From the NCBI GenBank assembly GCA_019057475.1, contig DXJO01000039.1:1-64000 (forward strand): a stretch of DNA of 64,000 nucleotides, written 5' to 3'. Both the position numbers and the translations under genes were made by a program. A model generated the notes under the pieces. The model saw only the letters and a list, made by a program, of their open reading frames with translations. It was not told where the DNA came from and made no database searches. Below are positions 1 through 64,000 of the stretch, one piece after another; the first letter of the stretch is position 1; each line of letters opens with the position of its first letter. Source of the DNA: Candidatus Thorarchaeota archaeon (GTDB lineage Archaea; Asgardarchaeota; Thorarchaeia; Thorarchaeales; Thorarchaeaceae).

Positions 1-195
1 ATTTGGTCGCCGCCAGTTGGACGGAGACAGAAAACGCCTGTGGAGAGGACGTGAAACTAGTCGCAGATTCAGAAGGATCTGCAGAGCAGACCTCAATGAA
101 TCAGGAACCGAACATCAGTCAAGGACATTGATGTCCATGATTGTACAAGTTACGGGCAACGGCCTCCTTGGACCCACCCGATGCCAGTCTGTAAA

Positions 196-930
196 CTATG
201 GAGCTGCGGCTTCCATCAAGTCAATGATCCAGTCCAGGTCTCTCTGTTGAATGCCCTCTCCAACTTGATAAATCATGAGAGAACCGGCTGTCGCATTCAC
301 AGAAGTTGTGAGGATAGCACCACTTGGATACGAAAAGGTCCCACGAAATCTACTGATTTGGCCCTTGTATCTGCGTGTGTACAGTCCTACTTCCTCTTCA
401 GACTGTATTCCTGAACCCCGGAACTCCGCATGTGTGAGATTGCCCTTCTCAACGCCAGTAACGAGCACCGACGCGATGTCCACTGCCCGGTCATAGAGCT
501 TCTTCCCTCCGCCATTCAGGCTCAAAGGGGTAACCTTCGCTCCAGTTGTGTCTTCAAGCAATCTTGTGAACTTGTTGGCAATCCGTCGGGATCCTCGAAC
601 CTCGATAGTTTCTCTATCAAGCTTAACAAGAACAGTCCCTCTATCTATACTGACATAGTGAACGCTCGTGAGTTCACCGGCCTTGTAGGCTAGAACCGGC
701 ACACGGAATCCAGAAACGAACTCGCCAATCACAACATCCCCGCTTGCTTTCACTGAAGCAAAGCCAGATGCAAGCCCCTTCTTCTTTTTCGGAGAATACG
801 AGATTCCTCTCAAAAGGCTCGCCAGTTTGGTGGACATCGTATTAAGTCCCGAATAACGAAACAGATGTACAGAGAGCCCCATACCCCGGGGCTTGATGAG
901 TTTAAACTTCGAAGATTTCTTGCTGCTCAA
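196..930 (-). CDS. hypothetical protein
   Basis: 244-aa ORF with plausible composition; no recognised motif. Confidence 0.7.
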   Translation of the reverse strand: MSSKKSSKFKLIKPRGMGLSVHLFRYSGLNTMSTKLASLLRGISYSPKKKKGLASGFASVKASGDVVIGEFVSGFRVPVLAYKAGELTSVHYVSIDRGTVLVKLDRETIEVRGSRRIANKFTRLLEDTTGAKVTPLSLNGGGKKLYDRAVDIASVLVTGVEKGNLTHAEFRGSGIQSEEEVGLYTRRYKGQISRFRGTFSYPSGAILTTSVNATAGSLMIYQVGEGIQQRDLDWIIDLMEAAAP

Positions 931-1169
931 GGTGCCTCATCTCACTTATGTTTGGAAGCTGAGTCTTCACTGACCTCTACTTCCCATGGAACAATGCATC
1001 ATACCCTAATAAAACCCCCATCCAACACAGAAAATAGCTGGACTCTATGCGGGGTATTACCCATGTACTAATCAGCGTATGATATGAAACAACACACAAT
1101 CAATGCGCGTTTCTCATATCCGCAATTTGGCGCCAAATGAAGCGCGCGACTCTTTTTCTCTCAAGGCGC

Positions 1170-1625
1170 CTACAACGATTTGAGTAGGCCCTCAATGAGA
1201 ATATGTGCCCGGGGCTTATCCGGAATGAAGGGTGCGAAAGTCGACACCTTAGCGGTGGCGATACAGTCAGCAAGGTCACTCAAGTCCCGACACCATACGA
1301 GGTGATTCCTTCTTGACATCTTGCCAATCAATTGGGCCTGATGACCCTCCATGAGAGTTCTGTTCTCAACGACAACAAGTCTGAGACCTCGTTTCACGCA
1401 TTCGATCGTTGTCCCTGCACCACCAGTGCTCACGATTACATCCGCCCAATCGTATGCAGTGTTTAACGACCTGATGAAACGAAAGAACGGGAAGTTCCTG
1501 GGCACGTAGGAACCGCGACCTATCTGCGCCACAATCTTGTCTTGAACTATGCCCTGCTCAACAAGTCGGTCCATCTCTTTGATAAGAGGGTCAAAGTGAG
1601 CAGTCCCTACTGTCAAGAAGATCAT
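1170..1625 (-). CDS. Alg13/PssE-like glycosyltransferase subunit (GT28 C-terminal-like)
   Basis: MIFLTVGT...F..L, AQIG, ADVIVSTGGAGT, VVVEN...HQ..L motifs; overlaps the Alg14-like gene by 4 bp. Confidence 0.9.
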   Translation of the reverse strand: MIFLTVGTAHFDPLIKEMDRLVEQGIVQDKIVAQIGRGSYVPRNFPFFRFIRSLNTAYDWADVIVSTGGAGTTIECVKRGLRLVVVENRTLMEGHQAQLIGKMSRRNHLVWCRDLSDLADCIATAKVSTFAPFIPDKPRAHILIEGLLKSL

Positions 1626-2104
1626 AGTAGCTGACCCCCGTAGATAGCGGCTGGAATCCTTGTTACCAGGTCAGGCCACTGAACCATAAAGAGGTCAGTC
1701 TTCCCCAGCAGCATTCGACCGGTTATGGACAGTGTTTCAACCCTGGACATGCTCTCAATGAACACTGTCTTGATGCCGAGCAGACGAGCGGAATAGAATA
1801 TGGGCACTGTCAGACCGGTACCGCAGCTGACCATCAATGCCGGTCGGAAGAGAACAAGGTAGACGAATGACATCATCAGAGTTGCAAGGGTTCGAATCAC
1901 GGACATGATTCGCGAATCCTGAGGCAGGAGTCGAGGAGTGAGCACAGGAAGAACTCGGCCGGCAATCCGTATCTTCTTGGGCGTCAGCGGGTCAAGGAGT
2001 CCAATCATGTAAAGATACTCGTATTTCGGACCCATGAGATCAATGAGTGCAAAGGTTTGTGCAGTATGACCGCCTCGTCCCAGCACAACACCAATCCTCT
2101 TCAT
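1622..2104 (-). CDS. Alg14/PssD-like glycosyltransferase subunit
   Basis: GRGGHTAQ, RP..MVSCGTG, FIESMSRV..LSITGR, FMVQWP motifs. Confidence 0.9.
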   Translation of the reverse strand: MKRIGVVLGRGGHTAQTFALIDLMGPKYEYLYMIGLLDPLTPKKIRIAGRVLPVLTPRLLPQDSRIMSVIRTLATLMMSFVYLVLFRPALMVSCGTGLTVPIFYSARLLGIKTVFIESMSRVETLSITGRMLLGKTDLFMVQWPDLVTRIPAAIYGGQLL

Positions 2105-2230
2105 ACCGGGTTCCTCGTAAAAGCCCTATTCTGTTGTGCCACATAAAGGGTTCTCTCCGGGGGAAACGCTGAAACCTGGCATAAGATATGGCAGTAATCA
2201 CTTATACTGGTGTGACGGCGCTTCAGACGA

Positions 2231-3664
2231 GTGGTGGATATGACTATTGTCAAAGCTTCGAAAAAACATCCGCTCTATGAAGAGCTGGCTGCGATTGTAG
2301 GAGAAGACCGTGTAAACGACAATCAGGTGATAATCTCGTCATATACCCAGGATGCATGCCATCTTACCGCGGAGAGGCCGGGCATTGTCGTTTTGCCGAA
2401 CACCGTTGAGGAAGTGCAGGCGATTGTCAAGCTCTGCAACAGAACAAAGACCCCATTGATACCTGCAGGAGGACGAAATGGTATCTGTGGAGCATATCTG
2501 CCGCGCGTTAAAGGTTCAGTCATGCTAGACATGGCCAGCATGGACAAAATTGTAACTATCGACGAAGATGTCATGACCGTTACAGTGGAAGCAGGTCTAC
2601 GATGGGCTGAACTTATTCACCGTTTGGATGAGAAAGGCTACAAGCTTGGCTTCAGAGGTCCTTACGGGGGTAATGCCGGGACTGTTGGAGGTTCCACGAG
2701 CATTAACAGCATCGGCTATGCTGCCTCAAAGTATGGACCTTCGACAGAGGGGGTTGTTTCACTCGAAGTCGTTCTGGCTAATGGCAACATCGTCCAAACC
2801 GGAACTGGCTGGAAAAAAGGTGCAAGGCCTTTCGCAAGATACTCCGCGTTCCATGACTTGACCGGCGTGTTCCTTGGTGATCACGGTACCCTTGCTGTCA
2901 AGACGAAGGTGACCCTCAAGATCTATCCAAAAGCTGAGTTCATCACTTATGGAGACTTCGGATTCAAAACCCTTGAGGATGCGTGTGCTGCCTTCTTGGA
3001 AGTACAGAAAAGGGGTTTGACAGAGGAGTTGAATCTCCTATGTGACCGGCAGTCAACGGATACGTTCTTCCCAGGTTTTCTCGATAGGCATTCCGAGATC
3101 AACGCCATGTTTGCAGCGATAGCACAGGAAACAGATGAACAATTGGCCAGCCGCAAGATGGAGATTGTCAGAGAAATCGCGCTTGAACATGGAGGCAAGG
3201 ACCTTGGCAACTTCGCTGCACAGATGCACTGGGGTGAGATGTTCAACCTCGTGCAGCCCCTCTATAACAACGGATTCTGGCTGAATACCTGTCACCTCAG
3301 GCCAATCACACTGATACCTGAGTTGATGAAGAGGGATTTGGAGATTTTCAAAAAGCACAAACTGCTGAAGAATGGTATCAAGTGGATTGCGAGTTGCCTT
3401 GGAGCTGACAGAGCATTCGCAACCGGGTGGGTAACGATCTTCGCTCCAGACAAGAGTAAGATGGAGCTTGCCTTGAAGGCCTGGAATGAGATGCTTGACG
3501 CGACGATTGACAGCGGAGGATGCCCCTATTGGAGCGGCCTTCTGTGGGAGAACCGAGTTCTGAAGACCGTCAGCAAACCCTTCCTAGATACTTACAAAGT
3601 AATCAAAAACGCATTGGACCCGAACAGCATCTTCAGCCCACATGTCTTCGAAGGGGTAGACTGA
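2231..3664 (+). CDS. FAD-binding oxidoreductase (GlcD / D-lactate dehydrogenase / VAO family)
   Basis: P..VVLP.TVEEVQ, GG.GICG, TVGG, KYG, C-terminal KNALDPNSIFSP. Confidence 0.9.
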   Translation: MVDMTIVKASKKHPLYEELAAIVGEDRVNDNQVIISSYTQDACHLTAERPGIVVLPNTVEEVQAIVKLCNRTKTPLIPAGGRNGICGAYLPRVKGSVMLDMASMDKIVTIDEDVMTVTVEAGLRWAELIHRLDEKGYKLGFRGPYGGNAGTVGGSTSINSIGYAASKYGPSTEGVVSLEVVLANGNIVQTGTGWKKGARPFARYSAFHDLTGVFLGDHGTLAVKTKVTLKIYPKAEFITYGDFGFKTLEDACAAFLEVQKRGLTEELNLLCDRQSTDTFFPGFLDRHSEINAMFAAIAQETDEQLASRKMEIVREIALEHGGKDLGNFAAQMHWGEMFNLVQPLYNNGFWLNTCHLRPITLIPELMKRDLEIFKKHKLLKNGIKWIASCLGADRAFATGWVTIFAPDKSKMELALKAWNEMLDATIDSGGCPYWSGLLWENRVLKTVSKPFLDTYKVIKNALDPNSIFSPHVFEGVD

Positions 3665-3665
3665 G

Positions 3666-5237
3666 ATGGAGTACACCAACCTATCCAAGTATGCGGAGGA
3701 ATTGTGGCTCTGTGCCAGATGCGGCGATTGCTCTTTGGCTGACAAGACTGTCGCGTCCAAGCGTGATGTGTTCCTCCCCTGTGCAGTGAAGAACGTACTG
3801 GGTTTTGAAGCATACTCTGCTCGAGGTAGAATCATGGTCATGAATGATCTCCTGAACGATAAGATTGACCTGACCGATGATGTGCTTCAATGGTTGTATA
3901 CGTGTACTACGTGCAAGGGCTGCCAAGAAACCTGCGCTGCTACTGCAGAGGGCATCAAGCTTCCAGAGATGACGGAAGCTTTGCGCAATGACTTGGTTAA
4001 TGCAGGCTATGAATTACCCAAGCATAAGGCGATTGAGGAATCCATAATCAACCTAGGCAACCCCTACAAGGAAGAACGCGATAAAAGACTTGATCTATTT
4101 GGCGAAAGGGACTGGCCTGAAATGGCGGATGTAATCTACTTCGTTGGATGCACCAGCGCGTATCGCGAAAAGGAAATAGCCAAGACAACGGTTGAACTCC
4201 TCGATAAGGCAGGCGTAAACTATACGATACTTCCCGAGGAGGAATGCTGTGGGTCCGTTCTGTTAAGATTGGGACATAAGAGGGCTTTCGATGCCCTCAC
4301 CAAGAAGAACATCGAAGCCATCAAGAAGACAGGCGCCAAGCAGATTGTATCGGCATGTGCAGGCTGTTTCAGGACATGGAAAATCGATGTTCCAAAGGAA
4401 GGCCATAGCCACGATTTTGAGATCCTTCACATCACTGAGTTCCTAGATCAACTGGTTCAGGAGGGGAAAGTAGCCTTCAGGTCGCCCAAACCAATCAAGG
4501 TCACCTACCACGACCCGTGTCACCTTGGCAGACATGCAGAAGTTTACGAAGCACCTAGAAGAGTCATCGAAGCAGTTGAGAATGTTGAGCTTGTGGAGAT
4601 GGAAACGAACAAGAGATACGCGCACTGTTGTGGCTCAGGGGGAGGGGTCAAGGGGAGTCACGGCGAACTGGCTGACAAGATAGGCGCAAACAGAATCAAA
4701 GAGGCAGAAGAAACTGGTGCGGACCTTCTCGTGACCGCCTGTCCATTCTGCCACAGGGGACTCGTGGATGGTGCGAAGTACGGAAACAGCAAACTTGAGG
4801 TGCTTGACTTGCCGGAGTTTCTGTTACCGTTCATGGTTGAAGCCACAGGTAAGAGAGAAGTTGGAGAGAACCCGCTCAAGACAGAGTTCATGGCCTATCT
4901 CAGCAATCATCCGAAAATCTTCGATGGTCTGAAGAAGGATGCAGTCATTGACTACGATATCGAAGGTGATCGATTCCACCTGGTTATAGCTAAAAAGGGA
5001 CAAGTTGTTGTGTATCCAATCAGAGCTGAAAATGCGGACGTTGAGCTGACGTTCTCTAAGGGAGCAGTAAGGAAACTTGTGACATTCGAATCGGAGGAGG
5101 AGTATGCGAAGCAGTTTGGTCTGTTCTTCAAGGAGCCAACGGACGATGAGTGGATCAAATTCAATCTAAGACTGAACCTTGTTAAGTTGTTGATGAAAGG
5201 ATACAGAAAGTTCGCACAGAAGGCGGGGCTGATCTAG
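3666..5237 (+). CDS. Fe-S oxidoreductase (HdrD/GlpC type, 2x4Fe-4S + 2 CCG domains) with a C-terminal SCP2-like extension
   Basis: CARCGDC, CTTCKGCQETC, CCG, YHDPCHLGR, CCGSGGG, TACPFC; extra ~130-aa C-terminal domain. Confidence 0.88.
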   Translation: MEYTNLSKYAEELWLCARCGDCSLADKTVASKRDVFLPCAVKNVLGFEAYSARGRIMVMNDLLNDKIDLTDDVLQWLYTCTTCKGCQETCAATAEGIKLPEMTEALRNDLVNAGYELPKHKAIEESIINLGNPYKEERDKRLDLFGERDWPEMADVIYFVGCTSAYREKEIAKTTVELLDKAGVNYTILPEEECCGSVLLRLGHKRAFDALTKKNIEAIKKTGAKQIVSACAGCFRTWKIDVPKEGHSHDFEILHITEFLDQLVQEGKVAFRSPKPIKVTYHDPCHLGRHAEVYEAPRRVIEAVENVELVEMETNKRYAHCCGSGGGVKGSHGELADKIGANRIKEAEETGADLLVTACPFCHRGLVDGAKYGNSKLEVLDLPEFLLPFMVEATGKREVGENPLKTEFMAYLSNHPKIFDGLKKDAVIDYDIEGDRFHLVIAKKGQVVVYPIRAENADVELTFSKGAVRKLVTFESEEEYAKQFGLFFKEPTDDEWIKFNLRLNLVKLLMKGYRKFAQKAGLI

Positions 5238-5263
5238 GAAAGCGAGGGCAGAGTCGCGTCCAT

Positions 5264-6196
5264 CTAGTCCGAGTACCTCCCCCTAGTCCTTAGCAGGTTG
5301 AGTATCACCCATAAAGGGGACTTGCCATGCCCGTAGAACTCTAGGACTTCAGGGTCATCACAACGCCATACACCACGCATCCTCTCATAGAGATAGCCCC
5401 TTAGCATCTCAGTACCGTGTCTTCTAAGAAGCATCCTTCTGATAGCTCGTAAGAGCACGCCTAGGAGCGGTCTTCCGATGAAGAAGTTTAGTTGTCCCTG
5501 GTAGAACATTCCCTCTGCAGTTGTCCCAAGTGATGGTGCGTCTTGGAGGACTGGAACTCTCCAGATTTTCAGGTTATAGCCCATGCTCAAAGTCTTGATG
5601 TTCAGGTATGTATCTGGAGAAAGGGCCCAGTACTTTTTGATGCGGCTTATGATGTCCCACCTTATGACTTTGCAGTCACCCATCGGCATACCAGCCTCTC
5701 GGGCAACCTCCTCGCTCACAACAGTCCCTGAACACGCGCCGACCAAAGGATTCGCTTCCATGAGCGAGATTATCCGCGCGAAGTAGTTGGGACATGGACG
5801 CGTACCAACATCTTGTATTGTATAGTACTTGACCGTTCTATCCTTGAGCTTCTCCACGAAGTCAGGCATGAATCGCGTATATGCACGACCTATCGTGTTC
5901 AGGTCACCCTTTTTCTTTGAAGGCATTCTTTCAATCCAGATCTCAAGCTCCGGGTGTTCCTTTGAAACCCGTTCTATCTCATCGTAGGATCCGTCGACTG
6001 AACCGTCGTCTATCCACAACCAGACGAGGGGCTTTTTCGTCTGTGCCGCCATTCTTTCGAATGCACGCTCGATCTTATCCGTTTCATTCCAGATGTTCGT
6101 TACCATAACATAGTCAGCTGATGGGATGGCTGACTCACACCGAGTCTGACAGAACTCACAAAACCTATGAAAGGGAAAATCAAGATCCTCAATCAT
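5264..6196 (-). CDS. family 2 glycosyltransferase
   Basis: WNE, WIDDGSVDGS motif. Confidence 0.85.
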   Translation of the reverse strand: MIEDLDFPFHRFCEFCQTRCESAIPSADYVMVTNIWNETDKIERAFERMAAQTKKPLVWLWIDDGSVDGSYDEIERVSKEHPELEIWIERMPSKKKGDLNTIGRAYTRFMPDFVEKLKDRTVKYYTIQDVGTRPCPNYFARIISLMEANPLVGACSGTVVSEEVAREAGMPMGDCKVIRWDIISRIKKYWALSPDTYLNIKTLSMGYNLKIWRVPVLQDAPSLGTTAEGMFYQGQLNFFIGRPLLGVLLRAIRRMLLRRHGTEMLRGYLYERMRGVWRCDDPEVLEFYGHGKSPLWVILNLLRTRGRYSD

Positions 6197-6323
6197 GGTA
6201 GGTCTACCTCACTACATGGACTACTTTCTGCACACACTCCGACCGGATTTACAGGTGTCACCTCTAGTACTGTGATTGCATGTGATATGGACGAGCTTAT
6301 AAAACGACTCGTGGAGCTAGGAG

Positions 6324-7313
6324 TTGATGAGAATCCTCCACATCAGTGATGCCGGACTTCCTGACCCTCGTGTAGAACGAATGGCGTCGACTATGAAGAA
6401 AAGGGGACATGATGTTGTCTTTTTGGGTGGGCGCGACATTAGGGGTCAGCATCTGTCAGCGTTCTCAGAAACAAGGGCAGAACTTCTCCCGAGCGGACCA
6501 AGGATAGTACATGACCCCCGTGTCAAAAGGCGTTGGCTTCGAGCAATCTGCGAAATGAAGCCCGATGTCGTACATGTACACAATGTTGTCGTTGGCCATT
6601 TCCTTCTCGACACAGACTATCCTGCTATCTTTGATGATCACGAACACCTAAGCGCGCAGAGGTGCGTATTCATGTCTAGGCCATTCGTGAGGAAGACTGC
6701 TGCAAGACTCCTTGTTAGGAAGTTCCCAAGGTGGGAGCGTGCACTCGCTGAGAGATTCCCCGTGTTGACTGTGAGTGAGGGAATTGCTGACTACTATCGT
6801 CGATACACGTCGAATGTGGGTGTGGTCATCAACACACCAATGCTCGACGAGGTATCATGGATTGAGAGCCCGCCAAAGAGAGAGGGCCTAGTGTATATGG
6901 GGGGGGACTTCAATGCGCCTCGTTTTATCCCGTTCCGAAACATGTCCGGGCTGAGGGAGATACTTGATTTCGACATAGTTTCTGGTTTGCCACACAGGGA
7001 GATGATGAAGAATCTGGCGAAATACAGGATTGGATTAACCCCTTATCGACCGCACCCCTTCCAGTTAGTATGCAATCCTAACAAGAATTACGAGTATCTC
7101 CACGCAGGTCTCCAGGTTTTGCTTCAGGAGAATTTCTTTCACCTTTTCGAGGACAATAAATTCGTGCATAGTTACGGGGATTATGATGATATCCTGAATG
7201 TCGTGGACTCGATTCCTGAGGCCAATCCTGAGCGTATAATGGAGATGGCACGGGACAAGTACATTTGGGAGAAGCGCGAGAATGTGGTTATTTCGGCATA
7301 CAAGGCAGTCTGA
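6324..7313 (+). CDS. GT-B (GT4-like) glycosyltransferase
   Basis: RILHI...DPRVER, PDVVHVH, NPNKNYEYLHAGL. Confidence 0.85.
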   Translation: MMRILHISDAGLPDPRVERMASTMKKRGHDVVFLGGRDIRGQHLSAFSETRAELLPSGPRIVHDPRVKRRWLRAICEMKPDVVHVHNVVVGHFLLDTDYPAIFDDHEHLSAQRCVFMSRPFVRKTAARLLVRKFPRWERALAERFPVLTVSEGIADYYRRYTSNVGVVINTPMLDEVSWIESPPKREGLVYMGGDFNAPRFIPFRNMSGLREILDFDIVSGLPHREMMKNLAKYRIGLTPYRPHPFQLVCNPNKNYEYLHAGLQVLLQENFFHLFEDNKFVHSYGDYDDILNVVDSIPEANPERIMEMARDKYIWEKRENVVISAYKAV

Positions 7314-7512
7314 CATACTAAAGATGCTTGGCAGTTCATGAATCATGTGATGTGGTCGGCTCGCCTCTGAATTCTTGTATTATTGGATAAGGACCGGATT
7401 GTCCGCGCAACCAGATGACGCAACTACCTTGCACCGCAACTTTCAATAGACAACTCAATCGTTCGCACGCGCAAACGTGGATCTAGAGAGGACCCACATT
7501 GGGCTGATAATC

Positions 7513-8619
7513 ATGCACGTAGCTCTTGTGACTGGTACACGTCCCCAGATAATCAAATCAGCGCCTGTTATTCATGCGCTTGAAAAAGAAGGGGTTCAAG
7601 TCACCTTCATTCATACTGGCCAACACTATGACTATGAACTGGCGGCTCAATTCATCGAAGAACTCGCAATCAAGCAGCCTGACAAGAACCTCGAAGTAGG
7701 GAGCGGCACAGGCGTCTTCCAGATACGTGAAGTGATGATGCGACTAGCGGATTCGTTGGAGCAGAATCGGCCGGATTACCTTGTCGTGCCAGGAGACACG
7801 AACTCAGCATTGGGCGCAGCTCTTACTGGGTTCAAGTTGGACCTCCCCACCTGCCATCTGGAGTCAGGACTTCGGAGCTATGATATGGGCATGCAGGAAG
7901 AAATCAACCGAAGGCTGATAGATCATGGTTCAGCAGGACTCTTCGCACCCACGGTCACTGCAGTGCGAAACCTAGAGAGTGAAAATGTAGTTGGTACCGT
8001 ATACCACACTGGCGATACGATGTACGATATTCTGAAAGAGAGATTGAAGGTTTTCAATAGCAAGTCATTCCAAGATGAAGCAATGGATGGGATTGACCTT
8101 CCTTCTGATAACTTCGCCATGCTGACCATGCACAGAAGAGAGAACGTTGATGTTCTGAAGAGACTCAGAGGTATCATTGAGGGGTTGAAGAAGATCAATC
8201 ACGCCATCGTATTTCCCATGCACCCGAGGACCCGTGAAAGACTCTCCGAGCATGGCCTTGAAATGAGCAAGAACGTCCACATAATCCCACCAGTTTCCTA
8301 CACTCGAATGATGGCTTTGGTTAGCAAATCATCGCTGCTGCTGACTGATTCGGGAGGCTTGCAGAAGGAAGCATACCTGTTGAACACACCCTGCGTGACT
8401 CTACGTGATAACTCCGAGTGGGTCGAAACAATCGAAGCTAAGGCCAACGTTCTGGCTTTGCCCAACGCCAAAGATATCGAGAAGAAGGCGTCCATGATGT
8501 GGGGCAAGAAGCTCGACAATGACCCATCAGTCTATGGCGATGGCAGAGCATCTCAAGAGATAGCCAAGATATTAGCCAGTGGCGAGATAGGCATCAAGAA
8601 TTCCGTGATGATTGAATGA
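7513..8619 (+). CDS. wecB: UDP-N-acetylglucosamine 2-epimerase (non-hydrolysing)
   Basis: GTRPQIIK, HTGQHYD, GDTNS, HLESGLRS, EEINR, TDSGGLQKEA. Confidence 0.95.
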   Translation: MHVALVTGTRPQIIKSAPVIHALEKEGVQVTFIHTGQHYDYELAAQFIEELAIKQPDKNLEVGSGTGVFQIREVMMRLADSLEQNRPDYLVVPGDTNSALGAALTGFKLDLPTCHLESGLRSYDMGMQEEINRRLIDHGSAGLFAPTVTAVRNLESENVVGTVYHTGDTMYDILKERLKVFNSKSFQDEAMDGIDLPSDNFAMLTMHRRENVDVLKRLRGIIEGLKKINHAIVFPMHPRTRERLSEHGLEMSKNVHIIPPVSYTRMMALVSKSSLLLTDSGGLQKEAYLLNTPCVTLRDNSEWVETIEAKANVLALPNAKDIEKKASMMWGKKLDNDPSVYGDGRASQEIAKILASGEIGIKNSVMIE

Positions 8620-8709
8620 AAATGGTGGGATGCATTCCCTCACGCATGGGATTGCCTGACTACGGGTTTTAGCGAATTTTGCGGAAGCTTGAACTTATTG
8701 AGGGGCACA

Positions 8710-9309
8710 TCAAGGATTTGCAGCAGCGGCAACTACAAGCAGAACTGAGCAGATGGAAGCTGGCACATTAAGTGAAACGTACCACCGATGACTCAGTCGT
8801 TTCATCCATCTGTCCAACGGTCGGAATGAGAACCCTATGCCGCGCTTCCGGACTATCCTAAACCCAGCAGTCTTAATCATGGCGCATAACTGGGAACTAG
8901 TATAGCTGTGTCTATGATGATCAATACTGTTCACAGGAGAAGTCAAGAACAGCAAAGATCCTAGCTTGAGGACCCTGCGTGTTTCACTCAAGACCGATTC
9001 CGGGGCAATCACATGCTTCAACACAGATTCCAAGACTGCTGAAGAAAACGTGTCGTCTTGAAATGGGAGTTGCTCGCCAACAGCTTGAATATCAATAGGG
9101 CCCCTGGGGAATGGGTCGATTGAAACAGTTCGGCCTTTGTGACCAGCGGCACCGATGTCCAACGAGGGGGAAGGAATGCTTCCCGCAAATGAGGCCCATA
9201 CCTCTAGCATTTGGTCCCATAAATCTCTCTGCTCTGACGTGACGTGAGCAGGATGCCCCCACTTCGTCAGATCCACTTCATAGGAATCCTCCGATGTCAT
9301 TAATCTCAC
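8710..9309 (-). CDS. class I SAM-dependent methyltransferase
   Basis: LDIGA, LPFQDDTF, VLKHV..P...L.E.RRVLK.G. Confidence 0.85.
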   Translation of the reverse strand: MRLMTSEDSYEVDLTKWGHPAHVTSEQRDLWDQMLEVWASFAGSIPSPSLDIGAAGHKGRTVSIDPFPRGPIDIQAVGEQLPFQDDTFSSAVLESVLKHVIAPESVLSETRRVLKLGSLLFLTSPVNSIDHHRHSYTSSQLCAMIKTAGFRIVRKRGIGFSFRPLDRWMKRLSHRWYVSLNVPASICSVLLVVAAAANP

Positions 9310-9429
9310 ACATGTGGTAGCGCTTTCGAACAGAAGAATCCATCGAGAAGATTATATCTGCAATTGATAAGTGCCCCGGATGAGCAATGAGTGTTCATCC
9401 ACGAGCCAGACTAGCAAACGGAGGAACAG

Positions 9430-10629
9430 ATGACGACAATTCGAATACTATTGATCTCGCACCCTCACAGTGTTCACACTGAGAATTGGGTAGAAGGGCT
9501 CTCCAACAACGGGGTGGAAGTAGACGTCCTCTATGTGAGAGATTGGATTCCTCAAGGAACAAATGCACGCCCAAGAGCTGATATTGACTGTACATTGCTC
9601 GATGTTCCGCGTAAACTCCCGCTATTGAAACACTCCCTGTTCCATGGCGGCGTCAGGAAGATGCTGAGGGATATACTGAATCGTACAAGGTTGCATCAGA
9701 GCCTTGATCTACTCGGGAAACAAGTTTCAGACATCGTAAAAACACAATGTTATGACCTGATTCACGCCCATGGGATAGCCACATCTGCTCTCTTGGCTGA
9801 CGCGAGCAACTTTACTCCTTACACCGTATCGGCATGGGGGTCTGACATCTATATCATGCCCAGCAAGTATCCGTACATACAGCGTCTCATGGCCAGAGCC
9901 CTGGCTCATGCTGCCCTAGTTCATGTTGAAAGCACTGTGTCCGCCAATCGCATTCTTGAGATAGCACCCAGAGTCAAGGACAGGCTCTACATCAGTACTT
10001 GGGGGGTGGACACAGATTTCTTCGTTCCGCAATCACTCTCTACAGAAGAAAAAGAAAAGGTTGGGATACCCAAAGGTAGAGTTATTCTAAGTTTCAGAGC
10101 TCTTCTGCCGCTTTATAGGGTTGACATCATTGTAAGGGCATTTGCAGCACTGCTAGAAACCGTACAAGACGCAGTACTTGTCATAGGTAGTGATGGTTTG
10201 CAGAGGGACGCATTGGAGAAACTGTCCAAGAATCTTGGGATTGAAGAGAAGGTCATCTTTACCGGTTATGTGGATCAAGGCAAAAAACGGGCGCTCTTTT
10301 CAAGTGCGTATCTCTATGTTCAGTTTCCCGAATCTGATGGAGTGGCGCTCTCGATGATGGAAGCTATGAGTTCGGCCTTGCCAGTGGTTTCTTCGGATGT
10401 GGGCGAAACCTCAGTTCTAATCAAAGATGGCTACAACGGTTTCTTGGTAAGAGACTCGACCCCAGAAGGCTTATCGAAAGCTATGAAGAGGATTCTAGAT
10501 GATCATGAGCTGAGAAATACCATGGGGATGCATTCGAGAGAATTGGCGATTGAAGACCATAGCAGAACCGAGTTCTTCCGCTCTTTTGTAGAAGCAGTGA
10601 AGCACGCTGTCGAGAAGCTATGTCTGTGA
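9430..10629 (+). CDS. family 4 glycosyltransferase
   Basis: LIHAHG, SAWGSDI, ESDGVALSMMEAMSSALPVVSSDVG. Confidence 0.92.
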   Translation: MTTIRILLISHPHSVHTENWVEGLSNNGVEVDVLYVRDWIPQGTNARPRADIDCTLLDVPRKLPLLKHSLFHGGVRKMLRDILNRTRLHQSLDLLGKQVSDIVKTQCYDLIHAHGIATSALLADASNFTPYTVSAWGSDIYIMPSKYPYIQRLMARALAHAALVHVESTVSANRILEIAPRVKDRLYISTWGVDTDFFVPQSLSTEEKEKVGIPKGRVILSFRALLPLYRVDIIVRAFAALLETVQDAVLVIGSDGLQRDALEKLSKNLGIEEKVIFTGYVDQGKKRALFSSAYLYVQFPESDGVALSMMEAMSSALPVVSSDVGETSVLIKDGYNGFLVRDSTPEGLSKAMKRILDDHELRNTMGMHSRELAIEDHSRTEFFRSFVEAVKHAVEKLCL

Positions 10630-11009
10630 CCGTCAATGCGATTGACGGGCAAAGTGACAAAGAGCCAGCCATCATTCGATGTCACTCGCTGGGCTTCTGC
10701 CAAGGTGTCCTTGAGCGACAGAACATGTTTCAGGACCGACTCGAGCACAACTGAGGCGAAGATACGATTCCCGAAAGGCAGATTCTCCCCTAGTGCTCGA
10801 ACATCAACGTGCCTTCTAGGGAATGGATCTACTGACACCGTTCTACCCTTGCTGACTCCCGCACCCAAGTCCATAGAGGGGGAAGGAATGTCGCCCACAA
10901 ACCGGTTCCATCGGTCACTCATCTTGGACCAAAGTGCTCTCTGTTCAGGTGTTACTCTGGTTGGATGACCCCATGCTTCAAGGCCATCCTCGGTTGTGGT
11001 CGATATCAT
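10610..11009 (-). pseudogene. 3'-truncated paralogue of the methyltransferase at 8710-9309
   Basis: Shares WGHP..VT.EQR, IPSPS.D.GA, SVDPFPR, LESVLKHV and D.HRHS; homology stops where the ORF runs antisense into the GT4 3' end. Confidence 0.8.
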
Positions 11010-11096
11010 TTGTAGTCAACTTGATAGATGTACAGACTCACAAAAGAATCCAGCGGGAAGAGTTCATCAATTAATTGGAGTAGGCTCAACGAAACA

Positions 11097-12803
11097 ATGA
11101 CAGAGCCTATGGAAGCAGCTGTGCTTAGAGATAGTGTCAGCAGAAACGTACTGATGGAATCATTGTCACGCGTAATGACCTACATTGGTGGCATTGTTTC
11201 CTCGGCAGTCTTATACAGGGCCATTTCTGAATCCAGCTCCAGCCTATGAAAAGAAACAGACTATGCACACCTGAGAGTTCTAATGAGCTGGCACCAGATT
11301 CTGTTAGTCGTCGTACTAGTTGGGATCACAACCTCTGTTGTCAAGAACGTTTCACAGAGTGCTCAGGATCGTCAAGGGATTGGCACAATCATCGCAGTTT
11401 CCTTGACCGTCGTTACAGTGATGTTTCTCGTGGCTGTGTTTGTCACTCTGGGATTTGCTGAGCCCCTGGGTTTCTTGGTTGGCGACACCCCAGAAATCAT
11501 CGAGCAGCTAAGGCTCTTATGGTTCGTAGTTCTGCTGCCCACTGCGTACATGCGGATTATCAAGTCTGGTTTCGCAGGACTACAACGCATGAGCCGAACT
11601 CTGATAGTGGATATCTTTTACAACGGCATACGGATAGTGATTCTGCTATATCTGTTCTTCACGCTCTCTGTTTCCATAGTCAATGTTTTGTATATGTACC
11701 TATTCGCCTCTGTGTTGGCTTGCATTGCCATCTTCCTAGTCCTGCTCAGGGAAACTAGGCGTGAAGGAATCAAGCTAGGCTTCAAAGGATGGAAGCAGAA
11801 GTCCGGGCCACTTCTGAAGCTTGCTTCAGTTTTCCTTATCCTGGCGCTGATTTCCGCGTTCTTCAACAGTGCAACAACTCTCTTCGTCGACTACCTCGGA
11901 TCTGACACTGATGTGGCAAGATTCTCAATAGCTCAGAACATCACCCTCACATTCAGATCATTCCTCTACGCGCCTTTTGCCGTCCTTTTGTCCAACCCAG
12001 CAGGGATTGCAGCTCAAGGGAACATCGAGAATGTGCGCAGGAGATTCGACGAGAGCAACAGAGTGATAATCCCTACGTTGATCTTTGCTTGCGTATCGCT
12101 TTTCTTCTTCGGAGAATCCGTTCTTGGAGCGATATATGGTTTGAGAGGCGTAGATGCGTCTGGCGGTACGACAGCGGCACAGTTCCTTGCGGCTTTGTCT
12201 ATAACCCTGCTAGTATACCCCATGACAGGCATCTACTCGAATGTACTGACCGCCCTAGGAAAACTGAAGGTCCTACTCCTAGTCGACATTTTTTCTGTAT
12301 TTCTCCAGACTGCGTGAATCATTCTGTTGCAGCCGCACTATGGTGTGATTGTAGTGGCGTTCTCTTGGGTGGTCACTCTCCCGGGTTCAGCAGTCTACCA
12401 TTTCTACTCCAAGACAAGATTTGGACTTCACATGAATAGAACCACGCTTATTCGAGGAGCATTAACCGCAATCATCCTCATTCCCCTAGCAAACGGGATG
12501 TATCTTGCTGCATCAATGATTTCGGATCTTCTTGGCATCATCCCGCTAATGACCTCCACGACAATTTACTCCGCATTCAGACTACTCTTTCTGATACCAC
12601 TCTGGTATATTTTCATCGCCATCAGTCTGGCTGTGGGTTTCATGGGACTTGAGGATGTAGAGAATCTGAAGAAGGTCCTCAAGAAGGTTCCACCAGCGTG
12701 GTGGGTTTCTAGGTATATGCTTGAGTGGCTCGGTCGCTTGGCTCGAAAGACTCCTTTAAGGCCAAGCCAGAACGGGAAGCGGGCCCCAGCAACACAAACG
12801 TGA
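11097..12803 (+). pseudogene. polysaccharide flippase (Wzx/MOP) paralogue with two in-frame TGA codons
   Basis: ORFs 11028-11249, 11283-12317 and 12327-12803 share one frame and are colinear with the intact flippase at 20483-22156; TGA at 11247-11249 and 12315-12317. Confidence 0.85.
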
Positions 12804-13118
12804 GGCTGAATCGTCAGCGAATCCTCCTAATATCAAACCCGTATGGCATTCACACTTCAAACTGGATTGATGGGCTGGTGAGTGAAGGTGCTGAAGTAAA
12901 TGTTCTCTTTGTTGATCGCTGGGCCAAACGGGCAGGAGCCCTTCGAGGCAGCCTTGATATCGACGCGGTCATGCTGCACACTCCCTCAGTATCGAGGCTT
13001 CTTGGCCATTCATTGACATAATTCCGAGCTATTGACATCGCTAGGGATATCAAGAGTCATACAATGATTCATCAGAGCTTGAGATATCATGGCCGTCAGG
13101 TTTCTAAACGCGCATCGG
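12800..13118 (+). pseudogene. GT4 paralogue, 5' part (in-frame TAA at 13019-13021; interrupted by the transposon)
   Basis: RILLISNPYGIHTSNWIDGL aligns with RILLISHPHSVHTENWVEGL of 9430-10629; homology continues past the TAA to HQSLRYHGRQVSKRAS. Confidence 0.85.
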
Positions 13119-14099
13119 GGCCCTATAAAATAATACACGAACTTAGAGGCGAATTGATCACGTCACATGATTCATGAACTACCAAGCATCATACGATGCG
13201 GCCAAAGCTCGCCGCTATCACTTCCTGCTTGAAGATCGTATGAAACTTTGCAATACTGTTCCTGATGTCAGATCCAGACACGGTAGACCTGTCAAGTTCC
13301 CTCTTCCCACTCTCTTTGTCCTTCTCGGACTCAAGTTCGACTCAGCTCTCAGTTATCGTGACTTTGTCTCCTCTGTCAACTTCAATCCCTACATCCTTGA
13401 ACGACTTGGTATCGACCACGCTCCCAGTCACACTCTACTCCACTCAGCTCTGAAACGACTGAACACACGACTCCTTCATCAGATGTACGAGATTGTTGCA
13501 CGTAGACTACCACCTCCGAAGAACATTGCTGTGGACTCCTCCGGGTTCTCTCACTCCACAGGGGGCGAGTGGGTGGCTGCGCGGTTCAAGAAGACCCGGA
13601 AACGTCGTTTCCATGAACTACACAACGCCGTAGACACTGACACTCTGATGATCAATGCGTCCTATGTCAGGCCTCGACCGGGGGGTGATGCAAAACACAT
13701 GATAGCTCTGGTGAGAAGAATGCCGCGCTCAGAACTAGAGCTGGTCCTTGGTGACAAGGCATACATCTCAAGGAGGAATGTCCAGTTCATTGCAGATGTT
13801 GGTGCATATCCGGCAATTGAGCCGAAGAGTAACTCGAGTGTCAGGTCAAAGGGTCGCCAAACATATGGTGAATTGATCAGGGAGTACAGGTCGGACCCTA
13901 AGAAGTGGAAGGAGGTTCATCAGTATGGAAAGATGAGCCTTGTCGAAACAGTGTTCAGCATGATGAAGTTGAGGTTCGGAGGAGCACTGAGTTCAAAAGG
14001 ACAGAGAGAGAGGAGAGTTGTTGATCAAGGTAGTCCTTCACAACATAAACCGATTCAACTATCTGGAGTATGCTGGGAGGTGATTTATTTTACAGGGCC
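13119..14099 (+). mobile_element. IS5-family insertion sequence (IS903 group), 981 bp
   Basis: 15-bp IRs GGCCCTATAAAATAA / TTATTTTACAGGGCC; DDE transposase inside. Confidence 0.9.
13174..14083 (+). pseudogene. IS5-family DDE transposase, frameshifted near the C-terminus
   Basis: AVDSSG, LHNAVD, GDKAY, SLVETVFS..K motifs; the expected tail ELLIKVVLHN...GR* lies in another frame after the (AG)n run at ~14003-14012 and ends just before the right IR. Confidence 0.8.
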
Positions 14100-14145
14100 G
14101 ACGGAGAGCCAAGCCTTGAATACGGATTTGAGCAATCAGTGTATT

Positions 14146-15144
14146 TCATAAGTTCTGTGTTTCATTACCCCAATCTCCGTGGGATGGTCCAGATGGAATC
14201 CATTTTGTGATGAAGTAGTTGTCAAGATATAGGTCGTGTCCTGATTCCCACCGCCCAAATGCACAGACTGCACTGATACTTGAAACTGAACCACCACGAC
14301 CATCTTTCAGAGGGTAGCCTATGTTCACTCCATTGGACTGATAGTATATCCTGTTGCCGCTCAGGTCAAAACCGATATCTGCACTCCACCATGTATTCGC
14401 AGAAATGTACTCCCACATAGTATAGACGGAACCATTAAAGTGTCTAAGAGCATAGTATTTGATAGCTCCACCATAGATCAATAACCCTGCCTTGTTTCGG
14501 CCCATCACAGGATAGCCGCCGGGTCTAGGATTGGTTGCATAACACTGGGTGTGTATCATGAAGATAGAGGTCAATGTCAGGTCCTTTTGCAGATTACCTT
14601 GACCATCTGAACCCAGGTCTCTTATCGCACTTCCTGAATAGGCTATACTATCTTGAAGTGCCCAGCCTGTTGATATGTCCCATTTATCTAGATTTCCGTT
14701 CTCAAAATCATCGAAGAAAATGAATGTTGCATCACCATCACTCTCATCTTGTATCTGATCATTGCCATAATAGATGTAGAATGTCTTGCCATTTGGAATA
14801 GGGTCTAGTAGCTCTACCCAGAAACGCGCCAGATTGCCTTCAACATACGACTCCCGCCAATAGATTAGAGGAAGATCATCGTCATATGCAAATCGTACAT
14901 CGTCAAAGCCTATTTGGCAGTGTTCATTAAGATAGATAGCGTTACCAGAGTCAGAACCCGAACCATAATAAGTAATAAAACTCAGTTGATATTCTTCAGG
15001 AATAGTTCCTCCGAGGTGGTGTGATTTCCTATAGTTGAACATATCAACTGTTATCTGAGAGAGGATAGTATCTTGTTTCTGGTTTGGTAGAATTAAGTTC
15101 CCAGAATCAATCCCATCCGTCCCAGCGAGCTGTATTCCATTCAT
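14146..15144 (-). CDS. DUF2341-domain protein (transposon cargo)
   Basis: FDDVRF, L.YWRE, FWV, FYIYYGN, TFIFFDDFE motifs; AT-richer than flanks. Confidence 0.8.
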   Translation of the reverse strand: MNGIQLAGTDGIDSGNLILPNQKQDTILSQITVDMFNYRKSHHLGGTIPEEYQLSFITYYGSGSDSGNAIYLNEHCQIGFDDVRFAYDDDLPLIYWRESYVEGNLARFWVELLDPIPNGKTFYIYYGNDQIQDESDGDATFIFFDDFENGNLDKWDISTGWALQDSIAYSGSAIRDLGSDGQGNLQKDLTLTSIFMIHTQCYATNPRPGGYPVMGRNKAGLLIYGGAIKYYALRHFNGSVYTMWEYISANTWWSADIGFDLSGNRIYYQSNGVNIGYPLKDGRGGSVSSISAVCAFGRWESGHDLYLDNYFITKWIPSGPSHGDWGNETQNL

Positions 15145-15161
15145 ACAAAGTGGAATGGCAA

Positions 15162-16280
15162 CTACAAAAAGCTCAGTAGCTTAACTCTCAATCTTCTGCG
15201 TTTCAACCGTCGTCGCACAGTTATTTGAAGTACGTCCAGAGATAGAATCGATACAAAGGCAAGAAGCAGAACTAGAGAGCCATAGAACAGGTACCGACCA
15301 GCTGTGTTTAACATCTCCGAGAGCGAAGGCTCGGGATACTTGGTAAAGTTGGACCATCTCAAATGGTATGTGTAGAATAATGAATCGTTTGTTATGTCGT
15401 ACAGAATCTCAGTTAGTTTAACATGCACTCGATGATACTGTTCTGATGCTATCGCTTGGGGGTGGAGCTTGTAGTATGTCCAGTTCCTGGGGAGCTCGTA
15501 CTTGTGTAGATTGGCACGTGCTGATGCGATTCCCGTCTGAAATATATCTTGCACACGGCTCTGATTGAGAAGAAGATAGGATAGGAAGAGGTCCTCTAGG
15601 GCATACAAAAAACCATTTAGTATCAATGGAGTTACGAAACTGGAATCGATATCGGGAGCAACAATTACTTCTGGGTACCACACAGTGCCGTCATCCAGTA
15701 CAAGCCTGTTACCCCCCTGATATATCGGAATCTCAAAACCATTGATTATCCTGTCGGATATGCTTAAATAAGTGTCATTCTTGTAATAAGAGTAAGCGAG
15801 GGCGAAAACGTGCAGGATTTGAGCGTCTGCCATCGATGAGGTCCAACCCGCAGGGATGTTCCAGATGGAAAAATTATAGACCCACTGGCATACCTGCTTA
15901 GTTTCGTTATGAATTGCTACAGTCGCAGTCCTGCAGTTATTCATTAGCCAGCTAATCACATTCATTAGAAGAGGTTCAGCAGTTGCGTTTCCGCCGACCA
16001 TCTGAAAGTAATACTTCTCAGCTGCATCGCCGACGGCAAGAGGATTGATATGTGGGCCAACATAGACGCCTTTTTTGTAGCCGTAGTTAATGACTGGTAA
16101 TCCGCTCTCATCATAGTAGACAGTCGATATATCGTTTCTTAGAATCACTCCCGCGTATATCTCGTTTCGGAACACAAAGAAGACCGACATCACTACCAGA
16201 AGGATAAGAGTATAAACTCGTAATCTACTTCTTAGGAATCTTGCGGCTGTCATCAACTTCTGCCGGGGTTTTCTCCGCAA
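15162..16280 (-). CDS. membrane-anchored D-glucuronyl C5-epimerase C-terminal-domain protein (transposon cargo)
   Basis: W.SSMA.AQ, WYPE, ILNGFLYAL, WTYY, YHRVHVKL motifs; N- and C-terminal TM helices. Confidence 0.8.
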   Translation of the reverse strand: MRRKPRQKLMTAARFLRSRLRVYTLILLVVMSVFFVFRNEIYAGVILRNDISTVYYDESGLPVINYGYKKGVYVGPHINPLAVGDAAEKYYFQMVGGNATAEPLLMNVISWLMNNCRTATVAIHNETKQVCQWVYNFSIWNIPAGWTSSMADAQILHVFALAYSYYKNDTYLSISDRIINGFEIPIYQGGNRLVLDDGTVWYPEVIVAPDIDSSFVTPLILNGFLYALEDLFLSYLLLNQSRVQDIFQTGIASARANLHKYELPRNWTYYKLHPQAIASEQYHRVHVKLTEILYDITNDSLFYTYHLRWSNFTKYPEPSLSEMLNTAGRYLFYGSLVLLLAFVSILSLDVLQITVRRRLKRRRLRVKLLSFL

Positions 16281-16416
16281 TGATAATTACTCCTTCTTCT
16301 GTGCTATTTCGGAGCCGCCTCCCCACTGGATATACGATTCCAAGGTGGAAGCAAGTATCTCGCAGGAGCACGTCGGGTTCGCACCTGGTTGACTATATTA
16401 ATTCTTGGATGCACTA

Positions 16417-16559
16417 GGCCCTGTTGAATAATTCGAATGATATGAGGAAAAGGATTCGATTGCACAGCCAGTCATGTCGAATTATCAACACTATGAAATG
16501 AAAGGAATGTCGATTCAGATTATATTGAAAGGTTAGTGACAGCATTATTTTACAGAGCC
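16417..16559. mobile_element. 143-bp MITE (internal-deletion derivative of an IS903-group element)
   Basis: IRs GGCCCTGTTGAATAAT / ATTATTTTACAGAGCC; interior retains a transposase-start-like ATGTCGAATTATCAACACTATGAA. Confidence 0.8.
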
Positions 16560-16568
16560 GCCCATCAG

Positions 16569-17452
16569 AGAAAGGTTATCAACTCATCCATGCTCAATGA
16601 GTCGCTACTTCTGGCCTGCTTGCGGAAGCGTCCAGATTCCGTCCATACTCTGTATCCGCTTGGGGGTCAGATATCTATGTTGCTCCAGACAAGTTCCCGT
16701 ATCTAAGACCGCTGATAGCACGCTCACTCAAGGACGCCAGCTTTATACATGCTGAGAGCGCGATATCAAAGGACCGAATCATTGAACTCGCAAGCCAGAC
16801 TGAGAAGAGGTTCGTTGTCAGTACCTGGGGGGTTGACACCAAGTATCACTGCCCCGACCATCCCTTTGAGCATACTAGAAACGCGCTCTCAATCCCCAGC
16901 GGCAGAATCCTGCTCTCGATCAGGGCACTAGAACCCAATTACAGAGTGGATTCGATTCTCAGAGCATTTGCCGTCGTGAGCGAGGAGATTCAGGACGCAG
17001 TGCTTGTTGTAGCCAGTGATGGTTCACAGAGTGAAGACCTAGCTAGGCTGGCGGAGAAATTAGGAATAGCCGACCGTACTGGTTTCACGGGCTATATCGA
17101 AGACGATGACAAGCGGGCCTTGATGGCCAACTCGTACCTGTACGTCCAGTTTCCCATGTCCGATGGAGTGACGCGATCAATGATGGAAGCCATGAGCTCT
17201 GGTTTGCCTTTAGTATCTTCAAATGTTGGAGAAACGCCAGTCTTGGTCGAGAACGAAAGGAATGGTCTCCTGGTGGAGGGCTCCACGCCCAAATCTCTCG
17301 CAGAAGCTTTGCTGCCACTACTCAAGAACACAGAACTCAGAAACGACATGAGTCGAGAATCCAGAGAGATGGCTATGAAAGAGCACGAAAGATCCCAGTT
17401 CTTCAGGAAGTTCATGTCAACGGTGCAGGAGGTTGTAGATGCAAGCTCCTAG
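16569..17452 (+). pseudogene. GT4 paralogue, 3' part (in-frame TGA at 16598-16600)
   Basis: EKGYQLIHAQ*VATSGLLAEAS...SAWGSDIY...SDGVTRSMMEAMSSGLP, colinear with 9430-10629. Confidence 0.85.
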
Positions 17453-18600
17453 GATTCAAGTGCGTTTCTCAGCTCCCGGACAACCAGTGAAACATCATCA
17501 TTGCTGAGCTTCTGGTGAAGCGGAAGGGTGAGAACTCTTCGCCCCAGCTCATCTGCAACGGGCAGATGTACATCAGCATATCCAAGTTGCTGATAGTAGC
17601 TAAAGGTATGAATGGGAGTGTAGTGAATGCTCGTGCCAATTCCATGTTGGGCCATATGTTTCCTGACGCGAGGCCGCATGCTTTCAGGCAACAGGATGGG
17701 CAACACATGATGGCTGTGCCGCACGTAGGCGGGTATCTCTTGGAAGACAACTGGCAGATTCTCACATAGTTCGCTGTACAGAGTATAGACTTCGCGACGT
17801 CGTGAGTTGTGACGGTCAAGCTTCATCAGCTGGACCAGACCAAGTGCTGCACCGATTTCAGTCATCCTGTAGTTGTAGCCAAGCTCAACCATGTCATACA
17901 GTTGATCTCTTGACTCTTCATCGCGGTCATAATGTCGACTCCAAGTAGACTTCGTAAGTCCGTGTGATCTCATCAGTTTCAACCGTTCAGCAATCTCGCC
18001 ATCACTAGTCGCAACCGCTCCGCCCTCTCCGACAGAGAGGTTTTTATTTGAGAAGAAGCTGAATGCTGTCACGTCTGCCAGGGTACCCACATTCCTATCG
18101 CGATAGACTGCCCCAATGGCGTGGGCTGCGTCATCCATCACTACGAGACTATGCTTGGATGCGATCCTCTTGATCTCGTCCATCTCAGCAGGCAGGCCAG
18201 CAATATGGACTGGGACTATGGCCTTGGTTCGTTCAGTAATAGCAGATTCAATCAGCTTAGGATCCATGTTGAACGTCTTCGAATCGATATCTACGAAGAC
18301 AGGCCTTGCACCAGTGTAAAGGATCGCATTGGAAGTAGCAACGAAGGAGATGGGTGTCACGATCACCTCGTCGCCCGCACTGACTCCGAGTGAAAGCAAA
18401 CCGAGATGAAGTGCCGCCGTGCCACTGTTAACGGCAACTACATGCTCGACTCCCAAGTACTCGGATATCTTCAACTCGAATTTCTGTGTCCTGGGACCCA
18501 TGGTAAGCCATTCCGACCTGAGGACCGAGATGACTGCATCGATCTCCTCTTGGTCGTAGCTTAAATCCGAAACCATGATGGAACGGTCTTTGTGGTTCAT
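17449..18600 (-). CDS. DegT/DnrJ/EryC1/StrS PLP-dependent sugar aminotransferase
   Basis: NSGTAALH, DDAAHA, FSFFSNKNLSVGEGG, GYNYRM. Confidence 0.95.
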   Translation of the reverse strand: MNHKDRSIMVSDLSYDQEEIDAVISVLRSEWLTMGPRTQKFELKISEYLGVEHVVAVNSGTAALHLGLLSLGVSAGDEVIVTPISFVATSNAILYTGARPVFVDIDSKTFNMDPKLIESAITERTKAIVPVHIAGLPAEMDEIKRIASKHSLVVMDDAAHAIGAVYRDRNVGTLADVTAFSFFSNKNLSVGEGGAVATSDGEIAERLKLMRSHGLTKSTWSRHYDRDEESRDQLYDMVELGYNYRMTEIGAALGLVQLMKLDRHNSRRREVYTLYSELCENLPVVFQEIPAYVRHSHHVLPILLPESMRPRVRKHMAQHGIGTSIHYTPIHTFSYYQQLGYADVHLPVADELGRRVLTLPLHQKLSNDDVSLVVRELRNALES

Positions 18601-19316
18601 GCAAAGACCCCGTCAGCATCGCTTTCGAGACCATTCTCCATGTCGTTTATCGCCTTTAGGTAGTCATCCATCCGTCCAATGTCTCGCCAAGCCTCGGTGA
18701 ACTCATACCCTAAAACCTTCATCCCCTTACTAATGGCAGACTTCACCAATTCTGTCATATGGAAGCGGCTATCGTCTGGTATCAGGCTTAGCGTGTCAGG
18801 CGAAACAGCGTAGATTCCTGAGTTAATAAGAAAACTGAGAATTGGTTTCTCTTTAAGCTCTGTTATCCCAAAGTCAGGACCAACTTCCACCACACCATAG
18901 GCAATCTTACGATCGAACCTCTTCAGGGCAACGGTCAGGTCGGCACCCTGCTTCCTGTGAAACTGCAGAAGATCTTGGAAACGTATGCTTGTCAGCAGAT
19001 CTGCGTTCATCACAATAAAGGGTGAAGTCACACGACCTTTCAATTCAGATAAGGGTCCTGCTGTTCCTCTCGGAGTACGCTCTTCGAAGTACTCGATGTT
19101 GACTCCAAGGCTCTTTCCACTCCCGAAGTAGCTGCGTATCATCTCCGCTTTGTAATTGACCATAAGATAGAATGTTCGGAAATTCTGCTCTCTCATTCGT
19201 CCTATCGTCACCTCAAGGATTGGCTTGGACCCGAGAGGGAGCATCGGCTTGGGCACTGCATACGTGAGCGGCCGCAGCCGCGTTCCTTCCCCGCCGCAGA
19301 GTATCGACGCTTCCAT
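18597..19316 (-). CDS. sugar-1-phosphate nucleotidyltransferase
   Basis: LCGGEGTRLRPLT..VPKPML, GTAG, EKP, W.DIGR. Confidence 0.93.
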   Translation of the reverse strand: MEASILCGGEGTRLRPLTYAVPKPMLPLGSKPILEVTIGRMREQNFRTFYLMVNYKAEMIRSYFGSGKSLGVNIEYFEERTPRGTAGPLSELKGRVTSPFIVMNADLLTSIRFQDLLQFHRKQGADLTVALKRFDRKIAYGVVEVGPDFGITELKEKPILSFLINSGIYAVSPDTLSLIPDDSRFHMTELVKSAISKGMKVLGYEFTEAWRDIGRMDDYLKAINDMENGLESDADGVFA

Positions 19317-19325
19317 GTAATCCCC

Positions 19326-20324
19326 CTACATATAACCCTTAGAGGGCTTATAGAACGACAGGTAGTTCCCATACCAATGTACGGTTTCCTTCAGACCGTC
19401 CTCAAGAGCAATTTTAGGTGTCCATTTCAAGAGCTTTCTTGCCAGACTGATGTCTGCGCAAAGGCGATTGACCTCGCTCTTCGTTGGGCGTATGCGCGTA
19501 GCATCGAAGACAACCTTTGCATTGGTCTGGGTAACCGTTCGAATGGCGTTCACAAGCTCTTCTATACTCACTTCAATCCCGGTTCCGAAGTTCAGAGTCT
19601 TGCCAAAGAGTTTCTCAGCCTTAGTAGCAACTTCGATGAATGCTCTTACAGTGTCCTCGATATACATGAAATCCCGAGTGGGTCTGGTGTCCCCGAGAAG
19701 TATGGCCTTCTGACTTAGCGCTTGTGTAATGATTGTAGGTATAACAGCTCGAACAGACTGTCTTGGTCCATACGTGTTAAAGGGACGCACAGTCACGACT
19801 GGACTATCGAATGCCCTGAAGAAACTCTCTGCTACCTTATCAGCGGCAATCTTGCTCGCGGAATACGGCGATTGTGCCTTCAATGGATGACTTTCTGGTA
19901 TCGGCACCTGTTCCGCAGTGCCATACACTTCACTAGTTGAGGTATGGATCACAGCCTTTGTTCCAAGCTCCTGAGCAGCCTGAAGGATGTTGAGGATAAA
20001 GAACACGTTGTTCTCGAAATATTCCCTTGGATTCCTATACGAATACGGGATGGATATCACCGACGCAAGATGAAAGACGTAGTCTACATCCTGCATGGCG
20101 TTTTTGCAGGCATACGGGTCCTTTAGGTCACCCATCACTATCTCAAGATTCTCCGCCGAATCGTCAACATATCTCAGGTTTCCCAAGTGGCCGCTTGATG
20201 TATACCTCACAAAAGCTCTCACGTTGGCGCCCATCTTCAGGAGTTCCTCTACGAGATGACTCCCAATGAAGCCACCGGCACCGGTTACTAGAACAGAAGC
20301 TTTTTCCAGAGTCATGGTGGACAT
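19326..20324 (-). CDS. NAD-dependent NDP-sugar 4,6-dehydratase/epimerase (LegB-like)
   Basis: GAGGFIGSH, ISIPYSY, TSTSEVYG, YSASK, RPFNTYGPRQS.RAVIPTII. Confidence 0.93.
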   Translation of the reverse strand: MSTMTLEKASVLVTGAGGFIGSHLVEELLKMGANVRAFVRYTSSGHLGNLRYVDDSAENLEIVMGDLKDPYACKNAMQDVDYVFHLASVISIPYSYRNPREYFENNVFFILNILQAAQELGTKAVIHTSTSEVYGTAEQVPIPESHPLKAQSPYSASKIAADKVAESFFRAFDSPVVTVRPFNTYGPRQSVRAVIPTIITQALSQKAILLGDTRPTRDFMYIEDTVRAFIEVATKAEKLFGKTLNFGTGIEVSIEELVNAIRTVTQTNAKVVFDATRIRPTKSEVNRLCADISLARKLLKWTPKIALEDGLKETVHWYGNYLSFYKPSKGYM

Positions 20325-20482
20325 CCCAGCCCAGTTGGCGGATGCTAGGAGCAGACATAAATGATTCGGCGAGATTATAACCTGAAAATCCTGTGAATAC
20401 GAGACCGACCTTTTCTTCTACTCTCGTTTTCCTAGGTAGCAAGAAGGCTTTATTTGCAGAACACAAACCCCACATAGTATCC

Positions 20483-22156
20483 ATGACAGAAGAAACTCGA
20501 CGCGATGTGGCGGCAGATAGCCTTAGCCTAAATATAGTTTCCGAATCGATGTCCCGAGCACTCTTGATCGTGGCAGGGATTACTTCCTCAGCATTGCTCG
20601 TCCGGGCGACTGATGTATCTTGGAGCATCTCTGACTATGCTCATCTCAAAGTGCTTATGTACTGGAGCAATGTGGTTATCCTGTTCATTCTAATGGGTCT
20701 AACAACTGCGGTTGTGAAATCTGTTTCAGAGAATGCCCATCGCAAAGCTGAGGTGGGAACTGTGATCGGAACAGCCCTAATATCAGTCACTTTGTCATAC
20801 CTGATAATGGCCTTTGCAACCGTCGTTCTAGCTAATCAAATTGGGTTCCTTGTTGGCGAGTCTCCTACAGTAACGGCCGAGCTTCGATTGTTGTGGATCC
20901 TAGTAGTACTCTCGATGCTTCCATCTGCATATCTCCAGATAACGAAATCGGTCATTAGCGGCTTTCAGAGAATGAAACGGACCGTTGGAGTAGATATCGT
21001 CTATAACTCATCTAGAATTTGTGTCTTGGTTGTTCTCTACGTCAACAACATGATAACTATTACAAATGTCCTATACATGTATCTAGGCACGATGTTTCTC
21101 GGTTTTGCGGCGGGAGCTGCAGTACTCCAGAGAGAACTGAAGGCAGAGGGTATCAGCATTCAGACACGCGGGTGGCGCCGGATATCAAGATCCATGTTCG
21201 CGGTATCTGGAGCCATCTTTGGTCTCGCCCTTATTAGTTCATTCGGGAACTACATCATACCTCTACTCGTTGACTACTACGGAACAGACTTCGACATGGC
21301 CAGATACTCCATCGCGCTTGCCACACTGACTACCGTGAAATCATTCATCTATGCACCATTTGCGGTGCTTTTTCCGAACTTGGCGGGAATGTCTGGCCGA
21401 GGAGAATACGACATGATTCGTACCAGATTCGATGAGAGCAACAGGATTATGTTGCCCACCTTCATCTTCGCATTCATTGTTGTTCTTACCTTTGGGGATG
21501 CCATTCTGGGCACAATATACGGTGTCAGAGGACTCGACACGACTGGTGGACTTTCGGCCGCGCAATTCCTGTTTGCCATCTCACCGACTCTATTGATCTG
21601 GCCTATCAACGGATTGTACACCAATCTCGTGACAGCATTAGGAAGAATGAAGGCTCTTGTTGGAATGGGGTTACTCTCCGTGTCCTTGCAGGTGATCTGG
21701 ATTGTGCTCTTGCAGCCTCACTATGGTGTGGTAGCACTAGCGTATGTCTGGTTGATCGGGATCCCGATGTTTTTCCTTTACCACTACTACTGCAAGAAAT
21801 CGGTTTCTGTAGCCATGAGTACAAGATTCCTGACAAGGTCAATCATACTTGTGGCTCTATTCTTAGGAGTCGCTTGGGGGGTTTCTCTTCTGGGAGAACT
21901 CGTGGTAAACGCACTCTCTTTCATACCCCTCTTGCAGCTCACAACATTCAGTTCGCTGGCTAAACTGGTATTCATTATTCCGCTCTGGTATTTATTCATA
22001 GCATTCTGTCTTGGAACTCGGGTTATGAACTTCTCAGATGTGAACAATCTTAGGAAATTCCTGAGAAGAATCCCCCCTGTATGGTGGATATCCAGACCGC
22101 TTCTGGACCTAGTGGAGCGCACGGGCAAGAAATACTATGATAAACTCCTGAAGTAG
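20483..22156 (+). CDS. oligosaccharide flippase (Wzx/MOP superfamily)
   Basis: About 14 hydrophobic segments; glycan-cluster context; ATG at 20483 chosen by alignment with the paralogue. Confidence 0.8.
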   Translation: MTEETRRDVAADSLSLNIVSESMSRALLIVAGITSSALLVRATDVSWSISDYAHLKVLMYWSNVVILFILMGLTTAVVKSVSENAHRKAEVGTVIGTALISVTLSYLIMAFATVVLANQIGFLVGESPTVTAELRLLWILVVLSMLPSAYLQITKSVISGFQRMKRTVGVDIVYNSSRICVLVVLYVNNMITITNVLYMYLGTMFLGFAAGAAVLQRELKAEGISIQTRGWRRISRSMFAVSGAIFGLALISSFGNYIIPLLVDYYGTDFDMARYSIALATLTTVKSFIYAPFAVLFPNLAGMSGRGEYDMIRTRFDESNRIMLPTFIFAFIVVLTFGDAILGTIYGVRGLDTTGGLSAAQFLFAISPTLLIWPINGLYTNLVTALGRMKALVGMGLLSVSLQVIWIVLLQPHYGVVALAYVWLIGIPMFFLYHYYCKKSVSVAMSTRFLTRSIILVALFLGVAWGVSLLGELVVNALSFIPLLQLTTFSSLAKLVFIIPLWYLFIAFCLGTRVMNFSDVNNLRKFLRRIPPVWWISRPLLDLVERTGKKYYDKLLK

Positions 22157-22426
22157 TGCACTTTTTATTCACTGTCGCTTCTAGAGTAGCTTCGGATAGG
22201 CGCAATCCGAATCCGCCATCGCAGGTTGCCCACGTTTCAAACACGATGTACGCCTCCCACCTGCCTGATGATTGTGACACATCCTTTCCGCTATTCCACT
22301 AGGTTTCCACCAGTAAGTTCAAGAGTATCAATAGAAACAACAAGAATGGCGAGGTATACCTACTCGAATGCTCCGGTCCTTTGATGGCGCTCATAAGGAT
22401 ATCTTAGCTGAGCTTGGTGATGCTGC

Positions 22427-23344
22427 ATGAAGAAGCTCGCAGTATTCGCAACTGATGCCAACTTCTTGGCTTTCACACGACGGTTTGACACCCGGCTGTA
22501 TGGAGAATTAACATCTAGTGGGCTTAGATTCGTTTTGGAGAAAAGAATGACCCCTATCAAGATTCGGAATCTGACACGGTGGGCCGATTTTGTCCTAGTT
22601 GACTTCCTCACTCCTCTTGGACAGGAAGTTACGAGGTACTCCGTGAAACCCGTTCATATCAGAATCCATAGGTATGAATTGGATTACCCAGACCTTTTTG
22701 TACCTGTATGTTGGGACAACGTTGCATCAGTCATCGCTGATTCCAGCTACTACGCATCACTATTGAAGCAGTATGTTCCTGGCAATATCCCAATATTCAT
22801 TGTACCCGCTGGAGTTGATGCATCCAGATGGCCATTTAGGCCGTCATCATCAAGGAAACTCTGCACTTGGGCATTGCCGAGCCACCGGAAGCGCATCTAC
22901 GATCTGATGCTTGCCTTACGTGATGAAACACTCTATGTTGGGGGCAAGAGTGCCAGCTACAGATATCTTCTGGAAGCCAACAGAAGGTTCTCCCTCGGTC
23001 ACGTTTTTGAGCCCGACGCGAAGTTTCCTCAATGGCAGTGGGACAAAGAGTTCTATATTCATCACTCTCTCGATGAAGGCCTTCCTATTTCAGTTGGAGA
23101 AGCCATGGCCTCAGGTCTGATTCCACTCGTCCATAGATTCCCATCTGCCCTAGAGATTGTCCCGAAGGAGCTAACCTACGTCTACAACACTGAGCTTTTA
23201 GGGTTGATTCACCAGTATAGGGAAAAAAGTGAAGAGGAGAGAATGGTTCTCAAGCATGAACTAAGGCAGACCGTTCTTGAGAAGTATGGCTCTGAGTCAG
23301 TGGCTCATAGACTTGAAGCCATCTTCGAAGAATCCATGGCTTAG
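22427..23344 (+). CDS. GT4-like glycosyltransferase
   Basis: HRYE, SLDEGLPISVGEAMASGL. Confidence 0.85.
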   Translation: MKKLAVFATDANFLAFTRRFDTRLYGELTSSGLRFVLEKRMTPIKIRNLTRWADFVLVDFLTPLGQEVTRYSVKPVHIRIHRYELDYPDLFVPVCWDNVASVIADSSYYASLLKQYVPGNIPIFIVPAGVDASRWPFRPSSSRKLCTWALPSHRKRIYDLMLALRDETLYVGGKSASYRYLLEANRRFSLGHVFEPDAKFPQWQWDKEFYIHHSLDEGLPISVGEAMASGLIPLVHRFPSALEIVPKELTYVYNTELLGLIHQYREKSEEERMVLKHELRQTVLEKYGSESVAHRLEAIFEESMA

Positions 23345-23570
23345 AATGAAAAAGGATGTATGATTCAATCTAGACATGCAATTGAAAACCTAGTTATGCA
23401 TCGCGATCGTGTTACTGTTTCTAGTGCCAGCTGCATCATTGTGGCCAACCAGGGACCAGTTTCCACGCTGCAATCAGCTCATGTGACACTTGATAGACAC
23501 AGCCATCCTATTGAAGAGCTCGTTGGCACCTCCTTCGCAATGATCAAGAGAATAGAAAAGAGAGAGCATA

Positions 23571-24836
23571 TTAGATCATTGAGTCTAGGACTTTAGCAAG
23601 CTTGCCAGTCAAACTGCGTCGACTAAATCGTTCGTACTTCTCCTTTGTTGGACCAGGTATGGCCTTGTTTTGGTCGAATGCATCGAAAAGCTCTACGATT
23701 CGAGCTGCCCCGAGCTCGGGTTTCGAACCGTCTGTTGAGAAACCGAATTCATTCTCAAGTATGAAGTCCTCTAGAAATCCAGGCGCAGAGAAGCTCAAAA
23801 CTGGACGGCCTGTGGCAATATACTCGTAGAATTTGGCTGGCACCACCGATGGTGCCACCATCCCACTGATGAGGAGCAAGACATGGCATCGGCGCATGAA
23901 TGCAATCGCTTCTTGATGAGGACTGAACCCTGGCACTCTTACGAGGCCATCTACAAGAAGCTTTCTTGCCTCAGCGTAGATGAAGTCTGGCTGCACTCTG
24001 CCCAAGAAAACGACGTTTGTTCTTTGCCTTATCTCTGGTCGTTCTTGGATGGCGATTGCCAGCGATTGGAAAAGGGGACGAGGTGACATTGTCCCGTAGA
24101 TTGATCCGATGTGTCCCATTACGAACCGATCGGCTGGAGGAACATCTGTCTGACCAACGAAATCGGATGTGTCAAAACCGTTTGGTATTACAGTTGGATT
24201 GAGCCGTGAAAGCCCCATACATACAGCCACATCCTTCTGCATCAGCTTGTTGACTACGACGACTCGGTCCATCTGACCAAGAAGCTTAGTTTCATAGAGT
24301 CTATAGAAGCATTTGTGGAATCTCGTAGGCCACACCATGAAATCATTCGATGAGAATGGATCCCTGAGATCGGCCAACGTCGGGAGTCCGAATTTCTTGC
24401 GAAGTTGTGACGCCACTCTCAAGCACGAGTAGGGAGGCGCTGTTGCGTAGATGGCATCGATATGCCCGGACTTCAGCAGCTCACTGCCCGCTCGAACGGC
24501 ACCAGGAACCCAATCGAACTGGGGATCAACGAATGAATAGAGAAGATGATATCTGCGAAGGCCCTTTTTCGCAAACCTGCGGAGCGTCTGATAGACGGGT
24601 AGACGGATGGCCCTTATCACTTGCTGGTTTGATGGAATTTCATAGAGCAATGTTTCATCTTTTATGTAGTCAGGATCATTGAGAACAGTTAGCACAGTTG
24701 TGTTCCAACCATACTCACGGAGGTACCGAGAGAACTTGAGAGGCCTAAGAGAACCAATCCCCCCAAGAGGTGGATAGTAATAGGCAATCATCAGAAGTTC
24801 TCGCATCCACATCCATCCTGTTTCTGGACCATCCAA
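23571..24836 (-). CDS. family 4 glycosyltransferase
   Basis: IAYYYPP.GG.G..R, ADLRDP, IPNGFD, PAKFYEYIATGRP. Confidence 0.9.
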   Translation of the reverse strand: MDGPETGWMWMRELLMIAYYYPPLGGIGSLRPLKFSRYLREYGWNTTVLTVLNDPDYIKDETLLYEIPSNQQVIRAIRLPVYQTLRRFAKKGLRRYHLLYSFVDPQFDWVPGAVRAGSELLKSGHIDAIYATAPPYSCLRVASQLRKKFGLPTLADLRDPFSSNDFMVWPTRFHKCFYRLYETKLLGQMDRVVVVNKLMQKDVAVCMGLSRLNPTVIPNGFDTSDFVGQTDVPPADRFVMGHIGSIYGTMSPRPLFQSLAIAIQERPEIRQRTNVVFLGRVQPDFIYAEARKLLVDGLVRVPGFSPHQEAIAFMRRCHVLLLISGMVAPSVVPAKFYEYIATGRPVLSFSAPGFLEDFILENEFGFSTDGSKPELGAARIVELFDAFDQNKAIPGPTKEKYERFSRRSLTGKLAKVLDSMI

Positions 24837-25637
24837 GACACAGCATTCTTCAAAGATTGAACCATGCCAACAAGCTGAGTCCTGTAAATGCTTTCAAAGG
24901 AGTTGGCTGCCCTATTCCAGCAGACAAATGGCGAGATATCTCATGAAACATAAAAGTGATGTGGAATCATTTCGCAGAGAAGGCTGGTCCCTAAACTCCT
25001 GCAGACTAGCATCTAGGCTGAGAACGGTTACCACGTGGAACGATAGAAAGGAAGAACTCGCTTCGTCGAGGGACTAGATGGAAGGACTGTAGACTTGCTT
25101 GAAGTGGCGGAAGGTTGGTCACATGTACTGCTTCACGCAAAGGGCCGATGCTTGCCTTAGGAAGAAAACGACAGGAGCAAGGGAGAGGGTTCTTCTGGGT
25201 CTGACCACGAGGACGGAGGTCTGTGGCTTGTGTCGTTTTCCATGTCTGTGCGACAATTCCCCATTCCCATTTCCCGCTCTCTCGGTGCTACCAGAACTCA
25301 CTGTCGACTCGAGTCTGATGAACTCGGAAACATGTGCACCATGTTTCACAAGCGATACTGGTTAACAAGATCCACCCGTCATAACAACATATCCTCACTC
25401 CTTCGGGATGGTTCAAGTTGGCGCACTAGTGCTTCTTTCCTGCAAAAAGGAACATCAGGACGTAAGTCGTAATACTCTTCAGTCCAAAATACCCAACACC
25501 AACGACCCCAATAGCCGCTTCTCGATTCTCATCTTGAGAGCATCGAGCTTCTCACCATTCATAAGCCATTAAGGCTTCATGCGATTCATAAGCGTTCTCT
25601 TGCCATCGGAAATGCGAGGCCAAACGAGGAACGTAAC

Positions 25638-26420
25638 ATGCCCAATGAAAAGACCCCTTTGCTAAGAGTTGTCGATACACATTGTCATCTCGAGCAAGCA
25701 GAGTTCCTGCATGATCTCGATGCAGTTGTGGACCGAGCTTTGGAAGGTGGAGTGCACATGATAACCTCAGCGATTACCCCTGATACATGGAGCAGAGGTC
25801 TTGACATTGCATATGAGCTCCAAAATGTTCATGCAGCCATCGGTCTGGATCCTGTTCTGTTCTCTGACCTCGAGTCTGTGCTAGATTGCATTCACAAGAA
25901 CGCCTCCCAGCTGATTGCAATTGGCGAAGTTGGACTAGACCATTACAGAACAAGAGATCATTCTGAACGCGAATGTCAGAGATCTGCATTTGAAGCTGCC
26001 ATTGAAAAGGCAGATGATCTTCGACTTCCTGTTCAGGTTCACTCCCGATCTGCTGGAAAAAAGGCCATAGAGGTCCTATCTAGCATGAACGCCCATTCTG
26101 TTCACATGCATGCATTTGATGGAAAAGCCAGCTTGGCGCGCATCGCATCACGGGAAAAGGGATACTACTTCTCGATACCAACCTCAGTTGTTCGTTCAGC
26201 TCAGAAGAGGAAGCTGGTCAAGGCTGTAGATATCGAGAGGATTCTCGTTGAAACTGACAGTCCAGTGTTGGGACCCGACAGAGAAACCAGAAACGAACCC
26301 ATGAACGTCTGGATGGCCCTGAGAGAAATAGCCAGCATTTTGAAGAGAGAAGAAGAAGAAATGCGCGAGATACTCCTTGAGAATACACTCAGGCTCTATC
26401 CGGGAATTAGGACCAAGTGA
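25638..26420 (+). CDS. tatD: TatD-family hydrolase
   Basis: DTHCHL, IGEVGLD, VHSR, ETDSP. Confidence 0.93.
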   Translation: MPNEKTPLLRVVDTHCHLEQAEFLHDLDAVVDRALEGGVHMITSAITPDTWSRGLDIAYELQNVHAAIGLDPVLFSDLESVLDCIHKNASQLIAIGEVGLDHYRTRDHSERECQRSAFEAAIEKADDLRLPVQVHSRSAGKKAIEVLSSMNAHSVHMHAFDGKASLARIASREKGYYFSIPTSVVRSAQKRKLVKAVDIERILVETDSPVLGPDRETRNEPMNVWMALREIASILKREEEEMREILLENTLRLYPGIRTK

Positions 26421-27124
26421 TACAATTCATAAATGGCATGGATGGTCCTACACTGCTGGTGACTATGAAGGATGGTCTTGAAGAGAAATTGAAGCAGCTT
26501 GTTATTTCAAGAACGTCTACTGCAGCCCGTGAGGAGTGGCTGAAAGCTCAACAAGAGTCCGAAGCGCCTCTCTTCAACTACCGTTATAGTCACGTTAGTC
26601 AAGTTGTTGCTGTTGCTAAGGATTTAGCAAAGGCCGGGGGAGCTGATACGGACATTGTAACAACAGCGGCTTGGCTACACGACTTCACCAAACCCGGAAT
26701 GGGCGAAGTCCCGGGCCATGGAGAAACTAGCGCAAAAGATGCCAGAGAGATTCTGCTGAAGGAGGGGATTGACCCCGATACTGTGGAAAGAATCTGCGAT
26801 ACAATCCGGAAGCATGTTGGACTCACTCTGGACAGTCCGCTTGAACCCATGGAAGCGCAGATACTCTGGGAAGCTGACAAGTTAGTGAAACTAGGAGTCA
26901 CCGTCTTTGCTCACATGATTGTGTACATGCAGAAAGCAAGACCGGGTTTTAGTCTCAAGGACTTGGCAGATGAACTCCGTGATTACTTGGACCTTGCTGA
27001 GAGAATAGCTGCGAGCATGAATACGAAACGAGCCCAGGAACTAGCTCGAGTCAGGCTAGATGCCATGAGAGGCATCAACGAGCTATTAGACTCGGAGCTT
27101 ATGCTTGGCAAACAGGAGAGATAG
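26417..27124 (+). CDS. HD-domain phosphohydrolase
   Basis: H...V, AAWLHD, H...SA, EADKL. Confidence 0.88.
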   Translation: MIQFINGMDGPTLLVTMKDGLEEKLKQLVISRTSTAAREEWLKAQQESEAPLFNYRYSHVSQVVAVAKDLAKAGGADTDIVTTAAWLHDFTKPGMGEVPGHGETSAKDAREILLKEGIDPDTVERICDTIRKHVGLTLDSPLEPMEAQILWEADKLVKLGVTVFAHMIVYMQKARPGFSLKDLADELRDYLDLAERIAASMNTKRAQELARVRLDAMRGINELLDSELMLGKQER

Positions 27125-27127
27125 ATA

Positions 27128-27955
27128 ATGACCGAGAGCACGGACCCTTCGGAGGGAACGCTAAGAGCCGGAATCCTGGCGATAGGTGATGAAATCTTGG
27201 ATGGGCTTGTGCTTGATACGAACTCCAATTGGATGGAGATTCATCTGGCATCTCTCGGCGTTGAGATGAATCGACTTGTTTTAGTGCGTGATGACCTCAC
27301 CGAGATTGGATGTGCTCTAAAGTTCCTCATGGAAACATGCAATCTTGTGATTACGTCTGGTGGACTTGGACCCACCCACGATGATATGACACTGAAGGCG
27401 GTTGCTCAAGCTTTCAATAGAGATCTTGTGGAGGACTCAAGAGCCCTCAGCATAGTGGAAAAACAATACAGGGACTTGCACGACAGAGGGATAGTGAACA
27501 GTCCGGAGATAACAGAGAGCAGGAGAAAGATGGCACGCATTCCAAAAGGTTCTGCCGCTCTCAATAATACTGTCGGGGGAGCTCCCGGCGTAATGCTCGA
27601 GATTGACAACGTCACGATCTTTTGTCTACCGGGTGTACCAAGCGAGCTGAAGATGATCTTTGAGGGATCGATTGTGCCGTGGATACAGAAGAAAGGCACA
27701 AGCAAATTCTGTGAGCGCGTTGTTGAGTTTGAGATGCGCGATGAGAGTGTCTTCGCCCCAATCATCGACATTGTGATGAAAATGCATCCTGGCGTATATA
27801 TCAAATCGATGCCCCGAACCTACGGAACATCCCATGTGTTGAAAGTCTGGGTGTCATCAAGGGGGAGCGACAAGGAAACAGTCACTAGGATTGTAGACGA
27901 TGCAATCAGAAGCATAAGTCACAAAACGGGTCTAGAAGCCAGGTCGAAGGGATGA
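27128..27955 (+). CDS. CinA N-terminal-like molybdopterin-binding-domain protein
   Basis: IGDEILDG..LDTN, SGGLGPTHDD.T, LPGVPSE. Confidence 0.9.
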   Translation: MTESTDPSEGTLRAGILAIGDEILDGLVLDTNSNWMEIHLASLGVEMNRLVLVRDDLTEIGCALKFLMETCNLVITSGGLGPTHDDMTLKAVAQAFNRDLVEDSRALSIVEKQYRDLHDRGIVNSPEITESRRKMARIPKGSAALNNTVGGAPGVMLEIDNVTIFCLPGVPSELKMIFEGSIVPWIQKKGTSKFCERVVEFEMRDESVFAPIIDIVMKMHPGVYIKSMPRTYGTSHVLKVWVSSRGSDKETVTRIVDDAIRSISHKTGLEARSKG

Positions 27956-28021
27956 ACTCTCCACTCAGCCGATAGATATATCGAGCTGTTGTGCTTGCAA
28001 CTGCGGCTGGAGTAATCTATC

Positions 28022-28798
28022 GTGCAAGTGGAATTCGCAATCCTGCCAGTTGACATCGTTGTCTTCGTTATTGCTGTTGTTTACGCCGTCTTTGTCCTAA
28101 CAATGGGAGACGTGATGCGTCGCAAGCTAAACCTAGATGCAGAGTTCACCCGGAAAATCGTGCATATGTTTGGAGGAGGCGCAATCTGGACTATTCCCTT
28201 CTTTCCTCACCCGTGGTTAGCTACGTTCGTAGGATTTCTATTCGTACTAATGACCTCAATGGCTAACACTGAGAGATTCGGAAGGTTCTTCGCAGCCATG
28301 GCTCGCCCTGAAGATGTCGAAAATGCGAGTGTAAGAGGACCCTTCTGGTACGCGGTTTCGGTCACTGTGCTAACAGCTCTCTTTACGTTCACTGGAAACG
28401 AGGCAATCTTCTTCCTAGGAGCTGCAGGAATTCACATCATGATGTTTGGTGATGGCATGTCGGCACCTATAGGCATGAAGTACGGTAAGAACCACACGGT
28501 TGTCATCTTTGGATCCAAGCGAAGCCTTCAAGGCTGCCTAGCCCTTTTCGCATTCGGATTCATAGGATCACTTTTCTCCTTCTGGTACTTCGGGACCCTC
28601 TTCACCGGATACGAAGCCTTCGTTTCAGGAAATGCGATACTCTGGACTGAGATGTTCGTACTTGCATTGGCTGGTGCAACAACCGCTACATTGGTAGAAT
28701 TGGTGAGCCCAAAGGGCACAGACAACATCACCGTACCATTTATCGCATGTGCTGTCATGCTCTTGGTCGGAATGGCTCTGGGGGTAGTTGCCTTCTAG
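28022..28798 (+). CDS. CTP-dependent polyprenol kinase (dolichol/phytol kinase, SEC59/VTE5 family)
   Basis: RKIVH, GDGMSA.IG.KYG, KRSLQG, DNITVP. Confidence 0.88.
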   Translation: MQVEFAILPVDIVVFVIAVVYAVFVLTMGDVMRRKLNLDAEFTRKIVHMFGGGAIWTIPFFPHPWLATFVGFLFVLMTSMANTERFGRFFAAMARPEDVENASVRGPFWYAVSVTVLTALFTFTGNEAIFFLGAAGIHIMMFGDGMSAPIGMKYGKNHTVVIFGSKRSLQGCLALFAFGFIGSLFSFWYFGTLFTGYEAFVSGNAILWTEMFVLALAGATTATLVELVSPKGTDNITVPFIACAVMLLVGMALGVVAF

Positions 28799-28800
28799 GC

Positions 28801-29361
28801 TTAGGAAGGCGCATCAACAACAAGCCTATAGTAATAGATGGAGCCCGCTGTAGGACTGGCCCGTTCAATCCGGATAACCTGCTCAACCTTTGCGCCCAGG
28901 ACTCTCGCTGCTGGATCGTCTCTCAGTATTCTTGGCAATTGACGCTTCTCCATGCCATAATGACTGAGTACAAGTTGCACTTCACTTTCTTCAGCGATTG
29001 TATGCTGGGGGACCAGCTCATGTCCGAACAGGTCAAACGAGGCATATCCGCCCTCGACAAGTTCGACCCTCGTAATTCTAGCGTACTTCTTGGCAGCAGG
29101 TGTGTACCTTGTCCCTCCTACAAGCATACCTTGAATGGAGTTGGTTTCTTCCATCTCCTTCACGATGTCTCTAACTATGGCCACTCCAATGACCTTCTGT
29201 TCCTTGAAAATCCAGACTACAGACTTCAGGACATCTTCTTCATCCGTTTTTTCAGGATAAAGCGCGTATCTATTCTCATATTCGAGAACTTCATCCACGA
29301 CATATCTGCGCAGATTCAGAAGAGCTCTCGTTTTCATTACAATGGAAGGTAGCTCTACCAA
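28801..29361 (-). CDS. rpoH: RNA polymerase subunit Rpo5/RpoH with a eukaryote RPB5-like N-terminal domain, copy 1
   Basis: HELVPQH, LPRI...DP, RIER.SPTAG...YYRLV; ~105-aa N-terminal extension with TPAAKK. Confidence 0.9.
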   Translation of the reverse strand: MVELPSIVMKTRALLNLRRYVVDEVLEYENRYALYPEKTDEEDVLKSVVWIFKEQKVIGVAIVRDIVKEMEETNSIQGMLVGGTRYTPAAKKYARITRVELVEGGYASFDLFGHELVPQHTIAEESEVQLVLSHYGMEKRQLPRILRDDPAARVLGAKVEQVIRIERASPTAGSIYYYRLVVDAPS

Positions 29362-29453
29362 TTGACAACACCCGATTAGAACAATTCATCCATACTTGGC
29401 GCCCTTATAAGAGTTGTAGAGTGTTGGCCAATTCTGACCTCCAAGTACACTGT

Positions 29454-30011
29454 TTAGTTGGAATCCACAACAAGACGGTAGTAATATACAATGCCAGAGG
29501 TTGCACTATCGCGTTCAATTCTCACGACTTGACCGGGCTTCGCTCCAAGTGCCTTGGCAGCTGGATCATCTCTGAGAATTCGCGGAAGCTGATTCTTTTC
29601 GATTCCGTAATGGCTGAGCACGAGTTGTATTTCATCAGCACTGACAATTGAGTGCTTGGAAACAAGCTCGTGTTGGAATATGTCAAAGGATGCGTAAGTT
29701 CCCTCAATCAACTCAACCCTTGCCGTTCGAGCAGATTTCTTGGCCGCAGGGGTAAACCTCAGGCCGCCCACGAGCATGCCATCCCGTGCATTTCGCTCTT
29801 CCATTTCCCGAGCTACTTCCCTGACCAGGGCTACCCCGACCACCTTGGACTCCTTGAGAATCCAGGTGACCACTCTAACCGCATCTGCCCCGCTGTCTTT
29901 GATTGGATACATTACGTATCTGTTCTCGTACTCGAACAGCTCATCGACTACATAATCGCGCATAGTCAGTAGAGCTCTCGTCTTAATTACAATAGCTGGA
30001 AGTTCCTCCAT
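29454..30011 (-). CDS. rpoH: RNA polymerase subunit Rpo5/RpoH with a eukaryote RPB5-like N-terminal domain, copy 2
   Basis: HELVSKH, LPRILRDDP, GAKPGQVVRIERDS.TSG..YYYRLV; start MEELP set by alignment with copy 1. Confidence 0.9.
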   Translation of the reverse strand: MEELPAIVIKTRALLTMRDYVVDELFEYENRYVMYPIKDSGADAVRVVTWILKESKVVGVALVREVAREMEERNARDGMLVGGLRFTPAAKKSARTARVELIEGTYASFDIFQHELVSKHSIVSADEIQLVLSHYGIEKNQLPRILRDDPAAKALGAKPGQVVRIERDSATSGIVYYYRLVVDSN

Positions 30012-30113
30012 CTGAGAAGCACCCCTAGGCAAGCTCGCACGCCCATTTGAAAGGCATATAAACATTGTCAAGTATTCTAGTCAGAAAGGGGTATCGTGAG
30101 GGCAGACTAAGAT

Positions 30114-30236
30114 TCAGTCCCCTTCGTAGAGGCGCATAGGCTGGTTACAGCATACCAGCGTTCCTGCGCCTGCTTTCTTCACGATAATGATTTGCTGACA
30201 TATGTCACACACGTAAGTTGCTCCTTCCTTTGCCAT
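30114..30236 (-). CDS. desulforedoxin (Fe-Cys4 mini-protein), 40 aa, absent from the ORF track
   Basis: Manual translation MAKEGATYVCDICQQIIIVKKAGAGTLVCCNQPMRLYEGD: Y.C..C...G.G.LVCC..PM signature. Confidence 0.88.
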   Translation of the reverse strand: MAKEGATYVCDICQQIIIVKKAGAGTLVCCNQPMRLYEGD

Positions 30237-30370
30237 TGAAATCAATCCCTGATATGATTCCTCGCACTATAAACCAGGGATTCTAGTGCTTATAAGGTTC
30301 CAGAAGAAGTGGCACATAGATAAATATACACGAAACGTTACAGGCATAGTTCAGGAAAGAGGCGATAGAC

Positions 30371-30796
30371 TTGCCCGGACTTACGAAAGGAATGATTGCT
30401 GACGTCCAGAATAAGAGGGAGATTCGACTTCCGGATGACTTCTTCAAGAATGCAGACCTAAAAGGCATGAAGGCCGCGATGGTCATTTACTTTGAGAGAT
30501 CCGGGGAAATTCGTCTAATCCCAATGATGAAAGATGGTGGTGCTCGAGTCAGGTTGGAAGTCGAGAAGGTCAATCCAGCGCTGATGCAGACAATGACTCA
30601 CCTCTTCAAGGAGCATGACCTGAAGGTTCTGTTCACAACTGGCTTCTGTTTCGAGCAGAATAGATGCATCTACGAAGTATACTTCGCCGCTGACGCAATC
30701 AAAGAAAAAGAAGCGGACATTCGCAAGACAATCGGAAGCATTCCGGGCTTGTACGAGAGCGAGTTTGAGATACTAGAACTGGGTGTAGACTGGTAG
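30371..30796 (+). CDS. putative regulator (AbrB-like N-terminus + ACT-like domain)
   Basis: D...REIRLP N-terminus; beta-alpha-beta-beta-alpha-beta pattern in the C-terminal half. Confidence 0.55.
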   Translation: MPGLTKGMIADVQNKREIRLPDDFFKNADLKGMKAAMVIYFERSGEIRLIPMMKDGGARVRLEVEKVNPALMQTMTHLFKEHDLKVLFTTGFCFEQNRCIYEVYFAADAIKEKEADIRKTIGSIPGLYESEFEILELGVDW

Positions 30797-30818
30797 GCTG
30801 CAACAGAGGTAAGTGAGT

Positions 30819-31430
30819 TTAGCGCGTTTCCCTTAATGCCACATTCTCTTTCACGTTTGTTTCTACAAGTTCAAGTTTAATCTTGAAGAGAGACTCCAGA
30901 TATCCCCTAATGAACGGAGCAGGATAGAACGGACCTCCAATCACAATGAGGTCATCGTGGGAACTGAATTCACCCCATCCAGAATTTTGCAGCAATTGGA
31001 AAGCTAGCTCACGAGTTGCCGTGTCTCTGACATCCTTTCCGTGGAACAAGCGAATTACATCAGCAACAGGCGCTTGGCTTCCAGCGGTTTCACCCAGTAC
31101 GTACTGTTCCACAGGCGTGAGCTTTGAGAAGAACAGCGAAGACAGCGTTTCTGACTCAAGCACACTCCGAACAGCGTTAACGTAAAGCCCACGCTCAGCC
31201 CACTTGTGTACAGTGAAGTCTAGATACCATCGAACAGCATCTTCGATTAGTTGTGCTCTCGATCGGCCGACTCTGTCCTGAACCAACTTATCCATCAGTT
31301 TGACAATCGAGCTGCTCATTGTAACACTGATGATTTTCTTTTTATCAGATTTCTCAGATCCTTTTGGCACGCCAGGTCGTCTCCCTACTACACTCCCGCA
31401 AGTGGCTGAATTGAACTTGCCAGCCTTCAA
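30819..31430 (-). CDS. ribbon-helix-helix (CopG-like) regulator with a V4R-like C-terminal domain
   Basis: ISVTM....V..MD.LV....SRAQLIEDAVRWYL; GWG and F.RGYLE motifs; true start perhaps GTG at 31370. Confidence 0.7.
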   Translation of the reverse strand: MKAGKFNSATCGSVVGRRPGVPKGSEKSDKKKIISVTMSSSIVKLMDKLVQDRVGRSRAQLIEDAVRWYLDFTVHKWAERGLYVNAVRSVLESETLSSLFFSKLTPVEQYVLGETAGSQAPVADVIRLFHGKDVRDTATRELAFQLLQNSGWGEFSSHDDLIVIGGPFYPAPFIRGYLESLFKIKLELVETNVKENVALRETR

Positions 31431-31583
31431 TATTGAGTATTCGAATATACGGGGTCTGAGTATTATGCATGTAGAGCTACTATTTGAACTCTTGGGATAG
31501 CCTAGCGAAGGTTACTCCGAAGTACGAGTACACAGCCAGAAACTTTAATCATACATTCATCACTGCGCTAACTGGCTAATGCT

Positions 31584-31862
31584 ATGTCTTACAGTGAACT
31601 CTGGTTGGAGATGCGAGGTAGCGACAATTCATTCCGGGTGGTTCTCCTAACTCCAGTTGATTTTGAGATGCCGAACGGTTTTACTGTGGGGGACATTCAG
31701 AATTTCCTGCCCCAGAAGAAGCTATACTATTCAGAGTGGTTTCCCAGCGTAGCTAAGGCCAAGGAATCAATGGATGCTGCTTCACAATTCTACAACGAAC
31801 GTTCGATTCATTTTCTGTACTTCAGAGAGATACGACCGAGCCAAAAGAAATCTGGCGACTAG
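31584..31862 (+). CDS. hypothetical protein
   Basis: 92-aa ORF preceded by a TTTAAT box. Confidence 0.65.
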   Translation: MSYSELWLEMRGSDNSFRVVLLTPVDFEMPNGFTVGDIQNFLPQKKLYYSEWFPSVAKAKESMDAASQFYNERSIHFLYFREIRPSQKKSGD

Positions 31863-31881
31863 TCCACTGACGCATACTATT

Positions 31882-34005
31882 TTATTGTCCAAACTTGTCA
31901 CCCCTTGAGGGAAGTCCGGATTGGCCCTGGTATGCGGACAGGGCACGGTTAGCGTAAGTCATTGCAGCATTGTGATGTCTGTTCACTCTCTCACCACATT
32001 CATCGCATCTCAGAGTGTCCCAGTCACCTGTATTTATTAGCCTGCCTCCACAGTTCACATGAGTACCCACTCTTGGTGCAACACCCTTTGTTTCCACTGG
32101 GACTCCTTTCACGTCAAGTACTTCCAGTGCGTACTCCATTATGATCTCTAGCCTCTTTGGCATGTGAGTTATCGCTTTAGCCAGGGCTCCTCTTGTGCCT
32201 CTTGTGCTCAGTTTCGATATGTTCATCTCATAGCCTATGACCTCTGGTCTGCACTCGTAGACGACCTCTGCCAGCAGTCGCCCACAGGCTCTGTCAAGCT
32301 CAGCCTTCAGTCTTGCAACACGTGCATGAACCATCGCAATCTCCTTCTTCAGTTTGTAGGACATCCGCTTCTTGTTCAGGCGTTCATACTTTGCCCTCTT
32401 TCTTGTGAGTCGTGGTAGAACAACATCCCTCAGTCGGACTATCCTCTTTGATATCTGCTCAACACGACTCATGTCACCAAGTGGAGCTCTCTCTGTTGAC
32501 CCGATCACAAACACATCCTTCGATGGACGATTCGGGTCTACTCCAACAGCCTCTACCGACCTCTTCTTGATCTTGATGCGGTTCAAGAATTTTGTGCTGG
32601 GCTTGAAGTCCGGAATCTCAAGGACGATATCGAATTTCACTTTCTTCGTTGGCCCCTCTGGCGGCAGTACACGTGCTGACCTGACTCTTGCTCCTTGCAA
32701 GATGTGGCTCCTGATTGTCTTGCTCGCTATCACTCTCATTGTGATCTTTCTTCTTCGACTGGGTCTGACTGTGAACTCTGTGTAACCCATGTTCCGAAAG
32801 TCGTCAGTGATCTGGGTCGAGTTGCCACGGGCTATCACATACTTCGGACCCATGTGTAGCTCCAACGGGAGTTCGTTGCGTGTTGTGCTGCTGAAGGGGA
32901 CTGATATGCAGTTGCTGACTGTGAGATGCCTGATGAACCCTCTCTCATCTGTGACTAAGGAGGCTGCAATGATCTCTCTGAGAGCTGACAGGTAGTTATG
33001 TCGTCCTCCAAGTCTACTTCTGACAACTTCAGACAATGACTTGAGGAATCGCCTTGAGGGCAGGATATGCTCAAGAAGGTCTTCGAACTCATCGACTCTG
33101 TCGGTCAGGTCCTTGACCTTTCTCAGGAACACCTCTGCTCTCTGGCTGTCCTTACCATCACGTTTCATCGACTCGATGTTGTTCTCAACACGTCTCAGTA
33201 GGCGTCTAGCTTCTCTCACAAAGTCGTTCTTCCTCACTCTGAATGTCGAATGGGGCGGACTCACATGAGCCAGCCTGTCCATCCCTCTGACAAGAGTGTC
33301 AGTCTTTCCTACGAACACCAACGCATGCATTCTCTGCAACTTGTTCAATACTCTCTCGTCACCATTGAACAGTCGCCTGTGTGCCTCTACCTGTTCATTC
33401 ACACGATCAATCCTGTAGGATAGCTTGTCATCTATCTTGTTGCGGAGACCTCGAATTGTAGCATTCATCCATCTCTCCTCTACGTTGAACATCTTTGCCA
33501 TGGTCAGTGAAAGGTATCTGGGCACCTGTCCGAAGAACGCTATCGAGGGAATACACACTTCAAAATCACCTTGTAGCAGGTCTCTCAACTTCTTGAGCTT
33601 CTCCACTAGGCTCATCTGTACCTCGCATGCATTCCCTAGAGAGTAGAAGTACGAGTGAGCAAGGTTCTCCTCGATCCCTGTGTGCGCTCGCAATTTGGCT
33701 GCTCCGCTAATACCACCACTCGATATCGCTCCTGAGCGAAAGAGCTGGAATGCAATTGGTGCAAGACACTTTGCTTGGGACATTGCGCGACGACAGAATT
33801 TAGAAACAGTGTCAGCAGCCTCGTACTCCAGTGACTTCGGAGTTCCTTCAGGTCGTCGCCAGCTCGTTGTATAGGTGCGGATCTCAGGTTGTTGTTGAGG
33901 TTCTGTTGTCTTGGTGTTGTTGTTTGGGGTCTGGGGTTGTGATGGTGTGCGGTTGGTGGTTGCGGCGGGGGGCAGCTGCGGGTGGGTAGTTCTCACATCG
34001 GTCAT
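31882..34005 (-). CDS. tnpB: large TnpB-like RuvC protein (IS200/IS605/IS607 TnpB-Cas12-Fanzor superfamily), 707 aa
   Basis: N-terminal IRTYTT strand; RuvC-I AVGVDPN; bridge-helix-like basic region; RuvC-II VIGYE; zinc ribbon HVNC...CDECG; RuvC-III-like NRHHNAA. Confidence 0.82.
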   Translation of the reverse strand: MTDVRTTHPQLPPAATTNRTPSQPQTPNNNTKTTEPQQQPEIRTYTTSWRRPEGTPKSLEYEAADTVSKFCRRAMSQAKCLAPIAFQLFRSGAISSGGISGAAKLRAHTGIEENLAHSYFYSLGNACEVQMSLVEKLKKLRDLLQGDFEVCIPSIAFFGQVPRYLSLTMAKMFNVEERWMNATIRGLRNKIDDKLSYRIDRVNEQVEAHRRLFNGDERVLNKLQRMHALVFVGKTDTLVRGMDRLAHVSPPHSTFRVRKNDFVREARRLLRRVENNIESMKRDGKDSQRAEVFLRKVKDLTDRVDEFEDLLEHILPSRRFLKSLSEVVRSRLGGRHNYLSALREIIAASLVTDERGFIRHLTVSNCISVPFSSTTRNELPLELHMGPKYVIARGNSTQITDDFRNMGYTEFTVRPSRRRKITMRVIASKTIRSHILQGARVRSARVLPPEGPTKKVKFDIVLEIPDFKPSTKFLNRIKIKKRSVEAVGVDPNRPSKDVFVIGSTERAPLGDMSRVEQISKRIVRLRDVVLPRLTRKRAKYERLNKKRMSYKLKKEIAMVHARVARLKAELDRACGRLLAEVVYECRPEVIGYEMNISKLSTRGTRGALAKAITHMPKRLEIIMEYALEVLDVKGVPVETKGVAPRVGTHVNCGGRLINTGDWDTLRCDECGERVNRHHNAAMTYANRALSAYQGQSGLPSRGDKFGQ

Positions 34006-34112
34006 TTCGTGTCACCGCCAAGTGTTTCTTGCTGTTGACATCTGTTAGAACTTCTGAATTATATGGACCGAACTAGTAGTGGTGTTTTTCAGAGAGTGTA
34101 TGGCAGACACCA

Positions 34113-34120
34113 TTATATAC
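34113..34120 (+). promoter_or_regulatory. putative archaeal TATA box upstream of the repeat array
   Basis: TTATATAC ~36 bp before the first array unit; also reads as TATA-like on the minus strand. Confidence 0.45.
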
Positions 34121-34155
34121 GCACTAGGGGTAATATCCTCCACTATCAGAGGTTC

Positions 34156-34346
34156 AGGTTGCACGAATTTGACCGCTCGATTGGCGCAGATTGCATTCTA
34201 GTGACCAGTCGTCTGCACAGGTTGCAGCCCTGTGACCGATTGCATATCTCAAGTTGCATCAAAATGACCGTTCGTGTCTGTGAGGTTGCAATAGAATTAC
34301 CGTTTGGGTCTCGAATGTTGACTCCAAATGACCACTCTGTAGGACA
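34156..34346 (+). repeat. array of six 31-32-bp units, consensus AGGTTGCA-N6-TGACCRNTYG-N7/8
   Basis: TTGCA (TTGAC in unit 6) at 34159, 34191, 34222, 34254, 34286, 34318; each followed after exactly 6 variable nt by TGACC (TTACC in unit 5). Confidence 0.9.
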
Positions 34347-34372
34347 ATAAACTCAATAAAACGCATCAAGGA

Positions 34373-34615
34373 ATGGTGAACTCATTGGTCTCAAGGGACT
34401 CTCTTCCTCAGGAGCGACTCACTCGTGAGTCTGTGGCAAAGGTCATCCACAACAGAGGACATATGGTGTTGCTCATGGACTATCTCAAGGCATATCCTGA
34501 CGAGCTACTCAGAGGAGTACTTGTTGCAGGGTCAATCGGTTCCGGTAAGACTGAGAGGGCTAAGAGCATTGTAATGGCAGCTCTTGACTCTATAGTGGTT
34601 GGAGGCATGTCTTGA
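34373..34615 (+). pseudogene. truncated P-loop ATPase fragment (HerA/FtsK/VirB4-like Walker A)
   Basis: GVLVAGSIGSGKT, then ends ~20 aa later with no Walker B. Confidence 0.55.
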
Positions 34616-34794
34616 GTGAGCCAGTTCGAGGGGAACGTGAGTCAATGCAGTTATCCATACGTCTAGTCAGGAGGTTATGTAAGGCAGTGGTAGACTCTGT
34701 GTTGTGGGAGACCCTAATAGAGAGTGACCCCAAGGTCAATCAGTTTGAGGAGGTTCTTAGAAGATGTATCAGGATTGAGGGGGATGCTTGGTGA
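34612..34794 (+). CDS. small hypothetical protein
   Basis: TTG start overlapping the upstream stop (TTGA), GGAGG upstream. Confidence 0.4.
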   Translation: MSEPVRGERESMQLSIRLVRRLCKAVVDSVLWETLIESDPKVNQFEEVLRRCIRIEGDAW

Positions 34795-35338
34795 GCGACT
34801 TTCCCCGTCGTGATCTATGAAGTCGTCCTGCAAAAGATGTGACAAGTGCAATGATATCTTCTGCAAGTGTGTGATCTCTGTCTGCTGAGGGAAATACGCG
34901 CTCGACTCTGACACCAATATGACTGAGAAGTTCTTTCAGAGTATGAGTCCCGAAACGTGCAAGGCGGTCATCATAGGTAATGAGCATTCTGTCAACAGCG
35001 CCAGAAGCACATAGTCGCAGAAGCCTGGGCAGACCTTGATGTCTGTCATTGAGACCAGATGCGATATCAAAATACTTCTTGACAATGAGATAGTCATTCT
35101 CAAGAGCATAGTCTTCCAGAGTGTTCAACTGGTGACGAAGATCATCCTTCTGTTTATGTGCTGAAACTCTTGCATGGAGAGCAACAGTCTTTGGAGTGTT
35201 TGACCTTGTAGAGGTCTCATATCTTCGATGACTCCTAGTGTTCTGAGAGTAGAGATGTATTTGCCTTTCTTTTCCCATCATCTGAGTGTTGATGTTGAGA
35301 CCAAGATTTCTTGCCATGATACCAATTCTTACTAACAT
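34769..35338 (-). pseudogene. tnpA: IS607-family serine transposase TnpA with a damaged N-terminal HTH
   Basis: ARVS..KQK.DL..Q, DIASGLN, DRLARFG, L.EDII.LVTSFAGRL; the HTH segment TLR*WEKKGK...RTLG lies in another frame. Confidence 0.85.
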
Positions 35339-35404
35339 GACAAGATTGCAACAGGGTTTTCCCTTCTGAATGCAACGGTGAAATTGCATCACAGAAGAAG
35401 ATGG

Positions 35405-35436
35405 AAAAAAGGTGAGGGAGGGGTAGTATACCCCTC
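35405..35436 (-). terminator. putative terminator of 35443-36117
   Basis: Hairpin GAGGGGTA-gta-TACCCCTC followed on the minus strand by a T6 run. Confidence 0.55.
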
Positions 35437-35442
35437 AGTTGA

Positions 35443-36117
35443 TTATGGTAGCGGTGGAGGTATCCACGGTGTAACGATGCCTACGAGGTCGGGCATGACC
35501 AAGACAACAATACCGACACCAATGCATGCGAGCCCAATTATGATACTGACAGGAGTCGCTGAGAATATCTTCCCGAGAAGACTCACGAGCGACAATAGGA
35601 AACCACCCAAGCTATAGGCTATGGCGAAAACGATGACGCCTATCACAGCCATCCACTTGAGGGAGATGATCTGTGTAATGGTTGGACCGACGACCGCTTC
35701 GTTTGCATAGGGAGCCAGCACCCCATAGATCGTGAAAGTCACGAATATCGCAACAGCCAATGCAAAGACGAATCCGAGTGGGAACTTTGAGAGTATTCTC
35801 ATTGTCAGAGAAAAGCCCGCCAGAATCAGTACCCCTGCGACAATCACTGCACTGGGCTGAGTGACCCACACGACATAGCCAACGAGTATGTCCAGGGCGC
35901 CTACAAAGAAACCTAGGTACGTACCCAAGACCTTGATTATGTCGAATATGCTGCCCAGTATTGGAATTGGATCAGTGATAGTCTCAAAAAGCCAGGCAGC
36001 CGCGAGAATCCCAGTAATAATCAGCACCCAGCCAACGATCCATTCGTTAGCAAAGTAGCCCATTATTTGACCGAGGTCATAGTCTAGAAACTCTAATTGA
36101 AGCATGAAACACACCAC
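35443..36117 (-). CDS. multi-pass membrane protein
   Basis: 6-7 hydrophobic helices with an internal repeat-like pattern. Confidence 0.75.
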   Translation of the reverse strand: MVCFMLQLEFLDYDLGQIMGYFANEWIVGWVLIITGILAAAWLFETITDPIPILGSIFDIIKVLGTYLGFFVGALDILVGYVVWVTQPSAVIVAGVLILAGFSLTMRILSKFPLGFVFALAVAIFVTFTIYGVLAPYANEAVVGPTITQIISLKWMAVIGVIVFAIAYSLGGFLLSLVSLLGKIFSATPVSIIIGLACIGVGIVVLVMPDLVGIVTPWIPPPLP

Positions 36118-36162
36118 GCAATTCTTAGTTCAGGAGTCTGCACCGATGCTAAAAAAGCTATG

Positions 36163-37692
36163 TTACACAAGCTCCAGATGTAATAAAGAGGCTGATAGTG
36201 AAAAGGACATCCAGAAGATAAGACCACAGATGAGTCCCATCATCTTGCCGCGAGAACCACTTACCATGACAGTGTTCTGATAGCCCATTGATACTGTAGT
36301 AAGTAGCAGAGTAATCATCAACGGCAAGATATCAAAGAAACTCAGGACCATGGGAGTCCATGTAGGACCCTGAGAGAGCAGAGACCCAATGAATAGAAAA
36401 GGCGAAAGAGAGGCCAGCAGACCCAACACAAACGCACTCGTCAGGTTTAGAATGTAGATCTTGAGTCTTTGTGCAGCAATAATCGAGTCGCGTTCCTTTG
36501 CAACAGCAGACCTCTTGACCAGACGGGCTGTGATGCGAGCTAGTCGCTCCCCTGCATCCTTGGCCGAAGCTTCACACATTAGCACAATCACCTCCAACAT
36601 GTTGGCGACTCGCTGACCGAGAGCTTCATTGACTGAAAGGGCAATCGCTTCCTTGATACTATTCCCTTGCCAGTACACAGAATTGATGGCAGGGTCGATC
36701 AAACTTTGAACTTCGGGACCTACTTCATCTCTTGTGGCGGGAAGAGCAACCTCCAATGTGTCACCCAGTCTAAGCCGTTCCGATAGAAGCATGAGAAAGT
36801 TGAGGAACTCGTCGTATTCCGCGATAATCTCCTTTTGTGAGGGCGCGATGATTCCACCCTCCCGCGGTCTGTCGAAGTATGCTGAAAACTGACTGGCAAA
36901 TCGTGACTTCAGTAGCATATTGAGCAATATGAATACAGGCGCAAATAGAATGATGAGAGGATTTGTTGCCATTCCGCCTAATGAGATAGCTAACGTGAGC
37001 ATAATGGGGACGTATGTAACAAGCGCTGCAACGATGAGCAGACGACTCTCCAACTCCATGTTCCTCTGCCTAAGAGTCATGTCGGCCTCGAAGGATTCAC
37101 CAGACAGAGCTTCAAGCAGGTCAGTCTTACGCTCCAACGATGACAATATCGCGATGATATACCTCCGAAGATCACTAGAAGGCTGCCCATTGGCGAACTC
37201 CATGAGGCAGATTTCCGGAGGAACGCCTGTTTCGATTCTAACAACGATTCCTTTGAATGCCTTTGAGAGGAATGGGTGGTTTGATTGAGCCACCATCTCG
37301 ATGGCATCAAAGATTGTTCCACCACTCTGGAAGACCAACACAAATTGCTCAAAAACAATGTCTGCTTCTTCTGAAAGGCTGAGTCTATAGCTATTCATCT
37401 TAGAAACAGGGTAGTTTTCAATGGCATAGTGCATCAGAATCGCAAATACAATGGCTAGAGGGATTGAGAGGAATAGACTAACCTCAAGAAGGAACGCGAT
37501 GAATAGAAGCAGTACAAAGACAGCTGTAGACATGAGGTAGGCAGCCGCCATCACTCCCTGGACGCTAAGCGCCATCAGAGGCGCGAGGAAGTTCACCGCC
37601 TTCTCAAGCTCTCTGCTTTTGGAACGATTTCCTAGGTAAGAGAATAGCGGAGCTCTGGCGCTTACATTGCATACTCTCGAGTAGATTGACAT
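36163..37692 (-). CDS. type II secretion F / TadB-TadC / FlaJ-like platform membrane protein
   Basis: Two GspF-like repeats (SGGTIFDAI...G.PPE..L..FA; LGDTLE.AL...G.S..EAI) plus TM helices. Confidence 0.75.
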   Translation of the reverse strand: MSIYSRVCNVSARAPLFSYLGNRSKSRELEKAVNFLAPLMALSVQGVMAAAYLMSTAVFVLLLFIAFLLEVSLFLSIPLAIVFAILMHYAIENYPVSKMNSYRLSLSEEADIVFEQFVLVFQSGGTIFDAIEMVAQSNHPFLSKAFKGIVVRIETGVPPEICLMEFANGQPSSDLRRYIIAILSSLERKTDLLEALSGESFEADMTLRQRNMELESRLLIVAALVTYVPIMLTLAISLGGMATNPLIILFAPVFILLNMLLKSRFASQFSAYFDRPREGGIIAPSQKEIIAEYDEFLNFLMLLSERLRLGDTLEVALPATRDEVGPEVQSLIDPAINSVYWQGNSIKEAIALSVNEALGQRVANMLEVIVLMCEASAKDAGERLARITARLVKRSAVAKERDSIIAAQRLKIYILNLTSAFVLGLLASLSPFLFIGSLLSQGPTWTPMVLSFFDILPLMITLLLTTVSMGYQNTVMVSGSRGKMMGLICGLIFWMSFSLSASLLHLELV

Positions 37693-37784
37693 TGAAGTCC
37701 TCTGATAGTTGGATTCCTAGCAGCTCTCTTAAATTGCCCGCTAAAATGTACGAATTGTCTGGCTTGTTTCAGAGCATAACGCAT

Positions 37785-39044
37785 CTAGTAGAACTCCTCG
37801 AGCGTTCGCTGCGTTCCAAACTCGGAATACAATCGACTGGCCTTCAGCCATCTCTCGACGGAACCGCTCAGATGTGAGTCCACTTCAGCCACAGATTCCT
37901 CAAGAGTGGAGAAACGCTTCCCTGCACCTGAGAGCGCTCGACGCGCTATCTCTCTGAATCGCCAGACCCCAAGAGGAACCCACTTTGTCGGGTCAGTTTG
38001 CATGAAAACCATCACTCCGGCCTGTCTTCGTATTTTGACAAGAAACTCAAGGGCGGGCAATCGAGTTGCGTAATACGCTCCCACGACAATTGACGCATAG
38101 TTCTTCCGACCCCGGAACCACTCATAGTCAGATATAATCGGAGGATTAGGGCCGCTCAGCCATGACTCGAGTCCTTCAAACTGCCAAACACTTGGGAGAA
38201 ACAGGATGACAACGGTGTTACCCAACGCCTTGCCTACGTAGACCATGAAGTCACTGATCCATGGAAACCTGAGAACCTGCTTATGAAGCGACTTTCCAAT
38301 GATGTCATCTACTGCGGTGATACTCCATTTCGTTGGAACTAGTTTTCTTGACTTCCCCTCACCGAGAAGACCGACAGAGAAGAGTCTCGTCGTATGCTGT
38401 TGTCTTATCCCGTCATCATAGAGACCCAAGATACCCTCAGTTGCCTTGAGGTCTGTGTCCGAAGTAATCTTATCCACAGGACGAGGCACTTTGGGATTGT
38501 CATCAAGCTTGAAAGTATCCAGAGGAGCGGATGGTCCATATGGAAGTGTGGTATCAGAGAATACGCTGGTGAACCTCGGTCTCTTCAGGAGCAGTGCCTC
38601 GGAATCTGTCGGAGTTTCAGACAATGCCATGGTCTGCGTTTCTGCCAGAACCCGCGGAGGATCAGCAGCAGAATCCACTGATAGAGACTGTTTTGTTCGG
38701 ACTAAGCTGAAGCGCATCCCGATAATCTCATCGATTGTCCTGTTAAGCCAAAGATCAGGGCGCTCCATCAGGGCGGTCTCTTCACCTTTAATCGGCGGAA
38801 TCAATGGTCCAATCAAAACTTTCGGATAGCCATGTTCGCCCACAAAAACTGACGGGGGCGAAGAACCTGTAAGAGTCAAATTCGTGACTGCGTCATCGAT
38901 GCGGACCAATGCCTTTGCTCTCATTAACAAGGGACAAGGTTTCACTCCACACAGCGCGCGGTGACCCATACACCTGGAGCAGACTCGCTCATCATATGAT
39001 GTGACTCTTTTCTTGCTGCCCACAAGGGGTGTCTGTGTCAACAC
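37785..39044 (-). CDS. nreA: Nre-family PCNA-interacting DNA repair protein
   Basis: C..C.G...LCG..PCP, GSSPPSVFVG..GYPKV, LVPT.WSITAVD, PLGVW..RE, C-terminal PIP box QRTLEEFY. Confidence 0.92.
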   Translation of the reverse strand: MLTQTPLVGSKKRVTSYDERVCSRCMGHRALCGVKPCPLLMRAKALVRIDDAVTNLTLTGSSPPSVFVGEHGYPKVLIGPLIPPIKGEETALMERPDLWLNRTIDEIIGMRFSLVRTKQSLSVDSAADPPRVLAETQTMALSETPTDSEALLLKRPRFTSVFSDTTLPYGPSAPLDTFKLDDNPKVPRPVDKITSDTDLKATEGILGLYDDGIRQQHTTRLFSVGLLGEGKSRKLVPTKWSITAVDDIIGKSLHKQVLRFPWISDFMVYVGKALGNTVVILFLPSVWQFEGLESWLSGPNPPIISDYEWFRGRKNYASIVVGAYYATRLPALEFLVKIRRQAGVMVFMQTDPTKWVPLGVWRFREIARRALSGAGKRFSTLEESVAEVDSHLSGSVERWLKASRLYSEFGTQRTLEEFY

Positions 39045-39138
39045 ATTGACTCCTTGAACTCAGTTCAAATAGTGGCTTCTTGCTGCGTTCTGTTGGTTCT
39101 ACTGCACTTCTACATCCCAGAGAGTACACCGAAACTAT

Positions 39139-39468
39139 ATGACTGAAGTGATTGCTACAGATGAACAGATGACAACGAGAAGAAAGTCTATTGCTGAGCT
39201 GCTGGAGAAATCTGAGCATCCAATGACTGCGCATGACATCTGCAGTATTCTCGATATAGAAAGCCGGTCGATTGTGTACGAAGACATTGGGCATATCGCG
39301 AAATCCGTAAAGAACTCCGGAAAGGAGGTACTAATCCGACCTGCAAGCTGCGGTAAGTGTGGGTATGTCTTCTCAAGTCGCAAGGTGGCAAGCAGGCCTT
39401 CAAAGTGTCCCAAGTGTCGTTCTCAGTGGATATTGCTACCGGGTTATCTCATCCGTTCCAAGCGCTAA
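39139..39468 (+). CDS. HTH + Zn-ribbon transcriptional regulator (COG3357-like)
   Basis: TRR..I..LL, VYEDI.HIAKS, P..CGKCGY.F, PSKCPKCRSQWI. Confidence 0.88.
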   Translation: MTEVIATDEQMTTRRKSIAELLEKSEHPMTAHDICSILDIESRSIVYEDIGHIAKSVKNSGKEVLIRPASCGKCGYVFSSRKVASRPSKCPKCRSQWILLPGYLIRSKR

Positions 39469-39777
39469 TCAGTCCTCGAACCGATGTACTTTCTGAATGC
39501 CGGCCCCTTCATGCTTGATGTCGGAAACTCTAGTCACTACGAAATCTGACAACCCATACTCTGCCTCCTCAACATAACCATGAAGAATGACCTTCATGCC
39601 AACCCGAGGTAAGAACTGATTTCGATCCATGACTTTAGCAGAGAGCTTGACGCTGTACGTCTGTGTGGTAGATTCATCCTGAACGACGATTGTTGTGGAG
39701 CCATACCATCTTTGCGCACTGATTCTTGTTGTAGTGCTGCGACCAATCTCCCGTATGATTCCCCTTACAACAGTCAC
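39469..39777 (-). CDS. small OB-fold-like protein
   Basis: Beta-rich; ..VRG.I, QDE, P.VG.KV..HGYV pattern. Confidence 0.55.
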   Translation of the reverse strand: MTVVRGIIREIGRSTTTRISAQRWYGSTTIVVQDESTTQTYSVKLSAKVMDRNQFLPRVGMKVILHGYVEEAEYGLSDFVVTRVSDIKHEGAGIQKVHRFED

Positions 39778-39779
39778 GG

Positions 39780-41060
39780 CTAACTCACTTCCCAGGGAGC
39801 GATAATCGAACCGTACCGGCCTCCACCCCCAGCCACATAGCCTACTGAGCCATCCCTATATGATTCTATCACGTGAGCAATCCGCGAGTTGAATGCCCTC
39901 AACGATTCGATAGGAGTTTCAGTCAGGATTACAGTTTCAGGGCCAAAAGACTCTCTCATGCTCTTGTAAGCGCTCATGACTGTCTTAGACTTTGTCGAGC
40001 GTACACCAAGTCCAACAGAGATTACCTCTAGCAATGGAGGGATGTGAAGGTAAGGCGGCCGATGGAGTGGCGAACAACTTTGACCATCGCCTAACATGAG
40101 CGCGCGGTCTCTTACACCAAGCCTCAAACGTTTGCCATCAGCAGGACAGCGCACATTCCTTTTGTGTATGTCTTGGAGCAACAGCATCTTCTCATCACTA
40201 GTCCTGCAGTGGATGTAGATGTTGATATCATCGAATTCCGGATAGTCGAACCCAGTCCCAAGGACCAAAGTCCTTCTACAGGATGAACAGAATGATAGGT
40301 AGTACTTACCGAGGCGCGGGTTGAAGCCAACATTTAGAGTTGGTTTGCGGCCCTTCTTCCTTAGGATAGCAAGCTTCAGTTCTTCAAAGGTTGGTGCTTT
40401 CATCAGGAATCGAACAAACTCCCTGCCGATCTTGTCGGGAGTTGGCGAATGTGCGTCGCTGGAAGTGATGTATGTCAGTCGCCTTAGCTCGGGAATGCAG
40501 TCAGCAATCTCTGTATCCGCAGAGAGTCCGAGCTCTAGGAAGTGGATATTCGGCGTTTCATCTCCGTAGCAATCTTTTAGGCTGTCATGTTTCCCCTCTC
40601 TAAAGATTGACCTAAAAGGGGTGAATGCGTGTGCAGGTCCGATGAGACCACCCACGTCTCGCACCATACCGGCCAGCTCCTCTCCGCTCACATTGACACG
40701 AGGACGCCCACCCCATTCAGCATCAAGATTTGGGGAATGTGGACGCAAAACGCTCCGTAGGTTTTCCACAGACTCAAAGTCAGGCAGAATGACAACATGA
40801 TGAACCGCCTCTTCGTCCTCTATCTCCACCGTTAGGATGAACGCAACTGATCCTGTCGTCAAGATCCCTCTCTTCTCATTTAGATGAGTCCTAAGATGGT
40901 CAAGCCAATCGGGCTGGGTCGCATCACCAGTGCCAAGAACTGCAAGACCCTTCTCGATTGCACCCTGTGTAAGCGCGGGAATAGTCATGTGTTTACTTAC
41001 GCCTATTGAGTGAAGCGAGTGTATGTGCAGGTCGACGTCGTATTCTTCCATGTGCCCCAT
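39780..41060 (-). CDS. endonuclease Q / TIGR00375 PHP-domain protein
   Basis: DLHIHS, GTGD, PAHAFTP, ELGLSAD, SDAHS, GKYY..C..C, GGGGRYG. Confidence 0.9.
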   Translation of the reverse strand: MGHMEEYDVDLHIHSLHSIGVSKHMTIPALTQGAIEKGLAVLGTGDATQPDWLDHLRTHLNEKRGILTTGSVAFILTVEIEDEEAVHHVVILPDFESVENLRSVLRPHSPNLDAEWGGRPRVNVSGEELAGMVRDVGGLIGPAHAFTPFRSIFREGKHDSLKDCYGDETPNIHFLELGLSADTEIADCIPELRRLTYITSSDAHSPTPDKIGREFVRFLMKAPTFEELKLAILRKKGRKPTLNVGFNPRLGKYYLSFCSSCRRTLVLGTGFDYPEFDDINIYIHCRTSDEKMLLLQDIHKRNVRCPADGKRLRLGVRDRALMLGDGQSCSPLHRPPYLHIPPLLEVISVGLGVRSTKSKTVMSAYKSMRESFGPETVILTETPIESLRAFNSRIAHVIESYRDGSVGYVAGGGGRYGSIIAPWEVS

Positions 41061-41068
41061 CTGTCTCC

Positions 41069-42058
41069 TCAGATGTTCACGAGGACCTTCGTTACGTTAG
41101 GCTGACTGGCGTGCTCAAAAGCCTTGAGACCTTCCTCGAGAGGAAACTTTTTGCTGACCAATCGATTCACCTCGATTCTGCCTTTGGATAGCATGTCCAA
41201 TGCCTTGTTGTATGGACCTCTGCTGGTGCCCACGATTCTAATCTCACGGTTCACAATCTCAGTGGCATTGATTCGAACGCCGTTGCCGTGCATACTCTTG
41301 AGCGCGATTGTTCCGCGGCTCCTTACGATTTCGAGTGCCATTGCGAATCCGTCAGGAGTGCCTGTGGCTTCAACAACTAAGGCCGGGCCTACTCCGGAAG
41401 TAGCTTTCAGAACCGCCTTCTTCCAATCCGTTTCTTCCGTGTTAATCGTGTTTGTGAGGCCAAGCTGTCTTCCGATGCCCAGTTGGTAGCGGTTGCGATC
41501 CAACAAGAGTACGTCAGCACCGGTTGCATCGTATATCTGAGAGATGAGTAAACCTAGCTTGCCACTTCCGATAACTAGGACAACTTCCCCAGGTCCAACC
41601 GGAGAGTCGATTTGCGTCTGAATGGCCGAAGCTAAAGGCTCGACAAAAGTGCCAGCTACCATGTCTACACCTTCAGGGAGTAGATGGACTAGGTCGGCAG
41701 GTACACTGAGGTATTCTCTCAACCCGCCGTCTGCCGTGATTCCAAGAGTCTGCTTCGCGATGCAGAGATGCTTGAGGTGATTCTTGCAGTACCAGCAGCG
41801 ACTGCAAGCCAGATCTATTTCAGTCGTTACCATAGCCCCTGGTGTAAACTCGGACATGGAGCTTTCATGGACAACCCCAGCAATCTCGCGTCCGAGGATT
41901 ATCGGCAATGGTGTGTCGAGGTCACCATTCCAGATGGCAAGGTCGGTACCACTAATCCCCACTGATCTGACCTCTATTCTCACATCTCCGGGCATAAGTG
42001 GCGTGATAGGTGTGTCAGCCAACTGTAGACCATCACGCGTTAAGACTAGAGATTGCAT
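41069..42058 (-). CDS. MDR-family (zinc-type) alcohol dehydrogenase-like protein
   Basis: Structural-Zn C..C..C......C, EPLA, G.GKLG; catalytic Zn ligands altered. Confidence 0.85.
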   Translation of the reverse strand: MQSLVLTRDGLQLADTPITPLMPGDVRIEVRSVGISGTDLAIWNGDLDTPLPIILGREIAGVVHESSMSEFTPGAMVTTEIDLACSRCWYCKNHLKHLCIAKQTLGITADGGLREYLSVPADLVHLLPEGVDMVAGTFVEPLASAIQTQIDSPVGPGEVVLVIGSGKLGLLISQIYDATGADVLLLDRNRYQLGIGRQLGLTNTINTEETDWKKAVLKATSGVGPALVVEATGTPDGFAMALEIVRSRGTIALKSMHGNGVRINATEIVNREIRIVGTSRGPYNKALDMLSKGRIEVNRLVSKKFPLEEGLKAFEHASQPNVTKVLVNI

Positions 42059-42210
42059 AGTTGTACCCTCAGCAAGGAAACTGGTTCTCTACTAGCACAA
42101 TAAACCCTTCGATTACGTTGAATTTGAAACTGCCGCGTGAGAGCCTGTAGGGAGTTTCACTTATCTGGTACCGATATTAGTAGCTAGTGTGAAAAAGGAG
42201 GCCAAGGTTA

Positions 42211-43275
42211 GTGGTTCGCTTTGGAATTGAGTTCGTACCTGACAAGCCAGTAGACAAGATAGTTCATTGGGCCAAGCTCGCTGAGAAGAACGGTTTTGAC
42301 ATCGTCTGGCTCACAGATCACTACAACAATCGCAACGTATGGTCAACATTAACGGTTATTGCATTGAACACAAGCAGGGTCATCATTGGTCCGGGGGTTT
42401 CGAATCCATATCACATGAGCCCGGCCCTTTCAGCATCAGCAGCAGTCACTCTCAATGAGATAAGCAATGGACGGGCGGCAATAGGTTTCGGTGCTGGAGA
42501 TAGGACTACACTCAACAGTATCGGCATCGATTGGGTCAAGCCAGTTTCAACTGTTGTTGAGTGCATAGAGTATGTCAGAGCACTGACGGAAGGACGAAGG
42601 TTCACACTCGACGGGAAAGCCTTCAAGATTAGAGGAGCAAAGCTGAGCATCGTGAAGCGTGAGGATGCACTAGATGACAAGGGTAACCCTGTGCTGAAAG
42701 ATGGGAAGCCTATCAAGCGTGGACCAAAGATACCTATCTATGCAGGAGCGCAAGGGTCCCAGATGCTAAAGCGTACTGCAATGGTCGCTGATGGAATCCT
42801 CATCAATGCTAGTCATCTCAAGGACTTCAAGATCGCATTGGAGAAGATAAGAGAGGGAGCTGAAGAGGCAGGTCGTGATCTATCCGATATCGATGTCGGG
42901 GTGTATGCCGCGTGCAGCATCGGAGAAACGTATGACGAAGCGTTGAAGGGGGATTTGAAGACAGTCGTTGCATTCATAGTTGCTAGTTCCCCGGAGGTGA
43001 TACTAAATAGACACGGAATTGATGCAGATTCCTGCAAGCGTGTCAGGAAACTCCTTGGGGAGGGTAACTTCAAGGAGTTGCCCAAAGCAATCTCTGAAGG
43101 AATGCTGGAGGCATTCTCGATAGTTGGAGATAGCAGGCAATGTATCAGTCGCATAGAGGGTCTAGTGAAGGCGGGGATGACTCAAATGGTAATAGGCTCG
43201 CCCATAGGGCCAGACAAATCAAAAGCCATAAAACAGATCGGGCGGGACATCATCCCACACTTTAAGGCAATGTAA
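42211..43275 (+). CDS. mer: F420-dependent 5,10-methylenetetrahydromethanopterin reductase
   Basis: FGIEFVP, W.TDHYNNR, GPGV.NPY, GAQG, LINASH, GSPIGPDK. Confidence 0.92.
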   Translation: MVRFGIEFVPDKPVDKIVHWAKLAEKNGFDIVWLTDHYNNRNVWSTLTVIALNTSRVIIGPGVSNPYHMSPALSASAAVTLNEISNGRAAIGFGAGDRTTLNSIGIDWVKPVSTVVECIEYVRALTEGRRFTLDGKAFKIRGAKLSIVKREDALDDKGNPVLKDGKPIKRGPKIPIYAGAQGSQMLKRTAMVADGILINASHLKDFKIALEKIREGAEEAGRDLSDIDVGVYAACSIGETYDEALKGDLKTVVAFIVASSPEVILNRHGIDADSCKRVRKLLGEGNFKELPKAISEGMLEAFSIVGDSRQCISRIEGLVKAGMTQMVIGSPIGPDKSKAIKQIGRDIIPHFKAM

Positions 43276-43337
43276 CTCTACGACACTAAGTCCATGCTCA
43301 ACTAGTCTGGCAACTCACAAGGGAAGGAAACCCTTTT

Positions 43338-44375
43338 GTGAGCGAAATGATGAAGTCGGATGGTCAAGACATGCCCACTCTTAGCCTGAAAAAGCACGGG
43401 ACCGGCATAGCCCTAGAATACGGTAAGGTAAAGCTGGCACTTGACACCGGGGTGCAGGGTGCGACAACTCTTCTTTCTCATTCACATACAGACCATATTG
43501 GCAGACTTAACCGAGCGGACCAAGTCATTGGAACCAAAGGAACCTTCGACACCTATTCTGCGCGAGGAGGAAAACTACCTGCTAACCGAATCGTTGTTGA
43601 ATATCAGCAGGTGACATTTCTCAATGGAGCCGACATTACGGCCATCAATGCAGGACATGTGCTGGGCTCAACGATGTTCCTAATCGAGTTTGAAGACGGC
43701 CTGAGAGCATTGTTTACAGGAGACTTCAATGTTGTTGATAGCATTGTGCACGAACGTGCTCGTCCGGTCAAGGCGGATGTACTGATTACTGAAGCGACCT
43801 ACGGTTCACCCTCTTGGATTTTTCCAAGCAGAGTCGAAACACATGAAAACATCTTGAAGGCCGCCGCCAACAGTCTTGCTGAAGGGGTCAACCCGTTGTT
43901 CAATGCATACTCTTTGAGAAAAGCCCAAGAAGTAATCGCTCTTCTACAAGGTCGGGGGATAAGCGTGGTTTCAGGAAATCGTAGCATTGACCAAGTATGT
44001 AAAGTATACAACCGCCACGGCTTCGACCTAAAACAGGTTCCCGTCACTTCAAAAGACCTCGCCCATCTCATTGAAAGGGGCTGCGCAATCGTGACTTCTT
44101 CACCTCGACATACTGAACAGCATATTCGCAGGATGCTTGGGAAGATGGAGAGCAGAACAATTATGGACAGAATGAAATCTTACTTTCTTTCAGGTTGGAC
44201 GCTTGGCAAGTTCAGACAACGCGGTTTCCCTTTAAGCGCACATTCTGACTATCTAGGACTTTTGGAATTCGCCAAGGGAGTTGATCCCAAGGTCGTCTAC
44301 TGTTTCACAGAAAACGCGCGTGAGTTCTCAGGGCATCTTGCAACGGCGGGATTGAATGCAGTGCCACTGGAGTAG
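43338..44375 (+). CDS. MBL-fold / beta-CASP nuclease
   Basis: SHSHTDH, AGHVLGS, TGD, TEATYG, LSAHSD. Confidence 0.88.
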   Translation: MSEMMKSDGQDMPTLSLKKHGTGIALEYGKVKLALDTGVQGATTLLSHSHTDHIGRLNRADQVIGTKGTFDTYSARGGKLPANRIVVEYQQVTFLNGADITAINAGHVLGSTMFLIEFEDGLRALFTGDFNVVDSIVHERARPVKADVLITEATYGSPSWIFPSRVETHENILKAAANSLAEGVNPLFNAYSLRKAQEVIALLQGRGISVVSGNRSIDQVCKVYNRHGFDLKQVPVTSKDLAHLIERGCAIVTSSPRHTEQHIRRMLGKMESRTIMDRMKSYFLSGWTLGKFRQRGFPLSAHSDYLGLLEFAKGVDPKVVYCFTENAREFSGHLATAGLNAVPLE

Positions 44376-44939
44376 GTGAATGGTTTGTTGAACGAACTCT
44401 CTGAATTGGTTGAACCTGTTCATGCTGAATCATTTTTCTCGGTATCAAGAACAGGAGAGATACACGAAAGACTCTCCTACGAGTATGCTGACGCCGAAGG
44501 ATACTATCGAAAAGTAGTTCGCAATCAGGACCTCCTAACAAAGGAAGTTGAGAAGCTCGCCGCGAACATGCAATTCTATCTCGATAAGGAGCGCGTCGAG
44601 ATTAACGACGAGAAAGTTAAGTCGAAGGTCAGCATGTGTGACATCTTTCCCAAGGGTGCAACAGAGGTAGTCGCAGTTATTTTTCTCATAGATTTCACGG
44701 GCAAGTTCAAGCCAAGCAAAAACAAGATTGTCACTTGGCTCGAGGAGGAAACCGCACCCTATGACTTTGAGATTCAATGGCGTTTTCCTTTGGGGACACG
44801 CATTGTCGAGATCGATACGTTACTTGAATACGAAATCTACGACGACATAGTGACGCTATGGGCTACCGAGGGACAATATGTCGGAGGTTATGAACGCATG
44901 GAGTTCGTGCTGCCGGAGGTATCGCTTGATGCAGATTAG
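44376..44939 (+). CDS. hypothetical protein
   Basis: 187-aa ORF abutting both neighbours. Confidence 0.7.
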   Translation: MNGLLNELSELVEPVHAESFFSVSRTGEIHERLSYEYADAEGYYRKVVRNQDLLTKEVEKLAANMQFYLDKERVEINDEKVKSKVSMCDIFPKGATEVVAVIFLIDFTGKFKPSKNKIVTWLEEETAPYDFEIQWRFPLGTRIVEIDTLLEYEIYDDIVTLWATEGQYVGGYERMEFVLPEVSLDAD

Positions 44940-45180
44940 CGGCTTATTCGGTATCATAGGACTGTCATTAGTGGTTCTAGGCATCGTGGTCATTCTTCTG
45001 GGCGTGGCCTTTGTTATGCGTCAGTCGAGCCAAGGAAACACAGAGGTCCGGAGAGAAAGCAAGGGCATAATCCTGTTGGGGCCAATACCAATCGTCTGGG
45101 GATACGGGAAAAAGGGGTGGGCTGTAGCAATCATTATGGGGATAATGCTCGTCCTTGTGTGGTTCATGTTCCGTGGCTAA
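44929..45180 (+). CDS. DUF131-like membrane protein
   Basis: G.ILLGPIPIVWG motif between two TM helices. Confidence 0.8.
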   Translation: MQISGLFGIIGLSLVVLGIVVILLGVAFVMRQSSQGNTEVRRESKGIILLGPIPIVWGYGKKGWAVAIIMGIMLVLVWFMFRG

Positions 45181-45287
45181 TCGATATGGTATATTCTTGG
45201 ACATTATATTATCGAATGTAGGTATTACCTATGGAGTACGAAACCTCATAGATATAGAATAACTCTGTCTATTGGAGACAAACTCTC

Positions 45288-45545
45288 ATGATATTCAAAT
45301 GCAGAAACTGCGGTGACACATCAGCTGACATCGATATGGTACTCGATGGCACATGCCATTGTGGATGTACCCACTTCCAGTTGGCTTCTGAAGACTTACC
45401 CGGAGTATCCAAGGAGATTTCACAGAAAGAGCAGATACGAAGAGACCTACATCTCTGGGTAGACCTCAACCTAGATTCTATGGAGTCAAGTGACATCGGA
45501 AGTATCCGAGTCGCTTTCGAGTGCGAGAATCCAAAGATGACTTGA
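45288..45545 (+). CDS. small Zn-ribbon protein
   Basis: CRNCG...C.CGC..F. Confidence 0.65.
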   Translation: MIFKCRNCGDTSADIDMVLDGTCHCGCTHFQLASEDLPGVSKEISQKEQIRRDLHLWVDLNLDSMESSDIGSIRVAFECENPKMT

Positions 45546-45559
45546 ATGCGTGAGTTCTA

Positions 45560-48178
45560 CTATTCTGGCGTTTTCGAATTCAGGGGGCGTTCTATTCGGG
45601 AGATTTGCCCCTCTATCTCTTCATTAATATCGGTCTCGCCAGCAACGGCAGCGATTCTCTGAACTGCTTTGAGATTGTGAATCAAAGTGTCCAACCATGA
45701 AAAGAGGTCTCCAGGGTACGCCCACAGCTCGTATTTCTCGTGTAATTCTTGGGCAATGCCTGACGGGTTAAGGCCCTTCTTTCTGGCGTCCACAATCCAT
45801 CGACCCAGCTTGATGTGACCGTGGCTGCACTCTGGGAAATCCCGACAACCGCATCCAAAGAAATCCAATGTCCATCGTCCGAACAACTCAAACACCCACT
45901 TCGGAAGCCTAGTGGCACCTCCACGTGGTTGCCTCATATCAGTTAGGTCTGCAAACACGCCCGAGAAAAGGCGCGTTGGCATATGGGTCCGGAATGCTGA
46001 GTTAACTTCGCTCTGAAGCTTGGGACTGAGATAGACATTCTCGAAGGGGTCAAGCAAGATGGCGATATCGAGCACATCCATTGAGGTCACTTGCTTCTGA
46101 ACCTCAAATCCAGATGTAGGTGTTAGGAATGACACTGACGTTGCCCGTCCCAGCGGAGTCGGATGTGCACCACCCTCGCGAACACGAATCATGTGTTTCC
46201 TTACGAGATGCTTCAAGGCATCAGAGGGGGGAATACTTCTTGAAAGCATCTTGTTGTAGGCTCGGGCGACTGCTTTCAACTCCACCAGTCCGGTTGAGCA
46301 TATTGTTGCAAGAATTTGCTCTGCGCAGGCTTCGGTGTCCGCGAATGGTTCAACGTCCTCAACGATGCCTGCAAGCAACTCTGACGCTATCTCATCCTCA
46401 GTCTTGCTTTGTCCTCCATGGTACTTCCGCTCGGGCTCAACAATGATGTACACTTTTCCTCGATCATGCTTTCCGAGCCTTCCTGCTCTCCCTAGCATCT
46501 GCTCAAACGCTGCTGTAGTGAGCCATTCAGCACCCATTGCTAGAGATTCAAAAATAACCTGAGAGGCTGGGAGGTCAACTCCAGCCCCGAGAGCTGCAGT
46601 CGTGACCACGCATGCGTACCGTTGTTTAGCGAAAGACCACTCAACACTCCTCCTCCGCGAGTACGAGAGACCTCCATGATATACAACACTTGAAACGTGA
46701 TGCTCCCTGAGCCAGTCAGCTAAAGCTTGAGCTCGTCGACGAGAGAATGTGAAGATAATTGATTGTCCTTTGGCCCCTGAACTGCTTACGTGTCGGAACT
46801 CGTTTGAAACCAACCTTTGGATTATGGATCGCTTATCCACATCACTTCGAGCGAAGATCAAGTGACGCTCGAGCGGAACTGGACGACCTACGTAGTTAAC
46901 GAGTTTTAGCTTCATATCCTTGGCCAGACGATCAGGAGACCCCACTGTGGCAGAGAGCGCTATGACTTGGGCATCAGGGGCATAAAAGTGCAGCCTTGCA
47001 AGCAGGCCATCCAGCTCTGGACCCCGGTCCGGGTCGGCAAGGTTCTGAACCTCGTCCACTATGATTGTGCCAATCGTTCCTAGTTCCTTGGATGCTCCTG
47101 TTCTAAGGAGCACGTCTAGCGCTTCGTAGGTTGCACAGATGATATCGGACCTGGAAACGCTAGTATCGACGATTACAGGATGTTCTTTACTAACAGCAAG
47201 GCGCGACATGCCAACGCGAATACCAACGCGGAGCCCAAGAGACTTGTAACGTTTCTTAAACACCTCATATTTCTCATTGGTGAGGGCAACGAGCGGCGAG
47301 AGGTATAACATTTTAGCGCCGTTCATGGCTTTAGGTACTCCAGCTATCTCCGCAAGGAGCGTTTTCCCTGATGAGGTGGACGACACAATAAGCAAGCTAA
47401 CTCCATCAAGCAAACCTGCATCCACAACCATCTCCTGTACAGGTAGAAGTTTCGTAAACCCGTCAGAGATTAGGAGATTCTTCAGTTTAGCGGGAAGCGC
47501 AAGCTCATTTACTTCTCTACCCGCTATAATGTCCCCAACATCAATAGTATCAATCAGTGTAAGTTCAGGCTCTTTTACAGGGTCGAAACCAGGAGTAAGG
47601 AGTCCCATCATGCGGGGTACTGATTTAACGGATGCAAGTTGCTTCTCTAGGTGGTTGATCATTCCCTTTGAAAGGTGGATGCCAAGGCTCTTCATATCAG
47701 TTCGGAAATCTATTCGGGCACAAGTAACGCATGCCACCTGATCTTCTGTCACTTTGATTGCATTTCGTCTAGTCAGTATGGTGAGTTGCTCTTTGCGCAG
47801 GCAGCCCTCACACACTTGCACTACACGAGGCTCAACGGTTTGAAGGCGCTGGAGCAGATCCTTCAATTTATCAGTGAACGCGGGTTTCTGTTTCCGTGGG
47901 ATAATTATGTTCTTAGCTTTCCGGAGAAACTGATGAAACTTTTTGGGTTGATAGTAGATAGGCTTGTTATATTTTACAAACCAAGCACGCTTAATCTCCA
48001 ATAGGTCAGACGTTCGATGCCCATACTCAACCATTCCCGAGAGACGTGCACGTTGTCGATCAAGCAGAACGTCAGAGAAAACATCAACTCTGGTCGTTAG
48101 GTCTTGGCGGCCTGCCCGGAAGACAATCGTGTAGGGCTTGGCCAACTGCCTTTCAATATCTGCTTCCGCGACTTCCAA
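45560..48178 (-). CDS. archaea-specific Ski2-like SF2 helicase (COG1202-like)
   Basis: LLPVQ, TSSGKTL, DEVQ, LSAT, QMLGRAGR, C-terminal C.C..FPEC.H. Confidence 0.9.
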   Translation of the reverse strand: MEVAEADIERQLAKPYTIVFRAGRQDLTTRVDVFSDVLLDRQRARLSGMVEYGHRTSDLLEIKRAWFVKYNKPIYYQPKKFHQFLRKAKNIIIPRKQKPAFTDKLKDLLQRLQTVEPRVVQVCEGCLRKEQLTILTRRNAIKVTEDQVACVTCARIDFRTDMKSLGIHLSKGMINHLEKQLASVKSVPRMMGLLTPGFDPVKEPELTLIDTIDVGDIIAGREVNELALPAKLKNLLISDGFTKLLPVQEMVVDAGLLDGVSLLIVSSTSSGKTLLAEIAGVPKAMNGAKMLYLSPLVALTNEKYEVFKKRYKSLGLRVGIRVGMSRLAVSKEHPVIVDTSVSRSDIICATYEALDVLLRTGASKELGTIGTIIVDEVQNLADPDRGPELDGLLARLHFYAPDAQVIALSATVGSPDRLAKDMKLKLVNYVGRPVPLERHLIFARSDVDKRSIIQRLVSNEFRHVSSSGAKGQSIIFTFSRRRAQALADWLREHHVSSVVYHGGLSYSRRRSVEWSFAKQRYACVVTTAALGAGVDLPASQVIFESLAMGAEWLTTAAFEQMLGRAGRLGKHDRGKVYIIVEPERKYHGGQSKTEDEIASELLAGIVEDVEPFADTEACAEQILATICSTGLVELKAVARAYNKMLSRSIPPSDALKHLVRKHMIRVREGGAHPTPLGRATSVSFLTPTSGFEVQKQVTSMDVLDIAILLDPFENVYLSPKLQSEVNSAFRTHMPTRLFSGVFADLTDMRQPRGGATRLPKWVFELFGRWTLDFFGCGCRDFPECSHGHIKLGRWIVDARKKGLNPSGIAQELHEKYELWAYPGDLFSWLDTLIHNLKAVQRIAAVAGETDINEEIEGQISRIERPLNSKTPE

Positions 48179-48232
48179 CTGATGGACCTCAACATGTCCC
48201 GAACCTAAACACCAAAGACTCTTCCGGAAGAA

Positions 48233-49015
48233 TCAGAGCTCATAGATGAATGCATCTGATTCCTGCTCCACTATTGACAATGTAGACGCATACTCTTCGT
48301 CAATTGCGGGGATGCCTACCTTATCAGTCCGACCGGCTTTTTCCACTATCATCCACTCGCCCAGCACATCTTCATCATCAAATGTGCTGAATTTATCGAA
48401 TGGGGTTGCCAAAACCTTGGAATTCTTTGCCCAATTGTACTTCCCCTTTTCAAATCGCTGAACGAATGGTCGATACAACGGACTATTGGTACCTGCAAGG
48501 ATAAACTTGGCGCGTTGCACACCCGACACATGTGTAATTCTGATCTTCTCCATTCTCTCGTCGTAATGAGCTGTTTCAGGCACACCCGTCCCATACTTGA
48601 TACGTGCGAGCGGGTCTGCAATTAAGATATTGCCCTTCTCAAGGATAAGCTTACGAATTACGCTGTAGATGTCTTCAGGGCGGGCCGCAGAAAGCGGATC
48701 AATAACTTCAGGATTCACAATGTCCACGAATGGCAAAGGTTCGTCGTATCTCATCTGGGTTGGGTCAAAAATCAGTGCTGAGATGTATTCTAGAACATCA
48801 ACTCTGCGCGGTCCGCTTTCAGCCACACCTTTGAAGATGCCTGGCCCCACCAAGATTGAAACAACCTTATTTCCTCGGATTAGAGACCAAAGCTGACGTG
48901 AAACAATTAGTGCCCGTCCGGACAAGTCTGTATCCCGAAGAATGCCTACGTCGAAGCCATGTGCCTTCACATCAAGAAGCCAGAATAATGCGCCTTGGTC
49001 CTCCAACATAATCAC
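48233..49015 (-). CDS. hypothetical protein
   Basis: 260-aa ORF overlapping the upstream gene by 4 bp. Confidence 0.7.
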   Translation of the reverse strand: MIMLEDQGALFWLLDVKAHGFDVGILRDTDLSGRALIVSRQLWSLIRGNKVVSILVGPGIFKGVAESGPRRVDVLEYISALIFDPTQMRYDEPLPFVDIVNPEVIDPLSAARPEDIYSVIRKLILEKGNILIADPLARIKYGTGVPETAHYDERMEKIRITHVSGVQRAKFILAGTNSPLYRPFVQRFEKGKYNWAKNSKVLATPFDKFSTFDDEDVLGEWMIVEKAGRTDKVGIPAIDEEYASTLSIVEQESDAFIYEL

Positions 49016-50187
49016 TCCGAAAGGTAGTAGGTGTTTACAAAATCGAAGACTAGTTTGCCGGCTACTGTGTCACGCTCCGGGATTCCTACATCAACCAGAA
49101 CTTGCTCAGCAGACTCGTACTGCTCGTCCAATGAGATATTCTCAAGTCCTAGTCTGTCTATTAGTTCACTCAAACATGTTTTCACGATGTCCTGAATTGG
49201 GTCGCCCTGGAATTTCAAGACACGAATCACTCTGTCAATCCTCTCTATGAGAAACGTGGATTGCTCCTCACCGACTCTCCGTCGGGCCAGACGAACATCT
49301 CGCTCAAGAAAATCAAAAGGTGACGCCATGTCCGGCTCGGTCTTGCTGCCTCTTGTAGATGCCGTCCCAACTTGCACATAGCGCGACCTGTCACCACGAC
49401 CCGTAGGACGCGGGGCCATATGAAGAATGAGATGAGCTATGGATTTGATAGTCATACCACTAAGCGGTTCGTTCATGTCCTCAATCACGGCGTTGAGCCG
49501 CGTGATGGACATGTCAACCGTTGCAGATTCCGAAGCTGTGGAAAGGATTTCGCGGAGTCTTCGAAAGAGCGCTTGATTCCTTCGTAGCAAATGATGGAAT
49601 TTTCCTTTGAGTGTTTCAGGCTTCCACTTGGTCACAGGGGGGCCGAAATACAGCAGTGCTTCTTGCGAAGTGGATTTCAGATGCTCTTTCAACCAAGCCT
49701 GAAGCACTGGCACAATGAAACCTTCAGCCAGTTTGGTGCGAGCGGCGATAACGGAAATCGCTTTTTCAACAGTGGACGATTCTTCATCCAATGTGCTCTC
49801 TAGGTTTGCCAGATCCCTGACTTTCAACTCTAGGTCACGAGCGAATGTGCCATAGACATATTCAATCCAACGACCCTCAGTTAATGCAAACTCCATAATG
49901 TTTCCAGGAATGTTCGGTACATCTTCACCAACAGATGCTCGCCTTTGGAGCTCAGCACTCAGAAGGGCAATCGACTGCTTTAGGCTCTGAATCCCATCCA
50001 TGTGGATAAGATAAGCCATCATTGCTACCTCAAGGGGGCATGAGAACTCCTCAGCAATCCTTTGAGATTCCTCAATGGGAACTCTTCGAACCCGCTCTCT
50101 TAGGTTTACATACTTGTCCGCAAACTCCTGTGTGAGCCTTTGTCGACTCGCTACAGCCAGCTTTTCAAGATCAGGATCGCGCAGCAA
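49012..50187 (-). CDS. hypothetical helical protein
   Basis: 391-aa ORF. Confidence 0.75.
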   Translation of the reverse strand: MLRDPDLEKLAVASRQRLTQEFADKYVNLRERVRRVPIEESQRIAEEFSCPLEVAMMAYLIHMDGIQSLKQSIALLSAELQRRASVGEDVPNIPGNIMEFALTEGRWIEYVYGTFARDLELKVRDLANLESTLDEESSTVEKAISVIAARTKLAEGFIVPVLQAWLKEHLKSTSQEALLYFGPPVTKWKPETLKGKFHHLLRRNQALFRRLREILSTASESATVDMSITRLNAVIEDMNEPLSGMTIKSIAHLILHMAPRPTGRGDRSRYVQVGTASTRGSKTEPDMASPFDFLERDVRLARRRVGEEQSTFLIERIDRVIRVLKFQGDPIQDIVKTCLSELIDRLGLENISLDEQYESAEQVLVDVGIPERDTVAGKLVFDFVNTYYLSE

Positions 50188-50313
50188 CCAAGAACACCTC
50201 TTTGCCCGTGAAGTCTATCTAAATGACATAAACACAGTTAGAGTAGGCTCTTGTTAGTCCTCAAATATGTATTGCGCGTGTGGAACCGCATTGCTGTTGC
50301 GCGCTCAACTCAG

Positions 50314-50541
50314 TCACGCGCCGCCGGATAGAAGCAGGAAATGAATGCCAAAACCTAGGAAAAGCGCTCCGAGTATTAGAGCAAATGCTGCTTTCATCTT
50401 TGAGAAGTGGCGACCATGTTCAACATGTATTACGAGCCAACCAAAAGACATGAGTCCAAAGGCGATGAAGATGAGGGCAAAGTAGATGTTGAGTGATTCG
50501 ACAATGATTTCAAAAGTGGGTAACTCGAACAGTTGCATCAT
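50314..50541 (-). CDS. small two-TM membrane protein
   Basis: Two hydrophobic helices; GAGGT upstream. Confidence 0.65.
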   Translation of the reverse strand: MMQLFELPTFEIIVESLNIYFALIFIAFGLMSFGWLVIHVEHGRHFSKMKAAFALILGALFLGFGIHFLLLSGGA

Positions 50542-50614
50542 TCACCAACCTCATTTCTGGGCTATCTTGACCGCGGACTCTATTGGGGTTTTAAAGGTCA
50601 CGGTAATAAAAGAT

Positions 50615-51385
50615 TCATGCCACGAAATCGTATTCACTCGTGTATTCCTTGTCATCAATGACTACTTTCCTCAGGAGCCTTGCACTCCGCTTGGCTAATT
50701 TCCTTTTCTCCGCAAACGATAGGCTCGGATCTTCGGGAATCTCGATGGATTCAATGACTATTGTGTGTAGTATCTGCACCTTCTTGGTCTTCGGACCTAT
50801 TTCTTCCCACAAGTCAGGAAGGGTTTCCTGAAGAATGAACTTCATTGTATCTGGAGTGTTAGCCAATGCGCCCTTGCAGAAGACGGGGGCTTTCACTTTC
50901 GTTTGGCCGTCCTCTGCACCCTTGGGCGCCTTGGGGAAAGATGTCTTGGTTGTGATTTTCCATGGGGTCCCGGCGTCGCTTGGACTCATACTGAGCAGGA
51001 AAAAAGTCGTAGGTGCTTCGTTATACGCTAGTTGCCTGATGTCCTGAAGTGGAGCGATCTCCTTGAGTTTAGCCTTATACGTTGGTGGCCCTTTTCCCCC
51101 GGACTTTTTCCATAGGAGTGGCATATTCAAGTTAGCGAACTCATTCGCCCGATCTGAGTAGGAAACTATCAATCCGGAAATTCTGTGCGTTCCTTCCGGT
51201 GCTCCATCAACATAGCATTGAATGAATGTTTCCTCAAACCCAAGGTCAACCTTGAAAGAAATTCTCTTCTCGCTGAAGGCCAAGTGCGCTCTCGGACCAT
51301 GATGAGATCCGATGCCGTACTTTACCAACTTCGCATGCACAAATTCGTCGGGTTCGTTTCGTACAACCTTGGCCAGCCAATTCAT
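50615..51385 (-). CDS. hypothetical protein
   Basis: 256-aa ORF. Confidence 0.75.
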   Translation of the reverse strand: MNWLAKVVRNEPDEFVHAKLVKYGIGSHHGPRAHLAFSEKRISFKVDLGFEETFIQCYVDGAPEGTHRISGLIVSYSDRANEFANLNMPLLWKKSGGKGPPTYKAKLKEIAPLQDIRQLAYNEAPTTFFLLSMSPSDAGTPWKITTKTSFPKAPKGAEDGQTKVKAPVFCKGALANTPDTMKFILQETLPDLWEEIGPKTKKVQILHTIVIESIEIPEDPSLSFAEKRKLAKRSARLLRKVVIDDKEYTSEYDFVA

Positions 51386-51457
51386 CCCTACGGACCTCTT
51401 TGGAGTCCGGTTAACTGGGAGTTTTAAACTTGCCGTGAAATCAGAATACGAAAATAA

Positions 51458-53221
51458 TTACAGTACAACAAGGCCCAACAATCCCCATATCCAAACGACA
51501 ACGATTGTCACAACCAGGATTGCCACCAAGTCAATCATAAGTCCTGTCGTGACCATCTCTCTCATCGTCACTTTTCCGGTGGAGTATGCAATCGTGGAGG
51601 GAGGGGTTCCGGTGGGTAACGCAAAGTCCATGGAAACCGCAATCGCGATGACCATCGTCACCAACATAGGATCTATCCCGAGCCCTATAGCCAATGGGAT
51701 AGCAACTGGAATGAGTATTACGGCCGCTCCAGTGTTAGAGGCAACCATCGTCACTAGAACTGCCACAACTCCCAATATCACCACAATGAGAAAAGCTGGA
51801 AACATGCCTAGGCCATTCATTTGGTGAGCCAGATAGGCTGAAAGACCAGTGTCAATCATTGCACCTCCTAATGCGATTCCGCTGCCTAGTATTAACAAGG
51901 ATGACCAGCTAATTTCTGAGGATATATCCTTCTCATCCAAGATTCGAAGTACTAGAAGAAACAGACCACCCATCAGAGCGACGATGGAGCTTGGAATTCC
52001 ATGTCCGGACCAGTTGAGAACAGAGGCCATGAAATCAGGAAGCCCTTCGGTAAGCCACAGCCCCACGACCCCTGCGAAGACTACGACTACCAGCTTCTGC
52101 TGCAACGACATCGGTCCTAGTTTGAGGTACTCCTTCTCAGAAATCCCCTTGAGGTCTCGGATCTCCTCAATATCCTTCGGAAGCTTGAATCTGATTAGCA
52201 GCCATTGCCACACAATGGGCAGCATTATCAGCACCACGGGAACCCCAAACGGAAGCCAGCTCATGAAGGAGAATTCAATATCGAGGAAGGAATTGATGTA
52301 TGTTGCCGCCAACGGATTCGGAGGCGAACCAACAAGACTGGCCACTCCGCCCAGAGTTGCTGCGTAGGCAACTCCAAGCACGAGAGCCTTCCCATACTTG
52401 CTTCTCGTTTCCTCATTCCGTATCCTTGAGATAACAGCGATAGCTATCGGAATCATGATTGCGGCTGAAGCGGTGTTGCTAATCCACATTGAGAGGAATG
52501 CGGTCACAGCCATCACGGTCAACAGCAGACTGGAGCCAGATCCAGTGCTTCTAGACAGGATTAGTAGGGCTAGCCTCTTATCGAGGTCATACTTGCTCAG
52601 AGCGCGTCCGAGAAGGAATCCTCCTAGAATGAGCACAACTGCAGGATCAAAGAATGGAGCCAGTGCAGCCTGAGGAGTGCGTATCTCAGTGGTAACGAGC
52701 AGGATGGGGATTAGCATTGATGTAGCAACCAAACTGATTCCTTCCGAGAACCAAAGAATCGCCACGACTGCCAGTATCATCAGAGCGGCTTTTGATTTCA
52801 CAAGAGGTTGATATGTGACTGTGAATGTCTGACCACTCTGTCGCGCTGGTCTAATCGTCTGATCAAACCCTGCTTCATTCTGGAGACGAACCTCTATCTG
52901 ATCTGCTGCCAGGGGCGCTCCTATCGCGCTTATGATGAAAGTCAGCGCAGTGTCAGGAGCTAGGGGAACTCGAGTCATCACTGTGACCGTGACATTCGTT
53001 GTTGTGCCATTGAGATTGTATACGCGTTGTTCCAGTTGTCCGCCCTCAGCAAGTAAAACAATCACTGGGAGATCCACATCAATGCCGGGCGAAACGACAG
53101 TAATTGTGGTCTGATATTCGCCTGTTTGGAAATCCGGAGGGGCGAGATTGTAAAGTGCTAACCCGACAACAGCCGTCACGACCATTACAATCGCGGTTTT
53201 TCGCGAAATCCGGTATGACAA
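51458..53221 (-). CDS. DASS/SLC13 sodium-coupled anion symporter
   Basis: SMWISNTAS, GSPPN, ASNTG, LPTGTPP motifs. Confidence 0.92.
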   Translation of the reverse strand: MSYRISRKTAIVMVVTAVVGLALYNLAPPDFQTGEYQTTITVVSPGIDVDLPVIVLLAEGGQLEQRVYNLNGTTTNVTVTVMTRVPLAPDTALTFIISAIGAPLAADQIEVRLQNEAGFDQTIRPARQSGQTFTVTYQPLVKSKAALMILAVVAILWFSEGISLVATSMLIPILLVTTEIRTPQAALAPFFDPAVVLILGGFLLGRALSKYDLDKRLALLILSRSTGSGSSLLLTVMAVTAFLSMWISNTASAAIMIPIAIAVISRIRNEETRSKYGKALVLGVAYAATLGGVASLVGSPPNPLAATYINSFLDIEFSFMSWLPFGVPVVLIMLPIVWQWLLIRFKLPKDIEEIRDLKGISEKEYLKLGPMSLQQKLVVVVFAGVVGLWLTEGLPDFMASVLNWSGHGIPSSIVALMGGLFLLVLRILDEKDISSEISWSSLLILGSGIALGGAMIDTGLSAYLAHQMNGLGMFPAFLIVVILGVVAVLVTMVASNTGAAVILIPVAIPLAIGLGIDPMLVTMVIAIAVSMDFALPTGTPPSTIAYSTGKVTMREMVTTGLMIDLVAILVVTIVVVWIWGLLGLVVL

Positions 53222-53261
53222 AGCGCTTCTTCCTCACTCACGTTGTGTGGCATTCAAAGAC

Positions 53262-53624
53262 TCAATCGATAGGACGCGTTTCAAGAATTCTCAACATCTC
53301 GGTAGAAGGCGAAACAAAACCCTTTGTGCCTACTATCGTCCTGGTCTTCTCTACCAGATGACCAGTATACTTGTCGAGGATGTCAACGGTTTCCTCAAAC
53401 TTATCGAAGGGACCTTCGAAGACTGTGAACCCAGTGAATGCGGTTCCAAAAGCACTACCGGCCTCGGCCAGAATCTTGATTCCCGCGGGTAGTTTGTTCC
53501 TTATTGTGCCCCATTGCTTGAACCATTCCCGCTTCTCATCATCCGTCATCGTACGAAGCCGATACATTAGTATGTAATAAAAATCCGGGTGACTGGAGTC
53601 ACCGGGTTTCGTGCGGCCAGCCAT
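53262..53624 (-). CDS. hypothetical protein (dimeric alpha+beta barrel-like)
   Basis: 120-aa ORF with an alternating beta/alpha pattern. Confidence 0.65.
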   Translation of the reverse strand: MAGRTKPGDSSHPDFYYILMYRLRTMTDDEKREWFKQWGTIRNKLPAGIKILAEAGSAFGTAFTGFTVFEGPFDKFEETVDILDKYTGHLVEKTRTIVGTKGFVSPSTEMLRILETRPID

Positions 53625-53698
53625 ACTCTAACGAACGCACTGTATAGCTTATAACGGTGATGTACCCTGAAACTCGAAACCTACAAGGGGTAATTCGT

Positions 53699-54925
53699 AT
53701 GGGTCTCAGAGCGTCCGAGTATACAGGTAACCTGTTGGCTCTCTACTTTGTCACAATCATTATGCGCGCGTCATTCTACATTAGCATAGCTGTCATTCAA
53801 AGCTTGAACTACATGGGCGGAGGCATACATGAATGGGAAATCGCAGCCGTTATGGTTGTGTACCCACTTGCAGAACTCACCTCGGTTTCATTCTTTGGCT
53901 CATATAGTGATAAGATTGGCCGGAGGCCCATCCTGATTGCTAGTCTCTTCATCACTGCAGCTTCAGCATATCTCTTCGCCATAGCACCAACCGCAGCGAT
54001 TCTGATTGCATTCTCGGCAGTCTTTGGAATCGGTGCCGCATCCAAGGTTTCCACAACTTTGTCGATGATTGCGGATATGTCATCTGAGCACGATCGAGCT
54101 CGTCTGATGGGGTACTATGATCTCTCTACACTCTCGGGTCTTGCCGGGGGCTATGGCTTGGGAATCATACTGCTGGAGATGACCATTGCTCCGAGCTCAA
54201 TCCTCTTCATGGCTGGCTCAGCCTGCGCTGTGAGCGGAATAATTGCATTCTTTGTAATAAGGGAAACCCGAACTCACGTGCATGTTGACATGAGCACGCT
54301 CGATTTAATCAAGAAGGTTGCAATGGATCGGAAGATCCAGATGTTGATTCCGGTTTACGTTCCTATAATCGCAATGTACGGTCTGCTCATTGGATATGCA
54401 GAGAGGATAATCGAGGAACATTTCGATCTGCTGACTGGTACTGACCTGCTATACCTCTTTGCTGTGCTCGGCGGCTCACTCATTCTGGGAATCGTTATCA
54501 TGGGACACCTCTCAGATCATTACATGAAGCGACGGCCGTTCATTGTGGCAGGACTTATCGGCTTTGGAATCTTGGGATACTTGATGGTTGCATACGCTGA
54601 CAATTTACCGGGACTTTGGAGCATTTGGCCAGCGTTGCCCATACTTGGCTTCATGGCAGGCGCATTCCCCCCAGCGGCAATGGCCTATCTCACGGACGTA
54701 TCTGACAAGGAAGCAAGAGGAGCCACGATGGGTGTCTATAGCATCTTCTTCGGCTCAGGTATGATCATTGGACCGCTAGCTGGAGCGTTTGCTTACGGTA
54801 ACTACGGGCTCTACGGGATGGCTGCCCTCGTAGGCATTTTCATCACTATCGCAATAGCTGGAACATACTTCATGCCTGAAAGACATCATAAGGAAGAAAG
54901 CCCCGCGCTAGAATCCGCTGACTGA
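53699..54925 (+). CDS. MFS transporter
   Basis: GSYSDKIGRRP and GHLSDHYMKRRP motifs; 12 TM segments. Confidence 0.92.
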   Translation: MGLRASEYTGNLLALYFVTIIMRASFYISIAVIQSLNYMGGGIHEWEIAAVMVVYPLAELTSVSFFGSYSDKIGRRPILIASLFITAASAYLFAIAPTAAILIAFSAVFGIGAASKVSTTLSMIADMSSEHDRARLMGYYDLSTLSGLAGGYGLGIILLEMTIAPSSILFMAGSACAVSGIIAFFVIRETRTHVHVDMSTLDLIKKVAMDRKIQMLIPVYVPIIAMYGLLIGYAERIIEEHFDLLTGTDLLYLFAVLGGSLILGIVIMGHLSDHYMKRRPFIVAGLIGFGILGYLMVAYADNLPGLWSIWPALPILGFMAGAFPPAAMAYLTDVSDKEARGATMGVYSIFFGSGMIIGPLAGAFAYGNYGLYGMAALVGIFITIAIAGTYFMPERHHKEESPALESAD

Positions 54926-54987
54926 GCAAAGGTTAATAGCAAGCACATCCTTCAACGCGATAGAATCTCATAACGGAGAGCGTAATC

Positions 54988-55599
54988 ATGGCTAGGCTTA
55001 CTACCATTGGTAACTTAATCGCAGGGATAGGTCTCGCAGTGTTGGCTTTTGCAGCGATACTGCACTATCTACTGTCAGGAATCGCAGAATTGGCGGGGGT
55101 TGGTATCATTACATGGACGGTGGCCGCAGGGTTGCTTGTTCTAGTCCTAATCTTCGCCGTAGTCAACACGTTCACGGAAGTCACAGGATTTGTGCATCCA
55201 GAAGACAAACTCGTCGCCAACATGTTTGTCTTCATCATGGCTATTGCAACTATTCTGATCTACGGAATCTTTCCTGACTTGGCCGTCCCCCAGGATAGCC
55301 TTTTCCAGATGGCTTCAATGATTGTGATAGCTTACGTGTTTCTGTTCGTCTTCACCTACTTTAGCTCAACAATAACTGAAGGCGCGGATATGTCCCAAGT
55401 GAAGGAGATGACTGCTCGATTCATGCTTGTTTCGCTATTGCTAGGAGCAATCATGGCAGGGCTTATGGTGATACTTGACTGGATAATGTTCACTCTCTCA
55501 TACGAGTGGGCGAGTGTTTCGCTGGGTGCCTTCGCTGTTGGACTCGTATTCGTCATGGCATTCGCGCTGGGAAGAAAATACGAACCTGTCGGAGGGTAG
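54988..55599 (+). CDS. multi-pass membrane protein
   Basis: Six hydrophobic helices. Confidence 0.75.
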   Translation: MARLTTIGNLIAGIGLAVLAFAAILHYLLSGIAELAGVGIITWTVAAGLLVLVLIFAVVNTFTEVTGFVHPEDKLVANMFVFIMAIATILIYGIFPDLAVPQDSLFQMASMIVIAYVFLFVFTYFSSTITEGADMSQVKEMTARFMLVSLLLGAIMAGLMVILDWIMFTLSYEWASVSLGAFAVGLVFVMAFALGRKYEPVGG

Positions 55600-55634
55600 A
55601 ATCTCAACAGAGGATGGACTTTTCTCCCCATCCT

Positions 55635-55661
55635 TCCCCCTTTGGGGGGTTCTGTTTCTTT
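55635..55661 (+). terminator. putative terminator
   Basis: CCCCC-TTT-GGGGG hairpin followed by a T-rich tract after the stop at 55599. Confidence 0.45.
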
Positions 55662-55787
55662 CAAGTAGAATGTGTAATTAGGGCAATCTCTCAGCAAATG
55701 TATTAAATGCTGGTACATCCGTTGTTCGTAACTAGTTGAGGCAGGCGATCTCCGCCCCAACAAGACAAGCTGAAGCTGGTGTGACAT

Positions 55788-57737
55788 ATGACAGACGGCA
55801 AGCTATGGCTAGGTTTTTACCTGGATGAGGAAGGAAAGCGGACCAAAAACAAGTTCGAGATTAGTGTGGACCTTCTTCGAAGACATGGTGGCGTATTCGG
55901 ATCTACGGGCTCGGGGAAGACGGTACTTAGTAAGGCCGTCATAGAAGAGGCCGCAATGCAGGGCATCCCCGTTCTGGCGTTCGACCCCCAAGGTGACATC
56001 GCCTCGTTAATGTTACCTGGTGATCCCAAGGAACTCCAATCGAAAGGTGTTCCACCAGAACGTTTGAAGGAGTACATGGATAAGGTCATAGTACGTGTAT
56101 ACACACCAGCAAGCAGCAAAGGATTAGCAATCTCGATCAACCCCTTGAAGCTGCCTGACAGGAAAGCAGACCAGGATGACGTCATAAGACTTCTTGATAA
56201 CTCTGCAAGAACCCTCGTCAAAGTCCTGGCAAAGGTTGCGGGCCTCTCAAAGTCGTGGGAGAGTAAGTCATTCGCGGCGGTCTATGAGCTCCTCCGAAGC
56301 ATCTGGGAGAATCCCAAGAAGGAAATTGGCACCTTAAAGGATCTCGCGAATATGCTCGTTTTGGACAAAGAAGAAATCGGAGTCGACTTGGAACCCTATA
56401 TGAGGTTAACAGAGCGTCAGAAACTGGCGTCTACAATTAGGGCTCTTACTGTTGGCTCATCCCAGCTGCTCTTCAAAGAAGAAGGCCAGATTGACTTTGA
56501 TTATTTGATCAAGCCTGTGAACGGGAAGACCCCAATCAACGTTCTGTTTCTGAAGACCTTGCGCAGTGAGGAGGAAAAGCACTTCTTCATCGCTATAGTT
56601 CTAAATCAGCTATATTCTTGGATGCTAAGGCAAGGCTTTACGAGTAAACCCAGACTACTCCTCTTCCAAGATGAAGCGGCACCCTTCATACCAGCTGGAA
56701 TGCGGGCTCCAGGTCCCAAGGAAACTTTCCTTCTCCTCTTCAGACAGGCGAGGAAGTATGGAGTGGAATGCCTAATCGCCACTCAGAGCCCAAAGGATAT
56801 CGATTACAAGGCATTCGAACAATTCAACACAATTGCCTCAGGCAGAATCAGCAGCGAGCAATCATTGAAGGTACTGGAGAGAATTCTCGAACCCATCGCA
56901 GGCGAGAAGCAGTCTGAAGAGATAATCCGGGCCCTCCCAGGCCAGCAGACGGCGACCTTTATTTTCTCGTCAGCAGAGATGAAGCCGAAGGTCAATCACA
57001 TCGGAGTGCGATGGCTGCTCACTAGGCACATTACGCTGACAGAGAAAGATGTTCAGAAACATATGTCTCAACTCGTCAAGCAGCAGCAAAAGATCCTTCA
57101 AGAGATGGAGCGCGTTCGACTAGGAGCGAAGGCAAAGAAGGAAGCCGAACGCCGAAGACTTGCCGAACAGAGGAAAAAGGATGCTGAACAACAACGCGCG
57201 GATGAGGAAAGGAGAAAGAAAGAAGAAGAAAACCGTCGTCGAAGGGAGAAAGAGCTTGCAGAGAAGAAGGCCAAGTTCAAGAAAGCCTCTGATAATGATA
57301 AGGTATTCTCAACTCGTGGCCAGGCGGGCACAATTTCTTATGATGACCTCATCAATGGGTTCGTAGCAATGATAGAGGCTATCGCAAAAACCGCCTTTGG
57401 ACTTCCGTTCTTGAGGGAGCTCGTGAAGCGAGGAGAACTCAACTACGAGAAAGCTCTGTCCTACTATCTAACGGAAACGAGAGCGGCAATTAAACAAGGC
57501 TTAGCTAAGAAAGAGAAGAAGGAAATCAAGAAACGAGGGAAGACCAAGAAGGTCACGTACATCGTCTATGATTTCGAATATGTGCTCAATGCAGTCATTA
57601 AAAGCATGGGCGTCAAAGAGCCCGATTACGTCGATGAAAAGAGGCTGAGAAAGCGCTTTGAACAGCTGGTCAAGAAAGCCTCCAGAAACAGCCTTCTCGA
57701 GCGCATCGTACTGGGAGAACCTTTCCTCCAGTTCTAG
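55788..57737 (+). CDS. HerA/FtsK-like ATPase (DUF87/DUF853-like) with a charged coiled coil
   Basis: RHGGVFGSTGSGKT, DPQGD, FQDEA, RQARKYGV..LIATQSP; E/K/R-rich segment ~57100-57290. Confidence 0.88.
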   Translation: MTDGKLWLGFYLDEEGKRTKNKFEISVDLLRRHGGVFGSTGSGKTVLSKAVIEEAAMQGIPVLAFDPQGDIASLMLPGDPKELQSKGVPPERLKEYMDKVIVRVYTPASSKGLAISINPLKLPDRKADQDDVIRLLDNSARTLVKVLAKVAGLSKSWESKSFAAVYELLRSIWENPKKEIGTLKDLANMLVLDKEEIGVDLEPYMRLTERQKLASTIRALTVGSSQLLFKEEGQIDFDYLIKPVNGKTPINVLFLKTLRSEEEKHFFIAIVLNQLYSWMLRQGFTSKPRLLLFQDEAAPFIPAGMRAPGPKETFLLLFRQARKYGVECLIATQSPKDIDYKAFEQFNTIASGRISSEQSLKVLERILEPIAGEKQSEEIIRALPGQQTATFIFSSAEMKPKVNHIGVRWLLTRHITLTEKDVQKHMSQLVKQQQKILQEMERVRLGAKAKKEAERRRLAEQRKKDAEQQRADEERRKKEEENRRRREKELAEKKAKFKKASDNDKVFSTRGQAGTISYDDLINGFVAMIEAIAKTAFGLPFLRELVKRGELNYEKALSYYLTETRAAIKQGLAKKEKKEIKKRGKTKKVTYIVYDFEYVLNAVIKSMGVKEPDYVDEKRLRKRFEQLVKKASRNSLLERIVLGEPFLQF

Positions 57738-58450
57738 TTGGAACTGAACGTGGTCCATCCCTCAACCGTACAAGTGACCCACCGGTCCACCATTTCAAGC
57801 GTAAGATTCGCTGCAGAGGTCATCATGTCAGGCGTTGCGACCGGAGCACCATAGATGAGAAGCAAGATGTTCTTGCTCTTTGGTGTAACCTTTGTTCTCT
57901 CCGAATCATGAGTAGCGTACCCAAAGCAGACTATTTTCTCGTCATCAGCAAGAACAATCTCCCGCCCTCTGCATGTGAGCTGCTTGCCCCCAATCCTCTC
58001 GAAAACCTCTCCCTTGTGGGCAGTGCGCACAACTAGGTTTCCCTCTAGAACAGTTTCATCAATCAATCCTATCGGAAGCTTGTGATAGGCTGACGCAAGA
58101 TTCGCCACATCAACAAGAGTGGATATGCGCCAGAGGTTTAGGCCTCGCACAATCCTTCGCAGCAATGCCTCACTCGATACGCGAAGCTTGGTGGGATCCA
58201 TTCCGAATGTCCAGTATAGGTCGCGATATGACCTGAAAACAAGGTCATCCTTTACATCATCCAAAGTTGTTCGAGACCGTATCTCACCAAAGAGCTCCTG
58301 CTCATACTTCTCGAAATCAGAACTGGATTTGCCCAGGTCCAGCTCGATTAACCTTGCGATCATTAAACTGAGGCCTTCGCGCTGCACATCGAAACGTACA
58401 GCACGACCAAGAGAAATCCCCGCTTGAAATCCTGTATTGGATGGGCACAT
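57734..58450 (-). CDS. B3/B4 (PheRS beta editing-like) domain protein
   Basis: YR.LYW..GMDPTK.R.SSEALLRR, VDV.N..S. Confidence 0.88.
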   Translation of the reverse strand: MCPSNTGFQAGISLGRAVRFDVQREGLSLMIARLIELDLGKSSSDFEKYEQELFGEIRSRTTLDDVKDDLVFRSYRDLYWTFGMDPTKLRVSSEALLRRIVRGLNLWRISTLVDVANLASAYHKLPIGLIDETVLEGNLVVRTAHKGEVFERIGGKQLTCRGREIVLADDEKIVCFGYATHDSERTKVTPKSKNILLLIYGAPVATPDMMTSAANLTLEMVDRWVTCTVEGWTTFSSN

Positions 58451-58481
58451 GTTTCTCACGCCTGATTCTGAAGAAGCCCTG

Positions 58482-59348
58482 CTACAGCATCTCAATGACT
58501 TCCCGAAGGCTATTCACCTCTAGATCAGGAGTCATATCCATGCCATCCACATCGAATGGAATGATATCGTCCGGATTGCGCCGAACAAGAATAGTTGCGA
58601 GACCTGCTGCCTTTCCTCCAGCAATGTCTGAAGCCGGGTTATCCCCGACCATCACAGCATCGCTCATCTCGAATCCAAGAGTTTTCACTGTTTCAATCAC
58701 GATTTCAGGGAGTGGTTTCCTTACCGCAATTGCCTTCACGCCAGTGGCATGCTCAATTGCTGCGACAATTGAACCCTCGCCGATGTAGATGTCCTCGTGC
58801 CCGAGATACACCCCAGGATAGTCCTTGCTTCCGCTGATGCACAGAAGAGATGCTCCTTGATGGACCATCTTGGTCGCAAAGTTGAGACGCTGAAAGGTGA
58901 GACCCCGGTCGGCTCCAACTGCCACGTAGTCGATGGGCGGGTTGTTAGTGACATCAAGACCTCTTGCAACAAAGTCCTCTGTGGCGCCTCCCTCGCTGAT
59001 TACAAAGCATCTTGCACCAGGAGACCTATTGTGAACGTACGCTGCCGCGGCAGCACCAGCACTGAATGTATTCTTGAGGCTGACATCGAACCCCGCAGAA
59101 GCCACAGCCCCGTGAATTTGCCGTGCAGAAAGCCGTCCGGTGTTAGTCAATAACGCAAGCGTTCTACGCTTTTCCATTAGAGCATTCCAGAGAGGCAAGG
59201 CGTCGGGGAATGGCTCAGGATGTTCTACATCCTTTATGAGCGTGTTATCAACATCGAATATCCACAGATGTTTGCTACTGAAGTCCATGGCAGTCACTAT
59301 CTTGCTCCAATGCGAAGCATCCACAAAAGTCTGTCTGACGCGATGCAT
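58482..59348 (-). CDS. HAD-IIA (NagD-like) hydrolase
   Basis: FDVDNTL, LTN, KP, MVGDNPASDIAGG. Confidence 0.9.
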   Translation of the reverse strand: MHRVRQTFVDASHWSKIVTAMDFSSKHLWIFDVDNTLIKDVEHPEPFPDALPLWNALMEKRRTLALLTNTGRLSARQIHGAVASAGFDVSLKNTFSAGAAAAAYVHNRSPGARCFVISEGGATEDFVARGLDVTNNPPIDYVAVGADRGLTFQRLNFATKMVHQGASLLCISGSKDYPGVYLGHEDIYIGEGSIVAAIEHATGVKAIAVRKPLPEIVIETVKTLGFEMSDAVMVGDNPASDIAGGKAAGLATILVRRNPDDIIPFDVDGMDMTPDLEVNSLREVIEML

Positions 59349-59699
59349 CTAGTCCTGTTCAAGAAGCGGAATCACGCAGATGAAAATGAAGGGCTGTTTC
59401 CCCTTTGTGTTGTCATACCCATGCTCAACACCGGATGGAATGAACACGACATCATCCTTCTTTGCTATAGTACCTTCTGGAAAACCTAGGGCCTTAACCT
59501 GACCATGAAGCACGAATATCTGGTGCTCTTCATCATGTGTATGAAGTGGAATGATGCCACCAGGCTGTATCTCGAAACGTCGCATAGAGTATGTCGTGGC
59601 TCCAGTCATCTTCCCAACTAGCCAGCGCATTGTGACCTTCCTGCTGCCAGGCATTGTGATTTCACACTCTTCGCGCTCGTTGTAGTTCACAATGTACAT
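59349..59699 (-). CDS. cupin-domain protein
   Basis: PGG.IPLHTH.EEH.IFVL.G, FIPSGVEHGY. Confidence 0.9.
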   Translation of the reverse strand: MYIVNYNEREECEITMPGSRKVTMRWLVGKMTGATTYSMRRFEIQPGGIIPLHTHDEEHQIFVLHGQVKALGFPEGTIAKKDDVVFIPSGVEHGYDNTKGKQPFIFICVIPLLEQD

Positions 59700-59922
59700 A
59701 CGGAAGACCTCCGATATTGCCCGGAAAGTGCCGGATGAAGCGTTGTGCTGGCTCACAATATAATAACATTAGGTTATGACCACGTGGAATGAGAGATCTA
59801 TCGTGAATGCTTGGACCAGCGGCATCATCGACTCACCGCAGAAAGTTTAATCTTGGCAGCTCTCGTTTGCGAATCACCTAGAATGCAGGAGAGTTGGCCT
59901 GCAGCTGTGGATGGTACTATTC

Positions 59923-60444
59923 ATGAGTGAAGAGAACACATACCTTCGAGCAAAACTGACCGAAATCAACAGCTCCATCAAGGGCTTGACTGAGATGCTC
60001 AATCGGATGATTGACGTCATGTCAAAGATCAGCGAGGTACAAGACGCAATGTCTGAAACGAAAGCCCTTGCAACTGCGAATAGCCAGAAGCTTGATGCGC
60101 TCATGGAAAAGATCGAAGGCATCACTGTGGCCGCTTCACCTGCTGCAAGACAGGCATCAATCGCTGAGAAAGGAGCAGTTCCTTCAATGCAGATAATACT
60201 CGACACATTGGAGTCCCAAGTCAGAGAAGGAGTAATCGCAAGCGATTTATCCATGAAGATAGGCGAAACTGTTCAAACCCTTGAACGAATGCTGGGCAAG
60301 TCTGGGCCACTCATTGTAAAGATGCAGCGGTGGACACGGATTCTCAAAACGTACGGGAGGGTTGACACCATCAGTCCCCAGGACCTCCAGAAGCTGCGCT
60401 TAGACATCAAGGACTGGGGCAAAGAGCTGGCGAAGCTGAGATAA
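59923..60444 (+). CDS. coiled-coil protein with a probable Vps28 C-terminal-like four-helix domain
   Basis: W...L......D.I....L..L.LDI pattern matches my recollection of the VPS28 CTD without gaps. Confidence 0.55.
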   Translation: MSEENTYLRAKLTEINSSIKGLTEMLNRMIDVMSKISEVQDAMSETKALATANSQKLDALMEKIEGITVAASPAARQASIAEKGAVPSMQIILDTLESQVREGVIASDLSMKIGETVQTLERMLGKSGPLIVKMQRWTRILKTYGRVDTISPQDLQKLRLDIKDWGKELAKLR

Positions 60445-60659
60445 GGCTTACACCTTCTCCTAAGCACCCGCAACAACTGATTTCCGCGTATAATCTGTTT
60501 TGGTGCCTTTGAGTGGCAAAAAACGTGATGATAATGCTTAGTTCGTGATTTGAGGGTAAAGAAGACGTTATTGTTATCAGAATGCTCAAGGCTTAATAAC
60601 AGAGAATTCAGTTGCACTTGTAGAGGATTCTGCCGGGAAGCAGTGGAGTTAGACTTCAA

Positions 60660-60998
60660 ATGCTTGATGATAATTGGAAGCGCACTGTGGAGGAAACGAT
60701 TGAGCGTTTCCCAGTCACGCATAGGGATACTATTCTCAAAATATGGTATGATTGGCTTGACACCGACCCTCAAGCACCATTCTATGTCAGCTGGTCAGAC
60801 TTCTCATCACAGCACGACGATCAAGAGGCTCTATACACAGAAACGAGAGTCTTCCTGAAGAGAGTCGCGAATGAGCTCAGGGAGCGCGAAGTCCCACGCA
60901 CTAGCTGGCAAAAAATAGCGAAAGCTCTTGCTGCCGCTGCGAGTGTACTCCTTGTCATATTCCTAGCGCTTTCGAGGGCATTTCGTGCATCAGAGTGA
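60660..60998 (+). CDS. hypothetical tail-anchored membrane protein
   Basis: 112 aa with a C-terminal TM helix. Confidence 0.65.
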   Translation: MLDDNWKRTVEETIERFPVTHRDTILKIWYDWLDTDPQAPFYVSWSDFSSQHDDQEALYTETRVFLKRVANELREREVPRTSWQKIAKALAAAASVLLVIFLALSRAFRASE

Positions 60999-61073
60999 AT
61001 GCTTCTAATGATTTCTCATGAATTCAGAGCGGCCTACTTATAACAAGATTAGACGACCCACGCTGGGGAAGCG

Positions 61074-62564
61074 ATGGAGTCAATAGTGTCAGCCCAGCCG
61101 AAAGCCATGCGCAGGCTCTTCCAGAGGGGAGCCAAGGCCATTGAAGAATCCTCCAGAGTTCTTGCAATATCTCATATCGATACTGATGGAATCACTTCAC
61201 TCGCCATTGTGATTAGCATGCTTCAAAGGGCAGAAAAGACACTTCACTGGCAGAATATTCACCAGCTCAACTCCGAAACGATTCTTGAAGTCAAGCAGCT
61301 TGTCAAAGAGCATAAGCCCGACCTTGTGATATTTTCAGACCTTGGTACTGGACAGATGCACTTGATAGAGGAGTACATCATCCCAGAGGACATTGAGAAG
61401 ATAATCATACTGGATCATCATCTTCCATCTGATAGTCGCCAGCAGCTATCAGAGAGTTCTGAACAAGACAAGATTATTGAGATAAACCCCTGCCAACATA
61501 ACATGAGTGGCAGCTATGACATTTCTGCAGCAGGGGTATCTTTTCTTCAGGCGTATGCACTCTCGAAAGATAATGTAGACCTCAGCGAGTTGGCCATTGT
61601 CGGCGCGTCAGGTGATCTTCAGGATTACTACGGAAAGGGCTTCACTGGGTTGAACAAGGAGATAGTTAGTCTGGGAGAATCGGTAGGATGCATCCAAGTT
61701 GACAAAGACCTCACGTTCTTCGGGATAAACACAAGACCGTTGCCATTCCTGCTCGAGTATGCTACTGACCCATATCTTCCGGGAATCACTGGTGCACGCG
61801 AGGCGGTCTATTCATTCTATCAAGATCTGAAGATACCGCTCAAGACCTCAGACGACCAGTGGAGAATATGGGTTGATCTTAGTAGCGAAGAGAAGCAGAG
61901 AGTGGTTCAAGGTTTAGTCAATGTGATTCTTGAAACCTACGAGAACCCCAAAGTTGCCACGGGAATAATAGGAGAGGTCATAACTCTCAAAAACAGACCG
62001 GCCAGGACTGAATTGAGCAGTTCGAAGGAGTTCTCCACTCTACTGAACGCGTGCGGAAGAAACAGGAGGGCTGAAGTTGGCGTCAAAATCTGCCTTGGTG
62101 ACCAAGAGGCGCTCCTAGAAGGACGCACGCTTCTGAAACAGCATAGGATGAATTTGGCAACAGCTTTGCGTAGGCTGGAATCAGAAGGCTACGAAGAGAA
62201 GCCTGGCATGTATGTTGTAAACGACCCACAGACTCAAGACACCATTGTGGGCATTGTCATTGGGATGGCGCAAGGCTCTCGGATTGTGCCAGCGGATAGA
62301 CCAGTGATTGGCGTGAGCACGAATACCACCGATGAAGGGCCAAGAGTCAAGGTTTCAGGCCGGTGTCGAAGATCCTTGGTGAAGAAAGGCATCAACCTGA
62401 AGGAAACATTCACTGAAGTTGGGGAGTACTTGAACGAACAACATGACTCGCTAATCGTAGAAGCTGGAGGACATCCCATGGCAGCAGGGGCATTTGTTCA
62501 CCAAGATCACTTAGATGAATTCCTGAATCGTGTTTCAGACCTGATGGCGAAGATTCTTGGGTAG
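61074..62564 (+). CDS. DHH-family RecJ/GAN/Cdc45-like protein
   Basis: H.DTDG, DLG, LDHH, S.AG, GD.QD, LNACGR, GGH..AAGA. Confidence 0.9.
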   Translation: MESIVSAQPKAMRRLFQRGAKAIEESSRVLAISHIDTDGITSLAIVISMLQRAEKTLHWQNIHQLNSETILEVKQLVKEHKPDLVIFSDLGTGQMHLIEEYIIPEDIEKIIILDHHLPSDSRQQLSESSEQDKIIEINPCQHNMSGSYDISAAGVSFLQAYALSKDNVDLSELAIVGASGDLQDYYGKGFTGLNKEIVSLGESVGCIQVDKDLTFFGINTRPLPFLLEYATDPYLPGITGAREAVYSFYQDLKIPLKTSDDQWRIWVDLSSEEKQRVVQGLVNVILETYENPKVATGIIGEVITLKNRPARTELSSSKEFSTLLNACGRNRRAEVGVKICLGDQEALLEGRTLLKQHRMNLATALRRLESEGYEEKPGMYVVNDPQTQDTIVGIVIGMAQGSRIVPADRPVIGVSTNTTDEGPRVKVSGRCRRSLVKKGINLKETFTEVGEYLNEQHDSLIVEAGGHPMAAGAFVHQDHLDEFLNRVSDLMAKILG

Positions 62565-62591
62565 CTTGTCCTACGCTGTATTTTCCAGTTC

Positions 62592-63065
62592 CTAGTAGTC
62601 TTCTTTGGTCAAAGAGGCACCAATGATTCCAGGAATACCGAGCAGAGCAATGGCCACTCCAAAATCGATTCCAAGGTCAACTGCACTAGCGGAGATGGCT
62701 TCGAATGTGTACTCCACACCCTGAACAAGGATAGCAAAACCTGCAAAGAAAAGACCAACGCAGACCAAGGAAACAACGATCATTCGCTTCCAATCCTTTG
62801 AGATAAGACCCGAAATGAAACCAGCCACTCCAAGGGCAACGATTGGAGCGTAAGCTGCTTCGTCTCTCGCGAGGGTGTAAGGGCGCATCAATCCTTGGAA
62901 CAATGCGGCTCCATATACTTTCAACGTGAGGATTATATCCCCGGAATCTGCAATCAATTGGATTTCCACCAAGCTCAAGCCCACAATCTGAAAAGCGCCG
63001 ATGATTATCGCGGCAGACAGGGCGATTAGCAATGCAATGGTTGTTCTGAACATTTTCTCATGCAC
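62592..63065 (-). CDS. membrane protein
   Basis: Four to five hydrophobic helices. Confidence 0.7.
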   Translation of the reverse strand: MHEKMFRTTIALLIALSAAIIIGAFQIVGLSLVEIQLIADSGDIILTLKVYGAALFQGLMRPYTLARDEAAYAPIVALGVAGFISGLISKDWKRMIVVSLVCVGLFFAGFAILVQGVEYTFEAISASAVDLGIDFGVAIALLGIPGIIGASLTKEDY

Positions 63066-63166
63066 ATCCTATATCAAGCACGAATCTGTCTTAGGGGATG
63101 CAGGAGTCCCTCTGAGCTCTTATATCTCTTGGCAGCCTGCTCAAGGATACCCCCGATATAGAACAG

Positions 63167-63631
63167 CTAGTCACGACTGGTCAATGATAGCATTCTTTCA
63201 CGTGATTTTTCAAGAAGTCCCAAAATCTGTATCGGCATCTCTCCTACTGGCAGTGAGTCAAGCGGGAACCAAGTCACTTCCGCGGCTGGAGTTTCCGGTC
63301 GAGTTTCCATCGTCAAGCCCCGTGCAAGATAATGGTTCAAGAGATAATGATACTCTACACGCCCCTCTGAATCGAGAGTTACAAGGTCAGCCGTGGAAAC
63401 GAGCTCTAGGACTTCACACTGTACTCCGGTCTCCTCCATAACCTCCCTCACAACTGCTTCCTTCTGCGTTTCGCCCAACTCAACCGCGCCGCCAGGAATG
63501 CTCCAGAGCCCCTTGCCAGGTTCCTTATCACGACGCAAAAGAAGAAGACCAGCAGGTCCAACCACGATAGCTCCGACACCGGGGATTGGATGACTGGGAT
63601 ACCTGCGATTATCCACATGCGGCACCATCAC
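63167..63631 (-). CDS. Nudix hydrolase
   Basis: WSIPGGAVELGET..EAV.REV.EETG Nudix box. Confidence 0.93.
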   Translation of the reverse strand: MMVPHVDNRRYPSHPIPGVGAIVVGPAGLLLLRRDKEPGKGLWSIPGGAVELGETQKEAVVREVMEETGVQCEVLELVSTADLVTLDSEGRVEYHYLLNHYLARGLTMETRPETPAAEVTWFPLDSLPVGEMPIQILGLLEKSRERMLSLTSRD

Positions 63632-63641
63632 TATTCGTTAA

Positions 63642-63998
63642 TCAGTAGATCGCGAGACTTGCCGGCATTGGCATGGCTTGGCCACACTTCTCGCAGGTCC
63701 GGGACTCTGATAGGTCGAAGTAGTGACCGTTCTGATAAGGTATTCTCATGTCCAGCCCACAAGACGCGCAGTGAATCTTCACGTACCGTCTCAAATCAAA
63801 TGAAATGCCCCAAGCATGTTCAGCATCATCGGTTTTGCCCAACTGAGTGTATACGTTGGCCAATGCAATCCATGGAGACGCCGAGCCGGCATCATCCAAA
63901 GTCCCACGCACTAGACAGTCAACTATTTCGTCATTCCAAGCCAGATGATTGTAGACATAGTAGAGAGCACACCACCCCTGCGGTATGTCGACTATCGC
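63642..63998 (-). CDS. TPR + Zn-ribbon protein, 5'-partial
   Basis: W..LANVY..LG..DDA TPR; CASC...CEKC; frame stays open to the window edge. Confidence 0.7.
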   Translation of the reverse strand, partial: AIVDIPQGWCALYYVYNHLAWNDEIVDCLVRGTLDDAGSASPWIALANVYTQLGKTDDAEHAWGISFDLRRYVKIHCASCGLDMRIPYQNGHYFDLSESRTCEKCGQAMPMPASLAIY

Positions 63999-64000
63999 AT

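Follow-up and report, generated by a model that had tools for sequence, protein, structure and literature searches.

The locus in the window

The window, a stretch of 64,000 nucleotides from a Candidatus Thorarchaeota archaeon, houses a 3.5-kb IS607-type composite element. Between its tnpA and tnpB genes lies a cassette with a row of six phased sites and the remains of an ATPase gene (Table 1). A sequence-only reading had described this row as six 31-32-bp units with the layout TTGCA-N6-TGACC, and both coordinates and layout were re-found as described.

Table 1. Features of the composite element and its internal cassette (window positions)
Feature	Positions	Strand	Remarks
IS607-type composite element, 3.5 kb	31870..35376	-	AC/GT core dinucleotide at both junctions; without longer target duplication
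Right end, overlapping the tnpB 3' end	31870..31975	-	about 107 nt conserved; candidate omega-RNA/end region
IS607-type TnpB, 707 aa	31882..34005	-	RuvC D490, E593, H677; conserved D663; P/T/Q-rich N-terminal leader supplied by the cassette
Cassette left arm	34006..34155	-	ribosome-binding site, 5' leader, AT-rich box TAATAT at 34131-34136
Six phased sites	34156..34346	+	31-32-bp period; two boxes in each unit, 11 bp apart
TATA-like box	34346..34351	+	27 nt before the ATPase start codon; putative function
ATPase gene 5' fragment (Walker A)	34373..34591	+	89% to P0152; profile positions 5-67
ATPase gene 3' fragment	34592..34794	+	hhalign 96%, E 3e-9; profile positions 724-787
IS607 tnpA serine recombinase	34769..35338	-	Resolvase E 7e-16; HTH region scrambled by compensating frameshifts
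IS607 left end	35339..35376	-	boundary common to L001, L028, L078 and the G012 MITEs

The units start at 34156, 34188, 34219, 34251, 34283 and 34315 (spacings of 32, 31, 32, 32 and 32), and in 15 of 31 columns five or all six units have the same letter. No other spot in the whole 3.34-Mb genome shows nine or more such columns. Scored with a matrix derived from ten other loci only, the array reaches 72.8 bits versus 28.2 bits for the next-best chain, and this matrix scan found no second such chain in the host genome. The six-unit array is real, and it is unique within this Thorarchaeota genome. An Rfam search of it returned no family. Among 400 Asgard genomes the exact two-unit pattern occurred in this genome only, and viral contigs gave five single matches, apparently by chance; exact patterns are unfit for a family search because the family consensus is too degenerate. 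The 12-13-nt variable segments are present in their own genome at the array only, being too short for a meaningful target search.

The empty site of the element was found in two genomes of the same genus (G001 and G005), where the flanks are joined at a single AC dinucleotide, and the flanks are also adjacent in G003 and G006. Like IS607-family elements carrying TnpB, the element combines a serine recombinase TnpA with a right-end TnpB, a dinucleotide core without target duplication, and MITE derivatives; it differs from them by its GT instead of GG core, by its 707-aa TnpB with a His at RuvC-III, and by the cassette as internal cargo. The tnpA frame is intact in the related copy L078. The 107 nt of the right end show about 80% nucleotide identity in relatives with 52% protein identity and in five MITEs of one genome (G012), and by analogy with TnpB biology they may serve as an RNA. 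These MITEs (L009, L014, L016, L018 and L019), each of 290 bp, consist of left end, tnpA stub, tnpB stub and right end. The conserved end and the ends-only MITEs together indicate that transposition does not need the array and that TnpB has an ordinary right-end RNA candidate.

The TnpB is a member of a large Asgard IS607 family, present in 54 of 400 genomes and ranging from 580 to 1700 aa, in which the RuvC-III position is a His and an almost invariant Asp (D663) stands 14 residues upstream. Together these two residues may possibly form a rearranged active site. The His is also seen in RIIIr-4 (PMC10691335), to which the window protein is likened by this residue, not classed. In other members of the family, tnpA often lies directly upstream of tnpB. 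A candidate TAM is the ACC-GT of the target flank. Window positions 28801-30071, which lie upstream of the insertion site, hold two tandem Rpo5/RPB5-like genes with N-terminal extensions.

A HerA-type ATPase gene and its upstream arrays

The small ORF past the array is the 5' end of an ATPase gene of which the window retains 73 codons from the start and 64 from the end. The stretch of about 2 kb that once joined these fragments, encoding the ATPase core and both winged helices, is deleted, as is also the case in L078. A six-frame search of the 96%-complete genome found no intact family member. The array is therefore an orphan.

Intact relatives are about 800 aa long, with a HerA/VirB4/TrwB-type ATPase in front of two winged-helix modules of MarR type. 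The ATPase fold is supported by DUF87 (E 2e-9), by a Foldseek match to HerA 4d2i (E 3e-8) and by the presence of Walker A and B. The domain begins at residue about 40, the model shows no membrane segment, and the loci are chromosomal. In structure comparison the winged helices match MarR/ArsR/HxlR repressors with Z of 11-12; MarR/ArsR-type proteins came on top and Rep3-type initiators were not among the best 50 matches listed. The described HerA ATPases (HerA-NurA, Sir2-HerA, DUF4297-HerA) share the ATPase fold and the pairing with a nuclease. They differ in having fixed co-operonic partners, no winged helices and, in HerA, a HAS barrel, whereas the partner of the cassette is divergent and exchangeable.

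We found 15 relatives of the ATPase, the named ones all from Thorarchaeota, as are the relatives of the array-neighbouring proteins in general. The distribution is patchy, with matches in seven of 400 Asgard genomes; a scan of genome contigs gave no further loci, and no relatives of TnpB or of the ATPase were found in viral contigs. In the literature covered, which leaves out most subscription journals, this gene family and its array are nowhere described together. The ATPase-2xwHTH cassette is, as far as this literature goes, previously undescribed, and no known family fits all of its features.

A six-unit row lies directly upstream of the ATPase gene in all 11 independent loci examined, nine of them strong and two weak, and the 250 bp upstream of the gene align over these loci nearly without gaps. 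The search for units took its seed from the window and imposed a count of six. Under these settings, leave-one-out scores were 40-74 bits in nine loci, with shuffle maxima of at most 13, and 18 and 5.5 bits in the weak loci L112 and L095. Sites one period beyond the array ends score low, except in L098 with a possible seventh unit; the L087 array is cut by the contig end. The mean of 55 spacings is 31.8 bp, or 10.6 bp for each of three turns, units 1 to 6 span 158-161 bp, and a pooled, model-free autocorrelation peaks at 32 and 63 (0.34 and 0.32 vs about 0.26). More distant ATPases (L122-L126) have no such array.

The family consensus is about TT[GT]C-N7-T[GT][TGA]CC-R-N-TT, with the two boxes as direct repeats 11 bp apart and a near-random unit centre (0.01-0.35 bits per column). 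An AT-rich hexamer follows box B of unit 6 by 16-20 nt, before the ATPase start, in 11 of 11 loci. An inverted AT-rich motif stands just before unit 1, at the same place in the 10 loci where it is readable. These motifs are probably outward-facing TATA-like boxes. The array fills exactly the gap between the two promoter-like boxes. In order, the cassette reads: divergent nuclease-like gene, AT-rich box, six phased sites, TATA-like box, ATPase gene.

Two further observations concern these upstream regions. The tail of unit 1 (window 34180-34187, about TTCGCGC) has 69% identity across all 11 loci vs about 25% in the other tails; we read it as an extra position-specific site. In a distant version from another Asgard family (L102, G162 C47), a separate wHTH gene and ATPase accompany a divergent P/T/S-rich ORF and a clear TATAAA box; the boxes are similar (TTGCA-N6-TTGC) and their spacing is irregular, which counts against the operator reading given below.

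What may bind the array

The sequence-only reading had also offered phased protein-binding sites about three helical turns apart as an alternative to a guide array. This part held up, and the array units are very probably protein-binding sites on double-stranded DNA. TnpA and the TnpB-like protein, named then for binding tests, are not the likely binders; the cognate ATPase-wHTH protein, whose broken gene adjoins the array, is. Boxes resemble each other more within a locus than between loci (0.64 vs 0.50, permutation p 5e-4), and the variable columns, at 0.29 within vs 0.26 between loci, are not homogenised. A box sequence particular to each locus without homogenisation of the units fits a locus-encoded binder better than gene conversion. 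It is no proof of co-evolution, as related loci share protein and boxes alike. Both recognition helices are conserved at 0.43-0.44, compared to 0.18-0.32 for the rest of the C-terminal half of the ATPase.

On balance, we favour the array as a six-site operator on double-stranded DNA for the adjacent HerA-type ATPase with its two tandem winged-helix domains; transcriptional switching would be its main role. Both readings have moderate confidence. HerA-family proteins are hexamers according to the titles of the structure matches, and by its family the ATPase would form a hexamer like HerA/VirB4/TrwB. Each subunit would occupy one unit, with one winged helix on each of the boxes 11 bp apart, and about 190 bp would wrap the ring in a circle of about 21 nm. 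The match of six subunits with two winged helices each to six units with two boxes each is at most suggestive. The wrapped ring would occlude or license both divergent promoters, switched by the sensing of ATP or DNA, and the ATPase would thereby control its own gene together with a potentially toxic nuclease. Against wrapping stands the fact that HerA-type rings normally thread DNA and do not wrap it.

A second role for the same binder is considerably less likely. Here the array would be a loading site or origin, on which the motor assembles in order to translocate, unwind or mobilise the island, with promoter control as a side effect. An FtsK/HerA-family motor with C-terminal winged helices beside direct repeats resembles Streptomyces TraB/clt of the traB-traR Kil-Kor system, where an ATPase of this superfamily carries a C-terminal DNA-recognition domain and has direct repeats nearby (PMC4447253). 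TraB differs as a membrane pore on conjugative plasmids reading 8-bp repeats. The cassette ATPase is chromosomal and, by its model, soluble, with two MarR-type winged helices and six sites of 32-bp period between promoter-like boxes; a membrane-anchored translocase on a conjugative plasmid is not what we find. Plasmid Rep initiators of iteron origins (RepE, pi, TrfA) likewise put two winged helices per chain on upstream direct repeats and repress their own gene (PMC8034659). The Rep proteins have no ATPase, and the best structural matches of the cassette protein are of MarR/ArsR type. Iterons, moreover, are near-identical and about 20 bp long. The patchy occurrence of the cassette, at varied chromosomal places beside nuclease genes, would suit a mobilised island. 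Against this role, the loci read showed neither an integrase, a primase or a relaxase nor a membrane segment, the winged helices look like repressors, and the array fills exactly the space between two promoter-like boxes.

It is improbable that the sites are bound by a host factor, namely an oligomeric regulator of Lrp/AsnC type or a chromatin protein. Archaeal Lrp operators (Ss-LrpB, Ptr2, FL11) are degenerate, clustered sites two or three helical turns apart that control promoters and are wrapped by an oligomer (PMC2995911), and the mean spacing of 31.8 bp agrees with this. The Ss-LrpB consensus even starts with TTGCA (PMC4046817). On the other hand, Lrp sites are imperfect inverted repeats of 13-17 bp with an AT-rich centre, two to four per region, read by a small RAM-domain protein, while the array has six asymmetric sites of two direct-repeat boxes around a near-random centre and an 800-aa ATPase. 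The host genome contains no second chain, and the array tracks one patchy gene. The host factor stays alive as a rival through the genome G034, whose two arrays resemble each other (0.56) about as much as their own units do (0.55 and 0.63 internally), a likeness also expected from a host factor.

The guide-array reading, in which a transcript of the array would be cut into short dual-variable guides for TnpB in the manner of TIGR or CRISPR, is very improbable and already largely refuted. In its favour are the head-to-head position to an oversized TnpB, the make-up of each unit from two conserved and two variable segments, and a TnpB partner at a second locus (L088). The GGUUG/UGACC stem claimed for the units does pair in 87% of cells in the window array. 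It fails in homologous arrays, with 43% pairing in 60 other units vs 42% with shuffled partners and four of the five pairs retained in only 5 of 60 units. Folding z-scores between -1.9 and +1.2 on both strands of 11 arrays give no signal, and a within-unit covariation scan reached a best excess of 0.08 among 253 stems. The TATA box placed at 34113-34120 is present as TTATATAC; judged by six close relatives, which carry C instead of the third-position A, it is a private substitution of the window copy and no conserved feature. The unit number is fixed at six in 11 loci and variable segments are inherited, never added. The array follows the ATPase gene and not tnpB: only two of the eight known partners are TnpB, and no periodic array was found beside about 40 distinct other Asgard TnpB loci.

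TIGR arrays have 36-nt units with two spacers of about 9 nt, repeats of 8-12 nt at edge and loop, and a Nop-domain protein (PMC12045711). The window unit of 31-32 nt has 5-nt boxes with gaps of 6 and 12-13 nt, and its neighbours are TnpB, the ATPase-wHTH and TnpA, with no Nop-domain Tas or Cas gene within the element. A type V CRISPR array does not fit either, as related loci show no spacer gain or loss and no conserved repeat hairpin. The likeness to TIGR-Tas and type V CRISPR arrays is a superficial one of layout, conserved and variable segments alternating; the cassette lacks box C/D motifs, a Nop-domain protein and spacer turnover.

Least credible is the reading of the units as an internal transposon end or as motifs bound by the IS607 TnpA. 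In its favour, direct repeats in helical phase are what TnpA binds (PMC6188088), and the array matrix gives 7.9 bits to one site of the left end, which among about 350 positions is roughly chance. Against it, TnpA motifs sit 20-60 bp from the ends and the array 1.0 and 2.3 kb inside, the five MITEs moved without it, and for ten arrays the sequence read contains no called tnpA.

Partner genes and history of the cassette

A divergent gene stands on the other side of the array in all eight loci where this side is visible. Five partners are LAGLIDADG-like, by a Pfam match (L098, and below cut-off L113) or by motif only (L089, L093, L095). One is HNH-like with HTH repeats (L090, motif by eye), and two are TnpB: an unrelated TnpB in L088 and the IS607 TnpB in the window. 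Several partner genes open with a P/T/S-rich leader, and in the IS copy L011 the TnpB leader and the DNA upstream of it can be aligned with the corresponding parts of the HNH-like gene of L090. The left arm of the cassette, retained in every IS copy, is probably the divergent promoter of the partner gene.

The simplest history would be that the cassette entered the IS607 element between tnpA and tnpB, supplied the 5' end of tnpB, travelled with the IS and decayed. The captured cassette would give tnpB its promoter, start and disordered leader, and then lose its ATPase. Alternatively, two IS insertions could have been followed by deletions.

Close IS copies lose units and never gain them. Three copies (L028, L029, L078) share all six units with the window, variable segments included, and differ by point changes; L030 and L077 retain four units, L001 one, and L011, the relative with 52% protein identity, about one, while L003 breaks within unit 1. 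The variable segments keep identity and order in L028, L078, L077 and L030. Changes in two six-unit copies, which are not independent, amount to 5/120 in boxes vs 13/72 in N6, and changed sites in all four copies to 13/60 vs 25/131, so that the picture of box selection is mixed. Copies with 0-4 units still have an intact tnpB. The window array is now probably a relic, with tnpB no longer under its control.

More speculatively, the cassette might be a portable nuclease controller, a possibility we hold well below the operator reading itself. A hexameric HerA-type motor would wrap the six-site operator as an ATP- or DNA-sensing switch before unrelated selfish nucleases (LAGLIDADG-like, HNH-like and two TnpB clades) and supply promoter, start codon and disordered leader, making homing or RNA-guided cutting conditional in Asgard archaea. 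If the operator reading is right, a family of DNA-pumping ATPases would have taken on the work of a regulator that recognises specific sequences and wraps DNA, with a six-site operator to match, and cassette capture would be a route for mobile nucleases, TnpB included, to change their expression control. The correspondence of six to six and two to two offers a sharp in vitro test. For guide-array hunts, a caution follows: a degenerate 32-bp dual-box array near TnpB may be the leftover operator of a deleted gene.

Some related gene arrangements were seen in genome G000. At L126:689-5956 (C21:65188-70455), two genes in the same direction, one for an 852-aa TraG/VirB4-like ATPase and one for a LAGLIDADG-like protein of 902 aa, are inserted as a pair beside a tRNA-like sequence, with no array upstream. 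A second pairing of an ATPase with a homing-endonuclease-like protein is L127:2824-10409 (C42), where a membrane-anchored VirB4-like ATPase (1065 aa) precedes a 1457-aa acidic, HTH-repeat, LAGLIDADG-like protein. Finally, C18:107752-108732 and C18:17714-18637 carry a stand-alone HNH-HTH-repeat gene, which adjoins a tRNA-like sequence, and a LAGLIDADG-like gene; both genes are related to the partner genes of the cassette.
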